From the NCBI GenBank assembly GCA_964609785.1, contig CAZSSN010000002.1:1-40510 (forward strand): DNA of 40,510 nucleotides. The letters run 5' to 3'. The notes below the pieces were generated by a model. It was not told the origin of the DNA and did no database searches. It worked only from the letters and a program-made list of their open reading frames with translations. This document shows, one piece after another, positions 1-40,510 of this stretch. The position numbers and the translations under genes are program-made. This DNA is from an uncultured Candidatus Saccharibacteria bacterium. GTDB lineage: Bacteria; Patescibacteriota; Doudnabacteria; UBA920. Within the stretch, counting starts at the first letter, position 1; each line of letters opens with the position of its first letter.

Positions 1-54
1 CATAAAGCCGGGAGATTTACAGTCTCCAGTGTTTGACCGCTCCACAACCGACCC
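1..54 (-). tRNA. tRNA-Tyr (anticodon GTA), 5' portion only; the 3' part runs off the window start
   Basis: Reverse complement of 1-54 reads GGGTCGG/TT/GTG/GAGCGGTCAAA/CAC/T/GGAGA/CTGTAAA/TCTCC, then the start of a long variable arm. This gives an acceptor strand, the 3-bp D stem typical of class II tRNAs, and an anticodon loop with GTA. Confidence 0.8.
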
Positions 55-93
55 ATCGCCAATCTATATTTAGATTAACTCGGTACAAATAGA

Positions 94-122
94 ATTTTAC
101 TCTATTTTAAAGGTTTTGGCAA
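94..122 (-). promoter_or_regulatory. sigma70-type promoter upstream of tRNA-Tyr
   Basis: Minus strand: TTGCCA (122-117), 17-nt spacer, TAAAAT (99-94), about 40 nt upstream of the tRNA 5' end. Confidence 0.5.
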
Positions 123-130
123 TGCTCTAA

Positions 131-305
131 AATACAAAAATCGTCCCGAATGGTGGACGATTTAGCGTTGGGGATAATGTCGATCTAGATAGATCTTGGG
201 CCAGCTCGCCCTGTTTTTAGGGTGGTAAAGCTGGGTTCCCCTGGATATGTAATATCCTCCGTATTGTGCTATACGTGTTCAGAAATGGGCCATGTGGCGT
301 TGAGC
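131..305 (-). ncRNA. Candidate ~170-nt small RNA of unknown class, delimited by its own promoter and intrinsic terminator
   Basis: No ORF longer than about 12 codons on either strand. Minus-strand promoter at 312-340. Minus-strand terminator: stem 140-146/155-161 (ATCGTCC/GGACGAT) followed by TTTTTGTATTTT. Internal hairpins at 198-240, 243-257 and 260-275. I recognised no SRP, tmRNA or 6S signature. Confidence 0.3.
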
Positions 306-311
306 TAATTT

Positions 312-340
312 AGTATAATCCCCAGGCTGGACTTTCGCAA
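312..340 (-). promoter_or_regulatory. Promoter for the candidate sRNA
   Basis: Minus strand: TTGCGA (340-335), 17-nt spacer, TATACT (317-312). Confidence 0.4.
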
Positions 341-356
341 GGGATTGTGTTAGAAT
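328..356 (+). promoter_or_regulatory. Extended -10 promoter upstream of tRNA-Thr/rpmG
   Basis: TGGACT (328-333), 17-nt spacer ending in TGt, TAGAAT (351-356), about 37 nt upstream of tRNA-Thr. Confidence 0.4.
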
Positions 357-392
357 TTTAAAGTTAATTTGGAGCTTATAGGAAGGCCTTGT

Positions 393-468
393 GCCGGCTT
401 AGCTCATCCGGTAGAGCAACGGTTTTGTAAACCGTAGGTGGTCGGTTCGAGTCCGACAGCCGGCTCCA
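393..468 (+). tRNA. tRNA-Thr (anticodon TGT), encoded CCA end
   Basis: GCCGGCT/TA/GCTC/ATCCGGT/AGAGC/A/ACGGT/TTTGTAA/ACCGT/AGGTG/GTCGG/TTCGAGT/CCGAC/AGCCGGC/T/CCA. Perfect cloverleaf with a canonical T-loop. Confidence 0.95.
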
Positions 469-508
469 GAAAAGTTAATCTATCAGATTAAGTAGAATTA
501 AGAATTTT

Positions 509-667
509 ATGTCACAAGATAATCGCATCGATCTAGAATGTACTGTGTGCCACAACTTGAACTACGCTACAACGAAGAACAAGAAGAACACTCAGGCAAG
601 ACTAGAAATTAAAAAGTTTTGTAAGCACTGCAAAGTTCAGACAGCTCACAAAGAAACCAAGAAATAA
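509..667 (+). CDS. rpmG: 50S ribosomal protein L33
   Basis: 52-codon ORF below the track cutoff: [52 protein letters not shown]. CxxC...CxxC zinc ribbon, basic, L33-like throughout. TAGAAT -10 box at 493-498. Confidence 0.9.
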
Positions 668-670
668 TAT

Positions 671-694
671 CCGCAACCGCGGGTTTTATTTTTG
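671..694 (+). terminator. Weak intrinsic terminator after rpmG
   Basis: CCGC-aacc-GCGG stem-loop followed by GTTTTATTTTT. The stem is only 4 bp. Confidence 0.3.
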
Positions 695-761
695 CCTTGG
701 ATTTATCAAAACTTTATAAAAACTTGACCAGGACTTTATGAGGGTTGTGCAACAATAAGTT

Positions 762-1415
762 ATGCATAACGAAAATAAGAAAAAACAAGCAGTTTCTCTA
801 AGAAAAGCCGGGTATTCACTAAGTCAAATAGCCAAGATGCTTCAAATAGCCAAGAGCACTAGTTCTATCTGGGTGCGTGATGTTGAGATGAAAGCCCCTG
901 CAAAATTTCGATTAGATGGTAGGAGCGTTGAAGGAAGGACTAGAGGTGCACTTGAAAGGAAGAGGAGGCTGTCAATTAGATACAGAGTGATCGATCAAAG
1001 TGTCAAAGAAGATTTAGCTGATTTCATACCATCGAAAACAATCAAAAGACTGTTATGCGCATTTTTGTATTGGGGTGAAGGATCTAAGACCAGAAAAGAT
1101 TTAAGGTTTATAAATTCTGATCCTAAATTAATAGCTACGTTTTTGACATTATTTAGAGGATCATTTGCTATAGATGAGCTTAAATTTAGAGCGAGATTAC
1201 ATATACATGAATATCATGATAAAAATAAACAGTTGATTTTTTGGTCAAAAATAACTAAAATACCTATATATCGGATATCAATTTACAGAAAACCTAATAC
1301 TGGGAAGAGAATTCGAGAAGGTTATCCTGGCTGCATTTCAATCAATTACGCTGATAGTGTAATTTTTACTGCTTTAACAGGGTATTACAGATTGTTAGAT
1401 ATGCGGGCTTGGTGA
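762..1415 (+). CDS. HTH domain protein with a C-terminal LAGLIDADG-like (homing-endonuclease-like) domain, putative
   Basis: N-terminus SLRKAGYSLSQIAKMLQIAKSTSSIWVRDV looks like a resolvase/homeodomain-type HTH. LLCAFLYWGEGSK...LRFINSDPKLIATFLTLF resembles a single LAGLIDADG motif plus the following strand/helix. The stop codon (1413-1415) lies inside tRNA-Trp. Confidence 0.5.
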   Translation: MHNENKKKQAVSLRKAGYSLSQIAKMLQIAKSTSSIWVRDVEMKAPAKFRLDGRSVEGRTRGALERKRRLSIRYRVIDQSVKEDLADFIPSKTIKRLLCAFLYWGEGSKTRKDLRFINSDPKLIATFLTLFRGSFAIDELKFRARLHIHEYHDKNKQLIFWSKITKIPIYRISIYRKPNTGKRIREGYPGCISINYADSVIFTALTGYYRLLDMRAW

Positions 1416-1476
1416 AGTGGTATCATATTTCTCTCCAAAAGAAATGTCGTTGGTCCGATTCCAACAGCCCGTGCCA
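1403..1476 (+). tRNA. tRNA-Trp (anticodon CCA), encoded CCA end, atypical T-loop
   Basis: GCGGGCT/TG/GTGA/AGTGGTA/TCAT/A/TTTCT/CTCCAAA/AGAAA/TGTC/GTTGG/TCCGATT/CCAAC/AGCCCGT/G/CCA. Good cloverleaf, but the T-loop begins TCC rather than TTC. Confidence 0.85.
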
Positions 1477-1482
1477 CAAAGT

Positions 1483-1507
1483 CACTCACCAAAAGGTGGG
1501 TGTTTTT
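1483..1507 (+). terminator. Intrinsic terminator after tRNA-Trp
   Basis: CACTCACC-aaaa-GGTGGGTG stem-loop followed by TTTTT. Confidence 0.7.
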
Positions 1508-1545
1508 GTAGATAGGTAGATCTAGATTGGTGTATAATGTTAATT

Positions 1546-2319
1546 ATGAATTACAAAGAAAATGTTTTGCCTGTTCTGCGAGAAGCTAAGCAGATGCTAC
1601 TCTCTGGTTATGGAATAGCTGAGATTATTAATCAAAAATCTGAAATAGCTGCCGATGTAGTCACAGAATTAGATATTGCGGTGGAGATTTTTGTGCGTGA
1701 CAAATTAAAGCTTATGTATCCAGACATACCTTTTGTAGGAGAAGAGTTCGGAGGTGATAGAACGGCTAATAAATTTTGGTTAATGGATCCTATCGATGGT
1801 ACAGGGTATTACATAAGAGGTCTGCCATTTTGTACAACAATGTTAGCTCTTATCGATAATGGACAAGTAGTCTTTTCAGCGATATATCATTTTGTAAATG
1901 ATGATATGTATTGGGCGCAGAAAGGTGGCGGTGCTTATAAGAATGAGGAGAAATTACAGGTTAGCCATCGTCGATTGAAAGACAGTTATATAAGTTGGGA
2001 GACCCATTTAGAGAAGGCGGAAAATAAAGAAATCTGGAACAACTTACAGAAGCTAACAATTTTTTCTAAAATATTAGCATCGGGATGGGAATTTACCATG
2101 ATAGCTGCTGGCAAAATTGACGCTAGAGTAACCTTCGATCCATACGGTACAGATTATGATTTTGCTCCGGGTTCTTTGCTAGTTTCAGAAGCAGGTGGAA
2201 AAGTAGCCAATATTTCTTCGAATGATTATGATTATCGAAATACCAGCTTCATCGCAGCAAATCCATTGATTTACTCCGAGTTAACCGAGGGGAACAATGC
2301 CTTATTTCCAATAAAGTAA
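1546..2319 (+). CDS. Inositol monophosphatase family protein (SuhB/IMPase-like)
   Basis: WLMDPIDGT motif and EE..G metal-site region; length typical of the family. The track start at 1537 sits inside a TATAAT box (1533-1538), so I prefer the ATG at 1546 (MNYKEN...), which would make the mRNA leaderless. Confidence 0.85.
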   Translation: MNYKENVLPVLREAKQMLLSGYGIAEIINQKSEIAADVVTELDIAVEIFVRDKLKLMYPDIPFVGEEFGGDRTANKFWLMDPIDGTGYYIRGLPFCTTMLALIDNGQVVFSAIYHFVNDDMYWAQKGGGAYKNEEKLQVSHRRLKDSYISWETHLEKAENKEIWNNLQKLTIFSKILASGWEFTMIAAGKIDARVTFDPYGTDYDFAPGSLLVSEAGGKVANISSNDYDYRNTSFIAANPLIYSELTEGNNALFPIK

Positions 2320-2349
2320 ATTCTTATTTACTTTCAGAGTCGGGCCAAC

Positions 2350-2376
2350 AAAAATCGCCGATAAGGCGGTTTTTTG
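2350..2376 (+). terminator. Intrinsic terminator (A-tract / CGCC-gataa-GGCG / T-tract)
   Basis: AAAAATCGCCGATAAGGCGGTTTTTT. A near-identical copy occurs at 2816-2842. Confidence 0.7.
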
Positions 2377-2383
2377 TTATCAT
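2375..2383 (+). promoter_or_regulatory. Extended -10 element (TGtTATCAT) 6 nt upstream of the ATG at 2390
   Basis: TG at 2375-2376 and TATCAT at 2378-2383, then ATTGAT, then ATG. There is no Shine-Dalgarno sequence, and the geometry implies a leaderless mRNA. Confidence 0.4.
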
Positions 2384-2389
2384 ATTGAT

Positions 2390-2806
2390 ATGAATATAAA
2401 CTTCGTCGCGGTACTAGTTGCCGCTGTTGCGCAATTTATTTTTGGCGCAATATGGTACATGCCTATATTTGGGAAAATGTGGGGCAAAATCCATGGCTTC
2501 GATAAAGCAACTCCAGAAGAGCAAAAAGTGATGACCAAGAAAATGGCACCTCTTTTGGTTGCTCAATTCGTTTTTACGATTATAACTTCCGTGGTCTTCG
2601 CTCTGTTAATGAACGGCCTACCAAGCGATTGGAACGTGTATGGGCTAGCAGGATTCTTCTGGCTAGGGTTTATCGTTCCAACCCAAGTTTCTGCAGTGCT
2701 CTTCGGTGGGACTGATCCAAATTGGTTTATGCAAAAAATCTTGATTATGGCCTTTGGCTCATTGGGATGCATGATGATCCTTGCTTATATGCTCCAAGCT
2801 TTCTAA
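2390..2806 (+). CDS. DUF1761-family membrane protein
   Basis: N-terminus MNINFVAVLVAAVAQFIFGAIWYMPIFGKMWGK and about 4 hydrophobic segments, as in DUF1761 proteins. Confidence 0.6.
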   Translation: MNINFVAVLVAAVAQFIFGAIWYMPIFGKMWGKIHGFDKATPEEQKVMTKKMAPLLVAQFVFTIITSVVFALLMNGLPSDWNVYGLAGFFWLGFIVPTQVSAVLFGGTDPNWFMQKILIMAFGSLGCMMILAYMLQAF

Positions 2807-2815
2807 ATTAACTTT

Positions 2816-2842
2816 AAAAAATCGCCGTAAAGGCGGTTTTTT
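2816..2842 (+). terminator. Intrinsic terminator, second copy of the 2350-2376 cassette
   Basis: AAAAAATCGCCGTAAAGGCGGTTTTTT. Confidence 0.7.
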
Positions 2843-2850
2843 GTTATGCT
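2842..2850 (+). promoter_or_regulatory. Extended -10 element (TGtTATGCT) 6 nt upstream of the ATG at 2857
   Basis: Same layout as 2375-2383: T-tract of the terminator, TGt, hexamer, 6 nt (TAGGAT), ATG. Confidence 0.4.
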
Positions 2851-2856
2851 TAGGAT

Positions 2857-3309
2857 ATGAAACACTGGTTATTTAAAACAGAACCTAATAGCTATAGCAT
2901 TGATGATCTTCAAAAAGAGAAGAAAACTCTTTGGACAGGAATACGCAACTATCAAGTTCGCAATATGCTGCGTGACGACATCGCCAAAGGTGATAAGGTC
3001 CTAATTTACCACAGTAGCTCAGGGGATATTGGTATAGTTGGTCTGGCTGAGGTAATTAAAACTTGCATCCCAGATCCAACTGCTTTTGATCAAAAGGATC
3101 ATCACTTCGACCCTAGAAGTAAGAAAGATAGTCCAACTTGGTATTGCTGCGAAATAAAGTTTGTTAAAAAGTTCAAAGAAATTTTGCCGCTTAAAGAAAT
3201 AAAGCAACACCCAGAACTTATGGAAATGAAGTTGTTGCAAAAAGGAAGCAGACTTTCTATCACGCCAGTGACTAAGCCTGAATTTGAATTAATAATACAG
3301 ATCTCATGA
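2857..3309 (+). CDS. EVE (PUA-like) domain protein
   Basis: MKHWLFKTEPNSYSIDDL... N-terminus and ~150-aa size are typical of stand-alone EVE domain proteins. Confidence 0.75.
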   Translation: MKHWLFKTEPNSYSIDDLQKEKKTLWTGIRNYQVRNMLRDDIAKGDKVLIYHSSSGDIGIVGLAEVIKTCIPDPTAFDQKDHHFDPRSKKDSPTWYCCEIKFVKKFKEILPLKEIKQHPELMEMKLLQKGSRLSITPVTKPEFELIIQIS

Positions 3310-3905
3310 ATATAAAAGCAGTAGGTTTCGATTATGGAGGAGTTGTTGGAATTCACAAGAGTGTGATGCCAGATATTTCTGCTGCCATAAATTTACCTGT
3401 CGATGAAATTCGTGCTGTCTATTTAAAGTATAATCGCTTAGCAAATGTGGGAGGGCGATCATATCAAGAAGTGTGGAAGATGGTATTGGATGAGTTAGGC
3501 AAGGGGGAATTCTCAGACACCGTGAATAAGTTACTATCTGTTAATGACACCATCTTCTTAAACGAAAACGTGTTAAATCTTGTCCATGAATTGCGTGACA
3601 AAGGAATTCGGGTCGGATTGTTAACAAACAATACATCTTACAATGGTGAAGCTTTAAGGAAAGTTGGCCTTGCAGATCATTTCGATTCTTTCTTTGTTTC
3701 GGCAGAAATTGGCTATCAAAAACCAGAGTTGGAAGCATTTAAAGTCTTATTCGACAGTCTCGGCGCATCTTTTGAAGAATCAGTTTATATTGATGATGCG
3801 CCTAGCAGCCTAAGATTAGCTGGCGAAATTGGCTACCATCCTATATTATTCACTAGCTATGATCAATTAAGAAAAGAGCTAATTTCTTTAGGAGCATTAG
3901 AATAA
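3306..3905 (+). CDS. HAD-superfamily hydrolase (subfamily IA-like)
   Basis: Motif I variant FDYGGVV, motif II LLTNN, motif IV IDD. ATGA overlap with the EVE gene. Confidence 0.75.
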   Translation: MNIKAVGFDYGGVVGIHKSVMPDISAAINLPVDEIRAVYLKYNRLANVGGRSYQEVWKMVLDELGKGEFSDTVNKLLSVNDTIFLNENVLNLVHELRDKGIRVGLLTNNTSYNGEALRKVGLADHFDSFFVSAEIGYQKPELEAFKVLFDSLGASFEESVYIDDAPSSLRLAGEIGYHPILFTSYDQLRKELISLGALE

Positions 3906-4171
3906 TGTCAGAAAAATTTGAACACGAAGAACTTTTAATACGCACAGTCTTAGAACCAGAAGAAATTGTAGAAATTCAACTGTTGGAAGAAACAGAAAGC
4001 TCACTAAATATAGTCGTAATGGTGACTCCTGATGAGTACATCCAAAGTTACGTGCGACCATTTAGGAAAATTGGTTATGAGTTTTATCCTGAAAATTCAT
4101 CAATTATTAAATTACAGTTTCAAAAAGGGGAAACCTTTAAATATAACTTAAGCCTTAGCCAGGTAAATTAG
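3905..4171 (+). CDS. Hypothetical acidic 88-aa protein
   Basis: ORF translationally coupled on both sides (TAATG overlap upstream, 1-nt gap downstream). No motif recognised. Confidence 0.5.
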   Translation: MSEKFEHEELLIRTVLEPEEIVEIQLLEETESSLNIVVMVTPDEYIQSYVRPFRKIGYEFYPENSSIIKLQFQKGETFKYNLSLSQVN

Positions 4172-4172
4172 T

Positions 4173-4715
4173 ATGGAAGAATTAGACATAGAAAAATTAT
4201 ATAAATCTGCTGAGAAGCATATTGTTGATCATCAGTGCAGCGCTCATCCATACAAATATGGCGAAAAGCTTGTTGAGTATGTTTCAGAGCGTAAGCCTAA
4301 AAAGATCTTGGAAATTGGTACTGGTATTGGTTATACATCGGTTTTGATGGCGCTTGCAAATCCACACGCTCGCATTGAAACAATGGAAAAAGATTTAAAG
4401 CACGCACAAACTGCTAAAAAGTATTTTAAAGATAAAAAAGTTGCGGAAAGAATCTCTGTAATTAACGACTTCGCCGAAACAGTTTTACCGATGATTAAAA
4501 TCCAGTATGATTTTATCTTTTTTGACGGATATCAGATTCACTACGAATTCCTTCCTCAGTACAAGCGACTGCTTAAAAAAGATGGAATACTTTTCTTGGC
4601 GAATAATCATTTAAAGAGTAAAACAAGTGACCAATTTTTTACCGAGCTTGAAGATGGCAAAACTTGGAAGATCTTAGAGCAGTTCGACGATACAACAGTA
4701 GCTCAGCGTTTATAA
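4173..4715 (+). CDS. Class I SAM-dependent (O-)methyltransferase
   Basis: ILEIGTGIGYTS glycine-rich SAM motif, acidic residue after beta-2 (ETMEKD), FFDG motif. About 180 aa. Confidence 0.75.
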   Translation: MEELDIEKLYKSAEKHIVDHQCSAHPYKYGEKLVEYVSERKPKKILEIGTGIGYTSVLMALANPHARIETMEKDLKHAQTAKKYFKDKKVAERISVINDFAETVLPMIKIQYDFIFFDGYQIHYEFLPQYKRLLKKDGILFLANNHLKSKTSDQFFTELEDGKTWKILEQFDDTTVAQRL

Positions 4716-4775
4716 AACAAGGTCAAATTTTAACCCTATCTTTTTTACGATAAAAGGAGTATACTTAACGTATTA

Positions 4776-5156
4776 TTGGTTAAAAAACGCATAGATATGA
4801 GCGCAATTGACAAAGAGAAAATTTTCGTAGAATTGCGAAAGTATCATACTGAAGAATTTCCAGAAAAGCTGGCGAATGAAGAAATGCAAGCACTTCGTGA
4901 AGAGTTTCAAATCATCGAAGATGATATTGTCACCATGCTATTAAGCTTAGTAAATGGCAAACTTGGGTTCGTTGATTTTAAAAAGGAATTAGCAGACTTC
5001 ACAGACAAAGTTAAAGTGTTAAAAACAGGGGATCGCTTGGAAGATGAAAATCGTAATTTCTTCCTTGCTAAGATAGCTCATTTGAAAGAACTATTAGAAA
5101 TAGCAGAGCACGCAATTTTCAAACTTAAAGTTCCCCGAGTGCCTAAAGCTGTATAA
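4776..5156 (+). CDS. Hypothetical protein (start uncertain: TTG at 4776 or ATG at 4797)
   Basis: Clean helical-looking ORF followed by a terminator. No family recognised. Confidence 0.5.
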   Translation: MVKKRIDMSAIDKEKIFVELRKYHTEEFPEKLANEEMQALREEFQIIEDDIVTMLLSLVNGKLGFVDFKKELADFTDKVKVLKTGDRLEDENRNFFLAKIAHLKELLEIAEHAIFKLKVPRVPKAV

Positions 5157-5161
5157 AAATT

Positions 5162-5185
5162 CACACATTTAATTGTGTGTTTTTT
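5162..5185 (+). terminator. Intrinsic terminator
   Basis: CACACA-tttaat-TGTGTG followed by TTTTTT. Confidence 0.6.
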
Positions 5186-5265
5186 ATTGGTTTCATTTAC
5201 ATCATAACTTCTTCATTTCTCTCTAATAAAGTTATAATTGAAATAATTAAATAAAGAAAAGTCTT

Positions 5266-5619
5266 ATGGATTCATCTGTATCATCTCGCACAAAGCCACT
5301 GTACCGTGGTACTCAAATTGTTTGGTACGTAGTAGGTATATTGGAAGCGTTGTTAGCTTTCAGATTTATTCTGAAGTTGTTGGCAGCTAACCCAACTGCT
5401 GGTTTCACTAGCTTCATCTATGGAGTTACGTATCCCTTTGCAGCCCCATTCTTGAGTGTTTTCAAATTACCAACAGTCGAAGGTAGTGTTCTAGAGTGGA
5501 CCACTTTGCTTGCGATGTTAGTTTATTTCTTAATCGCATTAGCAATTATAAAGCTTTTTGTAATGAGTAAGGCTGTATCTACTCCAGAGGCTGCAGCTAA
5601 ATTAGATCAACAAGATTAA
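5266..5619 (+). CDS. YggT-family-like small membrane protein
   Basis: ALLAFRFILKLLAANPTAGFTSFIYGVTYPFAAPF resembles the YggT signature. Two or three TM segments. Confidence 0.5.
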   Translation: MDSSVSSRTKPLYRGTQIVWYVVGILEALLAFRFILKLLAANPTAGFTSFIYGVTYPFAAPFLSVFKLPTVEGSVLEWTTLLAMLVYFLIALAIIKLFVMSKAVSTPEAAAKLDQQD

Positions 5620-5693
5620 TCAATTCACTAATTAATTAATAATTAAACTATTGCGAGCATTAAATTTTGGCTCACAATACATGAGGAAAAATT

Positions 5694-5957
5694 ATGGGTA
5701 TTATAATTTGGATAATATTTGGTGCGTTAGCCGGATGGATCACTTCAATGATCATGGGAACTAACATGTCTCAAGGTTGGATCGGGAACATTGTCGTTGG
5801 AATTATTGGTGCAATTATTGGTGGCTTCATCATGAATGCGCTAGGCCAAGGCGGAGTTTCAGGATTCAACCTATACAGCCTATTAGTAGCTGTATTAGGA
5901 GCAGTAATCCTAACTGTGATTGTAAAAGCTTTTCGTGGCAACGGTCGCGCAGCTTAA
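5694..5957 (+). CDS. GlsB/YeaQ/YmgE family stress-response membrane protein
   Basis: MGIIIWIIFGALAGWITSMIMG... with Gly-rich TM helices. SD GAGGA upstream. Confidence 0.8.
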   Translation: MGIIIWIIFGALAGWITSMIMGTNMSQGWIGNIVVGIIGAIIGGFIMNALGQGGVSGFNLYSLLVAVLGAVILTVIVKAFRGNGRAA

Positions 5958-5972
5958 TATAGCGCTAACCAA

Positions 5973-6008
5973 GGCCGCTCTGCACACATAATAATAGAGC
6001 GGCCTTTT
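5973..6008 (+). terminator. Intrinsic terminator
   Basis: GGCCGCTCT ... AGAGCGGCC 9-bp stem followed by TTTT. Confidence 0.75.
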
Positions 6009-6022
6009 AAATTGGCTGAGTG

Positions 6023-6051
6023 TTGACAAAATGGCAAAAAAGTGCTATTAT
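6023..6051 (+). promoter_or_regulatory. sigma70-type promoter of the repeat-protein gene
   Basis: TTGACA (6023-6028), 17-nt spacer, TATTAT (6046-6051). Confidence 0.6.
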
Positions 6052-6073
6052 AACGAATCAATAACGTACATCA

Positions 6074-6853
6074 ATGAGCTCAAAATTATTTAAACAAATT
6101 GGCGCATCACTAACAACCCTTATAATTATGGGTGTTTTTGCTTTGCCATCATCAGTAAATGCTAGTTATTCTAGCTCTAGCGACCCTTTTTACGGTTGGA
6201 CTGGCGTAAATAATTTAAGTTCAACAAACTCCAGCAACCCATTCGAAGGTTGGACTGGAGTAAACAACTCTGCTAGTACTACAAATACTACAAACTCAAA
6301 TAATCCATTCAGCGGATGGACCGGCGTTAATAATCTAACTACTACAGGATCCACCACGACATCTAATCCATTTTCAGGATGGACTGGAGTTGATAACTCT
6401 AATCCAAGCAATTCTTCTAGTTCTGCAAACAGCACTTTTGGATCTTGGACAGGGGTAAATAATTCTAATGAGACTTCATCACAAAACAATCCTTTCGGTG
6501 ACTGGGCTGGTGTTAATAACTCAGACTACATAGGAACTCAATCTTCGAACTCTTCAGATATATTTGGCACATGGAGTGGCGTGAGTAATTCTGATCAGGC
6601 TAATAACTCTACAAGTTCGAACAGCTCGTTCGGGGATTGGTATGGAACATCATCTAGCAGTTCTAGTAATGTAGCTTTAGCTTCATCTTCATCAACCACA
6701 GATTCTGCGTCTAAACCTCAAATCTCTGATGGTACTGAAACTTACTATGTAGCTCCGACCACAGGTGTAGATAGAATGGCTCCGTATGGCTTTGCTGGAT
6801 TACTTACCGCTGGGTTTGTAATAATCAGGAAGCGAAAATTACTGTTTAACTAA
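6074..6853 (+). CDS. Secreted Asn/Ser/Thr-rich tandem-repeat protein with a sortase-type C-terminal anchor signal (putative cell-surface protein)
   Basis: Signal peptide ending VNA|S. Eight copies of an (N/D)PFxGWTGVNN-like unit separated by S/T/N linkers. C-terminus is APTTG, then the hydrophobic stretch YGFAGLLTAGFVII, then RKRK. Confidence 0.7.
   Translation: MSSKLFKQIGASLTTLIIMGVFALPSSVNASYSSSSDPFYGWTGVNNLSSTNSSNPFEGWTGVNNSASTTNTTNSNNPFSGWTGVNNLTTTGSTTTSNPFSGWTGVDNSNPSNSSSSANSTFGSWTGVNNSNETSSQNNPFGDWAGVNNSDYIGTQSSNSSDIFGTWSGVSNSDQANNSTSSNSSFGDWYGTSSSSSSNVALASSSSTTDSASKPQISDGTETYYVAPTTGVDRMAPYGFAGLLTAGFVIIRKRKLLFN
6182..6649 (+). repeat. In-frame imperfect tandem repeats (unit core PF-x-G-W-T-G-V-N-N, period roughly 55-75 nt)
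   Basis: DPFYGWTGVNN, NPFEGWTGVNN, NPFSGWTGVNN, NPFSGWTGVDN, TFGSWTGVNN, NPFGDWAGVNN, DIFGTWSGVSN, SFGDWYGT. Confidence 0.85.
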
Positions 6854-6863
6854 AAAACTGATA

Positions 6864-6890
6864 GAATACCCTTACGGGTATTCTTTTTTT
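6864..6890 (+). terminator. Intrinsic terminator
   Basis: GAATACCC-ttac-GGGTATTC followed by TTTTTTT. Confidence 0.85.
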
Positions 6891-6945
6891 ATTGTGTGAA
6901 TTGCCCAAATTTGTTACCTTTAAATGACCATTAACGTATACATGT

Positions 6946-7434
6946 ATGATTACAAAACAAGATATCGTCTTTTTATTAACCATGGAGTTAAGCACTACAT
7001 CCAAAGTCATTGCTAATGTTCCGGAAGGTCACATGGACTATAAGCCGAATGAGATTAAGTCGAACTCAGTAGAGGCTCTTTTGAAGAACATGATAGCTGA
7101 GCATGGAATGTTTACGACAATTTTAAAAGGTGACCAAGTCACTAATCCAATGGCTGATGTACCAGATTTTAGTACTGTGGCGGAAGCGGTTGAAATTTAT
7201 GATGAAAAGAAAGATGCGTTTATGGCGACTCTAGAATCAACTCCCGAAGAAGATTTTCTGCAGCCATACTCTTTGTGGGGCATGGAAGGTACCCGAGCCG
7301 ATGTTATCCTTGGACTTATACGAGATATGATTCATCACCGCGGACAACTTACTGTGTATATTCGTTTATTAGACGGTAAAGTCCCATCTGTTTATGGCCC
7401 AACTTTTGATGAACCAATGAATACCACAGCTTAA
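6946..7434 (+). CDS. DinB-family (four-helix-bundle metalloenzyme-like) protein
   Basis: Size and the C-terminal MIHHRGQLTVYIR motif are typical of DinB/DinB_2 proteins. Confidence 0.6.
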   Translation: MITKQDIVFLLTMELSTTSKVIANVPEGHMDYKPNEIKSNSVEALLKNMIAEHGMFTTILKGDQVTNPMADVPDFSTVAEAVEIYDEKKDAFMATLESTPEEDFLQPYSLWGMEGTRADVILGLIRDMIHHRGQLTVYIRLLDGKVPSVYGPTFDEPMNTTA

Positions 7435-7448
7435 TTATTTACTATCTG

Positions 7449-8141
7449 ATGAGTTTACCAAATCACATTGCAATTATTCCTGATGGAAATAGACGCTGGG
7501 CGGAATCCCGGCTTTTAAATCCGTGGGAAGGACATATAGAAGGGACTAAACGTTTTTGGGAAACAGCACTTGCGTGTCTTGATCTAGGAATTCCAAACGT
7601 TACTTTTTGGGGTGGATCATATTCAAACTTAAAAAAGAGAACTGCCATTGAGGTAAACTTTTTGTTTAAGATTATGTCAGATGAGATCGCTAAGCCTAAT
7701 GTGTTAAATAAGTGTTTGCAAAATGAGGCGCAATTTAAAGTCTTAGGTGAGTGGACAGACTTTGTTAAAGACAAAAAAGTCGTAGAAGGAGTTTTAGATT
7801 TACAAAATAAAACCAAGCATTTCAAAAAGAATTCTTTAACTATTTTATTTGGCTACGATGGACAGCGGGAAATGATTGCAGCTGCCAACTCTTTAGTAAA
7901 GAAAGGGGATAGCGTAAATGGTAAAAGCCTTAGATCATCTTTGTGGACTGCAGATTTACCAGATGTAGACTTAGTGATTCGCACAGGAGGAGAACCGCAT
8001 TGGTCGGCAGGGTTTATGATGTGGCAAACAGCTAACAGTCAATTTTATTTTACAGATATTCTTTGGCCAGATTTTAAGAAGCCAGAATTAAAAAAGGCAC
8101 TCGTTGATTACGAGCGCCGTGAGAGAAGATTGGGGAAGTAA
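7449..8141 (+). CDS. uppS: Isoprenyl transferase (undecaprenyl-diphosphate synthase)
   Basis: HIAIIPDGNRRWA catalytic motif, DLVIRTGGE, and ERRLGK C-terminus. Confidence 0.9.
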   Translation: MSLPNHIAIIPDGNRRWAESRLLNPWEGHIEGTKRFWETALACLDLGIPNVTFWGGSYSNLKKRTAIEVNFLFKIMSDEIAKPNVLNKCLQNEAQFKVLGEWTDFVKDKKVVEGVLDLQNKTKHFKKNSLTILFGYDGQREMIAAANSLVKKGDSVNGKSLRSSLWTADLPDVDLVIRTGGEPHWSAGFMMWQTANSQFYFTDILWPDFKKPELKKALVDYERRERRLGK

Positions 8142-8142
8142 G

Positions 8143-8346
8143 CTACTTAACCCTTTCTTTAACATAAATTTCCATCTGTAGAGTTTGAACCCTATCTTCA
8201 TCAAGAGTGCAGCCTCTTTTGATCGCGTTTCTCACATCTTTCAAAAATTGGGCCGCTGCCACCTCGATATCTTTCAAACTTCCAGACTTGTAATGAACCT
8301 GTATTGATTTGCTTTGTTCTATTTTTTTCCTTGTTTTTCTAGGCAT
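8143..8346 (-). CDS. Hypothetical small basic protein (67 aa from the internal ATG at 8346)
   Basis: AGGAGG lies 9 nt upstream of the ATG at 8346 (MPRKTRKKIEQSK...). The track start at 8385 has no RBS and runs into the hairpin. No family recognised and no promoter seen. Confidence 0.4.
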   Translation of the reverse strand: MPRKTRKKIEQSKSIQVHYKSGSLKDIEVAAAQFLKDVRNAIKRGCTLDEDRVQTLQMEIYVKERVK

Positions 8347-8383
8347 CTGACAATTCCTCCTGTCGCTATCTGGCTTCGAACTC

Positions 8384-8430
8384 AAAACAAAAACACACTA
8401 TTCAAAAAATAAATTGTGTGTTTTTGTTTT
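8384..8430 (-). terminator. Long perfect hairpin immediately 3' of rnpB
   Basis: 15-bp perfect inverted repeat AAAACAAAAACACAC (8384-8398) / GTGTGTTTTTGTTTT (8416-8430) with a 17-nt loop. Confidence 0.6.
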
Positions 8431-8431
8431 G

Positions 8432-8777
8432 TCCCAAGCAAACTCGTAAGCCGAATTCTGTTTCTAAATGATCATCTATCTGGGATCACTGTTGCCAGCG
8501 ACCTCGGTGCTGCCTACCTAATTTGGCATTGCACTCAAGTAAGAATTTAGCCGTTTCACCCGATATGTTTCCATATCGATTCACCCAACCAACTTAGTGG
8601 GGTGCGCAATCATTTCTGATTAACGCGTCTCTGTTCGCATCTCTGAGATTACTCTCGACGGGTGTTACCCGCTACTATTGTTAATAACTCTATAGAGGTT
8701 ATCAACTAAGTGTTCGGACTTTCCTCCCCAGCAGCAGCTTTCGCGCGCTTAGGGCGATCATTCGATTTGCTTGGAAC
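8432..8777 (-). ncRNA. rnpB: RNase P RNA, bacterial type A
   Basis: The minus-strand RNA contains GGGGAGGAAAGTCCGAACAC (CR-I), GGGTAACACCCG, ACAGAGA, GGGTGAAA, GCAATGCCAAATTAGG, and AGATAGATGA...ACAGAATTCGGCTTAC (CR-IV/V). The 5' TCCAAGCAAA pairs with the 3' TTTGCTTGGGA to form P1. Confidence 0.93.
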
Positions 8778-8783
8778 CTCAAA

Positions 8784-8812
8784 AGATTACCATATTTTGG
8801 GCGTATTGTCAA
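8784..8812 (-). promoter_or_regulatory. rnpB promoter
   Basis: Minus strand: TTGACA (8812-8807), 17-nt spacer ending in TGg, TAATCT (8789-8784). The predicted start falls at the P1 5' end. Confidence 0.65.
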
Positions 8813-8834
8813 TAAATACGCTAAAATAAGCCAA

Positions 8835-9878
8835 TTACCAGTCTTGAGGTCGCTCTTTGTACCAATCAGCTAGGCCGCTTTCTAAAGTATATTCATACTT
8901 ATAATCAAGATTCTTTAAAATCTTCGGACTGATGTTGTTATATTTCAGGACTTTTCTTACAGTGACCGGACTAATGGACTGCTTGCGGCCAAGCATCTTG
9001 TTTAAGAAGTGAACGAAGTAGGATCCTAAAAGTAAAATTCTAAATGGGACGTTCGGTGTTGCTCTTTTAACTCCAGCAATCTTTTTTATTCCTTCAGCGT
9101 ATTCTCCAACGCTTGGCGCAGGGTCCATAGTAAAGTTAAACAAGGTTAGGCCTTCGTTATGCTCATCTTGCCACTTCAGCATAAAAGCCATTGCCCGACA
9201 AAGCTCTTTTACGTAGCCGCCAGCTTTGCGAACATTTTGATTCCCTGTGAAAAAGAAATAATGTCCCAGCACCGCTTTAACCATCCTAGTTACATTACCA
9301 CGTTCGTTAGCACCAAAAATAACTCCTGGGCGAGTAATTAAAAGTTTGCGACCAGACTTAGCCTGTTGCCAAGCGATATGAATTTTCTCAGCAGTTAATT
9401 TTGAGACCCCATAAGGAGTGTTTGGCATTGTTAATGAGTCTTCATCTTTAGTGTTTTCGCCACCGCCATACGTTGCTATGGAGCTTGTGAACAAGATGCT
9501 CTTACAATCTACAATACTAGCCCAATCGCAAACATTCTCTGCGCCAGGCAAATTAGTTTTAAAATATTCTTCTGCGACATGGCCAGGCTCTTTGTGGACT
9601 GCTGCTAAATTTACAATTAAATCTACTTGTGTTGGTAGCTTATTCGACTCTTCTTGGGCATGAAAAGGCTTGCGTACATCAATCTTCACATAATCAATGT
9701 CACCTGCAGCGAAGTGTCTTTGCAGGCTCTTTGGCCAAAGGTCTGGAGTAATTGTACCGAGGTCACTAATAATAACTTTTTTTGCAATGTTGTTATCTAG
9801 TAAATAGGCTGCGAAGTTGCTGCCAATAAATCCATTTCCGCCAAAAAGAATAGCTGTGTTGTATTTAGGTTCCATCAT
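8835..9878 (-). CDS. NAD-dependent epimerase/dehydratase (extended SDR) family protein
   Basis: FGGNGFIGSN Rossmann motif and YGVSK (YxxxK) catalytic motif. Divergent from the glycan cluster. TGtTAAAAT -10 element 10 nt upstream of the ATG. Confidence 0.85.
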   Translation of the reverse strand: MMEPKYNTAILFGGNGFIGSNFAAYLLDNNIAKKVIISDLGTITPDLWPKSLQRHFAAGDIDYVKIDVRKPFHAQEESNKLPTQVDLIVNLAAVHKEPGHVAEEYFKTNLPGAENVCDWASIVDCKSILFTSSIATYGGGENTKDEDSLTMPNTPYGVSKLTAEKIHIAWQQAKSGRKLLITRPGVIFGANERGNVTRMVKAVLGHYFFFTGNQNVRKAGGYVKELCRAMAFMLKWQDEHNEGLTLFNFTMDPAPSVGEYAEGIKKIAGVKRATPNVPFRILLLGSYFVHFLNKMLGRKQSISPVTVRKVLKYNNISPKILKNLDYKYEYTLESGLADWYKERPQDW

Positions 9879-9950
9879 AATTTACTGTATTTTAACATAA
9901 TTTGAAGGGTGTTGTAAGCCAGAAAGTCATTAGGAAAATAGGTCTAAAAG

Positions 9951-9959
9951 TGGTATAAT
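9951..9959 (+). promoter_or_regulatory. Extended -10 promoter (TGgTATAAT) of the glycan operon
   Basis: TGGTATAAT ends 20 nt upstream of the ATG at 9980. No SD is visible. Confidence 0.5.
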
Positions 9960-9979
9960 GGCAAATATAACAGTTATTC

Positions 9980-11416
9980 ATGAAGCGCACAGAACTACTC
10001 TTTAATTTAATTTCCATCCCTGTAGATATTCTTATGCTGGCCGCCGCCGGCATAGTTTCGTTTTACTTGCGTTTGTACTCAGAGGATTATATTGGGAAGG
10101 TTATGTACACCTTAGAACTCCAAGACTTTTTACTGGTTTTGGTTAAGGTTATTCCTATCTTGTTGCTAGTGTTTGCACTACTTGGTCTTTACAAGCTTCG
10201 AGGAACAAGACGTTTCATTCATGAGTTCAATAGAATTTTTGTTGGCACATCCTTAGGAATGCTTTTTGCAGTAGTACTTTTCTTTTTTGATCAATCAATT
10301 TTCCCGTCTCGTTTCATCATACTAACTGCTTGGGCGTTGGGAATTCTTTTCATCCTTTTCGGAAGAATAGTTTTGAAAAGAATCCAAGAAGCGATGTTCC
10401 GCCGTGGTTATGGACTTCACAGATTAATTGTCGTTGATGGAAGTGGTAGCGAAGCCAGTGTAATTGAACAGTTTCTATCTAATAAATCTCACGGCTACAA
10501 AGTAGTAGGTGAATTAGATAACAACGACCAAGTAATTAGTAAGTTAGAAGAACTTCTAAAAACCACTGGCATAGATGAGATAATGCAGGCTAACCCTCAT
10601 GCAACCAGCGCTCAAAATTTAAACTTGTTAGAGTTTGTACGCCGCCATGGTTTGCAATTTAGTTTCGTTCCAAACCTGTTCGAAGTCCAGCGCAATGTAA
10701 TCGAGTTAGACAACTTTAAGGGTATACCTATCATCAAATTAAAAAATACTCCTCTTGAAGGATGGGGGAAAGTCATTAAGCGTCTATTAGATATAGTCGC
10801 TAGTTTAATTTGTCTCATTATTACCGCTCCAATCTCTTTAATTATTTACATTGCAGTTCGAGTCACTAGCCCTGGTCCAGGAATCTACAAACATACCCGC
10901 AGCGGTTACAAAAAAGAATTTGATTTTTACAAATTCCGTTCCATGTATACTCATTTGAGTACCGGTAAGGGCTATGGTGATGAGCAGGCGCAAAAAGTTC
11001 TACATGATCTTCTAGAGCAAGTGAAAGATGAAGACCGCACTGGTCCGTTATGGAAAATTAAAGATGACCCTCGCATTACCCCAATAGGAAAGTTTCTGCG
11101 TAAAAGCAAGTTAGATGAAATCCCTCAGTTCTGGAATGTACTCATTGGCGACATGAGTATGATTGGTCCAAGACCTCATATGCCGGAGCAAGTTGAGAAA
11201 TACAGGCAGCACTATGGCCGTGTGTTTAGTATCAAGCCAGGGATTTTCGGTTTAACTCAGATTGCTCAGCTTTCTAGGCCGAATCTACCTTTCGAAGAAG
11301 AAATCCGCCTAGACACTTACTATATTGAAAATTGGAGTTTGATTTGGGACATAAAGATAATTATCAAGTCATTCTATATGTTGCTATTCACTCGCAAACC
11401 CAAAGATAACTATTAA
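9980..11416 (+). CDS. Polyprenyl-phosphate sugar phosphotransferase (WbaP/EpsB-type initiating bacterial sugar transferase)
   Basis: N-terminal TM bundle, central Rossmann-like domain, and a C-terminal catalytic domain with KFRSM, DEIPQFWNVLIGDMSMIGPRP and YYIENWSL. Confidence 0.9.
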   Translation: MKRTELLFNLISIPVDILMLAAAGIVSFYLRLYSEDYIGKVMYTLELQDFLLVLVKVIPILLLVFALLGLYKLRGTRRFIHEFNRIFVGTSLGMLFAVVLFFFDQSIFPSRFIILTAWALGILFILFGRIVLKRIQEAMFRRGYGLHRLIVVDGSGSEASVIEQFLSNKSHGYKVVGELDNNDQVISKLEELLKTTGIDEIMQANPHATSAQNLNLLEFVRRHGLQFSFVPNLFEVQRNVIELDNFKGIPIIKLKNTPLEGWGKVIKRLLDIVASLICLIITAPISLIIYIAVRVTSPGPGIYKHTRSGYKKEFDFYKFRSMYTHLSTGKGYGDEQAQKVLHDLLEQVKDEDRTGPLWKIKDDPRITPIGKFLRKSKLDEIPQFWNVLIGDMSMIGPRPHMPEQVEKYRQHYGRVFSIKPGIFGLTQIAQLSRPNLPFEEEIRLDTYYIENWSLIWDIKIIIKSFYMLLFTRKPKDNY

Positions 11417-11432
11417 AGCATCTTACTAAATT

Positions 11433-12512
11433 ATGAAAGTTATTCTCGCTCACGATTCATACACACAATATGGCGGCGCCGAACGCGTTCTTGAAGGTAT
11501 GAAAGATTTGTATCCTGATGCTCCGATTTATACTTTAGTTGTAGATAAAAGAATGAAGTGGCATATAAGTGATTGGAATGTAATCACAAGTCCGCTTCAA
11601 AAAATTTATAACTTGTATGGCAATATGCAACATCTATTCGGACTTATTCCGTTCATTTTGCCATTTTGGAAATTAGAGAAAGCTGATTTATTGTTGAGTT
11701 CAAGTTCTGCATACTTAAAAGGATTGCGAAAAACTAAAGGCATGGTTCATGTTGATTATTGCCACACACCGACTAGATTCATTTGGACAGACTATGAATA
11801 TGCTCTCCACGAAGTTACTCCTTTGCTTAGACCTATTGCAAAGCTTTACTTGTGGTGGTTAAAAAAGTGGGACTACAATGCTGCTCAAAAAGTAGATCAC
11901 TTTTTAGTGAACGGCTTAGAAGTGCAATCAAGATTGAAGAAGTATTACAACCGTGATAGTGAAATTTTGCATCCGTTCATCGATGTTGAGTTCTGGTCGC
12001 CAACTAGAGAAAAGGGAGATTACTTTTTAATTGCTGGTCGTTTAACCCCATACAAAGATTACGATAAAGTTATTTTAGCTTTTAATAAACTAGGTTGGCC
12101 GCTTCACGTAATTGGTACTGGTCGTTATGAAAAATATTTGCGCTCTATCGCTGGCTCAAACATTATTTTCTTAGGTAAAGTAGACGATGAATCTTTGAGA
12201 CATCAATACAGTGGTGCTAGAGGTTTTATTTACCCTCAATTAGAAGACTTTGGTCTAATGCCATTAGAGGCTGCGAGTTGTGGTACAGCAACCTTAGGAT
12301 TAGCTAAAGGTGGTTCTTTAGAAACAGTTATACCTGGCCAGACTGGTGAGCTTCTAGAAAAAGTAGATGTTGAAAATTTAATTACTGCTCTAAATGTTTG
12401 GGATGAAAATAAATATAGCAAAGAAAATCTAAAGTCCCACTCACTGAAGTTTAGTAAGCAGGAATTTCAACGAAAACTAACTTCGTACATAAATAAATTT
12501 ATGAGTAAGTAA
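11433..12512 (+). CDS. Glycosyltransferase, GT4 (GT-B fold) family
   Basis: YGGAERV N-terminal motif and C-terminal EDFGLMPLEAASCGT (E-x7-E-like region). Confidence 0.8.
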   Translation: MKVILAHDSYTQYGGAERVLEGMKDLYPDAPIYTLVVDKRMKWHISDWNVITSPLQKIYNLYGNMQHLFGLIPFILPFWKLEKADLLLSSSSAYLKGLRKTKGMVHVDYCHTPTRFIWTDYEYALHEVTPLLRPIAKLYLWWLKKWDYNAAQKVDHFLVNGLEVQSRLKKYYNRDSEILHPFIDVEFWSPTREKGDYFLIAGRLTPYKDYDKVILAFNKLGWPLHVIGTGRYEKYLRSIAGSNIIFLGKVDDESLRHQYSGARGFIYPQLEDFGLMPLEAASCGTATLGLAKGGSLETVIPGQTGELLEKVDVENLITALNVWDENKYSKENLKSHSLKFSKQEFQRKLTSYINKFMSK

Positions 12513-13693
12513 TGCCAGAAATCAGTACCCAACTAAATATTGAAGTGGCTCCTCATCTTCCTAAAACAGGTAATGCAAAAAACATTGCTGTAGATTTGCG
12601 CAGCCTACATGCTTCTGAATTTAGTGGCGTCGAAAGCTTCGCTGTTAATGTTTTAGAGGAATTGCTCGCAGAAGATCGTGATACTATTTACCGATTGTTT
12701 TACAATGGCTTTAATCCTAAGAAGTTTGAATACTTTCACTATATTAATGCGCAGTATAAACAGACCCGCATACCAAATAGGTTGCTAAATCTATCCTTGA
12801 AGTTTTTTAGTTACCCAAAGTTGGAAAAGCTTACTGGACTTTGTGATGTTTTGTTTATGCCAAATTGGAATATGCTTTCTGTAGATCCCGGTACAAAAGT
12901 CGTATTAACGGTCCATGACCTATCGCCATTAGCAGTTCCTCAATTCTATAATTTGAAAGCAAGAATCTGGCATTGGTTTATTAACATTCCAAAACTCTTA
13001 GCGCGAGCTAATAACCTTGTAGCAGTCTCCGAATTCACTAAAACTTCAATGATGGAGATGTTGAATATCCCTGAGCACAAAATTACTGTTGCTCCTTTAG
13101 GTGTTGACCATGATAACTACCGACCTAATTTAAGTGTTGATAAGCTAAGAGATGTTCGGAATCGTTACGGATTACCAGGTGATTTCGTACTATTTGTTGG
13201 GACTGTAGAACCAAGGAAAAACTTATCCCGTTTAATTGAAGCTTTGGAACAGGTGAAAGAACCTATCTCCCTGGTGATTGCTGGGAGACTTGGCTGGAAG
13301 TATTCTGCATTATTAAGACAGATTGACCAAAGTCCTAAGCGCCGTTTCATTAAATTGTTAGGTTACGTACCTGAAGCAGATAAGCCATATATTATGAAGT
13401 TGGCCCGAGTATTTGCATATCCAAGCATGTACGAAGGATTCGGATTGCCAGTATTAGAAGCGATGGCCGTAGGGACTCCGGTTTTGACTTCAAACGTTTC
13501 AAGTTTGCCAGAAGTAGCCGGTGACTCTGCTTTGCTAATAAATCCATACAATGTTTCTGATATCGCTGAAGGGCTGACCCGCTTGCATCTTGATGATCAG
13601 CTTCGCCAGTATTACTCAGCAAAGGGGATCGAGCGTAGCAAACTTTTTACTTGGACAAAGTGCGCAGCAATTATTAAATCAGTAATACACTAA
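12512..13693 (+). CDS. Glycosyltransferase, GT4 family
   Basis: EGFGLPVLEAMAVGTPVLTSNVSSLPEV. 1-nt stop/start overlap with the upstream GT. Confidence 0.85.
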   Translation: MPEISTQLNIEVAPHLPKTGNAKNIAVDLRSLHASEFSGVESFAVNVLEELLAEDRDTIYRLFYNGFNPKKFEYFHYINAQYKQTRIPNRLLNLSLKFFSYPKLEKLTGLCDVLFMPNWNMLSVDPGTKVVLTVHDLSPLAVPQFYNLKARIWHWFINIPKLLARANNLVAVSEFTKTSMMEMLNIPEHKITVAPLGVDHDNYRPNLSVDKLRDVRNRYGLPGDFVLFVGTVEPRKNLSRLIEALEQVKEPISLVIAGRLGWKYSALLRQIDQSPKRRFIKLLGYVPEADKPYIMKLARVFAYPSMYEGFGLPVLEAMAVGTPVLTSNVSSLPEVAGDSALLINPYNVSDIAEGLTRLHLDDQLRQYYSAKGIERSKLFTWTKCAAIIKSVIH

Positions 13694-13699
13694 AGTAAG

Positions 13700-14860
13700 A
13701 TGAAAATCGGATTTGATTTTAGAATGGGTGGCAGTATCAATGCGGGCTTAGGCCGGTATAGTTTTGAGTTGCTCACTCACATGATCGAGCTAAATCCGGA
13801 TAATCAATATTTTGTTTTTTATAACAAAAATAATTACAACCCGAATGATTTAAAAGCTCTGAAAAAGTTGGGAGCAGAATTAGTCGAAACTAATATACGG
13901 CACTATTCATTTGGCGAGCAATTATCCTTGCCTAAAATTTTAAACAAGTACGATTTGGATTTAATGCATTTTCCAAATTTTAATGTACCTCTCAGGTACA
14001 AAAAACCATATGTAGTGACAATTCACGACATGGTACATCACAAGATTAGCGGGCATAAGAAGTCTAGAGTCTGGAAGTTTTACGCCTATCAATATTTAAT
14101 TAAGAAAGCGGCTGAAAATGCAAAAGTCATAATCACTGTGACTGAATCGGCTAAGAAAGAAATCGTAAAGTATTTAGAAGTTGATCCAGAAAAGATTGTT
14201 GTTACGTACGAAGCCCCGACAGATCAAGAAGTGGCGCCGGCTAATATAGAAAAAGTTAAGGAAAAGTATTTGCTAAGCCGACCATATTTTCTATTCGTGG
14301 GAACTTTGGAAAGAAAAAAGAACATTCCAATGCTTGCTAAAGCTTTCGACTTGTTCCTTAGCAAATACAAGTTCGATATGGACTTGGTGATCGCGGGTAA
14401 AGTTGATTCGCACTATCCAGAAATTAAAGATCAGATTATGGATATCTCTCACAGAAACCGTTTAGTTCTGACGGGATTTGTAGAAGATGAAGATCAAGCT
14501 GCTTTGTACCAAGGTGCTTACGCTTTCATTACAACTTCTCTTCATGAAGGCTTCGGCTTGCCAGGGCTTGAAGCAATGCGTTATGGGCTACCTGTACTGG
14601 CATCAAACACCGAAGTCTTTAATGAGGTTTACGACAACGGCGCTATTTACTTTGACCCATTAGATCCAGAGGATATTGCTGAGCATATGAAGTTAGTTTC
14701 GCAAGATACACAGTTCCATGCTCAAATGCAACAAAAGAGTATTGCTCGGGTACAGTACTTCGACTGGGCAGAAACCGCTAAGCAAACATTGGAAGTGTAC
14801 AATAAAGCAGTAGGTAAAAATCAAACTAGACAAACAAATTTTGAACCAGAAAATGAATAG
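13700..14860 (+). CDS. Glycosyltransferase, GT4 family
   Basis: EGFGLPGLEAMRYGLPVLASNTEVFNEV. Confidence 0.85.
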   Translation: MKIGFDFRMGGSINAGLGRYSFELLTHMIELNPDNQYFVFYNKNNYNPNDLKALKKLGAELVETNIRHYSFGEQLSLPKILNKYDLDLMHFPNFNVPLRYKKPYVVTIHDMVHHKISGHKKSRVWKFYAYQYLIKKAAENAKVIITVTESAKKEIVKYLEVDPEKIVVTYEAPTDQEVAPANIEKVKEKYLLSRPYFLFVGTLERKKNIPMLAKAFDLFLSKYKFDMDLVIAGKVDSHYPEIKDQIMDISHRNRLVLTGFVEDEDQAALYQGAYAFITTSLHEGFGLPGLEAMRYGLPVLASNTEVFNEVYDNGAIYFDPLDPEDIAEHMKLVSQDTQFHAQMQQKSIARVQYFDWAETAKQTLEVYNKAVGKNQTRQTNFEPENE

Positions 14861-15992
14861 TATAAATAAAACAAAAAAAGTAATCTTTGTTGGCGGAGAA
14901 ACAGCTGGACCTGTTATGCCATTATTAGCTTTAGCAGATGCCTGGGTTAGTCAAGACTCAAAAATTGAGCCAGTCTTTTTAGATTTAAAGAAATCAGTTG
15001 CAGCCAGAATTGTTCCAGCCCGTGGCTACAAATTTAAAAAAATAACTTCAGGCAAACTCCGGCGCTATTGGTCTTTTAAAAATATTGTTTCACCTTTTTT
15101 AACTTTAATTGGGTTAATCCAGTCGCTTATTTTGCTGCTAACTCTAAAGCCGGAAGTAGTTGTTGGTGCTGGCGGTTATGTTCAAGTCCCAGTTATAGTC
15201 GCAGCGTGGCTTCTAAGAATCCCGAGAGTGATTCATCAGCAAGATATAGTCCCCACATTTTCAAATAGAATTTGTACCCCTTTTGCAAATAAAATAACTA
15301 CAACATTTGAAAAATCATTAAAGGATTTTCCTCAAGGTTCAGGTTTTGAAAAAAACTATTCACAATATACAAAAATTGAGTGGACCGGTAACCCAACAGA
15401 ACTAAATAACGTTTCCCCAACAGATGAAGAAAGAAACGTCGCTCGTAATTTATTTAAGCTCGATCACGATTGGCCGACAGTATTAGTAATTGGTGGTGGC
15501 AGCGGAGCCCGAGGATTAAATGCGGCATTGGAGCATAACTTGCCCGAACTATTGAAAGTTGCCCAGGTTATTCATAGTACTGGACCAGGGAAGTTGATTA
15601 ACCCAGCCATAGACATAGCGCATGGCCACGACAGGTATCATCAATACGAGTTCATTAATAAAGTTGATCAGGCATACATGGCAGCTGACATTGTAATCAG
15701 CCGGGCAGGTATAGGGGCTATTACGGCATTGTCTGCTTTGCGAAAACTTAGTATTATTGTGCCAATGCCAGAAACTCATCAAGAGTGGAACGCTCAGTAT
15801 TTATACGATAAAAACGCAGCTATTATTTTAGATGAAAAGGATATAACCCCAGATACTTTAGCAAAAGGTGTTCGTAAAATCCTCTTTGATAAAGAACTTC
15901 AGGAAGAAATGCAAAAGAATATCCATTCAATAATGCCGCCTAACGCAACAGAAAAAATGTTAACTGTAATAAAGAAAGTTATTCATGAATAG
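14841..15992 (+). CDS. murG: MurG-like GT28 glycosyltransferase (lipid I to lipid II GlcNAc transferase), divergent N-terminal G-loop
   Basis: GGGSGARGLN, ISRAGIGAITAL...IIVPMP and QEWNAQYL match MurG C-domain motifs. The N-terminus reads GGETAGPVMP instead of the canonical GGTGGH. An alternative start ATG at 14853 gives an 8-nt overlap with the upstream GT. Confidence 0.7.
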   Translation: MNQKMNSINKTKKVIFVGGETAGPVMPLLALADAWVSQDSKIEPVFLDLKKSVAARIVPARGYKFKKITSGKLRRYWSFKNIVSPFLTLIGLIQSLILLLTLKPEVVVGAGGYVQVPVIVAAWLLRIPRVIHQQDIVPTFSNRICTPFANKITTTFEKSLKDFPQGSGFEKNYSQYTKIEWTGNPTELNNVSPTDEERNVARNLFKLDHDWPTVLVIGGGSGARGLNAALEHNLPELLKVAQVIHSTGPGKLINPAIDIAHGHDRYHQYEFINKVDQAYMAADIVISRAGIGAITALSALRKLSIIVPMPETHQEWNAQYLYDKNAAIILDEKDITPDTLAKGVRKILFDKELQEEMQKNIHSIMPPNATEKMLTVIKKVIHE

Positions 15993-17061
15993 AAACAGTA
16001 TCCCACATTCAAAGAATAGACCAACGGTAGGATTTGCTTTCAGTGGTGCTTCATCACGAAGCGTATTTTACATTGGATTCCTAGAAGTTCTTGAAGAGAA
16101 TGGTTTTCCAATTGATTACATTTCAGCAATGTCTGGTGGCGCAGTAGTGGCTGCAAGTTTTGCTTGCGGTACCTTGCCTGCTCTTAAACAAATGGCTTTG
16201 GGAATGGATAAAGAGCTAATTTTCAATTTAATTGAAAGAAGCAAAGGCCGTGGAGGTCTGTATCATTTAGATAAAGTTGAAGCCTTGCTTCGAGTTTATA
16301 CAAAGAACAAAAAGTTTGAAGAAGTGAACCCAAGATTAAGTTTTGTTACAACTGATATCTCTGCTACAGACCCTAAAAACTCTGAGGTGACTTTACAAGT
16401 TGGTGATATAGCCAAAGCTGTTTGTGCATCTTGCACATTGCCGGGAGTTTTCCAGCCTTTTGAATGGGGGAATAAACAACTCCTTGATGGAGGTATAATT
16501 AACATAGTGCCAGGAAACGTAGCGCGTGAGGCGAACATGGATGTTGTAATTGGTGTAGATATGCGTGCAACTAGGCACATATTTAGCTCGTGGCAAATCA
16601 TGCTGAAAAAGAGTCTTGATTTAATTAAGCAGATATTGTGGCCTAGTCAGATTAATCAACTTTGGAGAAACTTTAAAGGCATTTTAGATTATGAAGATGC
16701 TCTAGGTGCTTATGAAAATGTAGACCGCTTACACGATAAGACTTTGTATCCTGGTATCTTTACAGTTTTAGATAAAGCCATTGGCCTGGCTATTAAAGCC
16801 CAGAAAGAGCAAGAAAAAGATGAAAATTATAATTGCGATATAATCCTTACTCCAGATGTTGCGCCACCTACTTTTTGGAAACGTTATCTATATTTGCATT
16901 TCACAGATTTCAGTAGCACTGAAGAATATTATAAAGCAGGTAGAAGAGTGGCGTTGCAGAATCTTCCACAGCTTTGGCAGCTACTGTCCGATAAAGAAAC
17001 AGAGATAAATAATCGCGAAGAGAAAGTGAAGAATTTACTAAAAACCACAATTAATAATTAA
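15985..17061 (+). CDS. Patatin-like phospholipase family protein
   Basis: Oxyanion region FSGASSRS, nucleophile elbow AMSGG (GxSxG variant), and catalytic Asp in LLDGGIINIVP. 8-nt overlap with murG and 3-nt gap to murC. Confidence 0.8.
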   Translation: MNRNSIPHSKNRPTVGFAFSGASSRSVFYIGFLEVLEENGFPIDYISAMSGGAVVAASFACGTLPALKQMALGMDKELIFNLIERSKGRGGLYHLDKVEALLRVYTKNKKFEEVNPRLSFVTTDISATDPKNSEVTLQVGDIAKAVCASCTLPGVFQPFEWGNKQLLDGGIINIVPGNVAREANMDVVIGVDMRATRHIFSSWQIMLKKSLDLIKQILWPSQINQLWRNFKGILDYEDALGAYENVDRLHDKTLYPGIFTVLDKAIGLAIKAQKEQEKDENYNCDIILTPDVAPPTFWKRYLYLHFTDFSSTEEYYKAGRRVALQNLPQLWQLLSDKETEINNREEKVKNLLKTTINN

Positions 17062-17064
17062 GGG

Positions 17065-18510
17065 ATGAATTACTCAGAAAATTTAGACCTCCTAGAAGGA
17101 GTAAAATCCATATATTTCATTGGTATTGGTGGTGTGGGAATGTCAGCTGCTGCTGGTATTGCCGCTCAACTAGGCTTTGAGGTGCGTGGCAGTGATAGTA
17201 AAGAGTTATACGACCCGGCAAAGCAAGTTTTAGAATCAAACGGCATAGAATATGTTGCTGGTTATGCGGTAGAAAATATTCAGGAGAACTCTGCAGATTT
17301 ATACATCGCTTCTTCCGGAGAAAGCGAATCGAACCCTGAAGTGGCTTACTTAGTTGAACGTGGAATTCAAGTTCATTCTTTCAGTGAACTTTTAGCAGCA
17401 CTTTCTCAAGAAAAATTGCGCGTTGTTGTTGCGGGAACTCATGGGAAGTCAACCACAACTGGAATGCTAGGGAAAACTTTACAAGAAATTGATGACTCTT
17501 CGTATATGACTGGTGCAGTTCTTCAGCACGAAGAAACAAACTTTCATGTGGGAGAAGGACACTATTTTGTGTTTGAAGGCGATGAATACAAAGCACTTTA
17601 TGATGACCCAATTCCTAAGTTTCATCAGTATAAAGCAGATATTTTAGTTCTAACCAATTTAGAGTTTGATCATCCAGATATTTTCTCTTCATTAGAAGAA
17701 ATGCAAGATGAGTTCCGTCAGCTTATCGCAGCGCTTCCAAGTGATGGAGTCGCTGTTTATAACGCAGATGATATTTCCCTGGCAATGTTGATGCATGAAA
17801 ATAATGTCGGCCAAGTTTCTTTCGCGTTGAATAACCCGGCTGACTTCCGAGCGACTAACTTGGTTGCAAATGAAACTGGTACATCTTTCGATGTAGCTTG
17901 GACAAAGATCAAACCTGGCACAACAGAAAAGTCTGAACCAATTATTGAAAACTACCATATTAATTTATTTGGTGATATTAACGTTTACAACGCTTTAGGA
18001 GTAATTGCATTGCTGCGTACTTTAGGATTCTCTCAAGAGCAAGTTCAAGATGGAATCTCTTCTTACTATGGAGTTAAACGTCGTTTTGAACTCATTGGAG
18101 AAAATAATGGCGTAACTATTTATGATGACTATGCGCATCACCCAACAGCTGTTTTAGAAACACTTAAAGCCGCTCGCACTAAGTTTCCAGACAAGAAAAT
18201 CTGGGCTGTATTCGAACCTCATACTTACAGCCGAACATCTGCGACTTTAGAAGAGTTAGCAAAGTCTTTTGGGTCGGCAGATGAAGTTCTGTTAGCAGAA
18301 ATTTATCCTGCTCGTGAAGTAAAAACTGCTGAAAGTATTACAGGCACTCAAGTTGTTGATGCCATAAGTAAGCATCATGAGCATGTTCGCTTAGTTGAGG
18401 ATAAAAAAGCAGCTTTGGCCTTACTTAAGGGCGAATTAAAGCCTGGAGATGTAGTTATTGTGATGGCTGTGGGCAACTTTAATCTCCTTGCCCAAGATCT
18501 GATGGTATAA
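17065..18510 (+). CDS. murC: UDP-N-acetylmuramate--L-alanine ligase
   Basis: FIGIGGVGMSAAA N-terminal Rossmann motif, GTHGKSTTT P-loop, DDYAHHP. Confidence 0.92.
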   Translation: MNYSENLDLLEGVKSIYFIGIGGVGMSAAAGIAAQLGFEVRGSDSKELYDPAKQVLESNGIEYVAGYAVENIQENSADLYIASSGESESNPEVAYLVERGIQVHSFSELLAALSQEKLRVVVAGTHGKSTTTGMLGKTLQEIDDSSYMTGAVLQHEETNFHVGEGHYFVFEGDEYKALYDDPIPKFHQYKADILVLTNLEFDHPDIFSSLEEMQDEFRQLIAALPSDGVAVYNADDISLAMLMHENNVGQVSFALNNPADFRATNLVANETGTSFDVAWTKIKPGTTEKSEPIIENYHINLFGDINVYNALGVIALLRTLGFSQEQVQDGISSYYGVKRRFELIGENNGVTIYDDYAHHPTAVLETLKAARTKFPDKKIWAVFEPHTYSRTSATLEELAKSFGSADEVLLAEIYPAREVKTAESITGTQVVDAISKHHEHVRLVEDKKAALALLKGELKPGDVVIVMAVGNFNLLAQDLMV

Positions 18511-18552
18511 TTAGATTAAGATTAAGTAATTAAATAATAGAGGAGCAAAGCT

Positions 18553-18888
18553 ATGAATATTACTATCAAAGCTACAAACACTACGCTAACAGATGCGATC
18601 CGAAGCACTATTGAACAGAAATTGAGCTCCTTAGAAGGCTTTTTGAAGACAGAAGACAAGATTCACGTTGAAGTTGAAGAAGATACTCATCATAAAACTG
18701 GATTATTTAGCCGAGTAGAAGTGCAAATAGCGCCGCATGGCTACTATGCAGAAGCAAACGGCAATGACTTTTACGAAGCAATTGACTTAGTTTTGCCAAA
18801 GATTAAGCAGCAAATGACTAAAACTAAAGATAAACGCCTTAGTTTGAGACGTAAACTTGGCAACCTATTTAAACGTAGTCAAAACTAG
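18553..18888 (+). CDS. hpf: Ribosome hibernation promoting factor / RaiA family (short form)
   Basis: MNITIKATNTTLTDAIRSTIEQKL..., about 110 aa, with a strong SD (GAGGAG). Confidence 0.8.
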   Translation: MNITIKATNTTLTDAIRSTIEQKLSSLEGFLKTEDKIHVEVEEDTHHKTGLFSRVEVQIAPHGYYAEANGNDFYEAIDLVLPKIKQQMTKTKDKRLSLRRKLGNLFKRSQN

Positions 18889-19580
18889 TGGCACAATTTG
18901 ATGTTTGGGAAAAAGAATACCGCAATCCACAGTTAATTACTAACTCAGATGAGCCACAGTTAGATTTTAAACATTATATTAAGTGGCTTCGCAAAACAGA
19001 GCACGTAGACCTAGGCGGTTTGCGTGTTTTGGATTTGGGCAGTGGTACAGGCAAGAACAGTTTGTTTCTTGCGGAGCGGGGAAGTGACGTAGTAGGAATT
19101 GAGCTCTCCACAACAGCAGTTAAGATTGCTGAGCAACGTTCCGAGGAACGCGGGCTGTTCGCAGAATTTATTGAAGGAAGTTTTGGCAACAAGTTTAATT
19201 TTAAAGATGATGAATTCGATTTAATTTTAGATGTTGTTTCATCTATGTCACTTTCTGAAAAAGAACGAACTAAGTACGTTTCTGAATGTTTACGTGTTCT
19301 AAAACCAGGCGGCCACATGTTTATCAAAACTTTGTGTAAAGATGGCGATAAGAACGCAGAGTACATGCTGGAACATTTTCCTGGCAAAGAAAAAGACACG
19401 TACGTAATGCCGGGGACCGGAATCACAGAACGTGTCTTTAGTAGAGAAGACATTGAATCGCTATATAGCGAATTCAACATACAAGAGTTAGAACGCAAGC
19501 ACAGCTATACCATCATCGACGGCAAGCCATACAAACGCCAGTTTTGGCTACTGAAACTTACAACACCAAGAGTTTCCTGA
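18888..19580 (+). CDS. Class I SAM-dependent methyltransferase
   Basis: VLDLGSGTGKNS motif I, acidic post-I residue (GIELS), LKPGG. GTG start overlapping the hpf stop. Confidence 0.8.
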   Translation: MAQFDVWEKEYRNPQLITNSDEPQLDFKHYIKWLRKTEHVDLGGLRVLDLGSGTGKNSLFLAERGSDVVGIELSTTAVKIAEQRSEERGLFAEFIEGSFGNKFNFKDDEFDLILDVVSSMSLSEKERTKYVSECLRVLKPGGHMFIKTLCKDGDKNAEYMLEHFPGKEKDTYVMPGTGITERVFSREDIESLYSEFNIQELERKHSYTIIDGKPYKRQFWLLKLTTPRVS

Positions 19581-19817
19581 ATCAGTTATCTCTAAAACTC
19601 TAAGACCATGAATTGCTGCTAGAAATCTACACAGGTCCTCGAAGTCTCTTCTGGTTTCAATGAATTCCAGGCCAACTTTGTTCTTAAACGCACCATCAAC
19701 CTTAAAATCCAAAACCTTGTTACCTCTGAAAAAAGAAGCTTCTTTAGTTTGAGTGTGCAACCTAAGGATGTCATCAGATTCAATCACAGTTTCTCTGTCT
19801 CTAGTTGTATCGATCAT
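19548..19817 (-). CDS. Hypothetical 89-aa protein
   Basis: Complete expression signals: promoter at 19848-19876 and GGAGGA 7 nt upstream of the ATG. No family recognised. The 3' end overlaps the convergent methyltransferase gene by 33 nt. Confidence 0.55.
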   Translation of the reverse strand: MIDTTRDRETVIESDDILRLHTQTKEASFFRGNKVLDFKVDGAFKNKVGLEFIETRRDFEDLCRFLAAIHGLRVLEITDSGNSWCCKFQ

Positions 19818-19847
19818 AACAAATTCCTCCGATCCTTATCCAAATTT

Positions 19848-19876
19848 ATTAAATCACAAAAATGAGTCATTGTCAA
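19848..19876 (-). promoter_or_regulatory. Promoter of the 89-aa ORF
   Basis: Minus strand: TTGACA (19876-19871), 17-nt spacer, TTTAAT (19853-19848). Confidence 0.55.
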
Positions 19877-19896
19877 TAGGACTCACTGCCAAATAG

Positions 19897-19905
19897 TGCT
19901 ATAAT
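19897..19905 (+). promoter_or_regulatory. Extended -10 promoter (TGcTATAAT) upstream of secA
   Basis: TGCTATAAT at 19897-19905, about 58 nt upstream of the secA ATG. Confidence 0.5.
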
Positions 19906-19963
19906 TAATCGAAATTCCCATGAATGCTTGGGTTTTTATATCTCTATTATTACTTATATTTAC

Positions 19964-22774
19964 ATGTCATTCATTACAAACCTATTTCGAGCTGCAAAAG
20001 GTGATCCTCTAGCTAAATATGCATCCGAAATTGCTAAAATTAATAGCTATAAAGAAGAGATTGCAGCACTTTCTGACCAAGCCATTAAAGAAGAAATCCA
20101 AAAATATAAATCTGAGTTAGCTGAAATCCCAGCTGGTGAGGAACATCAAGATAAAATTTTTAAAAAACTTTCCGAGCTTCGTCCTCGGGTTTTTGCGTTG
20201 ACTCGCGAAGCTTCCAAAAGAGCACGTGGCCAGTTCCACTATGAAGTACAACTTGCAGGTGGTATTGCATTAGCAGAAGGTAAGATTGCGGAAATGAAGA
20301 CTGGTGAAGGTAAAACCTTAACAGCGACTTTGCCAATTGCACTTTTTGCTTTAGCTGGGCGCGGTACTCATCTTGTAACTGTTAACGACTACTTGGCTCG
20401 TTGGCAAGCAAGTGATATGGGTAAAGTTTATGATCAGCTTGGTCTGACAGTTGCCAGTATCCAACATGAAGCATCTTTTAAATACGACACTAGCTATCAA
20501 CCTGAGCAAGAAGAAATTGATCGCATAGAAGGCGAAACTCAAGGTTTAGTTTTGGATGTAAAGCATATGCGCCCTGTTTCTCGACAAGAAGCTTACGCCG
20601 CAGACATCACTTACGGTACAAACAACGAATATGGTTTTGATTACTTGCGCGATAACATGGTCCAGCAAGTATCTGCTCTTCGTCAACGGGAACTGTTCTT
20701 TGTAATTGTAGATGAAGTCGACAGCATTTTAATTGATGAAGCCCGTACTCCTCTAATTATTTCTCAACCAGATACAGATCCAACAGATAAATACGTTGAA
20801 TTTTCTAAACTAGTTCTTCGTTTGCAAGAAAATGAAGATTACAATGTTGATGAAAAGCATAAAGCAGCTAATCTTACAGATGAAGGCATAGATAAAATCC
20901 AAAAGATTTTAAATATAGAAAACATTTACGACACTACCAAAGGTGTGACGACTCTTCATCATATTGAACAGGCTTTACGTGCAAAGACTTTATATTTGAA
21001 AGATCGTGACTATGTTGCTCGTGATGGTGAAATTGTCATTGTAGATGAATTCACTGGTCGTTTAATGTTTGGTCGTCGATATTCAGAAGGTTTGCACCAA
21101 GCCATCGAAGCAAAAGAAGGGGTGAAGATTCAGCAAGAAAGCAAAACTCTTGCGACTATTACTTTCCAAAACTTATTCCGTTTGTACGGACGTCTTTCTG
21201 GTATGACTGGTACAGCTAAAACTGAAGAAGAAGAATTCTTTAAGATCTATCAATTAGAGGTTGTGCAAATCCCGACTAACAACGAAATGATTCGTAAAGA
21301 TCTTTCCGATTTAATTTATAAGAATGAAGAAGGTAAGTTTGCAGCGATTGCTAAAGATGTAAAAGAGCGTCATAAAAATGGTCAGCCAGTTTTGATTGGT
21401 ACTGTTAGCATCGCTAAGAACGAACTTTTAGCAGAATACTTGAAAAAAGAAGGTGTGCCATTCGAACTTTTGAATGCGAAAAACCATGAACGTGAAGCTC
21501 AAATTGTAGCTCAGGCTGGAAAGTTCGGAGCCGTAACACTTGCCACAAACATTGCTGGTCGTGGTGTGGACATTCTTCTAGGTGGAAACCCTGTAAATAA
21601 AGAAGAAGCTGAGAAAGTGCGCGAAGCCGGTGGTTTGGCTGTAATTGGTACAGAAAGACATGAATCACGCCGCATCGATAACCAGCTTCGTGGACGTGCT
21701 GGACGTCAGGGTGACCCAGGAAGCAGCCAATTCTACGTATCTATGGGAGATGACCTAATGCGCCTATTCGGTGGCGAAAAGATGCAAAGCATGATGACTA
21801 CTTTGCGTATTGCGGATGATCAACCAGTTGAAGCCAAATTAGTATCCCGTTCTATTGAATCTGCTCAGAAGAAAATTGAAGGTTTGAACTTCGATACTCG
21901 TAAACACGTACTTGAGTTTGATGATGTTTTGAATAGTCAGCGCACCGTTGTATACAAGCGTCGCCGTCAGTATCTTGCAGGTCAAACAGAAAAGTTTGAT
22001 GTTAAATCTCAAATCCTAGAAATGCTTCGCGATGAAATTGAATACATCGTTGAAAGTAACTTTGAAGCTCAAGATAACGAAGAGCTAGCCTTAAAGGAAA
22101 TCTTTGAGACGGTAAACACTATTTTCCCGATCGCAGATTCTGTTAAACAAACTGCTCAAGAAGCGATGGCAAATGCTGCTAACCGTGAATTTGTGTTAAT
22201 CGACGAGCTGTACAATAGCGCTGTTAATGTTTTGGAAGAAAGAGAAGCTGAGATTGGCGCTGAACAGTATCGAGACATCATGTGCTACATGAATTTGCAG
22301 GCAATCGATACATTGTGGATGGAGCACTTGGATACCATGGATCATTTGCGAGATTCAGTGCGTTTGCGTGGCTATGGCCAACGAGATCCTTTGGTGGAAT
22401 ACAAGCGTGAAGGTTTCCAATTATTCCAACGTTTACTTGCAGAAATAGACAAGCAAGTAATCTATTCTATTTTAAAAGTTCATACTCACGAAGCTCCTCA
22501 AGCTCAGGCTGGTGGACCGTCTAACATCGTCTTGTCAGGCAGTGATGCAGCTGCGAACTCTTTAGGTGATGGTGCAAATAACGGTACGACTCCCAAACAA
22601 CAAGTAGTTGACGCAAATGCAGATACTGATCCTCGAGCACAAGGAATTGGCCGTAACGATAAATGCTACTGTGGTAGCGGGGCAAAATACAAGAAGTGCG
22701 GATTGGTTAATTCTCCTGAACATAAAAAGAATTTAGCAGGCGGGTCAAGCACTCACGCCGTAACTGGAGGGTAA
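19964..22774 (+). CDS. secA: Preprotein translocase ATPase SecA
   Basis: MSFITNLFRAAKG... N-terminus, MKTGEGKT Walker A, VDEVDSILIDEARTPLII DEAD-like motif, TNIAGRGVDI, and C-terminal zinc finger CYCGSGAKYKKCG. The track TTG start at 19928 adds 12 non-conserved residues, so I prefer the ATG at 19964. Confidence 0.95.
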   Translation: MSFITNLFRAAKGDPLAKYASEIAKINSYKEEIAALSDQAIKEEIQKYKSELAEIPAGEEHQDKIFKKLSELRPRVFALTREASKRARGQFHYEVQLAGGIALAEGKIAEMKTGEGKTLTATLPIALFALAGRGTHLVTVNDYLARWQASDMGKVYDQLGLTVASIQHEASFKYDTSYQPEQEEIDRIEGETQGLVLDVKHMRPVSRQEAYAADITYGTNNEYGFDYLRDNMVQQVSALRQRELFFVIVDEVDSILIDEARTPLIISQPDTDPTDKYVEFSKLVLRLQENEDYNVDEKHKAANLTDEGIDKIQKILNIENIYDTTKGVTTLHHIEQALRAKTLYLKDRDYVARDGEIVIVDEFTGRLMFGRRYSEGLHQAIEAKEGVKIQQESKTLATITFQNLFRLYGRLSGMTGTAKTEEEEFFKIYQLEVVQIPTNNEMIRKDLSDLIYKNEEGKFAAIAKDVKERHKNGQPVLIGTVSIAKNELLAEYLKKEGVPFELLNAKNHEREAQIVAQAGKFGAVTLATNIAGRGVDILLGGNPVNKEEAEKVREAGGLAVIGTERHESRRIDNQLRGRAGRQGDPGSSQFYVSMGDDLMRLFGGEKMQSMMTTLRIADDQPVEAKLVSRSIESAQKKIEGLNFDTRKHVLEFDDVLNSQRTVVYKRRRQYLAGQTEKFDVKSQILEMLRDEIEYIVESNFEAQDNEELALKEIFETVNTIFPIADSVKQTAQEAMANAANREFVLIDELYNSAVNVLEEREAEIGAEQYRDIMCYMNLQAIDTLWMEHLDTMDHLRDSVRLRGYGQRDPLVEYKREGFQLFQRLLAEIDKQVIYSILKVHTHEAPQAQAGGPSNIVLSGSDAAANSLGDGANNGTTPKQQVVDANADTDPRAQGIGRNDKCYCGSGAKYKKCGLVNSPEHKKNLAGGSSTHAVTGG

Positions 22775-23326
22775 ATGATTACTCCCGAACGCCTTCAACA
22801 GCTTTTACCGGCATACGCAGAAGAAGTTAAGCTATTCTTTTATTCATATGGTTTGGCTGAATTGGTAATTGATTTACCAGTTGATCATGTTGCAATAAAA
22901 GGTCTCAATAAAGAAGTCTATGAACAATGCATAAATATGTATTTGCCTCTTTCGTCACGTCTTTCTCAAGAAAAAGTGGGGGAGCGTAATCTTGCGCTAT
23001 CAGTATTGAAAGAGCCATTAGATGCTGGCACGTTTGGCAAAGTGGGTTTGTTAGAAATAATGGAGCCAAAACCAGACGCTATTGCAACTACATATGATCT
23101 TATTGATCATATCGAGTTGATTGTTCCAGATTTGAAAGTCATAAAAGACAGCCTTGAATGGAAAGAGGTTGAGTTCAAAGAACAAGCCAACGAAGAACAC
23201 AGCGCGCTAGTTATTGAAGTAAACGAGTGGGGGCAAGAAGTTAAATTTACAACTCGCTCTTTGCAAGATATTGCTGATCAACAAATCAATGCAGGCGTAG
23301 CCAAAGTATTAACACCTAATGACTAA
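22775..23326 (+). CDS. VOC-superfamily, YecM-like protein
   Basis: By-eye similarity to E. coli YecM: DHVAIK, LLEIMEPKP, DHIELIVP, VKFTTRSLQDI. 1-nt gap after the secA stop. Confidence 0.45.
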   Translation: MITPERLQQLLPAYAEEVKLFFYSYGLAELVIDLPVDHVAIKGLNKEVYEQCINMYLPLSSRLSQEKVGERNLALSVLKEPLDAGTFGKVGLLEIMEPKPDAIATTYDLIDHIELIVPDLKVIKDSLEWKEVEFKEQANEEHSALVIEVNEWGQEVKFTTRSLQDIADQQINAGVAKVLTPND

Positions 23327-23876
23327 AAAACAAAAACTATTAAATGAAGTTTCGTCAGAAATTCTATCTTGCAAAACTTGTAACAAGCTCAAAAAAGGTG
23401 AGTTAGTACCAGGGGAAGGCAGTGCAAGTGCTGATATAGTTTTTGTGGGCGAAGCGCCTGGAAAAGAAGAGATTAAAACTGGTCGCCCGTTCATTGGTAG
23501 GGCTGGCAAAGTTTTAAGAGAGTTAATTGAAAGTGTAGGGTTAAAAGCAGAAGACGTTTTTATTACTAGCGCAGTTAAGTATTTACCAAAGACATACATT
23601 ACACCGAAAGATTCAGATATAGCGCACGGTCAAACCCATCTAAGTAAACAGTTAGATATAATTAAACCAAAAGTTGTTGTAATATTAGGTAATACCGCGG
23701 CACTTTCTGTACTAAAAGAAAAATTGTCAATCAGTGAAGTGCATGGAACTATCTTAGATAGAAATGGAATTAAATATTTCATTAGCTATCATCCAGCGGC
23801 ACCACTCTACTCACCTAAACTTAGGGAAGTAATTTTTAAGGATTTTAAGAAACTAAAGAGATTAATACAGAAATAA
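23319..23876 (+). CDS. Uracil-DNA glycosylase, family 4
   Basis: CKTC...GEGSASADIVFVGEAPGKEE (GEAPG motif), PFIGRAGKVL, C-terminal YHPAAPLY. Confidence 0.85.
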   Translation: MTKKQKLLNEVSSEILSCKTCNKLKKGELVPGEGSASADIVFVGEAPGKEEIKTGRPFIGRAGKVLRELIESVGLKAEDVFITSAVKYLPKTYITPKDSDIAHGQTHLSKQLDIIKPKVVVILGNTAALSVLKEKLSISEVHGTILDRNGIKYFISYHPAAPLYSPKLREVIFKDFKKLKRLIQK

Positions 23877-23878
23877 CC

Positions 23879-26497
23879 ATGCCAACAAAACTGAACTCAA
23901 AACCTAAAGTCAGATTGCCTAAGTCAATCATGCCCATTAAGTACAACCTTCAAATTCAACCAGATATTGAAGCCTCTACCTTCATTGGAAACGAAGTAAT
24001 TGATATTCTTTTAGAGAAGAGCGTAAAGGAAGTATCTTTGCACAGCAAAGAATTGGAAATTACAGATGGTTGGTGGCAAGTAGGTAAGGAAAAGGTTGAT
24101 ATTTTAAAAATTTCTTACAACGAAAAGGCTGACACAGCCACATTCCAGTTTGCAAAATCTCTACCTAAAGGAAAAGGGAAGCTGCACTTACATTTTCGAG
24201 GCATAATTTCAGATAAGCTAAGAGGATTCTACCGTAGCCAATACGAGTACAAAGGTAAAACAATGCGAATTGCTACTACTCAATTTGAGTCTACTGATGC
24301 ACGTAGAGCTTTTCCGTGTTTTGATGAACCTTCTCACAAGGCAGTCTTTCAAGTTTCCTTAGTAATTCCAAAACATCTTACTGCTATTTCTAACACGATA
24401 GAGCTGCCGGAAAGTTCGGCCACCCCACAAGGTGTGGATCACAAGCCAGGCTACAAAGTTATAAACTTTGCACCTACCCCAAAAATGTCGACTTACTTAC
24501 TCGCTTACATTATTGGTGATTTTGAATACATCGAAACTAAGACAAAAGCAAAGGGACAAAATGGCGTAACTATAAGGATTTTCACGACACCTGGTAAGAA
24601 GCACCAGGCTAAGTTTGCGTTGGAAGTTGCTAAAAAGAGTTTAGAGTTCCTAAACGACTACTTTAAAGTGCCATACCCATTACCAATTTTGGATCTCATT
24701 GCTATCCCAGACTTTTCTGCAGGGGCAATGGAAAACTGGGGAGCAGTGACTTTTAGAGAGTCTGCATTATTAGCAGATGAAAACCATACTGCGTTTGCGA
24801 ACAGACAACAAATCGCTGAAACAATTGCTCACGAGTTAGTTCATCAATGGTTTGGGAATTTAGTGACGATGGAATGGTGGACACATCTATGGCTAAACGA
24901 AAGCTTTGCATCTTTTATGTCGTATTTGGTTTTGGAAGACCTATTCCCTCAGTGGCACATTTGGACCAGATTCGTAATGAACGACCATGCTAATGCTCTC
25001 CAATTAGACAGCTTAGAGAATACTCACCCGATTGAAGTTGAAGTTCATCATCCAAATCAGATTTCCGAAATTTTTGATGCAATTAGCTATGACAAAGGTG
25101 CGAGTGTTTTAAGAATGTTGATGCATTACATTGGGCCAGAGAATTTCCGCAATGGTCTTTCTTATTATCTTAAAAAGCACAGCTACAAAAATACTGAATC
25201 AATTCATCTTTGGGATGCATTTGAGAAAGCCTCAGGTAAACCCGTAAGTAAGTTTATGGCTAAGTGGGTTGGTAATTCCGGCTATCCAATAGTTACTTTA
25301 GTAGAGCCGAAAATTGGGCAACTGCATATTTCTCAAAAACGTTTTGTTCTAGGTTCCAAGAAAGATAAGCATAAAGACAAAACAGTATGGCAGATTCCAC
25401 TTCAATTTGAATTAGATAAAGGCCACCTAAGTGATTTAGATTTGTTCTCTCAAGTTAAAAAACAAATAACTATTTCTCCTTCTTCGAAGTACATAAAGGC
25501 AAACCCGCAAGAGACAGGTTTCTTCCGAACATTATATAGTCCATCCCTGTTGGCAAAGCTGTATGAACCAATTAAAAGCAAGGAACTATCTTCCATAGAT
25601 AGATTCGGAGTAGTCAGAGATTTATTTGCAATGAGCAGAGCAGGGCACATTCCGGTATCTGCATTCTTGGAATTCATTAAAGCATATGAAAATGAAGACA
25701 GCTATATAATATGGACTGAGATTCTCTCCGGCATGAGAGAAGTTTATGAACTTTTAGACGGTCAACCTCAACTACAAAAGAAATTAGCTAAATACTATCT
25801 AAAGGTTCTAAAAGTAGTGGCTAAGAAAGTTGGTTGGGAAATAGACCATAAAGAATCTCAAACTAAAGGACTGCTAAGATCTGCTGTGCTTGCCCAATAT
25901 GGTTTTTATGGAGATAAAGCCACTATAGAAAAAGCTAAAAAAGTATTTTCTAGAAGGAACAGTAAGCCGATTCATCCTGATCTTAGAGCAGCGGTTTACT
26001 CATTGGTGGCTCTAAATGGAGATGCATCAACTCATGCAACGTTCCAAAAGATGTATATTAGCGAAACCCTTAATGAGGAGCAACGTAGAATTGGAAAAGC
26101 TCTCACCATGTTTTCCAACAAAAATTTATACGTTAAAAGTTTAGACTTTGCTATATCTAAGAACGTGCGTAGCCAAGATGCAGCCATCTTAATCTACATC
26201 AGCCTGCTTAATTTTGAGAATAAAGACTTAGCTTGGAAATGGATACAAAAAAATTGGAAAACTTTGTATGATAGATACCATGGTGATCATCTAATAGTAT
26301 GGATAGTAAAGTCACTAGGAGCTTTCAACACTACTCAGAAGGCAAAAGAGATAGAGGCCTTCTTCAAGAAGAATCCGGCTCCCTCTGCTCAAAGAGCAGT
26401 CAAGCAAGTTAAGGAAAGAATCACTTTAAAAGCGGAGTGGATTAAGCGCGATAAAAAGGATTTAGCCAATTGCATAAATAATAGCCTGGAGTTATAA
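23879..26497 (+). CDS. pepN: M1-family zinc aminopeptidase (aminopeptidase N type with an ERAP1-like C-terminal domain)
   Basis: GAMENWG exopeptidase motif and HELVHQWFGNLVT-x-WLNESFA (HExxH-x18-E). Confidence 0.92.
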   Translation: MPTKLNSKPKVRLPKSIMPIKYNLQIQPDIEASTFIGNEVIDILLEKSVKEVSLHSKELEITDGWWQVGKEKVDILKISYNEKADTATFQFAKSLPKGKGKLHLHFRGIISDKLRGFYRSQYEYKGKTMRIATTQFESTDARRAFPCFDEPSHKAVFQVSLVIPKHLTAISNTIELPESSATPQGVDHKPGYKVINFAPTPKMSTYLLAYIIGDFEYIETKTKAKGQNGVTIRIFTTPGKKHQAKFALEVAKKSLEFLNDYFKVPYPLPILDLIAIPDFSAGAMENWGAVTFRESALLADENHTAFANRQQIAETIAHELVHQWFGNLVTMEWWTHLWLNESFASFMSYLVLEDLFPQWHIWTRFVMNDHANALQLDSLENTHPIEVEVHHPNQISEIFDAISYDKGASVLRMLMHYIGPENFRNGLSYYLKKHSYKNTESIHLWDAFEKASGKPVSKFMAKWVGNSGYPIVTLVEPKIGQLHISQKRFVLGSKKDKHKDKTVWQIPLQFELDKGHLSDLDLFSQVKKQITISPSSKYIKANPQETGFFRTLYSPSLLAKLYEPIKSKELSSIDRFGVVRDLFAMSRAGHIPVSAFLEFIKAYENEDSYIIWTEILSGMREVYELLDGQPQLQKKLAKYYLKVLKVVAKKVGWEIDHKESQTKGLLRSAVLAQYGFYGDKATIEKAKKVFSRRNSKPIHPDLRAAVYSLVALNGDASTHATFQKMYISETLNEEQRRIGKALTMFSNKNLYVKSLDFAISKNVRSQDAAILIYISLLNFENKDLAWKWIQKNWKTLYDRYHGDHLIVWIVKSLGAFNTTQKAKEIEAFFKKNPAPSAQRAVKQVKERITLKAEWIKRDKKDLANCINNSLEL

Positions 26498-26549
26498 TAC
26501 CTGGGAAATATACTAATAAAACTAATCGAGAAATTAATTAATTTACGGA

Positions 26550-28070
26550 ATGAAATCAATACTAACAAAAATCTCGCTTTTGGCAGGAATTGTACTTATT
26601 GCATTAGCTGCTGCGTGGATTGTTTGGCCAAATGGAAGCCGAATCAACCTTTCTAAAATTGGAATTAACTTCCAAAAAAGCTTCACTACTCATTTAGGTT
26701 TGGATTTACAGGGTGGATCCCACTTAGTTTACCAAGCAGACTTTAAAGATGTAGAAAGTGCTGACCAAAAAGAAGCTCTAACTGCGGTTCGCGACACAAT
26801 TGAGCGAAGAGTTAATAGTTTCGGAGTATCTGAACCTCTTGTTCAAGTTCAAGGAAGAGATCAAATTGTAGTTGAACTTCCAGGTATTGATGATGTAAAT
26901 AAAGCTATCGAACAAATCGGGCAAACCCCATTAATGGAATTCCGCACCGAAGGCGAACCAGTTCCAACCCTGGCTGGTGTAGGTGCTGATGGGCAGGTAG
27001 ACCTTGGGTCTATTGATCCAATAGCAGCTGCTGGATGGCAAACAACTGGTCTTTCAGGAAAGCAATTAAAGAGAGCGACTGCTGACATACAGACTGCGGG
27101 AGCAGGAAGCGTAAGCAACGAAGTTGTTGTTCGTTTGCAATTTGATGAAGAAGGAACCAAGTTGTTTAGCGATCTAACTCAAGCAAACATTGGTAAGCAA
27201 ATCGCTATTTTCTTGGACGGAGAAGTACTAAGTGCCCCAACCGTACAAAGCGCAATTACTAACGGAGAAGCAGTAATCACTGGTAGCTTTACTGCAGATG
27301 AGGCAAAGCAATTAGCTACTCGCCTTAATTCTGGAGCTTTGCCAGTACCTATTAAACTTATTTCTCAGCAAAATGTAGGCGCTACACTAGGACAAGAATC
27401 AATCGATAAATCCATAATTGCTGGACTAATTGGAATGCTTTTGATTGTGATCTTCATGGTAGCTAACTACCGCTTCCCGGGGGTTTTGGCAGTACTTGCA
27501 TTGCTAGTATATGTATTGCTTTCTATAGCAGTATTTAAAATAGGGATCTCAATAACCGCTGTAATCTTAGTCGGGGTATTTTTCTTGCTCGGACTCACAG
27601 TTAGCAGATGGTTTGGATTCTTAGCTTTAATTAGCTACGTGGCCTTAATCTTCTTAAATGGTGTTTCTCCTGTAACTCTAACTTTAGCTGGTATTGCAGG
27701 GTTCATCCTTTCTATTGGAATGGCCGTAGATGCTAACATCCTAATCTTTGAACGTCTTAAAGAAGAAATCCGTGCAGGTAAAGACATTAATAAGGCAATT
27801 GATGATGGATTTGCTAGAGCTTGGCTTTCTATTCGTGATTCAAACGTCTCTAGTCTTATCACAACCTTGATTCTTTACATGTTTGGAACACCTTCAATCA
27901 GAGGGTTCGCTGTAACTTTGGCTATTGGTATTCTGATTTCCATGTTCACAGCTATCACTATTACTCGAACATTCTTAAAATTGTTTGTAACCGGGAAAGT
28001 AATGTCGCACCCATGGCTATTCGGAGTCAGTATGCGTAGAAAAGATCAAATTAATACATCAGCAAACTAA
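26550..28070 (+). CDS. secD: Protein translocase subunit SecD
   Basis: N-terminal TM, large periplasmic domain (LGLDLQGG, GVSEP), and a six-TM C-terminal domain with DANILIFERLKEE. Confidence 0.92.
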   Translation: MKSILTKISLLAGIVLIALAAAWIVWPNGSRINLSKIGINFQKSFTTHLGLDLQGGSHLVYQADFKDVESADQKEALTAVRDTIERRVNSFGVSEPLVQVQGRDQIVVELPGIDDVNKAIEQIGQTPLMEFRTEGEPVPTLAGVGADGQVDLGSIDPIAAAGWQTTGLSGKQLKRATADIQTAGAGSVSNEVVVRLQFDEEGTKLFSDLTQANIGKQIAIFLDGEVLSAPTVQSAITNGEAVITGSFTADEAKQLATRLNSGALPVPIKLISQQNVGATLGQESIDKSIIAGLIGMLLIVIFMVANYRFPGVLAVLALLVYVLLSIAVFKIGISITAVILVGVFFLLGLTVSRWFGFLALISYVALIFLNGVSPVTLTLAGIAGFILSIGMAVDANILIFERLKEEIRAGKDINKAIDDGFARAWLSIRDSNVSSLITTLILYMFGTPSIRGFAVTLAIGILISMFTAITITRTFLKLFVTGKVMSHPWLFGVSMRRKDQINTSAN

Positions 28071-28071
28071 T

Positions 28072-28962
28072 ATGAGACTACTTAACTACTACAAATACTT
28101 ATTCGCTATCTCTGGAATCATTTTAATTTTGGGCATAGCTTCACTAGCAGTTTTTGGTCTAAGACTTGGCATCGACTTTAAGGGCGGTACCGTTAGTGAA
28201 ATAGAATTCCAACAAACAATTGATCAAGGTAAACTTCGCAGTGTTCTTGAAGCTGGAGGTGTCCAAAACTACCAATTACAACAAACTGGTGAAAAAGGTG
28301 TAATTATCCGTACTGAAAGCTTAGAAAAAGAGCAGCACGATAAAATGAATGCTGACATTCGTTCTCAAGTAGGGGAATTTACAGAGAAACGTTTTGATTC
28401 ATTCGGTCCGGTTGTAGGCGAAGAGCTAAAGAAAAAGGCTATTTACCAGTTACTATTAGTTTCTCTCGGTATCGTATTGTATATCGCTTATGCATTCCGT
28501 AAGGTAGCTAGACCAATCACTCCATGGCAATTCGGATTAGCTGCTATCATTGCTCTTGTTCATGACTTGTTAATTGTCCTAGGAATCTTCTCACTACTTG
28601 GACACTTCTACAATGTTGAAGTAGACAGTTTATTCGTTACGGCGATTCTTACTGTTCTAGGATTCTCTGTTCACGACACGATCATTGTATTTGACCGTAT
28701 CCGCGAAAACCTAAAAGTTTATGCTGGTCAATCAGTAGAGTTCATTGTTAATCACAGTATCTCTCAAACCCTAGTTCGCTCACTAAATACTAGCTTAACT
28801 GTTCTATTCGTTTTACTTGCTATGCTTCTATTCGGCGGGGAAACAATTCGATACTTTGTACTAGCTCTATTCATTGGTATTGCTGCAGGAACATATTCCT
28901 CAATTTTCGTAGCTGCACCAATTCTAGTACTATTCCAGAACTGGAAGAACCGAAAGCGCTAA
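28072..28962 (+). CDS. secF: Protein translocase subunit SecF
   Basis: GIDFKGGT, HDTIIVFDRIREN. Immediately follows secD. Confidence 0.92.
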   Translation: MRLLNYYKYLFAISGIILILGIASLAVFGLRLGIDFKGGTVSEIEFQQTIDQGKLRSVLEAGGVQNYQLQQTGEKGVIIRTESLEKEQHDKMNADIRSQVGEFTEKRFDSFGPVVGEELKKKAIYQLLLVSLGIVLYIAYAFRKVARPITPWQFGLAAIIALVHDLLIVLGIFSLLGHFYNVEVDSLFVTAILTVLGFSVHDTIIVFDRIRENLKVYAGQSVEFIVNHSISQTLVRSLNTSLTVLFVLLAMLLFGGETIRYFVLALFIGIAAGTYSSIFVAAPILVLFQNWKNRKR

Positions 28963-28978
28963 ATATGTTAAACAAAAG

Positions 28979-29001
28979 ACACTGCCTGAGCAGTGTTTTT
29001 T
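28979..29001 (+). terminator. Intrinsic terminator after secF
   Basis: ACACTGC-ctga-GCAGTGT followed by TTTTTT. Confidence 0.8.
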
Positions 29002-29016
29002 ATTATCCCACATTGT

Positions 29017-29045
29017 TTGACACGTTATGAAATATATGTTATAAT
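29017..29045 (+). promoter_or_regulatory. Perfect consensus sigma70 promoter
   Basis: TTGACA (29017-29022), exactly 17 nt, TATAAT (29040-29045). The leader contains the hairpin TTGGCTA-tt-TAGCCAA and the SD AAGGAA. Confidence 0.75.
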
Positions 29046-29094
29046 CGGTTTATCGTTATAAATTGGCTATTTTAGCCAAGAAATTCTTAAGGAA

Positions 29095-30180
29095 ATGGGT
29101 ATTTTAGATACAATAATTGATTCTCATCAAAAAGAGTCACTACAACAATTTGAATTAAATCTAATCATTACTAAAATTTTAGATCCATTACGTGAACGCG
29201 AAAAGTCTATACTTTCTAAGCGTTACGGTCTTGGTGGTGAAGAAATGCAAACCCTTAAAACAGTAGGGGAAGAGCAAGGATTAACACGTGAGCGTGTTCG
29301 CCAAATTGAAAAAGATTTATTAAAGAACCTAAAGAATGGCGTTCAGCAATTGGACTCCTTTTTAGCTGCGCGTGATCTTCTTTTAACTACAATTACTGAA
29401 CATGGCGGCATTATGTCTGAAAAGACATTAATGGGTCATTTAGGTGCAGAAACTGATGAAGAAGCGAACGCTTTGAAGTTCTTACTAAACTTAATGGCTG
29501 AACTTGAAGAACATTCCGAAGATAAGCACATTAAGCAATCTTGGTCTCGCATTGGTTTTGATAAAGAATTTATTAAAGAGTTTGTAAACACAACTCGTGG
29601 CATTTTGGATAATCATGGAAAACCATTACAACCTGAAGAATTTATTGAAAAGTTTGCTGAATCTGATTTCTTCAAAAAGTATGAACCACAACTTTCACCA
29701 CGCGTTATCATAAACTATTTGCAAGCAACCTCAGGAATTCACAAGAACCCATTTGGTGAATTTGGCATGCATCACTGGAATGAAATCCGTCCCAAAGATG
29801 TTGGTGATAAAGCCTATTTGGTGATGAAACACCACAACAAACCTGAGCACTATTCAGTAATTACTGATTTGATTAACAAACATGGCTTAGACAAGCGCAC
29901 TGCTTACAAAGAAACAGTGCACAATAAACTTATTAAGGATAAACGCTTTGTACTTGTAGGCCGTGGCATGTATGCTTTAGCTGAATGGGGATATAAACCA
30001 GGTGTAGTATCAGATATCATCGTTAATGTTCTAAAAGATGCTGGTAAACCAATGTCACGAGAAGAAATTATCGAAGAAGTTTTGAAACGTCGCATGGTTA
30101 AGAACAACACTATTTTAGTTGGACTTTCGAATAAGAAACTAGTTAAGAAAGTTGGAAAAAATCTTTACGACTTAGCTTAA
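29095..30180 (+). CDS. Sigma-70 region-4-only protein fused to HARE-HTH/winged-helix-like domains (not a canonical sigma factor)
   Basis: LREREKSILSKRYGLGGEEMQTLKTVGEEQGLTRERVRQIEKDLLKNLK is a textbook region 4.1-4.2; no region 2 or 3 is present. C-terminal segments KAYLVMKHHNKPEHYSVITDLI...DKRFVLVGRGMYALAEWGY and DIIVNVLKDAGKPMSREEIIEEVL...VKKVGKNLYDL look like HARE-HTH units. Confidence 0.65.
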   Translation: MGILDTIIDSHQKESLQQFELNLIITKILDPLREREKSILSKRYGLGGEEMQTLKTVGEEQGLTRERVRQIEKDLLKNLKNGVQQLDSFLAARDLLLTTITEHGGIMSEKTLMGHLGAETDEEANALKFLLNLMAELEEHSEDKHIKQSWSRIGFDKEFIKEFVNTTRGILDNHGKPLQPEEFIEKFAESDFFKKYEPQLSPRVIINYLQATSGIHKNPFGEFGMHHWNEIRPKDVGDKAYLVMKHHNKPEHYSVITDLINKHGLDKRTAYKETVHNKLIKDKRFVLVGRGMYALAEWGYKPGVVSDIIVNVLKDAGKPMSREEIIEEVLKRRMVKNNTILVGLSNKKLVKKVGKNLYDLA

Positions 30181-30253
30181 ACTGTTACTCTTTAGTTGGC
30201 GAAAGCTAATTAGCGAAACCCTGGAACTCTAGATACAAAAATTAAAACAAATC

Positions 30254-31417
30254 ATGACTGATAGCTCAATTCTAAGTATAGTATGGTATTTATTTTCCCA
30301 CGGTGGTTGGGTGGTTTTTGCCATTCTTTTTGTTTACATACTTTTCCAAATTTACTTAAACGAAATCCAAGATAACTATAAAAATAGTTTGGAATGGGTT
30401 TATTACGAAATAAAACCTCCGAAAGAAAACATCTCTAGTTTTTACAATGCTGAGCAAATTTTTATACAGCTTCATCAATTATTCGATAACTGGACCTTTC
30501 AAGAAAAATACATTGAAGGGAAGTTAGTGTTTTGGCTTTCTTTAGAAATCGTTAGCCTGGGTGGTAAAATCTCATACGTCATTCGGATACCAAAGAAGCA
30601 AAAAGAGCTTGTTGAAGCCTCTTTTTACGCTAACTACCCTCATATAGAGATGAACGAGATAGAAGATTATCTTTCTCATTTTGAATATGACCCCGATAAT
30701 GAAAAATATGAATTGTTTGGCGGTGAAATGGTATTAACCCAGCCAGAAGTTGTCCCTATCCGTACTTACAGAGAATTCATAAGTTTGAAGGGACCAGATG
30801 CTAGTGAGAAAGTAGTAGATCCTCTTAGCCCTCTTTTGGAAGTGTTTACGCGTTTAAGTTCAAAAGAATTTTATGCTATGCAAATAATTATCAAACCAGT
30901 AGGTGATGACTCGTGGAGAAAAGAAGCTGAAGCAGCTGTAGAAAAGTTGCAAGGGGAAAAAGATTTCCAGCAGATTGATGATGTAACGAAATTACGCATT
31001 GCATCAATTAAATCTAAATTAGGTAAGCCTGGTTTTAGTACAAAAATTCGCGTATTGCACATGGGTGTTAAGGAAAGTTTCAACAAAGATGCAAAGAAAT
31101 TACTGCTTAGTCCTTTTAAAGTCTTTAACTCTGCCAACTCCAACAGTTTTAAGTTAGCTTTTGGTCCAAAAAAAGACTATCGCATTTCACCGACTCTGGA
31201 AGCTCCTTTCATTAATTATTGGGTTCGTCAAAAGAAGATTGATATTTTCAAGGCGTTTAAGGGACGTAGTACTTGGATTGGCTATCCTATGTACATCCTC
31301 AACGCAGAGGAGTTAGCTACTCTTTTTCACTTCCCGATTACAGCTGATCAAGTAAATGCTTCAGTTGAAACTGTAACTACCAAAAAGATTCAACCACCTG
31401 CAGATCTTCCTATCTAG
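30254..31417 (+). CDS. N-terminally membrane-anchored protein of unknown function (partner of the downstream ATPase)
   Basis: One hydrophobic segment (ILSIVWYLFSHGGWVVFAILFVYILFQIYL), then a ~340-aa soluble domain ending ...NAEELATLFHFPI. No catalytic motif recognised. Confidence 0.6.
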   Translation: MTDSSILSIVWYLFSHGGWVVFAILFVYILFQIYLNEIQDNYKNSLEWVYYEIKPPKENISSFYNAEQIFIQLHQLFDNWTFQEKYIEGKLVFWLSLEIVSLGGKISYVIRIPKKQKELVEASFYANYPHIEMNEIEDYLSHFEYDPDNEKYELFGGEMVLTQPEVVPIRTYREFISLKGPDASEKVVDPLSPLLEVFTRLSSKEFYAMQIIIKPVGDDSWRKEAEAAVEKLQGEKDFQQIDDVTKLRIASIKSKLGKPGFSTKIRVLHMGVKESFNKDAKKLLLSPFKVFNSANSNSFKLAFGPKKDYRISPTLEAPFINYWVRQKKIDIFKAFKGRSTWIGYPMYILNAEELATLFHFPITADQVNASVETVTTKKIQPPADLPI

Positions 31418-31454
31418 TTATCGTATATAATATAAACAGAACAGATATAACAAT

Positions 31455-33233
31455 ATGGCTGAAAAAGAAGTAATCAATTTTTTTGGGAAAACCAACTTCC
31501 GTAACAGGCAAGTGCCGTTTGGTATTAAAACCGATGACCGTCGCCGTCATATGTATATGATCGGTAAAACTGGTATGGGCAAAACAACCATGATGGAAAA
31601 CATGGTTATTCAAGATATCCGCAATGGTAATGGTGTTTGTTTCATTGATCCTCACGGAGACTCGCTTAAGAAAATTTTAGACTATATTCCAAATGATCGA
31701 ATTAACGATGTGGTCTATTTTAACCCTGCAGACTTAGACCACCCTATTGCATTTAACATTCTTGAAGCAGTAGATAGCAAGTACAAACATTTAGTAGCCT
31801 CAGGTTTAATGGGTGTGTTCACAAAAATTTGGGCAAGTATGTGGTCGGCTCGTATGGAATACATTCTAAACAATACAATTTTGGCTTTGCTTGATAGTCC
31901 CGGTAATACCATGATGGGTATTGTTCGTATGTATGTAGATAAAAAATACCGTAAAAAGATTGTCGATGGGATTAAAGACCCAATGGTTAGGGCTTTCTGG
32001 CTTGAGGAATTTGCAAACTACGCAGAAAAATATAGAACAGAAGCTGTAGCACCGATCCAAAACAAAGTTGGACAGTTTTTATCTAGCTCTGTAATTCGTA
32101 ATATTGTAGGGCAACCTAAGTCTACAATCGATTTACGCGAGATCATGGATAATCAAAAAATTCTTTTGCTCGATCTTTCTAAGGGTAAAGTAGGGGAAGA
32201 TAACTCAGCTTTGCTTGGTGCCATGATTATTACTAAATTACAGTTAGCAGCGCTTTCTCGTGTTGATATTCCAGAACATGAACGTAAAGACTTCTATCTA
32301 TACGTAGATGAGTTCCAGAACTTCGTGACAGACTCTTTTGCTACCATTTTGAGCGAAGCTCGTAAGTATCGCTTAAATTTGACTATGGGCCATCAGTACA
32401 TTGGGCAGTTAGTCCCTGAAGGCAACACAAAAATGCGTGATGCGGTTTTTGGTAACGTTGGTACTATGGTAGTATTCCGTGTTGGAGCAGCTGATGCTGA
32501 GTTTTTGGAAACTGAGTTCGAACCATCATTTACCCCAGTGGATATTGTAAACATTCCAAAGTACAATGTTATTTTGAAATTAATGATTAATGGCGTAGCT
32601 AGCGATCCATTCACAGCGACCTCTTTGCAGGTAGATGAAAGTTGGTATACTGGAAATTCAGAGAAAGTCATCAAAGTTTCTAGAGAAAGATATGCAAACC
32701 CAAGTGCTGAAGTAGAAGATAAAATTAACAGATGGATGGGTGCTGAGTTCCATGAAGCCAGCGCGGACTCTGCTAGTGGTGGAGAAAAAGCAAAGTCCAG
32801 AGAAAGCGATATCCCAGACGTTGCGCCAAAGGCGGCTACATTTACACCTACAAATTCTCCTACGAATGCTCCGGCTCAAAGCAAACCTACTCCTCCTCCT
32901 ATTAAAATATCATCAGCATTCAAAGATCGAATGCAACAAATGAGACAACCAGCAAAACCTGTAGCTAAGCCAGAAGCTAAACCTATGGCAACAGCATCTA
33001 AGAATCAGCCTAAGAAACCAAATAAATCTGCTGCAATTTGGGACACAGCAGCAGCGATACAATCAAGCAAACAAGATGAGATTGCAGAGAATGTAGCTAA
33101 AGCCATTCAAAATGCTCATTCTGCTCCAAAGCCCAACACTCCAAAAGAAGACGTGCTAAAGGAAGAAGCTCCTAAACAAGTACCAGCGCAACCGAATGCA
33201 GGAATTCAACCTGGTGAAACTTATAAGTTATAA
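31455..33233 (+). CDS. VirD4/TraG/TraD-like (FtsK-HerA superfamily) P-loop ATPase lacking TM helices, with a long Pro/Ala/Lys-rich C-terminal tail
   Basis: Walker A IGKTGMGKTT, Walker B FYLYVDEFQNF, RKYRLNLTMGHQYIGQL and VFGNVGTMVVFRVG as in type IV coupling protein / TraG-D_C-type domains. The last ~165 aa are low-complexity. A possible internal TATAAT lies at 31426-31431. Confidence 0.65.
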   Translation: MAEKEVINFFGKTNFRNRQVPFGIKTDDRRRHMYMIGKTGMGKTTMMENMVIQDIRNGNGVCFIDPHGDSLKKILDYIPNDRINDVVYFNPADLDHPIAFNILEAVDSKYKHLVASGLMGVFTKIWASMWSARMEYILNNTILALLDSPGNTMMGIVRMYVDKKYRKKIVDGIKDPMVRAFWLEEFANYAEKYRTEAVAPIQNKVGQFLSSSVIRNIVGQPKSTIDLREIMDNQKILLLDLSKGKVGEDNSALLGAMIITKLQLAALSRVDIPEHERKDFYLYVDEFQNFVTDSFATILSEARKYRLNLTMGHQYIGQLVPEGNTKMRDAVFGNVGTMVVFRVGAADAEFLETEFEPSFTPVDIVNIPKYNVILKLMINGVASDPFTATSLQVDESWYTGNSEKVIKVSRERYANPSAEVEDKINRWMGAEFHEASADSASGGEKAKSRESDIPDVAPKAATFTPTNSPTNAPAQSKPTPPPIKISSAFKDRMQQMRQPAKPVAKPEAKPMATASKNQPKKPNKSAAIWDTAAAIQSSKQDEIAENVAKAIQNAHSAPKPNTPKEDVLKEEAPKQVPAQPNAGIQPGETYKL

Positions 33234-33244
33234 CTATGTAAATT

Positions 33245-33271
33245 AAAAAAACTCCCAAATGGGAGTTTTTT
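33245..33271. terminator. Bidirectional intrinsic terminator between the ATPase gene and trxA
   Basis: AAAAAA-ACTCCC-aaat-GGGAGT-TTTTT. Confidence 0.85.
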
Positions 33272-33294
33272 AATGTGAATTTTAAGCTGTAGGC

Positions 33295-33618
33295 TTAAGC
33301 TAAATGTTTTGCGATTTCAGCTTCGATCATGTTCTTAGGTGCGGCACCTACTAACTCACCAACTACCTCTCCAGCTTTGAAAAACTTCATAGTTGGAATG
33401 CTCATTACGTTAAAACGACTTGTGAGATCGGGGTTTTCATCGACATTAAGCTTGGCAACTTTAAATTTTCCGTCATATTCATCAGCAATTTCAGCTAAAA
33501 TTGGACCGACAATCTTACATGGACCACACCATTCAGCCCAAAAGTCCACTAAAACAGGGATGTTTGACTTTATAACTTCATCTTCGAAATTATCTTGAGT
33601 AATAGTAACTTCTTTCAT
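33295..33618 (-). CDS. trxA: Thioredoxin
   Basis: WAEWCGPCK active site. 107 aa from MKEVTITQDNF... The longer track start at 33663 would run through its own promoter. Confidence 0.92.
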   Translation of the reverse strand: MKEVTITQDNFEDEVIKSNIPVLVDFWAEWCGPCKIVGPILAEIADEYDGKFKVAKLNVDENPDLTSRFNVMSIPTMKFFKAGEVVGELVGAAPKNMIEAEIAKHLA

Positions 33619-33645
33619 AGAATTTTTGATAATAATTACCAAATA

Positions 33646-33674
33646 ATCATATCCCGAGGGCATTGGATTGTCAA
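33646..33674 (-). promoter_or_regulatory. trxA promoter
   Basis: Minus strand: TTGACA (33674-33669), 17-nt spacer, TATGAT (33651-33646). Confidence 0.6.
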
Positions 33675-33701
33675 TCGTTTATAGATTATACTGTTATAGA
33701 T

Positions 33702-34673
33702 ATGCCTAAAAAAACATTAAAACATCACGCCGTAAAAAGTGGGAAAAGAATTGTTGGCCTGTTAATAGCAGCACTATTTGTGACAACAGTTATCTTTGCA
33801 TTCACACGTCCAATGCTTGCCCCGGGAGCTGACAAAGGTAATCCTAAAGTAGAAAGTGAAATCTTTGGATTAAATTCAGGCGAGACTTTCCCCGCGAGTA
33901 GTTCGGAAGATGTTAACCCTGAAATAGGAAAAGGTGTTAAGGCGGATAGCTATTTAATTTACAATGAGCAAACTGGCGAAGTTATATCTTCCAGAAATCC
34001 AGATGCAGCAGTAGCGATTGCAAGCATTACTAAGTTAATGACTGCGTACGTTACACAAAAATATGGGAACTTAAATGATACCTGGGCGATTAGCTCATCT
34101 AACTTAAGCGACATTAGACCAATATTAGGTTTAACTCCGGGTGATAAAGTTGTTGTTAAAGATCTAGTTGATGCAATGCTTATTGGTTCAGCAAATGATT
34201 CGGCAGCAACATTAGGTGCTTACGTAAGTTCAGTATCAAAAAAACCAATTATCGACCTTATGAACAAAGAGGCTGATGATTTGGGGATGGATTCCACTCA
34301 CTATGAAAATCCAATTGGGTGGGATAGCGAGCAAAACTATTCAACTGCTAACGACTTAAAAAGACTATTAGATGTTGTTAGACCAATGACTTTATTTTCA
34401 GAAATAGATAGAAAGCAGTCCTATACATTTATTAGCGAGACCGGTAAAACCTACTCGGTTAAAGCAACAAATACACTTTTGGCTCAAGATCCGGAAATTC
34501 ATGCTATTAAAACAGGGTTCACAGATGAAGCCAAAGGAGCAATGATCACTGCTATTCATAGTAAAGATCTAAAATTCATCATAATCATACTGGGGAGTAC
34601 TGACAGAGAAGGCGATACCAAACTTCTAAAGAAGAATGTTCTATCCCAATTAGAAAATAGCTTGACTCAATAA
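33702..34673 (+). CDS. D-alanyl-D-alanine carboxypeptidase (S11, PBP5-like low-molecular-weight PBP)
   Basis: SITK (SxxK), SAND (SxN), KTGFT (KTG). N-terminal TM/signal anchor. I prefer the ATG at 33702 (MPKKTLKHH), with TATACT 9 nt upstream. Confidence 0.85.
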   Translation: MPKKTLKHHAVKSGKRIVGLLIAALFVTTVIFAFTRPMLAPGADKGNPKVESEIFGLNSGETFPASSSEDVNPEIGKGVKADSYLIYNEQTGEVISSRNPDAAVAIASITKLMTAYVTQKYGNLNDTWAISSSNLSDIRPILGLTPGDKVVVKDLVDAMLIGSANDSAATLGAYVSSVSKKPIIDLMNKEADDLGMDSTHYENPIGWDSEQNYSTANDLKRLLDVVRPMTLFSEIDRKQSYTFISETGKTYSVKATNTLLAQDPEIHAIKTGFTDEAKGAMITAIHSKDLKFIIIILGSTDREGDTKLLKKNVLSQLENSLTQ

Positions 34674-34700
34674 GTTGATAAGTCGTTTTTCTAGCATATG

Positions 34701-34709
34701 TGGTATAAT
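34701..34709 (+). promoter_or_regulatory. Extended -10 promoter (TGgTATAAT) 6 nt upstream of the in-frame ATG at 34716
   Basis: The TGGTATAAT box lies inside the track-predicted N-terminus of mraY. The geometry implies a leaderless mraY mRNA. Confidence 0.5.
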
Positions 34710-34715
34710 ATATGC

Positions 34716-35756
34716 ATGGCTACAGACGAATTGATTAAAATTTTCAGCTTAAGTACAATCGCTTTTTTATTTGCGATTGCTGTCACTCCACTGTTTTCAA
34801 AATTTATTTATCACTTCCGTTTAGGAAAAAATATCCGCTCAGATGGGTCTACTCCTTTGTATACAGAGATGCATGCAAAGAAAAAGGGAACTCCAACAAT
34901 GGGCGGTATTTTGGTTTGGGGAAGTGTTCTAGTTCTAGCGAGTGTGTTTTGGTTTTTAGATCGCGTAGCAGGGATTGAACAGTTCCATATATTAAACTTT
35001 TTAACTCGAAGAGAAACTCTTCTACCAATCGGTGCCATGTTCGGTGCTGCCCTTGTGGGATTCTTAGATGATTATTTAGATATTAGAGGACGTGGTCATA
35101 AAGGAAGAGGGATTCGGTTCAGAGTTAAATTTGTTCTATACACACTTGTTGCCTTAATTGGTGCTTGGTGGTTTTATGTGAAGATTGGTTTTGATTCAAT
35201 CCATGTTCCATTTTTCGGAGACATTTATTTAGGGCTATTGTTCATTCCTTTTTTCTTACTAGTGGTAGTTGGTACAAGTTTCGCGGTTAATCAAACTGAT
35301 GGGCTCGATGGATTAGCAGGCGGAACTCTTTCAATTGCTTTCTTTTGTTTTGCAATAATTTCGTACATGCAGGGCAGAGAAAACCTGGCTGCTTTGTGTG
35401 GAGTTGTGTGTGGAGGATTACTCGCTTTTCTATGGTTTAATGTTCACCCAGCCAGATTTTTCATGGGAGATACAGGTTCAATGGGTCTCGGGGTACTGCT
35501 GGCGATAGTCGCATTTTTAACAGACACCACATTACTATTGCCTTTAATAGGATTAATATTCGTTATCGAGGCAGGCTCATTTTTGTTACAAATATTCTGG
35601 AGACGCGTATTTAAAAAGAAACTTTTCCTATCTGCACCAATACATCATCACTTAGAAGCATTGGGTTGGCCGGAATCAAAAGTCACAATGCGTTTTTGGA
35701 TTCTATCTGTAGTGGCTGGAATAATCGGGGTAATTGTTTACTTCTTAGACAAATAA
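34716..35756 (+). CDS. mraY: Phospho-N-acetylmuramoyl-pentapeptide transferase
   Basis: NQTDGLDGLAGG, FMGDTGS, PIHHHLE. The track start at 34698 is also possible. Confidence 0.92.
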   Translation: MATDELIKIFSLSTIAFLFAIAVTPLFSKFIYHFRLGKNIRSDGSTPLYTEMHAKKKGTPTMGGILVWGSVLVLASVFWFLDRVAGIEQFHILNFLTRRETLLPIGAMFGAALVGFLDDYLDIRGRGHKGRGIRFRVKFVLYTLVALIGAWWFYVKIGFDSIHVPFFGDIYLGLLFIPFFLLVVVGTSFAVNQTDGLDGLAGGTLSIAFFCFAIISYMQGRENLAALCGVVCGGLLAFLWFNVHPARFFMGDTGSMGLGVLLAIVAFLTDTTLLLPLIGLIFVIEAGSFLLQIFWRRVFKKKLFLSAPIHHHLEALGWPESKVTMRFWILSVVAGIIGVIVYFLDK

Positions 35757-35774
35757 CTAAACTCACAAATCTCA

Positions 35775-37337
35775 ATGTATTCATTGCTAATTAAAAAAGC
35801 TACTGTTATTGATGGAACAGGGTCAGCACCAATTACAGCTGATGTTGCTATTAATGGCGATAGAATTGTTAATATATCTCAAGATATAACTTCCCAAGCT
35901 CAGGAAGTTATTCATGCTGAAGGAAAAGTTTTAGCTCCAGGGTTCATCGATATTCAAAACCATAGCGACAGTCATTGGCGTTTGTTCGATGGCCCAAATT
36001 TAGAAAGCATGATTACGCAAGGCTACACAACAATCATGGTAGGAAATTCAGGAGCAAGTTTGGCTCCATTAATTTCTGAACAATCACTACTTTCTTTGCA
36101 AAAGTGGCACACCATGGAAGGTGTAAATATTAACTGGCGAAGTTTCCAAGAGTTTGCCGAATCTATGAGTGCTCAAAGGTTTGGTGCAAATGTAGCCAGT
36201 TTAGTTGGATATTCTACTTTGCGTAGAGGGCTTATTGGCGATAAGCAAACTCCTGTTTCTGTTGATGAATTACAAACTTTGAAGAGAATGGCAGACGACG
36301 CAATTAACGAAGGAGCATTTGGGGTTTCAACCGGATTCGCATATGCGCATGAAGCAAATATCTCTGATGTTGAGCTTTACGAGATTGCTCAGATTGTTGC
36401 TAACCACGACGCTTACATTTCTGTTCATTTGCGAGATGAGTCAGGGAGTGTTATTGAAAGTGTTCGCGAAGTTATAGCAGCAGCTGAACAAGCGAAAGCC
36501 AATGTTAAGATTTCTCACTTGAAAATACGACACCCCGAAAATTGGCCACTAGTTACAGATGTATTAGCAGAGCTAGAAGCAGCTTGGCATAGAGGCGTAA
36601 ATGTTCATTTCGATGTATACCCATACACTTCAACATGGCAACCAATATACACATATCTTCCTTCATGGGCAACAATGGGTGGGCGGTTAGAATTATTAGC
36701 GCTCTTAAAAAATCCAACTCAAAGAGCCAAGATATTAAGCGCGTTAAATACTTCTGAAACAGATATTCCTCAATTAATGATTGCCTCAACTTCAGCGAAG
36801 CTTATGGTTACTGGAAAGACCATCTCAACAATAGCTGCGGGATTTGGCACAACCAGCGAAGAGGCATTGCTCCATTTAATTGAAAACGGTGGAAGTGAAA
36901 TCCTTGTTTTTGATACTAGCTTGGACGAAAAAATTGTTGATGATTTTTGCAATCACTCACTTTCGTTCATTGCGACTAATGGTAGCGGATACTCATCAGA
37001 AGATACAAATACACTTGTTCATCCGAGATGTTTTGGTACAGCTGCAAAATTCTTACAGAATGTTAATACTTCCAAAGAAATTTCTTTGACTGAAGCTATT
37101 AGAAAACTAACATCTGGCCCAGCAAAGAAGATTGGCTTAAAAGATCGCGGGGTTATTGCCGTAGATGCTAAAGCCGATCTAGTATTGTTTGATCCACAGA
37201 AGATTGGATCTAGAGCATCAGTTGAAAACCCATACCAATACGCAGATGGGATAGAACAAGTTTGGGTAAACGGAGAGAAAGCCGTTACTGCAGGCTCTGT
37301 TACAGGAAACAAGTCAGGAATATTCTTAAAAAAATAA
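35775..37337 (+). CDS. D-aminoacylase (N-acyl-D-amino-acid deacylase) family amidohydrolase, with substitutions at expected metal-ligand positions
   Basis: ATVIDGTGSAPITADVAINGDRI...VLAPGFIDIQNHSD N-terminus and DRGVIAVDAKADLVLFDP...VWVNG C-terminus are typical of the family. HxH reads QNH and GNCG reads GNSG in my by-eye alignment. Confidence 0.7.
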   Translation: MYSLLIKKATVIDGTGSAPITADVAINGDRIVNISQDITSQAQEVIHAEGKVLAPGFIDIQNHSDSHWRLFDGPNLESMITQGYTTIMVGNSGASLAPLISEQSLLSLQKWHTMEGVNINWRSFQEFAESMSAQRFGANVASLVGYSTLRRGLIGDKQTPVSVDELQTLKRMADDAINEGAFGVSTGFAYAHEANISDVELYEIAQIVANHDAYISVHLRDESGSVIESVREVIAAAEQAKANVKISHLKIRHPENWPLVTDVLAELEAAWHRGVNVHFDVYPYTSTWQPIYTYLPSWATMGGRLELLALLKNPTQRAKILSALNTSETDIPQLMIASTSAKLMVTGKTISTIAAGFGTTSEEALLHLIENGGSEILVFDTSLDEKIVDDFCNHSLSFIATNGSGYSSEDTNTLVHPRCFGTAAKFLQNVNTSKEISLTEAIRKLTSGPAKKIGLKDRGVIAVDAKADLVLFDPQKIGSRASVENPYQYADGIEQVWVNGEKAVTAGSVTGNKSGIFLKK

Positions 37338-37341
37338 ATTG

Positions 37342-38661
37342 ATGAATTCCGGAATAGAAGAACTAAAAAATCATACGATTGGAATACTTGGCTTTGGTCA
37401 GGAAGGACAAGCTGTTTTGGCCTACCTAAAAAAGCATGACCTAGATGCAACAGTCTACGATCAAAAAGATGGAGAAGGGTATTTAGATTCAATCTCAGAT
37501 TGCAGTTTACTTTTTCGAAGTCCAGGAATATGGAGACATCATCCGAAAATTTTAGAGGCTGAGAGCAAAGGTTCCACCATTACTAGTCAAACTAAATGGT
37601 TCTTTGCGAATTCCAAGTCAACTATTGTTGGGATTACAGGGACTAAAGGGAAAGGGACAACCAGCTCCCTTATTTTTGAAGTTCTAAAAGCAGCTGGAAA
37701 GGTTGACGGCAAAAATTTATTTCTTACTGGCAATATAGGTAAAATTCAACCTTTAGAATTTTTGGATGAAACCGATCATAGCTCTGTTGTGGTTTATGAA
37801 CTATCAAGTTTCCAATTACAAGACTTAACTCAAAGCCCTCACATTGGAATTTGTCTGATGACAACTTCTGATCATTTGAATCATCATAAAGATTTAGAAG
37901 AATATCACTCAGCCAAAACTGCAATTACCGCATTCCAGTCTTCTGATGATATTTCTATATCAAACATAGATTACGAAGCAACTGCCAAAATTGCAACTTT
38001 AGGAAAAGGTAGGAAGCTAATAATTTCTTCAAAGTCTAAGCCACAAAGCGGTGCTTATATTGATGGGGAAAAAGTTATTTTAACTGGCGAAGTTGAAGCA
38101 GAGATTGATTGTAAAAATAGGAAGTTGAGAGGTATTCATAATTTAGAAAATATTGCTGCGGCAAGCCTAGCTGGGATTTGTCTTAATGTAGACATTGATA
38201 CCATCACTAAAGCAGTGAATGAATTTACTGGACTTGAACACAGATTGCAACTAGTTGGCAACATAGATGGCACTGCTTACTATAACGATAGTATTTCTAC
38301 TGTGCCAGAAACTACTATTGCAGCTGTTAATTCATTTAACGAACCAATTCACTTAATACTTGGAGGTTCAGACAAAGGATTAGATTACACGGAGTTAGTG
38401 GAGTACTTAAACGCGAAGAATAACATTGCAAGCATAAACCTAATAGGTGAAGTTGCCCCAAAGTTGAAAGAGCTTTTTGAAAGCACTGGTTCTGCATTAG
38501 AAGTTTTTGGACCATATGAAAATCTGAGCAAACTGATTAGTGATATCAAAGCCAAGTCCAAACCAGGCGAAGTTGTGCTTCTAAGTCCGGCTTCTGCATC
38601 ATTTGATATGTTTAAAAACTATGCAGATAGAGGTAATCAGTTCGTAGATTTAGTGAAATAA
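37342..38661 (+). CDS. murD: UDP-N-acetylmuramoyl-L-alanine--D-glutamate ligase
   Basis: N-terminal GFGQEG Rossmann motif, GITGTKGKGTT P-loop, C-terminal GGSDKG. The ATG at 37342 sits one codon inside the TTG track start. Confidence 0.9.
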   Translation: MNSGIEELKNHTIGILGFGQEGQAVLAYLKKHDLDATVYDQKDGEGYLDSISDCSLLFRSPGIWRHHPKILEAESKGSTITSQTKWFFANSKSTIVGITGTKGKGTTSSLIFEVLKAAGKVDGKNLFLTGNIGKIQPLEFLDETDHSSVVVYELSSFQLQDLTQSPHIGICLMTTSDHLNHHKDLEEYHSAKTAITAFQSSDDISISNIDYEATAKIATLGKGRKLIISSKSKPQSGAYIDGEKVILTGEVEAEIDCKNRKLRGIHNLENIAAASLAGICLNVDIDTITKAVNEFTGLEHRLQLVGNIDGTAYYNDSISTVPETTIAAVNSFNEPIHLILGGSDKGLDYTELVEYLNAKNNIASINLIGEVAPKLKELFESTGSALEVFGPYENLSKLISDIKAKSKPGEVVLLSPASASFDMFKNYADRGNQFVDLVK

Positions 38662-38662
38662 A

Positions 38663-39760
38663 ATGGCAGCAACAAAAAAACCAGTAGATTATTTATTTTT
38701 AGGGTTATTAGGCGGACTCATCGTCATTGGTTTAATCATGCTTTGGTCTGCCTCGACCGTTGAATCACAACAAAACTTTGGTAACACTAGTTACTACTTT
38801 ACTCATCAGTTGATGTACGGAATAGGTATTGGCCTGCTAGCAATGTATGTTCTATCACGCATCGATTACCATATTTGGAAGAAATTCATTCCATTTGGTA
38901 TTGCAGCTACTTTGATTGCATTACTCTTGGTCAAAGTTCCAGGAATTGGTTTTGGAGCAAATGGAGCTACTCGATGGATTGATATCGGCCCACTATTCTT
39001 CCAGCCAGCTGAAGCCGCTAAGCTAGCCATTATTATATATTTGGCAGGATGGATAAGCACGCGTGGGCATATCAAAGGATTTTTTCAATCTGTCCTTCCT
39101 CCAGTATTAATAATCGGATTATATTGTTTGCTAATTCTATGGCAACCTGACTTAGGAACTATGATCTCTCTAGTTCTGACTGCAGGCATTATGCTTTTTG
39201 TAGGTGGTATTCGATTACGCTACTTTGCCTGGCTAACTACTGCTGGAGTTGCCATAATGTTAGTTTTAATTAAACTTGAACCGTATCGTGTTAAGCGCAT
39301 AACTGCCTTCTTAAACAGATCAGTGGACCCATTAGGAATTGGGTATCAGATAAACCAAGCTTTAATCGCTATTGGCAGTGGCGGATGGTTCGGCTATGGC
39401 TATGGTCACTCTCGTCAAAAATACTCTTATCTTCCAGAAGCAATCAACGATTCAATTTTCGCCGTCATGGCAGAAGAGCTTGGTTTTATTAGAGTTATCC
39501 TAATTTTGCTCTTATTTATATGGTTTATTATTAGAGGGATCCAAATTAGTTACAAAGCACCTGATTTGTTTGGTAAGATGTTAACAGTTGGGGTTATAGG
39601 TAGTATTGGGGCAGCTGCGGTTGTAAATATTAGCGCGATTACTGGACTACTACCCCTTACAGGTATTCCACTGCCATTCTTTAGCTATGGTAGCAGCGCC
39701 ATGATTATGACTTTAGCTGGTTGTGGAATTGTTTTAAATATTTCTAGGCAGTCAAAATGA
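38663..39760 (+). CDS. ftsW: SEDS-family peptidoglycan glycosyltransferase FtsW
   Basis: About ten TM segments, FQPAEAAKL, SRQKYSYLPEAINDSIFAVMAEELG, PFFSYGSS. Confidence 0.9.
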   Translation: MAATKKPVDYLFLGLLGGLIVIGLIMLWSASTVESQQNFGNTSYYFTHQLMYGIGIGLLAMYVLSRIDYHIWKKFIPFGIAATLIALLLVKVPGIGFGANGATRWIDIGPLFFQPAEAAKLAIIIYLAGWISTRGHIKGFFQSVLPPVLIIGLYCLLILWQPDLGTMISLVLTAGIMLFVGGIRLRYFAWLTTAGVAIMLVLIKLEPYRVKRITAFLNRSVDPLGIGYQINQALIAIGSGGWFGYGYGHSRQKYSYLPEAINDSIFAVMAEELGFIRVILILLLFIWFIIRGIQISYKAPDLFGKMLTVGVIGSIGAAAVVNISAITGLLPLTGIPLPFFSYGSSAMIMTLAGCGIVLNISRQSK

Positions 39761-40510
39761 AAAAAAAGATAAAGCTCTATTTGCATCATTCTCAATATGA
39801 GCCAGTAGTTTACAATAAGAAAACTGGTTTTTTTGGCTTGGTCAAAAAACTAGCATCTTTCTTCGCTGAGATTATAGTAAACGTCTGCTACGGAATTGGT
39901 CTTACTCTAGTTTCCATTATTACATCACCTTGGACGCTCGCGAAAATATTGGCCGACTCTCCAACGCACCTCTCTACTGTGTTGAAGAAATTTAAGAACC
40001 TGCAATTTCAGAGAACCGTTGCTGTCTTTTCTCTTTTAGCAATTTTAGCAGGGAGTACAGTTCATGGGCTTAATTTAATTTCTGCCGGGCAAGATGTAAA
40101 AGGAGAAGTACTAGGGTCGAGCACAACGGCAATTGGCTATTTGCAAGATGCACAAACATCTTTGGAATCTGAAAACACAGAAGCAGCGCAAGCGAACTTA
40201 GGGAAGGCTCTTGAACAATTCAAGAATAGTAAAGAGACTTTAAATTCAACAAGTATTATATTACAAGGATTGCTTTCCGTAGTCCCTCAAAAACATGATG
40301 CCGACCGGCTATTAACTGCAGCTGAATTAATTACAGAGGCGGGGATTAAGGGAACTGAATTAATTACGATTACAGAAAATCTAAAACTTAGCGCCGTCGG
40401 TCTAAGCGGAAATGAGAATAACAAACAGACTTTAGAGCAAATCCAAACCTTATTAAGTGAGAGTGTTGAGCTAGCAGATGCGGCCTCGAAACTAATTAAT
40501 GAGGTATCTA
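39757..40510 (+). CDS. Partial ORF (open to the window end): membrane-anchored helical protein, possibly DUF4012-like
   Basis: ATGA overlap with the ftsW stop and 251 codons without a stop. Absent from the ORF track because it has no stop in the window. MKKKIKLYLHH..., with TM segments around FFAEIIVNVCYGIGLTLVSII and VAVFSLLAILAG, then Ala/Leu/Glu/Gln-rich helical sequence. Confidence 0.7.
   Translation, partial: MKKKIKLYLHHSQYEPVVYNKKTGFFGLVKKLASFFAEIIVNVCYGIGLTLVSIITSPWTLAKILADSPTHLSTVLKKFKNLQFQRTVAVFSLLAILAGSTVHGLNLISAGQDVKGEVLGSSTTAIGYLQDAQTSLESENTEAAQANLGKALEQFKNSKETLNSTSIILQGLLSVVPQKHDADRLLTAAELITEAGIKGTELITITENLKLSAVGLSGNENNKQTLEQIQTLLSESVELADAASKLINEVS

Follow-up and report, generated by a model that had tools for sequence, protein, structure and literature searches.

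Canonical coupling proteins such as VirD4, TrwB and TraD carry their own N-terminal transmembrane (TM) domain and are encoded together with relaxase or mating-pair genes. TraJ of plasmid pIP501 is a Gram-positive coupling protein without a TM domain of its own, and it is reportedly brought to the membrane by the separate small membrane protein TraI. Both are plasmid-borne, within a complete conjugation operon that includes a relaxase, and we know of no DUF8128-type domain in either of them. A related layout is displayed by VirB4 (TrwK), in which a membrane-associated N-terminal domain is followed by an FtsK-HerA-type ATPase. That a VirB4-N-domain-like protein can stand free beside its own ATPase is illustrated by TrsD of pGO1/pSK41 (PMC12102498). 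FtsK/SpoIIIE also invite comparison: they belong to the same superfamily, form membrane-anchored ring pumps for DNA, recognize DNA through a winged-helix element and contain a long linker or tail of low complexity. Their architecture, in which a 4-TM N-domain is combined with an alpha/beta motor and a gamma winged helix, is, however, unlike that of the protein discussed below. Fused relatives are encoded by Bacillus phages: phage G gp156, SPO1 gp27.4 and their relatives (825-913 aa) join a DUF8128-like N-terminal half to a homologous ATPase half.

The locus described here lies in a 40,510-nucleotide stretch of DNA, which we refer to as the window, and comprises genes for a 361-aa sigma-like protein (SIG), a 387-aa anchor protein (DUF8128) and a 592-aa ATPase. 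Its anatomy is very probably that of a split coupling-protein motor with an anchor supplied in trans, encoded in a core, vertically inherited operon. In contrast to canonical coupling proteins, the window ATPase has no TM domain, is accompanied by (in other lineages fused to) a DUF8128 partner of ~ 350 residues that those proteins lack, and has no co-encoded relaxase or mating-pair genes. It is inherited vertically as part of the chromosome, and its conservation is unusually high.

Organization of the locus

An earlier note on this DNA had described three protein-coding genes, and all three open reading frames are confirmed, on the + strand (Table 1). It had also described housekeeping flanks free of mobile-element genes. 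Judged by conserved synteny, the flanking ORFs are secA, an M1 peptidase, UDG, secDF, trxA, an S11 peptidase, mraY, murD and ftsW, and a Pfam scan of the 23 window ORFs detects no relaxase, VirB4, VirB6, pilin or integrase family. GC content is uniform along the window (0.34-0.42), and hence there is no island signature. The view of the note that the locus is chromosomal rather than part of a mobile element thus stands on uniform GC, housekeeping flanks and vertical inheritance; the operon is chromosomal and vertically inherited across Patescibacteria.

Table 1. Features of the operon and its borders, with positions in the window
Feature	Position	Strand	Remark
Upstream hairpin + T-run closing the secD-secF unit	28979-29001		hairpin 28979-28996; fold energy
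Predicted sigma-70-type promoter TTGACA-17-TATAAT, extended -10 TG	29017-29045	+	12/12 match
SIG ORF (361 aa)	29095-30180	+	sigma-region-4 + winged-helix (HARE-HTH) protein
Sigma70_r4, SIG residues 29-80	29179-29334	+	Pfam, 4.7e-12
HARE-HTH, SIG residues 238-298	29809-29988	+	Pfam, 1.2e-12; best of 2 stretches
Stem-loop in the 73-nt SIG-DUF8128 gap	30189-30216	+	without U-run 3' of stem
DUF8128 ORF (387 aa)	30254-31417	+	anchor/scaffold half of motor
Helix of DUF8128	about 30269-30370	+	hydropathy
ATPase ORF (592 aa)	31455-33233	+	VirD4/TrwB-type P-loop ATPase
ATPase core, residues 1-430	31455-32744	+	VirD4/TrwB-type nucleotide-binding domain
Walker A, residues G37-T45	31563-31589	+	ATPase core
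Walker B, residues L282-F290	32298-32324	+	ATPase core
C-terminal tail, 162 residues + stop codon	32745-33233	+	Ala/Pro/Lys-rich (composition)
Bidirectional hairpin terminator, common to convergent trxA	33245-33271	both	fold energy

The absence of type IV secretion system (T4SS) genes from the 40 kb had further been taken by the note as an argument for a stand-alone motor. This argument carries little weight, because such genes are common in Patescibacteria but usually far apart. A survey published in 2025 covered 3,035 Patescibacteria genomes, of which 2,417 encode VirB4 and 2,918 encode VirD4-type homologues; only 148 of 5,713 coupling-protein homologues were close to virB4 (PMC12102498). 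Among about 100 related loci, insensitive single-sequence searches found no relaxase or VirB genes within 10 kb. The phage relatives, in contrast, do adjoin such genes: phage G gp156 lies beside gp155 (VirB4-like) and gp153 (TrbL_4). SPO1 gp27.4 adjoins a Replic_Relax protein, with an actin-like gene also in the neighborhood. No SIG-like neighbor is annotated beside the phage homologues.

A coupling-protein ATPase without a membrane anchor

Sequence comparison places the ATPase in the coupling-protein clade (VirD4/TrwB, FtsK-HerA superfamily), not with VirB4. It scores above the cut-offs of PF10412 (TrwB_AAD_bind; 47.3 bits, cut-off 20.5), PF12696 (TraG-D_C; 25.4, cut-off 22) and PF02534 (T4SS-DNA_transf; 22.7, cut-off 20.1). 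When its profile is run against PDB sequences, the best solved relatives are TrwB of R388 (1.8e-6) and DotL (1.2e-5), which harbor nucleotide-binding domains of the same kind, while TrwK is absent at E <= 1. Likewise, phmmer with TrwB matches 80 of the module ATPases and gives no match for TrwK. The hhalign comparison with TrwB reaches 93.7% over 269 columns (residues 27-323 against 118-393) and passes through the all-alpha region of TrwB; residues ~ 108-217 of the ATPase are predicted to be helical, and the AF2 model of the protein reaches a pLDDT of only 41. Assignment to VirB4 was rejected, as hhalign to TrwK yields 1.8% and covers the Walker A motif alone, and assignment to FtsK/SpoIIIE was rejected on the lack of Pfam matches to PF01580, PF17854, PF09397 and PF13491.

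The protein has no TM segment, with no 19-residue stretch reaching a Kyte-Doolittle value of 1.6. In an alignment of homologues its tail displays the short conserved motifs AIWDTA and, near the C-terminus, PGE; in about half of the distant homologues this tail is replaced by a zf_Tbcl_2 zinc finger. Median identity of the ATPase core across classes is 62-65%, compared with 44-49% for SecD/SecF of the same genomes.

A single-pass anchor with a predicted fold like the VirB4 N-domain

The domain calls of the note, namely Sigma70_r4 and HARE-HTH in the first protein, a single N-terminal segment in the second and a TM-less coupling-protein-like ATPase in the third, were right. For the soluble domain of the second protein, in which it recognized no motif, a more specific answer is available. 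The 387-aa protein is a DUF8128 protein (PF26449): the representative of its cluster, 100% identical to it, carries a precomputed PF26449.1 assignment, as do most of its listed homologues. Hydropathy reveals a single hydrophobic segment, which spans residues ~ 6-39. Lysine and arginine counts around the helix (0.2 before, 1.2 after), along with the occurrence of fusions upstream of a cytoplasmic ATPase, point at an N-out/C-in topology.

The AF2 model of DUF8128 (pLDDT 79.7, pTM 0.77) contains a cytoplasmic alpha/beta domain, the predicted fold of which is like that of the VirB4 N-terminal domain. Foldseek with this model retrieves TrwK/VirB4 chains (E 1e-5 to 2e-4, prob 1.0, TM 0.36-0.42), phage G gp156 (2.9e-17) and the VirB4-like gp155 (8.7e-8), and overall TM values for this likeness range from 0.36 to 0.56. 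Sequence similarity to TrwK or to pSK41 TrsD is absent. The pair also differs from VirB4/VirB3 in that the anchor helix resides inside DUF8128 and not in a separate VirB3. With an anchor made up of a single N-out/C-in helix and a cytoplasmic domain, there is no channel within the trio, and the proposal of a stand-alone minimal translocation system is not supported.

Pairing and fusion of the two genes

The ATPase gene lies directly 3' of DUF8128 in 60 of 73 related loci, with a median gap of 22.5 nt, and several loci display overlaps of 1-4 nt between genes of the operon. This gene order is kept even at DUF8128 identities of 27-30%. Single proteins of 860-960 aa, in which the two are fused, occur in at least three metagenomic lineages (P0368, with 956 aa and present in three independent datasets; L086; L087; L098; a paralogue in L046), and the sister lineages of these fused forms have split genes. 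The phages repeat this arrangement at 23-28% identity to the window proteins: the 824-position profile phrog_5156 spans both the 387-aa and the 592-aa protein, and gp156 of phage G matches DUF8128 (hhalign 95.5%) as well as the ATPase (tblastn 3e-40).

The wider neighborhood (secA, secDF, trxA and dcw genes) is collinear among relatives, and synteny by itself is therefore weak evidence. Adjacency of SIG to the pair nevertheless outlives a scrambled neighborhood in S. epibionticum, L027, L031, L045 and L098. The conserved adjacency of DUF8128 and the ATPase gene, the gaps between them, which are short or replaced by overlaps, and the fusions found in nature together bear out the suggestion of the note that the anchor is provided in trans by the upstream gene. 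DUF8128 and the ATPase are two halves of one protein machine, in which the built-in TM domain of a coupling protein is replaced by the separately encoded DUF8128.

The sigma-like protein and the S. epibionticum locus

SIG combines sigma region 4 with a triple winged helix. Pfam finds Sigma70_r4 alone and no sigma region 2, and the possibility of a complete sigma-70 factor with both regions was rejected. NCBIfam sigma models cover only residues ~ 3-90, via their C-terminal ~ 70 residues, at 27-61 bits, far too low against cut-offs of 43-800. SIG was also rejected as an RNA polymerase delta subunit (RpoE), with 30.9 bits for TIGR04567 below the cut-off of 42. RpoE, of about 170 aa, has an N-terminal HARE-HTH and an acidic C-terminal tail, unlike SIG, in which the best HARE-HTH is located far from the N-terminus and the acidic tail is absent. 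In 69 of 76 related loci the SIG gene directly precedes DUF8128, on the same strand and at a median distance of 43 nt. In about 13 Paceibacterota loci, SIG-DUF8128 is kept with YceG/MltG downstream in place of the ATPase.

The conserved order across Patescibacteria extends to the cultured S. epibionticum ML1, in both gene order and domain layout, in agreement with the three-gene synteny that the note had put up for checking. There, SEML1_0294 (Sigma70_r4 + HARE-HTH) is followed by SEML1_0293, with TrwB_AAD_bind, TraG-D_C and DUF87 domains (Wang et al. 2023, PMC10633639, Tables S1-S2). SEML1_0293, directly downstream, measures 921 aa, of which residues 402-719 are the TrwB domain; its gene order and domains make it a probable fusion of anchor-scaffold and ATPase. 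The locus is bordered by CRISPR-Cas and topA, unlike the window flanks. Both families are listed as "core" and "Patescibacteria-enriched" and are not discussed in the main text of that paper; SEML1_0294 is essential, whereas SEML1_0293 is called non-essential, with reads falling only about 4-fold, from 5817 to 1372 (PMC10633639).

This difference in essentiality means that SIG, which the note had treated as one part of the module, cannot be merely a motor part. SIG is an essential core protein of Patescibacteria that probably binds RNA polymerase or DNA and has a broader essential task, and it may additionally regulate the motor or pass DNA to it. The non-essentiality of SEML1_0293 also weakens the idea of an import/export lifeline for a reduced, host-dependent cell.

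Proposed mechanism and alternatives

By analogy to TrwB, the ATPase would form a ring held under the membrane by DUF8128, and this ring would pump a polymer; DNA, alone or complexed with protein, is the most likely one. Since a channel-forming part is missing from the trio, docking on a separate conduit is most likely. The best candidate for this conduit is the Gram-positive-type VirB4 secretion system that most Patescibacteria encode elsewhere on the chromosome; DUF8128 would then fill the docking role that the N-domain plays in VirB4. A tethered split coupling-protein motor, most likely docking on a separate conduit, is the explanation that we favor with moderate confidence, and its T4SS- and DNA-related part is put forward only tentatively. 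Several observations speak against T4SS docking: few of the surveyed homologues lie near virB4, and the coupling-protein homologue is found in more genomes than VirB4 (PMC12102498). T4SS genes are moreover essential in S. epibionticum but SEML1_0293 is not, and the true T4SS partner there could instead be SEML1_0142, a second coupling-protein-like paralogue that is itself essential.

The same survey figures, and the absence of T4SS genes near the module in all examined loci, would also suit a T4SS-independent, self-contained, Patescibacteria-specific DNA machine at the membrane built from SIG, DUF8128 and the ATPase. Its possible jobs are DNA loading or pulling during uptake, chromosome or nucleoid management in budding, or DNA export by way of another conduit, with the winged-helix protein serving as a DNA adaptor comparable to the FtsK gamma domain. 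We consider such a machine, adaptor included, unlikely. SIG is indeed found upstream almost invariably across classes, fused forms included, the ATPase core shows the conservation of a housekeeping protein, and the treble-clef zinc finger of many homologues is a possible nucleic-acid- or partner-binding module. However, the trio misses a channel component, and with SIG essential and the ATPase not, the two are no obligate pair. S. epibionticum possesses a canonical essential FtsK beside the module, which is thus no FtsK replacement, and its DNA uptake is already accounted for by ComEC-dependent transformation. The linkage of the phage relatives to VirB4/TrbL-like genes also argues against independence from a T4SS.

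The essentiality data speak for a view in which DUF8128 and the ATPase are a unit and SIG is an unrelated essential transcription factor, adjacent (like secDF) only through ancestral gene order or a common promoter. Persistence of SIG-DUF8128 where the ATPase is not adjacent, the collinear neighborhood, the frequent stem-loops in the SIG-DUF8128 gap and the phage fused-ATPase homologues, with no annotated SIG-like neighbor, agree with it. This separation is possible but doubtful, given the short same-strand gap and an adjacency that is kept in scrambled neighborhoods. Far less probable still is a role in defence against phages or plasmids, in which the module would be a system of the MADS mad8 or MZA kind around a HerA/VirD4-like ATPase. 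PADLOC mad8 does match ATPase residues 19-352 (2.5e-13), and MzaA matches the region-4 part of SIG (1.1e-9 in PADLOC, 1e-14 in NCBIfam), but these are no stronger than generic P-loop and region-4 matches. The other MADS (mad1-8) or MZA (MzaA-E) components are absent, and the 387-aa protein is unmatched in PADLOC. Defence systems are patchy and fast-evolving, whereas the module is a near-universal core family with vertical inheritance, its ATPase exceeds SecDF in conservation, and it lies in a region of uniform GC and housekeeping flanks.

Transcription signals

The promoter that the note had called perfect is the sole perfect match in the 40.5 kb, where four matches with at most one mismatch are observed against 0.57 expected. 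The 73-nt SIG-DUF8128 gap, folded whole, gives -12.5 kcal/mol (z -2.3); comparable structure (z < -2) occurs in 15 of 38 related gaps, and the stem-loop is hence not conserved.

Both terminators named in the note are real hairpins, although "strong" was a generous term for G+C-rich stems of only 6-7 bp. For the upstream hairpin with its T-run the folding energy is -14.4 kcal/mol (z -6.2), and none of 200 shuffles is equally stable. The downstream hairpin (~ 33246-33271, between an A-run and a T-run) reaches -14.2 kcal/mol on the + strand and -13.7 on the - strand (z ~ -5). As the stem is lengthened by the A/T flanks, a simple scan missed both on the + strand, and it put the upstream one on the - strand. 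With an A-run on its 5' side, this upstream hairpin can act both ways.

Layout of the three-gene block

The block is arranged as the earlier note had described it, with the three open reading frames, the promoter match and both hairpins all found at their places (table). The window is an entire 40,510-bp contig from a Patescibacteria MAG, and its closest relatives bear the labels Doudnabacteria or Patescibacteria group. Base composition is flat along the window, and the remaining contig codes for tRNAs, RNase P RNA, glycosyltransferases, MurG, MurC, SecA, SecDF, TrxA, MraY, MurD and FtsW; none of its genes belongs to a mobile element. The idea of a mobile island was rejected on account of the uniform GC, the housekeeping flanks and the collinear gene order across genomes, which support the initial assignment of the block to the chromosome.

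Coordinates of the block, its signals and other features in the window
Feature	Position	Strand	Remarks
SIG ORF (sigma-region-4/HARE-HTH protein)	29095-30180	+	361 aa
DUF8128 ORF	30254-31417	+	387 aa
ATPase ORF	31455-33233	+	592 aa
TTGACA-17-TATAAT with TG extension	29017-29045		sole perfect match in window
Hairpin 3' of secF	28979-28996 plus T-run		-14.4 kcal/mol, z -6.2
Hairpin common to block and convergent trxA	about 33246-33271		-14.2 kcal/mol, z -5.0
Stem-loop without U-run, SIG-DUF8128 gap	30189-30216
secD-secF	26550-28962
Bacterial RNase P RNA class A	8431-8773	-	113 bits
EVE-domain protein	2857-3309
Patatin-like phospholipase	15985-17061
Amidohydrolase-family gene	35775-37337		~520 aa

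A coupling-protein-like ATPase without a membrane anchor

The ATPase carries its Walker A motif at G37-T45, its Walker B motif at L282-F290 and an Ala/Pro/Lys-rich C-terminal tail of 162 residues. It scores above cut-off for TrwB_AAD_bind, T4SS-DNA_transf and TraG-D_C, and no hydrophobic segment is found in it. A profile of 29 diverse homologues has TrwB, the VirD4-type coupling protein of R388 (1.8e-6), and DotL (1.2e-5) as its best solved relatives, with VirB4 absent among them. Comparison by hhalign gives 93.7% for TrwB against 1.8% for TrwK, the R388 VirB4, the former alignment (residues 27-323 onto 118-393) beginning just past the TM domain of TrwB. The product was correctly recognized as a TM-less coupling-protein-like ATPase. 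The AF2 model of its core reaches a pLDDT of only 41 because the input alignment is 80-96% identical. Across the same genome pairs, the identity of the ATPase core is 62-65%, against 44-49% for SecD/SecF.

In roughly half of the diverse homologues, the ATPase core is followed immediately by a C4 treble-clef zinc finger, at about residues 440-500 (L028, L031, L034, L038, L040, L043, L045, L049, L056, L068 and L083). Its motif is CxxC-x17-CxxC, typically CxxCG...F.PD..RP.YC..C, with matches to Pfam zf_Tbcl_2 (PF23477) up to 5.8e-14. The window lineage lacks the finger and has a Cys-free Ala/Pro/Lys-rich tail (32745-33230) with conserved AIWDTA and PGE motifs, as if one partner- or nucleic-acid-binding module had been exchanged for another.

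The DUF8128 protein as anchor and scaffold

The 387-aa product had been described as a protein with a single N-terminal anchor and no recognizable motif. The anchor stands, as one hydrophobic helix at residues ~6-39, but the second part does not: DUF8128 (PF26449) is assigned to its homologues, among them a cluster representative with 100% identity, although the protein itself finds no match in the local copies of Pfam and NCBIfam. The K+R count rises from 0.2 ahead of the helix to 1.2 behind it, which points to an N-out/C-in orientation, with the large DUF8128 domain in the cytoplasm.

All twelve top PDB matches of the AF2 model of this protein (pLDDT 79.7, pTM 0.77) are TrwK/VirB4 of R388 (E 1e-5 to 2e-4, prob 1.0, TM 0.36-0.42). 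Among viral models, the protein matches gp156 of phage G (2.9e-17), the VirB4-like gp155 (8.7e-8) and two further Bacillus-phage proteins. Since the P-loop of gp155 occupies residues ~330-547, the match must lie on the N-domain of gp155. The DUF8128 profile, which is shallow (Neff 2.7), finds no match among PDB sequences and gives no hhalign signal with pSK41 TrsD and R388 TrwK, both single-sequence targets. The cytoplasmic domain is predicted to be VirB4-N-domain-like, and the likeness is structural only.

Conservation, fusion and duplication in Patescibacteria

We compared 84 related loci, 4 of them around close DUF8128 homologues and 80 from GTDB species representatives; the latter are the top-scoring ones out of more than 571, with a bias towards closer relatives. 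The order SIG-DUF8128-ATPase on one strand occurs in Doudna-, Yanofsky-, Komeili-, Uhr-, Magasanik-, Buchanan-, Sung-, Terry- and Moraniibacteria and in Paceibacterota, and persists down to 27-30% DUF8128 identity. The gene-neighbourhood check named in the earlier note thus finds the triple in the same order across Patescibacteria classes, and the operon belongs to the core and has been inherited vertically. SIG is the tightest neighbour (69/76 loci, median gap 43 nt), while the ATPase gene lies directly 3' of DUF8128 in 60 of the 73 loci with room for it, separated by 22.5 nt in the median and in several cases overlapping it by 1-4 nt.

The two motor genes also occur fused. In P0368, a 956-aa fusion recovered from ENA, JGI and Logan data, residues 4-420 make up DUF8128 and residues 447-759 the TrwB domain. 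Fused forms are further found in metagenome loci L086, L087 and L098, with sister lineages (60-63% identity) being split. Genes that fuse and split repeatedly are a standard sign that their products act together, and in the fusions DUF8128 precedes the ATPase, the same layout as in VirB4. Adjacency and natural fusions support the proposal that the anchor is supplied in trans by the upstream gene. The fusion in L098 (L098:7965-10556, 863 aa) starts 61 nt after SIG and opens at the conserved 'EVPR.N' motif, which leaves it with no N-terminal membrane helix at all; it may be a soluble variant.

Extra copies are seen in two loci. L046 has a split pair plus a fused 852-aa paralogue (L046:9-2567) 6 kb 5' of the pair; in L068, a second ATPase stands in tandem (L068:8259-9704). 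About 13 Paceibacterota-type loci display SIG and DUF8128 followed by YceG/MltG, in some with MnmA and AlaRS next, and no ATPase there (L044, L055, L059, L061, L062, L063, L067, L069, L071, L072, L080, L082 and L084). SIG-DUF8128 adjacency is kept even in this arrangement, and also where the wider neighbourhood differs.

In most loci across classes secD-secF lies directly 5' of SIG (48 loci, median gap 117 nt). This adjacency exceeds general collinearity and could reflect coincidence or a membrane-biogenesis link. Four loci from genome records titled 'uncultured Gammaproteobacteria' or 'Candidatus Saccharibacteria' (L031, L057, L064 and L066; binchicken/TPA assemblies) have the order secD-secF-SIG-DUF8128-ATPase; given this typical Patescibacteria gene order, the organism names in their titles look unreliable.

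Phage and viral relatives

The N-terminal part of phrog_5156 (PHROGs, 824 positions) corresponds to the DUF8128 protein (8.7e-10) and its C-terminal part to the ATPase (1.8e-63). Searching by tblastn with the ATPase yields 37 records from phages, most of which are large Bacillus phages including CP-51 and CampHawk; among the relatives are phage G gp156 (825 aa, 3e-40) and SPO1 gp27.4 (906 aa). With hhalign, the DUF8128 profile gives 95.5% for gp156 residues 31-243 and a weak 6% for gp27.4. In phage G (L111, JN638751.1 87772-93336), gp156, a fused DUF8128-like and coupling-protein-like ATPase, is clustered with gp153 (TrbL_4) and with gp155, which is VirB4-like by its P-loop_TraG, AAA_10 and DUF87 domains. 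In this jumbo phage, gp153, gp155 and gp156 form a small T4SS-like cluster. In SPO1 (L112, FJ230960.1 91819-97329), the fused ATPase gp27.4 adjoins the Replic_Relax protein gp27.3, with the actin-like segregation protein ALP gp27.9 nearby. All these cluster genes are without annotated function. The phage relatives indicate that the DUF8128-ATPase architecture is not confined to Patescibacteria and that elsewhere it stands beside secretion or DNA-relaxation genes.

Eight IMG/VR contigs classed as viral (L103-L110) harbor stand-alone homologues of the window's ATPase at 39-57% identity, accompanied by neither DUF8128 nor SIG. The surrounding genes vary (M23 peptidase, PLD nuclease, ParB_N protein; a tRNA synthetase and a Na/Pi transporter in L105), with no coherent signal across the eight. 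Some of these contigs, e.g. L105, may be cellular DNA.

The sigma-like partner and the counterpart in S. epibionticum

SIG combines a sigma-70 region 4 (residues 29-80) with HARE-HTH winged helices. Region 2 was not found in it, and all NCBIfam sigma models align through their last ~70 residues only, far below cut-off, indicating that SIG is not a sigma factor. Its identification as RpoE/delta was likewise rejected.

The cultured S. epibionticum ML1 offers a counterpart. SEML1_0294 (349 aa; Sigma70_r4 27-72, HARE-HTH 225-283; one tri-helical and three winged domains) is encoded immediately 5' of SEML1_0293 (921 aa; TrwB_AAD_bind 402-719; first ~360 residues without assigned domain), and both families are flagged as core and Patescibacteria-enriched (Wang et al. 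2023, supplementary tables, PMC10633639). By gene order and domain positions, SEML1_0293 appears to tie the motor family to S. epibionticum. SEML1_0294 is essential at every time point; SEML1_0293 is called non-essential, yet its normalised reads drop from 5817 to 2940 to 1372, and neither gene is discussed in the text of that study (PMC10633639). An essential SIG beside a dispensable ATPase means that SIG must have a wider function, plausibly the binding of RNA polymerase or DNA; it may additionally be a motor regulator or DNA adaptor. The stem-loop in the SIG-DUF8128 gap might set unequal expression of the essential SIG and the dispensable motor. As a conserved RNA element it was rejected, as folding with z < -2 occurs in only 15/38 related loci and Rfam has no match within the block.

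S. epibionticum also encodes a canonical FtsK (SEML1_0096), which is essential, and a second coupling-protein-like protein, the likewise essential SEML1_0142 (1019 aa, P-loop at 381-800). Its T4SS cluster, SEML1_0006-0019, is essential and has been noted to be without a recognisable coupling protein. The extra copies in L046 and L068, along with SEML1_0142, fit the published figure of some two VirD4-type homologues for each Patescibacteria genome (PMC12102498).

Mechanism and its limits

The block encodes a coupling-protein-type ATPase tethered via a separately encoded single-pass anchor, whose cytoplasmic scaffold resembles the VirB4 N-domain in its modelled fold. We consider this anatomy of a split, anchored coupling-protein ATPase highly probable. 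By analogy with TrwB, the ATPase would act as a ring pumping DNA or nucleoprotein. With a single helix in each subunit and a scaffold in the cytoplasm, the trio lacks a channel. The self-sufficient minimal translocon proposed earlier is therefore not supported, and the three proteins must either dock on a different conduit or work on DNA at the membrane. The strongest candidate for such a conduit would be the Gram-positive-type VirB4 system: VirB4 occurs in 2,417 of 3,035 Patescibacteria genomes, and 5,713 VirD4-type homologues, usually far away, in 2,918 (PMC12102498). Docking is weakened by the non-essential ATPase of S. epibionticum, where an essential paralogue exists, by the larger number of genomes with a VirD4-type homologue than with VirB4, and by the absence of T4SS genes from nearby DNA (none in the flanks of related loci in single-sequence searches, which diverged parts may escape). 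We regard a DNA motor docking on a T4SS as a tentative reading, somewhat short of an even chance.

Replacement of FtsK by the anchored motor is out, as the ATPase has no FtsK Pfam match and S. epibionticum keeps its own essential FtsK; a role as a defence system was rejected, because the mad8 and MzaA hits do not exceed generic P-loop and region-4 matches and further MADS or MZA components are absent. A further reading, which we hold to be unlikely, takes DUF8128-ATPase as a third, unnamed lineage of secretion-type ATPases. It would join a VirB4-type N-domain to a VirD4-type motor as a core chromosomal gene across the radiation, possibly near the VirB4/VirD4 ancestor, and serve as a T4SS-independent DNA-handling or exchange machine with an essential SIG in epibiotic cells.

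Relation to earlier work

Patescibacteria account for much of the bacterial diversity that is uncultured and are attached to host cells, a lifestyle that raises the question of how DNA and proteins are exchanged with these hosts. The motor does not constitute a new class of machine; its parts are already catalogued: DUF8128 in Pfam, the VirD4-type homologues in a 2025 survey, the genes in Tn-seq tables. That survey reports about two VirD4-type homologues per genome, mostly distant from virB4, and suggests other uses without detail (PMC12102498). The split or fused DUF8128-motor unit, the VirB4-like N-domain, the fixed sigma-like partner and the phage relatives seem undescribed in the searchable literature; no paper was found for 'DUF8128' or for PF10412 together with CPR terms, and neither the main text of Cell 2023 nor the perspective of PNAS 2024 mentions these genes. 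With these features the orphan VirD4-type homologue gains an anatomy, as well as relatives in large Bacillus phages beside VirB4/TrbL-like or relaxation-family genes, and the finding bears on the divergence of VirB4 and VirD4 ATPases. The link to the tractable S. epibionticum with its essentiality data makes the role of this very conserved motor directly testable.

Other features of the contig

For three ORFs, 762-1415 (217 aa), 4776-5156 (126 aa) and 6074-6853 (259 aa), Pfam yields nothing at E<=1e-4, and no ORF of at least 100 aa is listed for the stretch of the RNase P RNA. The housekeeping genes of the window include an EVE-domain protein and a patatin-like phospholipase. Between mraY and murD lies an amidohydrolase-family gene, an unusual member of the division/cell-wall cluster that is kept at that position in relatives (L001:13992-15515, L002:13465-15027).
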